19,002 nt of DNA from Chlorokybus atmophyticus (taxonomy: Eukaryota > Plantae > Mesostigma and Chlorokybus algae). Location: positions 1 through 19,002 of the forward strand of contig RHPI01001248.1 in the NCBI GenBank assembly GCA_009103225.1, in the 5' to 3' direction. The stretch's first letter is position 1; each line of letters opens with the position of its first letter. Position numbers and translations under genes: made by a program. Below the pieces are notes generated by a model. The model did not search any database, was not told where the DNA came from, and worked only from the letters and a program-made list of their open reading frames with translations. Shown here piece after piece: positions 1 to 19,002 of the stretch.

Positions 1-1
1 T

Positions 2-1564
2 ATCAAGTACAAGCCCGGTACGTCAAATGGTGTTGCTGACGCGCTGAGCCGGCTTAATGCAATTGAGGCACTCGCTCAAGTGCAACCCGAGTGGACCGAC
101 CAGATTCGGCAAGTGCTTTATGAAGACACGGAGGGTATGAAAGTGTTGCAAGAGCTGGAAAATACAGCTCCGGACACAAGTGGGCACTGGTCAATGCGCG
201 ACGGGCTGCTGTGGCACCATGAGCGCTTGTACATCCCCAACGTCGCGCATATCCGTGTGAAGTTGCTGAAGGAAGCTCATGACGTGCCCATTGCTGGTCA
301 CCAAGGGTTGGAAAGGACTTTGGCAAGCTTAAAACAGCGTTTTTACTGGCGAGAGATGCATCGCGATGTGCGCGACTACGTGGCGTTGTGCGACGCATGC
401 CAAAGGGTGAAGGCAAGCAACCAAAAGCCAGGTGGGTTGCTGCAACCTCTCCCTGTGCCATTGTCCAAGTGGGAGCAAGTTACCATGGACTTTATCACGG
501 GGCTACCAAAGACAAAAGAAGGGTACGACGCTATACTTGTGTTCGTCGATAAAACCAGCAAAATGGTACGCTTGGCACCGTGTAGTGAGTCTTGCACGGC
601 ACCGGAGGCAGCACGCTTGTTCGTGAAGCATGTATTTCGTTCTCATGGATTACCACGAAGCATTGTGAGTGATCGCGACCCGCGCTTTACAAGTAAGTTA
701 TGGGAGGCGCTGCATAGTGCACTGGGTACCACACTGAAGTTTAGCGCGGCATTCCACCCGCAAACTGATGGGCAAACGGAGCGGGCCAACCGTGTGATCG
801 AGGACATGCTGCGTTGCTACGTTAACGCGCGACAAGACAATTGGGAGGAGCTGCTTGAGTTGGTTGAGTTTGCGATCAACAACCACCACAATGCAAGCAC
901 AGGTGTCACTCCCTTCCTTATGAACTACGGGCAACATCCATTGACACCGTTGACGGCATGGACACCGCGACGACATGACGTGCGTGTGGAGGCAGCTAAT
1001 GACTTCCTTACAAAGTGCGCGGACATTAACAAGGCAGCTAGGGATGCGTTATTGGTGGCACAAAATCGGCAGAAGCAGTACGCGGACGCGCATCGCCGAC
1101 ACCTCACGTTTCAGGAAGGCGACATTGTGTTACTCTCCGCGAAGCACGTCCAGGTGCGTACGGGAGTTCGCAAGCTGAATGAACGCTGGTTGGGACCATT
1201 TAAGGTCAGCAAAGTTATCTCGGACGTGGCGTACAAGTTGGAGCTACCCGACACCATGCGTGTGCACCCCGTTTTTCACGTCTCCCTTCTGAAAGCATAT
1301 CGAGGACAACCGCCAGAAAGGCCACCCCCCGAAGTTGGCACGGACGGTGAACCCGAGTGGGAGGTAGAAGACATCCTTGGTGAGAAGTTTGTGCATGGCG
1401 TACGCAAGTTCTTAGTGAAATGGAAGGGCTATCCGTTGCATGAAGCATCCTGGGAGCCAGAGGCACACTTGACTAATGCTCAAGACGTTGTGCGTGCCTA
1501 TCTTGCTCGACGACAACCTCGCGAGCTTCGAGGACGAAGCTCACCTGGGGGGGGAGGAGTGTAA
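2..1564 (+). CDS. pol: Ty3/gypsy (chromovirus) Pol polyprotein, 3' part: end of RNase H, integrase, chromodomain; 5'-truncated by the window
   Basis: The frame is open from position 2 (IKYKPGTSNGVADALSRL, RNase H end). It shows the HHCC finger (HDVPIAGHQG...CDAC), DDE core (MDF, SDRD, QTERAN), GPY/F motif (RWLGPFKV) and a chromodomain (WEVEDILGEK...FLVKWKGYPLHEASWEPEAHL). The TAA stop at 1562-1564 lies inside the LTR. Confidence 0.96.
   Translation: MKYKPGTSNGVADALSRLNAIEALAQVQPEWTDQIRQVLYEDTEGMKVLQELENTAPDTSGHWSMRDGLLWHHERLYIPNVAHIRVKLLKEAHDVPIAGHQGLERTLASLKQRFYWREMHRDVRDYVALCDACQRVKASNQKPGGLLQPLPVPLSKWEQVTMDFITGLPKTKEGYDAILVFVDKTSKMVRLAPCSESCTAPEAARLFVKHVFRSHGLPRSIVSDRDPRFTSKLWEALHSALGTTLKFSAAFHPQTDGQTERANRVIEDMLRCYVNARQDNWEELLELVEFAINNHHNASTGVTPFLMNYGQHPLTPLTAWTPRRHDVRVEAANDFLTKCADINKAARDALLVAQNRQKQYADAHRRHLTFQEGDIVLLSAKHVQVRTGVRKLNERWLGPFKVSKVISDVAYKLELPDTMRVHPVFHVSLLKAYRGQPPERPPPEVGTDGEPEWEVEDILGEKFVHGVRKFLVKWKGYPLHEASWEPEAHLTNAQDVVRAYLARRQPRELRGRSSPGGGGV
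1547..1559 (+). other. Polypurine tract (PPT) of the LTR retrotransposon
   Basis: GGGGGGGGAGGAG lies directly before TGTAAC at 1560. Confidence 0.9.
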
Positions 1565-2231
1565 CAGTCAAGGCCAAATTCTGTGATTTTCATGGCCGTT
1601 TTAGGCCTTATTTGTAAGGTACATGTTTTTAATGACTTGTGGCGGATATCGGCGAGTTATGAGTCTGCCGCGGATATCGACCGGGGCCCCAAGACCAGTC
1701 CGGAAGGTGCCAGAAAACGGAGGGCCAGTCGAGAAGGGCTCGACCAGATTTCTGGAAGGGCCTGGCGCCAAGTAGTATAACTTGACCATATGAGCAGCAA
1801 ATTAGGAGATCTTTGGTGCGTTAGAAAGGTCTAGAAGTGTACTACAAGATTCTGCCAGAATATCTTAGCTTCTAGTTCCGTCTAGCGCTAGAATCGTCTA
1901 GACAGTAGCATGTGCAGACTGGTAGGTATAAAAGTGACATTCTACAATTTGCAATATAACCTTTAGCTCCCTAGTTTCTTGTGTGCAAGCTTGGTGGTGG
2001 TTAGCAGGGGTTGCTAGCGTGTGCCCACCGGTGTGTGCTTGCTTGTGTGACGATCCAAGGCGCTACACAAGTCGGTGTGTAGCTTCGAGCGCATGCGCGT
2101 GCGTACGCGAGTGGCGGGGCGCGCGTGTGTGCTTGGCAAAGGGGGCAAGGTTCCGGTGTGAATACCGTGTCTTGGTGAGAGGGTTGTGGATTGGACCAAC
2201 TCACAGGTGACAAGGCACGAGCACCGTCACA
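1560..2231 (+). mobile_element. 3' LTR of the chromovirus (about 672 bp)
   Basis: Starts TGTAACAGT right after the PPT. The best end is ACCGTCACA at 2231 (7/9 inverted match to the start); GGTGACA ending at 2212 is an alternative. The 5' LTR is outside the window, so the end and TSD cannot be confirmed. Confidence 0.75.
1927..1933 (+). promoter_or_regulatory. TATA box in LTR U3
   Basis: TATAAAA in the middle of the LTR, after an AT/CTAG-rich stretch. Confidence 0.55.
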
Positions 2232-2710
2232 CAGATGCTGAGTAGAGCGTTGGGAGAAATCGCGTAGCTTTGTGAATACGTAAGCTTAGCAGGCGTGGCT
2301 TAGCTTGTTGGAAAGCTCTGGTTGTGAGCTAGACAGCGTAGCTTACAGAATAGCAATCGGCTGAGTATAGCGCACGCGGTGCTTGCCAATGTAGACGTGT
2401 GTAGAGACTGGCGGGGTATAAAGCCCTGACTTGTTGCAATGAAGAGAGGTCACGATGTAGCATGTGTGCGGATGCTATGGTGGCAGTAGCAGTCATGCTC
2501 TTGTGTTGATGTTGTTGGCGTGTCACTTGCACGTGTGTATGTCAACAAATCATTCGTGCATCAACCAGCAATGCCGCAGGTGACTGTTCGAAGCAACCAA
2601 CTGATGACGGTGTGACGCAGTTGACTATTGCAATTGCAGTGTCGCAAGCAGCTAACCCACATGATATTGGTTGACAGCACCACAGTGCACTAAGTCCTGT
2701 TGGAGCTCCT

Positions 2711-5700
2711 ATGCAAGCCTGGATTCAATCCCATCAACTCGTCCTTCAATCCCACTTGCTGATGGGCGCGGCGGCAATGCGGCATCAGTTTAACATGCAT
2801 GTTGGCCTATTGAATCCCGACATGTCCATTGGGGCAGTGGCGCATGATGTGCCCATGGCTCAAGAGCTCCGTGACGAGTCTGCCATCGAGGTTGGCGGGG
2901 AGAGTGCAGCCAATACCACCTTGTCAGCCCCCATGGCTTCCCCTGCTCCATGCAGCCCACTGGCCATTGAGGTAAGTCGCTGTCTTTTATGCTCGTGCCT
3001 TGGTAACAATGCGTCAGGCACTGCATAAGCTTATATTCGTCCTTTGCAACATTGTGAGCCATCTTATCCTGGGTCCTGTATACAGCCCCCCTTGCTGCAT
3101 GCACAAGTGGTCTCACCTGCAGCTCCTGCTCCCCTCCCAGCCAGAGCGCAACCACCTTCCGCGGCACCAGTCCTTCGTGCACTGCCATCTCCTCCACGAG
3201 CAGCACCGGTGATTGCGGGGCAACAATCCTTCTTGCCGCCACCGGCGAGACCACAGCACAATGCAACAACCGATGTGGCTTCTGCACCTACCTTACCCCA
3301 CCCGCTGCAAGTTGAAGCCGGCAGTCTGCCCCAAACTCAGGTACTTTATCAGTCACTGTGACTCTTGCCGTCCACAGTTGGACACACCATGTGAGTGCTG
3401 TATGCGCATGCAGCAGGGGTCACCACCTGCCAGCGAGTCATCAGAGGAGCTGGCCGCAACCCGCATACGGCCATCAGTCATGCTAGGTGGCCAGCTCGCC
3501 TCATGGGACCACTTCAATGCGCCAACGGATGGTAACTGCTTCTACCATTGTGTATTTCGCGCCAGGCCATCCATAGCGCAAAGTGTCCTGGATGATCACA
3601 AGTGCCCCAGCTCGAGCAGATTTTGGGCCATGCTGGACACCATGGACGACGACGGCAGGGGGCACACTCTCCGCAAAATCACCGCCAAGGCTGTCGATGC
3701 AGGCGTGGCGAGCAGAATCCTAGACTTCTGCAGAGCCACTGGTGCCGCGGGAGAGATGGCGCAGTATTACGACAAACTGCCTGCGACCATGTTGGCTGAT
3801 ATCAACTGCAACATTGACCTAGCCATGGCCAAGGTGCGACAGATCGTGCGGAGAAAAGATGTGTACGTCGAGCACCTGCAGATGACCATGTTTGCCAACA
3901 AGCTGGGCTTGTTGATTGGCTGCGTGACCGTTCAGCGCGAGCATGGGGAGTGGGTGCCACGGCCCGGCAGCGCAGTTTGGGTTGGAAATAAAGAAGCCCC
4001 CAACTCAGTCCTGGTGGTGGGCAACACTGCTCCTGATGAGCCAGAAGCACACTTTTGGCTCCTCAAGCCTGCAAGCACCGAACAGTGGTCGTGGCCTATG
4101 CATGAAGTGCCACCGGAGGTAACACACCTGATCGGAGAGTGGCGGAATGGCGTTGCCAATTCCCCGCTACCACCGGCTGTGACCCAGAGTGCTGCGCCAA
4201 CGCCTCAGGCCTCGCCTTCGTGTGCTAGGCAAGAAGTAGCCGAGTGTTCTGCACATCCTGCCTCCCCTCAACCACAGCCACATGCTCGCAATCCCAATTC
4301 AGCACCCTCCCTTCCTGCCGCGGAGACTCACTTGCCACCGCACTCTGACCATCCGGAGGCATCTCCATCAAGAAGCAGCTGTAGCTCGCCCTCTCCCTCT
4401 AAGCTTGCCACATTGATCCCAGCCTGTCTTGTTGGTAAAGAGATTGATCGAGGTGTCCTGAAAGCTGCGCTGAAAGACAAAGGCTTCATGCTCGACCTCA
4501 TGAAGCAACATGAGGTCGTGGAGGAACGGGAGGCAACCAACAAGCGCAAGGCTGTGGAGCAAGAAGATAACGCCTTACCTCCTCTGAGTGACAGTGCCAC
4601 GGAGAGCGCCTGCCAGGATGTGCAGGGTGACAAAAAAAAAAAGAAGAAGGTTGTTGGAACAAAGGACGCTGACAGGACCAAAAAAGGAAAGGTGAGGCAT
4701 CGTTACAACATTAGAAGAAGCACAGCGCCTTGAAGCCTCACTGGGGCTGACTGTGTGTCCTGAGTAGGCACAGGCGGGTTTACAGCGTCAAGTGGCTGCT
4801 CAGCATCGTCCAGAGAGACAGCCGGTGCGGCACGAGCTGCCTAAGCTCAAAGCACCGACGCGCAGACGCTTTGGGGGGCTGACTCGTAGTGCAAAGGAGT
4901 TGATCACCCTACAGTACGCCCAAGACGCGCTGCATCACCGCATGCGGCATGCCTCGAGGTGGGTGACGAAAGTTTGCAATAAGTGGGAGCAAACGCGGAG
5001 AATGCGGTCTAAACAGACCTCTGGGGATTGGCCGTGGTTGGAACCCATACACGATATGGCCATCCGTAGTACGTTGTTGCCCCTCGCCGTCCTCGATATG
5101 ATGGTGTTGTTGCTGCCGCAGCAACCCGGCAATGTGCAAGAGCTATCTGCGGAGCAGAACTTCGACCTGCTGCAGCAGATGTACCTGTCGATGTCGACTA
5201 ATGCGGGTCGAGATGTGTGCCACTACCTGAGCAAACATACTGGGTGGCAAGTAAAACCATTCGAGCTGTACTTGGCATGCTTTGGCTGGCAGTGGCTGTA
5301 TGTCATACGGCACGTCGAGCTGATTCTGTGGAAGCTCGAAGAAAATGACGATGCGGGGGAGTACACGAGTGACGACAGCCATGTCGAGGGCCTGGATGAA
5401 CGCATGCTGGACGAGACCACCAAGACCAGCAGGTGGTGTATGGCGGCAGATGGGCGTCAGGTGATCGAGCAGGCAGTGGAGCGTTATGCTGCGCCATTCA
5501 GATGGGAGTCGCTACGCCTGCGACGCGATAACAGAGTTTGGTGGCAGAGGCAGCTTGCACACCCGCGTGCACCATGTGTGCTGATTTGTCGCATTGAAGA
5601 GCCACCCCCCCCAGCGGATGGGGAGACGCCCTGTTGCAAGAAAGCGATGTGCCATGTCTGCATCATAGCACATCAGAAGACTGTGGCAAATAAATCAAAG

Positions 5701-5802
5701 AATCTACAAGCGTGTCCATTCTGCAAGCAACCTCACCCGTTTTGGTCGCCACGCCTGATGCAAGACGCCAACGTGTCGGCGGTGATTTGGCCCCCGCCTT
5801 GA
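2711..5802 (+). CDS. 4-exon gene, about 936 aa: Pro/Ala-rich N-terminus, OTU-like cysteine protease, basic NLS-like run, C-terminal RING-like finger
   Basis: Exons 2711-2971, 3086-3340, 3414(or 3417)-4691 and 4786(or 4774)-5802 join through phase-0 GT-AG introns (GAG|gtaagt, CAG|gtactt, AAG|gtgagg). OTU-like motifs are PTDGNCFYHCV and EAHFWLL; KKKKKK lies near 4632. The RING-like part is CVLIC-x13-CCKKAMCHVC-x17-CPFC. No internal stops after splicing. Confidence 0.7.
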
Positions 5803-6049
5803 TGCCAATTGTGCATGTATTGTAGTTTTGTGTTGGCTTCCAGTGAACCATGTAGGTACATGTATAGTTGCAGCATGGTGCATGGTGCACCAGATATCTG
5901 CTGTTTTAGAAGCATTGGCTGTACATGTGTATGATGACTGCCCGGCGCATGAGTCAGTGCATGGCTTGCATACCTCGCTGGTTTAGAGTGTGGTTGACAG
6001 CAACAAACTCGGACAGCGCTCTGGGTTCCATGGCATGACAGCACAGTAT

Positions 6050-6192
6050 TACTCTACGATCGTGGTAGTATGCCAGTATCCTTGTACTGTAGTACCATTA
6101 ACAGATGGAGTACCATTCATGTTGATGCAGTACCATGCATGGTACTGCAGTACCATGCATGGTACTGCAATAGCGTATAAGGTACAGTCGTG
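6050..6192. repeat. GTACCAT/ATGGTAC palindromic motif cluster (left)
   Basis: Several GTACCAT copies, including a perfect 44-bp palindrome at 6126-6169 made of two tandem GCAGTACCATGCATGGTACT units. Confidence 0.85.
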
Positions 6193-6212
6193 CTTCACTT
6201 GAAGTTTGACCC

Positions 6213-6261
6213 ATTTAGGGTTCGTAAGCTGGCAACCCTAAATTGATGCCCATACCCTAAA
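6213..6261. promoter_or_regulatory. Telo-box-like motifs upstream of the methyltransferase gene
   Basis: ATTTAGGGTT (6213-6222) and AACCCTAAAT (6234-6243) form a 10-bp inverted pair; ACCCTAAA follows at 6254-6261. The ATG is at 6305. Confidence 0.5.
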
Positions 6262-6639
6262 GTCTCGCTCAGTTTGTGGGCAGCCGTGCCGATTCCTATT
6301 TTGCATGATGTCGGCGGCAGCAGTTGAATCACCCTCACCTAGGAGACCATGATTGGTGTGCCCACAATGCAATGCGTACGTATGTGCCAATGGCCGTAGG
6401 CAGCAAACGCGAGCACACTTGACCGAATGCCAGCGAGTGCAGACAGTGTGCCACGGTTGTAGTGCTGCTTGCTGGCATCACACCACACACAATGTCGACG
6501 TGTTTGGCTGCCGCCTCGGCCAAGTGCTGTGCAAGGAACCCGAGTTTTTCCATTGCGTGCAGTGCGTGTGCGAATCGTGCTCGCGCTCATGCTTCGAGTG
6601 GCGAGGGGAACCCATGCGCTTCTTCACACCAATTGACGT

Positions 6640-6930
6640 GAAAGGACCATGAATGGTCTGTACCCTTGAACCGGGATTTTCCCCTGCCAAATGAATTCCG
6701 TGGACCATGTATGGTCGGACTGTCATTGACAGTCCGACCATACATGGTGTGAAGTTCATGTGAACGGTCCCATGTTTTTTGGGGGTCGCACCATGTATGA
6801 TGCGCAGTTCCACCAAGTTGTATGGACCATGCGTGGTCCGAACTGAACATGTAAACGAGGACCAAGGTCCATGCATATGAGTGATTATGTATGGACCATG
6901 CATGGCCCGAATTTACATGCAAACGTGGAC
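6640..6930. repeat. Left subterminal repeats, GGACCATG(C/T)ATGGTCC family
   Basis: TGGACCATGCGTGGTCCG at 6823-6840, a perfect 22-1-22 palindrome at 6704-6748, and many GGACC/GGTCC copies. Confidence 0.85.
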
Positions 6931-7689
6931 TAAGGATGGTTCTTGCATGTGAGTGAATATGCATGCGAAGTAGACCAGGTCTGGTCCACACCAGCCAACT
7001 GTGTTTGCAAAAAGAGAAACGCAAATGCATATTTTCATTGCATATATAATCAGCAAAAAACGCAACACTCTATGCCTATCAAGGCTAACTACACTACAGC
7101 CCCGTCCTTCGGACGCCGAGCTTGCGCCAGCGTTGTAGAGCACTTGAAAGGTCTGCGCAAATGTGACTATCATTGTGCAGGACTGTACACATGTGCGTGC
7201 CTGCGCGCGCATGCGTGCATATGATGTGGAACTGTTGGCGTATGTTGCATGGTATGTATTCGTGTGTGCAGAGCTGTGCAATGGTTTGCTACTATGCATT
7301 CATGTGCGTGGGCATGCGACATTGCATGCATGAGAGACAAAGCAGACCTTGCGTTGCCCGCACCTTGTTGGCGGTGACTCACAAGTTGGATTTGTGGCCT
7401 CGTGCTTCTCCACAGCTGGCCGGTGAGCAAGCCACGATGACACATCACTCGATTGCACCTGCTGAAAACTGTCTGCAGCTACACTGCACACGCGCATGTG
7501 TGAGTATGTGTGTATGTGTGTGCATGCTTTTAGCATGTATTTGACCGTCTACATGGCTGTTGAACAACTGAATTGATTGCGCACACGCATGTGCACAGCC
7601 TGCACAGATGCGTGCGTAAACATGTGTGTGCGTGCCTAGCAACCATTCGACTGGACTATTAGATGGTTGGCCACCTGACATTCCTCGAC

Positions 7690-9460
7690 AGTCCGCAGCC
7701 AACAGTCCTGTTGACAGGCCTCGACTGTCATTGACAGCCGAGGGCTGTCATTGACAGCTAAGGACTGTTGAAAGGACAGCCCTTCCCACAGCCCTCGGCT
7801 GTCAAGGTTGAGCGCGTGTTGTTGTGATGGTTGTTGTTGGTAGCAATTGCTGTTGTTGAGAGTGCTGATGATAACCCTCACTTGAGGTACCGTGTTGTGC
7901 ACATTGTGCAAACCAATACATACTAGGCACTTGTGCAATAACACACTTACAAACGTGCACGCAAACCACATGTACACCACGCATGCATACACACGCATTA
8001 CCTGTTGATGTTGTAGCCGAGGTTCGGTAGAGCGAGGGAGCGACAATACACCCTACCGGTGCACTTTGTGTGCTTTTCGAGAGCTCGGCTATATCAAAAC
8101 CGCAGAAGTGGCAAGCATAGATGTAGTATATTGTAGGGCCTGCACGCGTATGTACATGCAAGTAAGCGTGCGTGCGTGCGCAAGGGAGTGGGACTGTCAC
8201 TGTTTGTATGCACGCGCGGTACTGTGCGTAGGCTTGTGTGTGCATGAGTAGGAGCACAGTACTCACCTGCGACAGTGTGCGATAAGCCTCCTTGGCCTGC
8301 GCATTTGCCGTGCATGATGCGCAAACGCCAGCCAGAGTACAAACCTTTGCGCGCACCTTCAAGGCGCTGGATGCTTGGAACGACTGTCAACCACCAACAG
8401 TCGTAGACTGTCGGTTGTTGTTAGTGCTGTTGGAAGGACTGTCGACAACAGCGGAGGGCTGTCGAGGGAAGTGCTGTGGGATAGATAATTGACAGTCTCC
8501 GGCTGTCGGCAGCCAATAGTGGAAGGCTGCAGATTTCGTGGGAACGGCTGTGTTGGAGGGGCAGGGAGGAAGGTAAGTATAATGACAGGGGGAACGAGGG
8601 TGGGAGAGGGGAGCAAAACATAGAGAATACGCATGGAGGTGCCACATTACTTGTGCTTCAGCGAGTGTGCGCGTGCATGTACTTGCATGCCATGCAGTGC
8701 CACGCAGACACATGCAATCACACCCATGCGCATGTGTGCATGCGTGTCTCTGCGTGTGTGTGCGTGCATACATGTTTGTACAAGTACCTTCACGCTTATC
8801 GCCATTACTAAGTCGTCCTCCTTGCACATATGCCCTCACGCCGGCCGTGTATGTGCATACGCCTCGCCAGCAGCATTCATCACCCCGCTGCTTAGCATGC
8901 GCAGCCGAGTGAGCCTGCCCTGCGCGCCCAGCATATACACCTATGGAATGAAACGCAGAGGGGGTGAGCATGATTAGGCGAGCATGGATTACCTCTAGCT
9001 TACAAAGCTTATAAGCACACTCAGTCGCTGATTTTTTCATGCAATGGGAGTAGTAGTTGGCGCACTTAAGCTTGACTATTGCATTAGCATTGAAATACCA
9101 TTCAGCTTAATGTATGCAAGCAATGCACAGCATAACAATAGACAAGCAAACACATGTGTGACTGCTTGCACGAGGTGTGTATAAACCCTGCTTTGTGCAA
9201 GCAAGCAAGCTAGCTCGCCGAGTGCACACTAAGCTGAATGCATGCAGTTCAACAACGGCTGGACAGCATGAGTATGCTGCATACCTCCGTTGACTTGGCA
9301 ATAAGTTAGCAGCAAAGCATAAGAGCAAGCAAGCAAGCTTACCGGCTGAAGGTTTTAAGGAGCGGACACTCCAGCAGCAGTTTTTGCTGTCAACAGTCAT
9401 TCACTAGAGTAGCTAACCTTCCCAAGTGACAATCGAGGGCTGTCAACAGTGCGACTGTCA
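7690..9460. repeat. Three clusters of CTGTCA/TGACAG motifs (about 7690-7805, 8380-8510, 9385-9460)
   Basis: CGAGGGCTGTCA is identical at 7739-7750 and 9434-9445. GACTGTCATTGACAG is identical at 6718-6732 and 7723-7737. Confidence 0.7.
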
Positions 9461-9929
9461 ACATTGCAGCTGCAATTGTTGCTAACCATTTGTGATGCTA
9501 TGACAGCAGGCTGCAGCAACAGCTTCAATCACAGCATGGTCACCAACAACAGCGACATCAACGACAACAAGAACACTCTGATAACGGCAGCAGCAGGAGC
9601 CGCCGTTGCTGCAACCAAAGTAGCTGCTGTTACAGGTTACACATTAGCTCTTAAAACTTGACATCACAGCATTCACAATGGGGCATGCAGTGAACAACTG
9701 AACACCTTTACGCAACACCGCCGCCTCCAGCGCCGCCTCGCTCAGGGCAGCAGGCTGCTCCAGCACCTCCGCTGTCGGCGGTAGCATGTGGGTGCAGTTA
9801 CAAGCAGCCAACTGATTGTCTCCCCTGATAAGTCCAAGCACTGTGCATTGCTGACGTGTACAGCTGGCTACTCGTACTGATCCATGTGATCAGTACGAGT
9901 AGCAGCGTGTCACGACGGAGCAAGGGACG

Positions 9930-10300
9930 AGGGGAGCTCACCATGCATGGTTCGTACATTAGGGTTTGATGAGCCGCACCACGGACCAAAAGGCGCCATG
10001 CACGGTCTCTTAATCACGGAGTGCGGACCACGCAAGGTCCGTACACTAATTGACAGTCGGACCGGTAATATGCCTGGTCCGGCTGTGGACCATGCATGGT
10101 CCGGTTTTTCGCGATAATTCAGATCGGTTTTAAACCTGGTCCGGCCGCGCACCATGTCTGGTGCGCGACTGCGCACCAGGATTCGGGGCCCCGATCAGAC
10201 CAGGAACAGTCCGTCCCTCGCGGACCAGGCAATCCTGGCCCGCGAGGGACGGACCATGTATGGTCCGCGGGGTCCGTGGAAGGACCATACCTGGTCCCCA
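9930..10300. repeat. Right subterminal repeats, GGACCATG(C/T)ATGGTCC family
   Basis: TGGACCATGCATGGTCCG 10086-10103, CGGACCATGTATGGTCCG 10250-10267, a 21-4-21 hairpin at 10209-10254, and ATTGACAGTCGGACC 10049-10063 (14/15 match to 6725-6739). Confidence 0.85.
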
Positions 10301-11931
10301 AACATCAAGCCGTGTGCTTCACATGGACAACACCGGGACATGTGGTTAGTGGACAGGTGGTGGATGCTGTGGAGGTAATCCACAAGAGTGGACCGCGACG
10401 TATCACTGCATGTTATGTTGGGCGTATGCTTATTTCATGCATGTTGAAGCTGTTGTTGCATTCAGAGCAGTCTTGCACGGTGTGGGCGTGGGCAGTTCCA
10501 TTGCCTGGCCGCTGTAGAGGAGGCAGACCATCGACCGTTTGACAGCGCACTGCATTGGCTGCGGAACGCAGTTAAGTTGGGATGCGAGCAGCTGATCGGT
10601 GTGAGTGTCATGGTGCATTGGCCGCTGGATGGGGAATGGTATGCGGGCGTTGTGGAATCATTCAAGCAAGCGTCAGGTCAGCATCGCTTCGTGGCGTGCG
10701 AGATTGAGGACGCATCATATATGCATGGTGCAATGGAAAATGTCTTTGCAGGGCAGCACCGTATAGGATTCGATGACGGTGATCGACCACAAACCATCAA
10801 CTTCAAAGGGCACAACGTATTCGCGTACACATCAGTTGACGGGGCACGCCATGTTCTGCGCGCCGGAGGGCAAAACGTCAGTCGCAAAGTAAGCCCGGAC
10901 GGCATCATTGTTAGTCCCTGGCTAGCACCACGGCCAGCCTTGACCACATACACGCCATTTGACAACAAGCTGGGACGCACACGCAGACCAAGGGCACTCG
11001 ACCTATTCTGCGGCGGTGGCGGTGCCAGTGTCGGTCTATACCACGCAGGCTTTGACGTGACCGGGATGGACATAAGTCCCTCCTCTGAGTACCCGCTGCC
11101 CTTCATACACCGCGATGTATGCACCTTAAATGCAAGAGAGCTGAGCGAGTACAAGCTCATCTGAGCCAGTCCACCATGCCAGGCCTATTCAGGTGCTATC
11201 CCGGCACCTCAACGGGCGGCACATGGCACATCCTGGAGACACCAGGATATGATACCGCTCGTTCGACGTTTGCTGCTTGCAAGCCAGGTCAAGTTTGTGA
11301 TTGAGAATGTGCCAGGAGCAGCTTCCTCATTCAGACCCAATCTGTCCCTTTGTGGCACGATGTTTGGCCTATCAACTTTCCGACACCGTCTGTTTGAGAC
11401 ACAGCCAGTGGTAGCTACCCCACCAGCACGCTGCTCGCACGCGGGCAAGGCAGTTGGACTGCTATCGCCGCACCTGTCCGCTAGCGCGAAGAAGACAATC
11501 GTGACATCAAACGCGCCACAGCAGATGTACCCGGTCTATGGCCTTCCAAGCACCAGGGGCGGCATTGCTGCGTGGCAAACAGCGCTGGGAGTGCCATGGA
11601 TGACCTCGGCCGTTTCCATAGCGAATGCAGTTCCTCCCGCAATGGCGGAGTGCATAGGGCGTCTCATGCTTGAAACAATGGATATGCGCTGTGACTACCC
11701 TCCTGTGTCATGGAACTATGAGGCTTGAGTGTGGTGCACTGTATTGATGCTTAATGCCACACGGCGGACTGATTGTTGAATGTTGCATGGATCATTCGAT
11801 TGTGGTGACAGTTGTGCAGTGACAGCTGCCCGGTATTGTACACGTCCACATGCAAAAGTCTTAGCATACGATTAGCAATGCCTAACTGACTGATATGCTC
11901 CAAACTGAGAGTAGTGAGACAAGTACATGTG

Positions 11932-14900
11932 TCACGTGGAAGTGCAGTGAACGTTCACCCAATACTTGCCCTCTTGTACACGGGCGCTGTCCTTGTCAAA
12001 CATGGGGAGCAGCTGGACAATGCCTTTTACTTGCTCCAGAGTCACGACATCGAGATGTGGATCGCCTCGACGCTTTTCCCATTCCAGAGCGATGCACTTT
12101 GTGTCGCTCATCACATCCAGCTTTGTGTACCAGCGGACAAACACGACCTCCTTCCACACGCGCTCGCCGCTACCACCCCACACCACCACGCGCAGAAAAA
12201 GGAGTGCCTGAGCCCACCACGTCACGTTCACACCGTCCTCATCACCTTCCAACTCAAGTGTAGAGAACCAAGGCCGCCCATGGAACATCCCAGTTGCGCG
12301 CGCCATGCTGACTCCTGATGTCATGNACGCGCCATGCTGGCTGTTGATGTCATGTACACCGCTGCGCCTCCGTTCACCACGCGAACAGCACGCCACTCGC
12401 CGGCCAACTCCAGTTGTTCCCTCCTCAACCAGCTGTCCAGGGTGGCAGGCAGCTTGTCGGCGAATGGAGTCTTCAAGGCGACTTGGCGGCTACGCGCAGA
12501 TCCGCTCCAGTACGGGCTGGACTCCCTCCTTGTCAGCACATCCATCCGTAGCAACTTGTCCGTCTTCTCCATGACATTACAGCACTGCTGCCGCGCCTGC
12601 GCCATGACCGAGCGCATCTCGGGATCCACGACCATGCCATCCTCTCTCACATATTCCGCACAGCTCCATGCCTTCAGGATACGTGCCTGGTAGTCCCGGT
12701 TGTTGCCACCACGCGCCCACCGTTTGATATTTTGGGCGTGCGTCTGCTCCATGCGGTTGGCGCTGAACCAATCTGGGTGTCCACTGCTGACAATTGCCGG
12801 CCAAAAATGAGTGAGCTGATGCATCTTCTCAATCTTCCACCTGAGTTTTGTGCAGAGTATGACGACAGTAGCGGATGCAACATTGCAGCTTTGAAGGCAG
12901 CCAGCTCGTTGTTGGCTGTGGTCAGGGTCTCTCTTGTGTGTTCATGCGCCTTGAGCAACTTCTTGTTCCACTGGGCAAGCGATGCGGTAGCAATGGTGAA
13001 GAAATCGTCGCCCTCACTGTCGAGCAGCAAACCGTCTGCGAGGACCGGCAGCAGCTGCAGCACCGCCACTTTCTCCACCACCTGAAAGGAGTGGTCGGAC
13101 AAGGAGAAATCTTCTGTGCTTGTGGGTGCCTTGAAGTGCGAAACCCGCAGAGTCGCCTTGCATGCATTCAGCCTGTGCACATCTGCTCGTGAGCACGTGT
13201 TGTTGGCTTTTGTGCTCAGCACAAAAGCAACATCAAAGACGTGCCTGGCCTGCAGAATCTGTCTCGTGGACGGACGCATTCGTTCTTTCGCGGCGTCGTA
13301 CACAGCAGCAAGCAGGTGGTCAATGATGCCTCCCAGCACATGCATTGCGTCAGGGGCAAGACGAGAGTAGCAGTCAGCTCCCGGCACCCGCGACTGTCGC
13401 CAACCCCACANCCCCCACAGTGCATTCTATTGCCAAACCACATTGCCTGGTTTCACGGAAAGCCATTCATCCTCACGAATGCCGATAATTTGACCATTAC
13501 CTCCTCGACATGCATGGAGTGCTGCTCTTTGAAAGCCTTGGCTGTCTGGCGTGCATTCCTAACACCGTTATGCAGGTCTGCCCGCAGCTGGCGTATTGCT
13601 GGTGTGTAGAAGGCCTCGGTTCTCAATTCCCGGTCCTCATCCATCTCCAACAGATCTGATTTGGTGACGAGACAAACATCGCAAGGATGTCGTGTTTGGT
13701 TGCCCGACACAGTGCGTGCGAGTGTGGCAGTCTCCTACAACACGACAAACTCTGATGTTCTACTGACAACATCCTCCATGCACTGTTTGCTGGCAGGCTG
13801 CATCCGGTTTCAACCATTCATGCCCACTACCTGCAAATCGCTGATGTAGTTGGCAAGCGCGGGAAACACACGACGCTCGATGCCATTCGGGTCGATGAGC
13901 TGCAGACCTTCCCAACTCGCCCGCTTCACATCCCCTAACACTACATTCAAAGCGTCATGAAAAATCTCACGTTTCCGAATGGAGAACGATTCCTTGCCCT
14001 GCGCCCAGGTGGGATGCCCGGCCACTGCGTGAACCACCGGCAGAAGCGCTATCATAACAACCCCCATGTTGCTAGCATACATGTCCCAACTGTAGTTGGC
14101 AAGCGATGCCATCAGAGGGTAGCCAGAGCGCTTGCCCGCGCTGTCCAGCGTGGTCTTGTCACTGTACAGAATGGCAGGCGCCAAGTAGGACGCTTCCCCC
14201 ACCTCTCTCCTCAAATCCACCTCCACATCCTTCCACCAATCGCCCGTGGAAGGATGGCCAAAGCTGTGCTCGTCACCAATGTACTGGAGATTGAAGCCAT
14301 TGGCGGCATGTGGATTGCCATACAACCGCGCGAGCCATACCTGCTCCGACCAAGAGCATTACTTACTATGCTGGCCTCAGAATAGATACTGCATCGATAC
14401 TGCATTAGGTACTGCATTTCACAGACCTTGGCCGGCATATATGTGACGCAGATGTCCTGATCCTCAGGGTCTCCAGGCTTGCGAAGGTCAGCCGTCACAT
14501 AGTTCTGATACGGCAGCACACTCGCATGTGCATATGTGACATGGCTCTTATGGTTGAAGCACATGCACCGCACACCGTGAACACACCTCAGACTGAGAGA
14601 AAGCAATCGTAGTCCGGAGGTAGCTGGCCGCATGCACACCGGTCTCCCACTGGAGCTCTTCCGTCAGGAAGTGTGCATTTCGGATGCACTTGGTGATCCG
14701 CCCCATGTCGGAGGCCGACAGGCCTTGGCCGTTGTTGCACCGCACGAATGCCACTGCCAGAGCATGCTCCGAGCCATACCACCTGGATTCCGACGCGTGC
14801 GAAGGGACGCCTCCACTTCCATGTTGGCGTGCCACAGGTTTCTCAGGCACACGCACACATCGAAAGCCCTCGTTCACTTCCTCCTCCTCCTGTTGCTGCT

Positions 14901-15111
14901 ATGCATGTGTCTCCTGGAGGAATCCTTCAGCATCAAGCATGTAAGCATCCTGGATCAAACTCCCCGGTTCAACATGACCCGCATCGTACTGTAATGGACG
15001 CTGGCCAACATACAGCTTGATTTGCTTGCACACCCTGCTGCTAATAATGTGCATGTAGACCGAGCTGCGTGTGGCGAAGCGCATGTGGCAATACGGACAA
15101 AGGACTCCCAT
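11932..15111 (-). pseudogene. Plavaka-type (CMC/EnSpm-related) DDE transposase gene, about 910 aa reconstructed, disrupted
   Basis: Exons 15111-14587, 14504-14427, 14340-13831, 13734-13501 and 13426-11932 join through phase-0 GT-AG introns. Motifs: N-terminal CPYC-x12-H finger, LYGNP, HPSTGDWW, ILYSDKT (D1), YISDLQE (D2), HPCDVC, APDAMH, KMHQLTHF...SANRMEQTH (E), and C-terminal FHGRPW...FVRWY...VKGIVQLLP. Lesions: TAG at 14899-14901, a 1-nt frameshift near 12840, and a 29-nt duplication at the N (12326). Confidence 0.88.
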
Positions 15112-15180
15112 ATCTCACTACTAACGTCGACACAGGTGTCGCCAATGTAACCTGCATCATATCCAGCAACACGCACACCC

Positions 15181-15225
15181 GCCGCCGCCGCCGCCGCCAC
15201 CGCCACCGCCACCGCTACCGCTACC
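15181..15225. repeat. GC-rich simple repeat (GCC)n/(GCCACC)n/(GCTACC)n
   Basis: Read directly; lies upstream of the transposase ATG. Confidence 0.8.
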
Positions 15226-15271
15226 CTTGCATGCCAGAGCCGGGAAACTTGGCCGCCAGTCACTGGCTCCG

Positions 15272-15470
15272 TCGTACCATTATAATGGTACGATCGAGCC
15301 ATTGCACGTCCAGGGTGAGTCTCTGGATATTTTTATATACATATATATTCTGATTGAACCGTTTCAATGGTACGCAGATGCCTTTGCCAAAAGGTATAGG
15401 CATTGTACAAAGGTACCATTGAAATGGTACCTTTATACAATGGCAATGGCAGTTCGTACCATTGACAACT
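15272..15470. repeat. GTACCAT/ATGGTAC palindromic motif cluster (right)
   Basis: Perfect 22-bp palindrome TCGTACCATTATAATGGTACGA at 15272-15293; a 20-2-20 hairpin with one mismatch at 15401-15442; further GTACCATT copies. Confidence 0.85.
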
Positions 15471-16010
15471 CTGGCAATGTCAGTCCCCCTGCGCATGAAA
15501 ACACCATTGATAGCTCCGCCAAGCTATGCCCTTACAGGGGCGTGATGCCGAGGGTATGTGGCGTTTGGAAGATCGTTGGCGGCGCTGCCAGGGGCGTAGT
15601 GGGCATTGTGGTCGAGGTCCGGGATGAATTCCATGTTCGCACAGGGCGGGCAGGGTGCCGGAGGGGTGTCCTCGGTGTCAAACCCCACCAAGACTACCAA
15701 GGGCACATCCAATGACAACAGTGACTCGGGCGATATCTTACAGGGCTCCCCCTCCGAGTGGGCAAAGGCACACCACAATATTGCCTCTAAGAAAATCCGA
15801 CCCACCAGCAGCTGCGACCACGGCGACATGATTGAAGGGACCAAACAAGACTGGCATAACCAAGGTGGGTTACGATGCACTGTCAATGCCACATGCTAGG
15901 GTTCTTTTATCTTGCACATGCACAGCCTCAAGTATCTTGCACTTGACATACATTGTCAATACGACATGCACACCCTCATGCACAACCTCCAGTGTCATGC
16001 ACATGAACAG

Positions 16011-16479
16011 CATGACCAATCTCGCAAATGCACAGCCTATTTCTACTTGCGGGAGCTCACAAGTCGCAAAAGAGAAGCTGCGGAGTCAAACGAACGGGTA
16101 ATCTATGACCTAGTTTAATGTTTCCAGCGGTAATTAAGCAGTATGCTTGCAGATTGCCATGTTGGTCAGAGTGAACCAAGAGCAGCGCGGCAGGCTGACT
16201 GTCTGCCTGGCGGAGTGCAACAAAGCGGAAGACGAGGTAAGCGTGTGTATGCTGATGGGCTAGTCCTCTGGCAGCACGCCACTCTTACAGCATTACCAAA
16301 TGCAGGTGGTCACTCTCAAAGCGACCATCAAGCGCATGCGCGTGCACGGCGAGGCGCTGACATTCAAGCTGAAGGACGAAGTAGCCGCTGTACTGTCAGC
16401 GAGCGAGGCAGCGGATGAAGATGACTCCGGCGTTGAAGCAGAAGACTCGTCGGAGGAGGAACAGGAGGAGGGGGTTTGA
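16011..16479 (+). CDS. 3' exons of a small spliced gene, probable coiled coil plus acidic tail; 5' end unresolved, possibly pseudogenic
   Basis: Exons 16011-16097, 16153-16236 and 16306-16479 join in phase 0 (CGG|gtaatc, GAG|gtaagc) to give HDQSRKCTAYFYLRELTSRKREAAESNER-IAMLVRVNQEQRGRLTVCLAECNKAEDE-VVTLKATIKRMR...DEDDSGVEAEDSSEEEQEEGV*. An upstream donor lies at 15865. Confidence 0.6.
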
Positions 16480-16689
16480 GGAGGAGTTCTGAGGCAGGCA
16501 CCACGGGTTGACAAGCTGCACATGAGTCCGACAGCTAGACTCAATGTTATAGGATAGTTTCATGCGCAAGTCGGCTGCTCAGTTGTAAGTGGACATACTC
16601 TCACCACTGCCCGTACATTGTATGTATTGTGGGCTTTTAGGTGCAAGACCAAACAATCAGTCCAAGGTTTGTACAAGCTTCATGGCATG

Positions 16690-16935
16690 TTACTGTTGGC
16701 TTACGGCAAGAATTGCCAACTTTCGTCAAACGGCAAGGGTCACATATTAACAGCAGTGTAACGGCAAAAAAACTGCCGGCTATTGCTGTCAGCTGTCCGT
16801 AACTACCGGTCCACGGCCGTCTGTGCACTTCGACCAAAGGGTAACTGGTTAACAACTCTCGGCCGGTTAGTGCCACTGACAACCACTTTCGGCCCGCGGC
16901 CGTCTGCGTCAGTCCACTTAAGCCAACGGCAAACC
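16690..16935. repeat. ACGGCAA motif cluster bounded by a short inverted repeat (MITE-like or subterminal-repeat-like)
   Basis: ACGGCAA occurs four times (about 16703, 16730, 16762, 16926). CTGTTGGCTTA near 16694 is a 10/11 inverted match to TAAGCCAACGG near 16918. Confidence 0.55.
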
Positions 16936-17032
16936 CAACAGTCCAAAAGTAATATTTCAGGCAGCAACAGGCAGGCTCAGGCAGGCTCAGGCACCAGTCA
17001 GTCCCTCAGTCTTTAGTCAGTTACCGTGTAAT

Positions 17033-17740
17033 ATTTGCGACGTACGGATGCCGGGAGGCGTCGCGTATGGTCGCACCATGGCCGCCCAACCTCCTCACCA
17101 ACAACCGCTCACAACATCGTACACTGCACGAACAACCCCGCATGAACAACTGCAGCAATAAAGATTGCAACACTTCTTTCTCCAGTGCTCTACCATGCTT
17201 ACCACGCACGGCGCATGATGAACCTGTGTACACATAGCGTTGTTCTGAGGTTGCAGCTGGCGAAAAATGCGCACGCACAAGCGTCTGCAGGACGGAATGC
17301 CTTGCGTAGCTGTAAGGCGAGACATTATGAGATGGGGTATGACAACTTGTTCTCATCTCATATGAAGATTGAAAGTAGCACCACATGATGATGAGTGGTA
17401 ACAGCACTGGCAAGTGGTTCCTATTGCAATTGATTCGTCGGTAGGTTGAAGCTTACGTGACAAGCGAAGCATCTTTGAGCAGGTGGATACTATGGCAGCG
17501 GTGGCCGACTCGTGCTGTGGGATGCTCTAACGGTAATCCCACATGCATCACGCCAATGCGGGCAGCGCTGCGGAGTCGCTCTCGCTGCCTAGTTTTCTAG
17601 CATCCCACAGTCTGGGGCTCTGATCCTTTCTGTTGCTGAGGATGTACCTGCCATCACCCTGCATGCATTCACAAGTGTTGATCAATGCTCGTTCCCAAAG
17701 CTATAATGTGGGGGGCACAACCCCTTACCTTGGATGTTGC
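17033..17740 (-). pseudogene. DCAF11/WDR23/LEC14B-like WD40 gene fragment (C-terminal repeats) with introns
   Basis: Spliced reading gives TSK|GDGRYILSNRKDQSPRLWDARKL...MWDYR*...KDASLVT|YARHSVLQTLVRAHFSPAATSEQRYVYTGS...VYDVVSG...LGGHGATIRDASRHP, matching the DCAF11 signatures I recall (SKGDGRY, WDYRW, TYRGHxVLxTL, VRDxSWHP). Introns 17728-17659 and 17456-17310; stops and frameshifts are present. Confidence 0.82.
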
Positions 17741-18075
17741 ATGCTAATCAGCTTAGACTTGTGAGTTGTTATGAATATGACGGAGTGCAGTAGCTTCTTT
17801 GCTTCACGTTCACAAGTGCCGTTGATTTTACTGGCATGAAGGGTTTGCTTGCTTTGATGGAGGACTCCATGTCACTGGTTGGGAGCAATGCTGGCCTTGA
17901 CAATGAGCAGCATGGCCCATGCTGCGTGGGGTACAGTGAACGCATTAAATTGACACATGACACCGGTCTTTATGTGGGTCGTTTCTCTTCTTAGACAAGC
18001 AATATGTAAGCTTTGCAACACTTATTGCAAAATAAGACACACATTAAATCACACAGAAAGATACGGATAAAACAC

Positions 18076-18856
18076 TCTTAGATACTCTGCCGATGGTGGC
18101 TTGACGGGGACGAATCGTGCTGCTTATATAGGCCTCGCACACTTTGTACACCAAGTGAAATCGAGCCATGATAAATGCGCTTGGACATCTTGGACTACTG
18201 GTGGATACGACTTGCCGGGTGCCCACCACTCTTGAAGACACCACCTTGGTGAGGAGAAGAGTGTGGCAGGCGTATGCGGCTTTCGAGGCTTGTAATCTGC
18301 AAACAAGTTGGTGCAGGCAACATTAGGTTCATGTTTGCTGATATTGTTATGACTATGCGAGTTGCAGTACCTGTGGGAGATCTGACTATGATGTCAAGGG
18401 GATTGTGCCAGTTGCTGGCAGGGAAAGGCAAGTCATGTATATATGCATCGTATAAAAAGCGCCAATGCCGCATGACAACCGTAAGCTCGGGTATCATATG
18501 AGGCAAGTGGTCGGGCATGTGGTGATATACGTCTGCGAAAATGCAAGCAGTTTTGCATGAATGTGTTGTTCGACCGAAAACACCTACTCAGGTTGTCAAC
18601 AATCAGCAAGAAGACAACAGCAACAACCTACCAGGATGGTTTTGACGAATTGCCGTGACGATGCGAGCATAGCGTTGGTAGTTGATATTTCCGCGGCTTC
18701 TTTGAAACTTCAGATTCTTAACATCACGTATGATGTTCGACGGCCAATGCTTGAGAGAAAAGTTCACACGCAGGCAGTGGACGCCTGTCAGGGGTTCTTC
18801 ATCCGTATCATAATACAGCCTATAGTAGATTTCCAGCTCTTCCAGCTCGTCCTGTT
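18076..18856 (-). pseudogene. Spliced gene of unknown function (at least 3 exons), one in-frame TAA; 5' end beyond the GA tract
   Basis: Exons 18856-18632, 18532-18371 and 18296-18076 join through phase-1 GT-AG introns (99 and 74 nt). TAA at 18124-18126 is followed by a plausible coding continuation (AARFVPVKPPSAEYLR|gt). Confidence 0.5.
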
Positions 18857-18915
18857 CTGCGCACAAAGGAGATGTTGCACAGTTACATGGTGAGAAGCAG
18901 ACGCTTGACACGCGC

Positions 18916-18917
<2 letters not shown>

Positions 18918-19002
<85 letters not shown>
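18918..19002. repeat. (AG)n microsatellite running off the window end
   Basis: Uninterrupted AG repeat for 85 nt. Confidence 0.98.

Follow-up and report, generated by a model that had tools for sequence, protein, structure and literature searches.

EnSpm transposons are defined by CAC..GTG termini and 3-bp target-site duplications (TSDs); CA..TG ends and TSDs of 2-5 bp are common to the CMCT clade (PMC12730594). The cis-determinants of CACTA elements are reiterated direct and inverted subterminal motifs that diverge between subfamilies (PMC2613891). Plavaka elements belong to the CMCT clade and are known from fungi, red algae and streptophyte algae (for the last, PMC13519894). In fungi, PlavakaA ends in TGT..ACA with a 2-bp TSD and PlavakaB in CATCA..TGATG with a TSD of 2-3 bp (PMC12730594). 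Plavaka elements that carry epigenetic cargo genes have also been described (PMC12730594; bioRxiv 10.1101/2025.02.11.637652).

We analysed a window of 19,002 nucleotides (the whole stretch of DNA under study, contig RHPI01001248.1 of Chlorokybus atmophyticus) in which a methylase gene appears to be split by an insertion. We estimate a probability of roughly 0.7 that this insertion is a 3,692-bp non-autonomous CACTA/EnSpm-like (CMC/CMCT) cut-and-paste element lying in a Plavaka-borne methylase gene.

Ends, repeats and interior of the insert

The features of the putative element are as follows.

6622..6624, forward strand: left TSD copy, CTT; identity with the right flank goes on through CACA to 6628
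6625..10316, unstranded: inserted non-autonomous CACAC...GTGTG element of 3,692 bp, delimited by termini, terminal inverted repeats (TIRs) and flanks
6625..6658, forward strand: left TIR, 24/34 against the right end, CACAC perfect
6644..6987, unstranded: left subterminal cluster of GGACCATGNATGGTCC palindromes and half-sites (7 half-sites)
9983..10297, unstranded: right subterminal cluster with the GGACCATGNATGGTCC palindrome (11 half-sites)
10283..10316, forward strand: right TIR, terminating in GTGTG, from inverted comparison with the left end
10317..10319, forward strand: right TSD copy, CTT, as read

Read directly, the left boundary is CTT followed by CACACC... (6622/6625) and the right boundary is ...CCGTGTG followed by CTT (10316/10319), just where a first-pass annotation of this DNA had placed the two ends. 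The ungapped inverted match that it reported between them was recomputed at the same value, 24 of 34 positions, with the outermost five bases perfect and the match halting exactly at both termini. Among 1.52 million window pairs located 0.5-6 kb apart and sharing a 3-bp flanking repeat, the 6625/10316 pair has the top score and is the only one with at least 24 matches. When the flank condition is dropped, 24/34 is reached by 16 of 86 million pairs, representing about six distinct places, and matching flanks are found only at 6625/10316. An inverted match of 24/34 is not rare in this repeat-rich window, and the palindrome itself supplies much of the match of the element.

The claim of a 3-bp TSD holds in part. 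CTT is present on both sides of the one insertion seen, but the direct repeat is actually 7 bp (CTTCACA at 6622-6628 and 10317-10323) and the TSD boundary is for that reason formally ambiguous. The ends are symmetric only under the 3-bp reading, so the length of the TSD is deduced from this symmetry.

The subterminal palindromes previously described as common to both ends are confirmed by the clusters at 6644-6987 and 9983-10297. Allowing up to two mismatches, the 16-bp palindrome GGACCATGNATGGTCC yields 20 strand-hits compared to 0.09 expected; it is repeated only within about 360 bp of each element end, and the outermost copy is 19 nt from either terminus, in symmetric register. GGACCA half-sites number 7 in the left cluster and 11 in the right; the central 2.9 kb has none, and the 15 kb of the window outside the element have 5. 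All 18 half-sites of the element are thus found at most about 360 bp from its ends, and the motifs are reiterated in both orientations near both ends as in CACTA/EnSpm.

No Pfam domain was found in the ORFs of 6625-10316, and a search of the insert for transposase remnants or for likeness to the rest of the window found neither. The insert does not encode a CMC-type DDE transposase; the gene of a Plavaka transposase, which is CMC-related, adjoins it. Because the interior has no recognisable coding capacity, we read the insert as a non-autonomous CACTA/EnSpm-like (CMC/CMCT) element. When metagenomes were scanned for exact occurrences of the element's end pattern, no match was returned.

The insert resembles non-autonomous CACTA/EnSpm elements such as dSpm/I of maize and Tgm of soybean: its termini are CAC...GTG, its TIRs are short and imperfect and its target duplication is probably 3 bp, a motif recurs in direct and inverted orientation up to a few hundred bp from either end, it lacks a transposase of its own and it is inserted into a gene (PMC2613891, PMC12730594). 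It differs from them in its termini, which are CACAC and not CACTA (CAC is present, while the canonical TA at positions 4-5 is absent), and in its subterminal motif, a 16-bp perfect palindrome compared to a 12-bp asymmetric motif in CACTA elements. Its host is a streptophyte alga and its target the cargo gene of another transposon, which also sets it apart.

The putatively interrupted methylase gene

The predicted parts of the gene are given below.

6353..6624, forward strand: exon 1 part a, a Cys-rich (zinc-finger-like) ORF without in-frame ATG
10320..10374, forward strand: exon 1 part b, which finishes the Phe codon and continues for 18 codons to a GT donor at 10375
10375..10591, forward strand: predicted 217-nt GT...AG intron, phase 0 at both ends, read from the sequence
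10592..11728, forward strand: exon 2, a Tudor-like region and a small phage-type C5 DNA methyltransferase (motif I FCGGGG, PCQ, ENVPG)
11162..11164, forward strand: in-frame TGA, a nonsense lesion replacing the conserved His before ASPPCQ

Positions 6353-6622 form 90 open codons, open right up to the insertion point, where the TT to the left of the insertion and the C to its right make a complete Phe codon. Positions 10321-10374 correspond to TWTTPGHVVSGQVVDAVE and are followed by GTAAT. In-silico removal of the insert brings the Cys-rich ORF in frame with the 18 codons ending at the GT donor, which would join in phase 0 to the Tudor/C5-methyltransferase exon; the junction protein reads ...MRFF followed directly by TWTTPGH..., and the restored gene spans about 1,685 bp. 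The earlier claim that excision restores one continuous frame running through a phase-0 intron into the Tudor exon is borne out, with the caveat that about one in three junctions would be open by chance, since the frame on the right stays open over 10096-10542 in any case. Likewise supported is the presence, between the Cys-rich ORF and the Tudor/methyltransferase exons, of a CACTA-like transposon with a TIR, a probable 3-bp TSD and subterminal repeats. That these two form one gene is partly supported, on the basis of structure and not of homology.

The exons were searched separately, not as one joined protein. For the Cys-rich ORF, a word search returned no candidate, no Pfam family was found and the ESM Atlas gave NOA36 with a score of 0.75, below threshold. 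In word and full representative searches, the Tudor/methylase ORF matched only small phage-type or tandem-duplicated C5 methylases (motif I) and unrelated Tudor-repeat proteins; no paralogue was found and thus no N-terminus for comparison. A scan of viral contigs identified one contig with methylase motif I only and nothing for the Cys-rich ORF, and a scan of metagenome contigs for related loci gave nothing.

While the frame is continuous, excision would not reunite a working gene. The TGA at 11162-11164 stands for the His of the conserved IHASPPCQ motif, just ahead of the catalytic PCQ. The start of the Cys-rich ORF is also defective, with the ATG at 6349 one base out of frame and no ATG in frame. 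Because of the nonsense codon and the defective start, this copy of the methylase gene is dead for other reasons besides the insertion, whatever the order of events.

Transposons can be spliced out as introns, as is the case for Ds and dSpm in maize genes. Here the downstream nonsense codon is present anyway and splicing is predicted from sequence, which distinguishes this gene from the maize cases; the resemblance lies in an in-phase candidate donor, GTGAAA at 6638, which is 14 nt inside the insert and in phase 0. Splicing from this donor to the acceptor of the Tudor exon (10591/10592) would in principle be possible and would remove nearly the whole insert.

The putative surrounding Plavaka unit

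Three features are assigned to the outer unit.

6092..6165, unstranded: GTACCAT palindromes, left subterminal cluster of the outer unit
13813..14358, reverse strand: core part of the Plavaka transposase, identified by Pfam PF18759 (E = 1.7e-22), with further coding pieces within 11935-15114
15274..15462, unstranded: GTACCAT palindromes, right subterminal cluster of the outer unit

We read the methylase gene as cargo of a larger Plavaka transposon and the insert as an ordinary nested insertion. A sister palindrome, GTACCATGCATGGTAC, is found at both edges of the methylase and Plavaka unit. GTACCAT occurs 13 times compared to 2.15 expected, with 12 of the 13 in two clusters bracketing the gene pair. 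The palindrome of the outer unit is the variant GTACC...GGTAC, as opposed to GGACC in the insert, and the sister relationship of the two suggests that insert and outer unit are of related lineage. When 5600-6340 was compared with 15100-16300 in an ungapped search for TIRs and TSDs, no CAC-ended pair flanked by a 3-bp TSD came up, and gapped alignment revealed only loose inverted similarity between about 6010-6184 and 15338-15518.

A Plavaka transposase gene is found 2-5 kb from the insert, in a unit with the sister palindrome at its edges. The insert differs from Plavaka in having no transposase gene, and from the fungal A and B types in its CACAC..GTGTG ends with a probable 3-bp TSD. The suggestion that the neighbouring transposase mobilised the insert is unproven: the palindrome of the Plavaka unit is GTACC, not GGACC, and no CACAC ends were found for the unit.

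Proposed origin and alternatives

In En/Spm, the subterminal repeats are the binding sites of TNPA. By analogy, we hypothesize that the palindromes of the insert are putative binding sites of the transposase or of an accessory DNA-binding protein. A CMC-type transposase supplied in trans would have cleaved at the CACAC ends and opened the target with a 3-bp stagger; its supplier may have been a sister subfamily of the neighbouring Plavaka unit, not the neighbour itself. The element would have inserted at CTT in the Phe-Phe codons, towards the end of exon 1 in the Cys-rich/Tudor/C5-DNA-methyltransferase gene, parting a 90-codon zinc-finger-like head from the Tudor-methyltransferase body.

Alternatively, the transposon may be real and lie in an intron or other non-coding DNA, the Cys-rich ORF being separate or spurious and the in-frame join a coincidence. 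The openness of the right-hand frame makes such a coincidence conceivable, and the Cys-rich ORF, for which we found neither homologue nor Pfam family, has no ATG of its own in frame. Against this, that ORF stays open up to the very point of insertion, and the 18 codons run into a good GT donor whose phase suits the Tudor exon, so that we consider this explanation unlikely. It is still harder to accept that there was no single insertion, and that 3 kb of unrelated DNA came to lie by chance between two palindrome-rich fragments from the ends of different elements, or through a local rearrangement. The interior is indeed mosaic and unrelated to the ends, with inverted repeats of its own (7695-7730 versus 9427-9462, 25/34) and TGACAG...CTGTCA palindromes, yet the register of the termini and first palindromes agrees between the two ends, both flanks have the same sequence and the host frame is exactly restored.

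The seven identical bases of the flanks could also denote a superfamily with 7-bp TSDs (Kyakuja, hAT7 or P-like), with CTTCACA as the TSD and 6629-10316 as the element; Kyakuja combines 7-bp TSDs and CA..TG ends with no TIRs (PMC12730594). Such an element would begin with CCAAT instead of CA, its outermost palindromes would be at unequal distances from the two ends (15 nt and 19 nt), and the perfect CACAC/GTGTG pairing would be left unexplained. No transposase of these superfamilies was detected in the window, and we regard this reading as highly improbable. The arrangement of Kyakuja and hAT7, a 7-bp TSD directly outside CA..TG, was rejected for the CCAAT start and the asymmetric ends.

If the insert is a nested CACTA/EnSpm-like element, its value is mainly for annotation, accounting for a Cys-rich ORF and a 'headless' Tudor-methyltransferase 3.7 kb apart. 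On that reading, the locus represents neither two genes nor a novel architecture. More speculatively, and with considerable doubt, G[G/T]ACCATGNATGGT[C/A]C may be the subterminal signal to which protein binds in a streptophyte-algal branch of the Plavaka/CACTA clade. One position of the half-site would then tell the subfamilies of this branch apart, the insert having GGACC and the methylase-carrying Plavaka unit GTACC. In that case the insert would provide the first complete end signature of this branch, combining CACAC...GTGTG with a 3-bp TSD and an outermost palindrome set 19 nt in from either terminus; neither fungal Plavaka type has this signature. The first-pass annotation had suggested that mobilisation by the adjacent transposase would reveal the end signature of these elements; for fungi, those of Plavaka and related EnSpm are already published (PMC12730594).

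With a GGACC-type insert next to a GTACC-type Plavaka unit, the locus gives a hint of the way in which sister subfamilies come to differ in their subterminal recognition sites. This diversification is already a known theme in CACTA elements, and the palindromic site is unusually clean here. The locus leaves the knowledge of these transposon families unchanged and raises no new question. For cataloguing the family in the Chlorokybus atmophyticus genome, the search pattern is CACAC, 14 nt, then GGACCATGNATGGTCC.

Ends of the insert and their subterminal palindrome

The insert spans 3,692 bp (6625-10316), starts with CACAC and finishes with GTGTG, and its ends are present where the first-pass annotation had quoted them. 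Comparison of the two ends bears out the proposed terminal inverted repeat (TIR) with CAC...GTG termini: 24 of 34 positions match without gaps, the outermost five bases are perfect and the inverted match halts exactly at both termini. CTT abuts the insert directly on either side. The identity between the flanks extends to seven bases (CTTCACA at 6622-6628 and 10317-10323), and the length of the duplication therefore cannot be read from a single copy. The target-site duplication (TSD) of 3 bp claimed earlier is the only reading that gives symmetric ends, with the first palindrome beginning 19 nt past the left terminus and the last finishing 19 nt short of the right one.

Of the position pairs in the window that lie 0.5-6 kb apart with a matching 3-bp flank (1.52 million), the insert end pair gives the best inverted match and is the sole one scoring at least 24. 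When the flank condition is dropped, 16 of 86 million pairs score at least 24/34, at about six places, several within the insert itself. Such a score is thus not rare in the window and the TIR score is to be weighed cautiously. Given the two palindrome clusters described below, we estimate, rather than compute, a chance of about 1 in a thousand for five inverted and three direct bases in the same register just outside them.

The strong signal for the insert is the palindrome rather than the TIR score. With up to two mismatches, GGACCATGNATGGTCC gives 20 strand-hits compared to 0.09 expected, a number that no shuffle approached. The left cluster (6644-6987) contains 7 copies of the half-site GGACCA and the right one (9983-10297) contains 11, against none in the central 2.9 kb of the insert and 5 elsewhere in the window (15 kb). 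These hits and the two end clusters confirm that the subterminal palindromes are common to both ends, as previously noticed.

CACTA/EnSpm elements are characterized by CAC...GTG termini, 3-bp duplications and subterminal motifs repeated in both orientations (PMC2613891, PMC12730594), and the CMCT clade at large has CA..TG ends with 2-5-bp duplications (PMC12730594). The insert shares the terminal and subterminal-repeat features and, on the 3-bp reading, the TSD of dSpm-type defective CACTA elements; unlike CACTA elements, it has CACAC in place of CACTA at its termini. The insertion is genuine: a nested transposon of an ordinary, known kind. We assign a probability of roughly 0.7 to a CMC-like insertion; in our reading the element is a non-autonomous one of the cut-and-paste type.

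We found no Pfam domains in the insert ORFs, and apart from the short motif the insert resembles nothing else in the window at the nucleotide or translated level. The interior is rich in repeats: TG/CA-rich tracts as well as palindromes of a second family, TGACAG...CTGTCA. These palindromes make up the highest-scoring inverted-repeat pair of the window (7695-7730 versus 9427-9462, 25/34) and recur at 7712-7804, 8446-8508 and 9427-9445. The pair may correspond to a further nested element or to structural repeats within the insert.

Reading frame and state of the split methylase gene

The first-pass annotation had proposed that excision of the insert restores the frame of a methyltransferase gene. 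Codon reads show that its frame arithmetic and splice phases are correct. The Cys-rich peptide has 90 open codons at 6353-6622, a Phe codon is formed across the insertion from TT (6623-6624) and C (10320), and TWTTPGHVVSGQVVDAVE is read from 10321-10374, followed by GTAATC. Behind a predicted acceptor at 10590-10591, the following exon starts in phase 0 (...CAG|CTG ATC GGT..., LIGVSVMVHWPLDGEWY). This exon extends to 11728. It codes for a small C5 DNA methyltransferase carrying motif I, PCQ and ENVPG, as well as for a Tudor-like segment; residues 3-48 of ORF 10577-11164 match stretches of multi-Tudor proteins assigned Tudor by Pfam. With the insert removed, the gene measures about 1,685 bp, counted from the ATG (6349) through to the stop (11728).

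While the frame is restored locally, the gene is not. An in-frame TGA at 11162-11164 falls exactly at the His position of ...IHASPPCQ in the relatives, just ahead of the catalytic Cys residue in the methyltransferase. Because this TGA replaces a conserved His and homology carries on in the same frame on either side, the methylase copy is a pseudogene independently of the insertion. At the 5' end (6340-6375), the frame of the Cys-rich ORF is closed by a TGA at 6350-6352; the sole nearby ATG (6349) is one base off that frame and the ORF lacks an in-frame ATG, which suggests a putative 1-nt frameshift at the start of the ORF in this copy. Thus excision repairs the frame only locally.

With exons searched one by one and the pieces not joined, word search returned no relatives of the Cys-rich ORF, and only phage-type methylases were recovered for the Tudor/methylase ORF among 5.8 billion and 1.84 billion proteins. 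Scans of viral and metagenome sequences gave nothing save one viral contig matching methylase motif I only. The nearest database relatives of the methyltransferase (proteins P0013, P0014 and P0084) are proteins in which the same small C5 methylase is present twice in tandem, and none of the three has a Tudor or Cys-rich head. We give a low probability to a genuine element sitting in an intron or non-coding DNA instead of the coding exon.

A possible phase-0 splice donor, GAC|GTGAAAGG (6635-6645), is located 14 nt into the insert. Some maize Ds/dSpm insertions are spliced out. Judging from sequence, the predicted donor could join the Tudor-exon acceptor (10591/10592) and remove nearly all of the insert.

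The outer Plavaka unit and the possible source of the transposase

Features outside the insert and the methylase gene
80-1564, plus strand: Ty3/gypsy chromovirus integrase (Integrase_H2C2, rve, SH3_Tf2-1 and Chromo domains), running towards the left window edge
3213-4733 and 4792-5802, plus strand: two long open frames of 506 and 336 codons, no Pfam match
13813-14358, minus strand: Plavaka transposase (PF18759, E = 1.7e-22), facing the methylase gene tail to tail

A C(2)C and a D-x-MH motif are found in other coding pieces of the transposase, and the whole is distributed over at least six frame segments, through introns or decay. Single N bases are present at 12326 and 13411, inside the transposase region. 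A sister palindrome, GTACCATGCATGGTAC, occurs with its variants in clusters on either side of the methylase and transposase pair. GTACCAT occurs 13 times compared to 2.15 expected, with 12 of the 13 in 6092-6165 and 15274-15462, and the clusters include GTACCATGCATGGTAC twice and 18-nt GTACCATTNNAATGGTAC forms. These clusters probably represent subterminal repeats belonging to an outer transposon. Since sister palindromes bracket the gene pair, the methylase gene is the cargo of a Plavaka-type unit of about 5.7 kb, with the 3.7-kb element nested within. The search for termini of the outer unit gave no CAC-ended pair flanked by a 3-bp duplication, and gapped alignment of its edges gave loose inverted similarity only. 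Plavaka has been reported throughout Archaeplastida, streptophyte algae included (PMC13519894), and red algae are reported to contain giant Plavaka elements with methylase-type cargo (bioRxiv 10.1101/2025.02.11.637652).

The insert and outer-unit palindromes share 14 of their 16 positions, with one difference per half-site (GGACC versus GTACC). The adjacent CMC-family transposase had been put forward as one that could have mobilised the insert; this is unlikely for the neighbouring copy, given that its palindrome has GTACC and not GGACC. Rather, the half-site difference suggests that a sister subfamily may have supplied the transposase, consistent with the way subterminal motifs are known to differ from one CACTA subfamily to another (PMC2613891). 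In fungi, Plavaka elements end in TGT..ACA with 2-bp TSDs or in CATCA..TGATG with 2-3-bp TSDs, and CAC..GTG ends with 3-bp TSDs are seen in the EnSpm relatives of Plavaka (PMC12730594); the insert ends fit neither published Plavaka type. That some Plavaka-lineage transposase mobilised the insert is plausible, with somewhat less than even odds.

Related half-sites are also found just left of the outer unit (5840-5995), as GAACCATG and as TGGTGCATGGTGCACCA at 5876-5892. Also present is a GTGTG (5987-5991), with GTTGAC after it. No left end pairing with this GTGTG was found; the region may be the right end of another CACAC-type element to the left.
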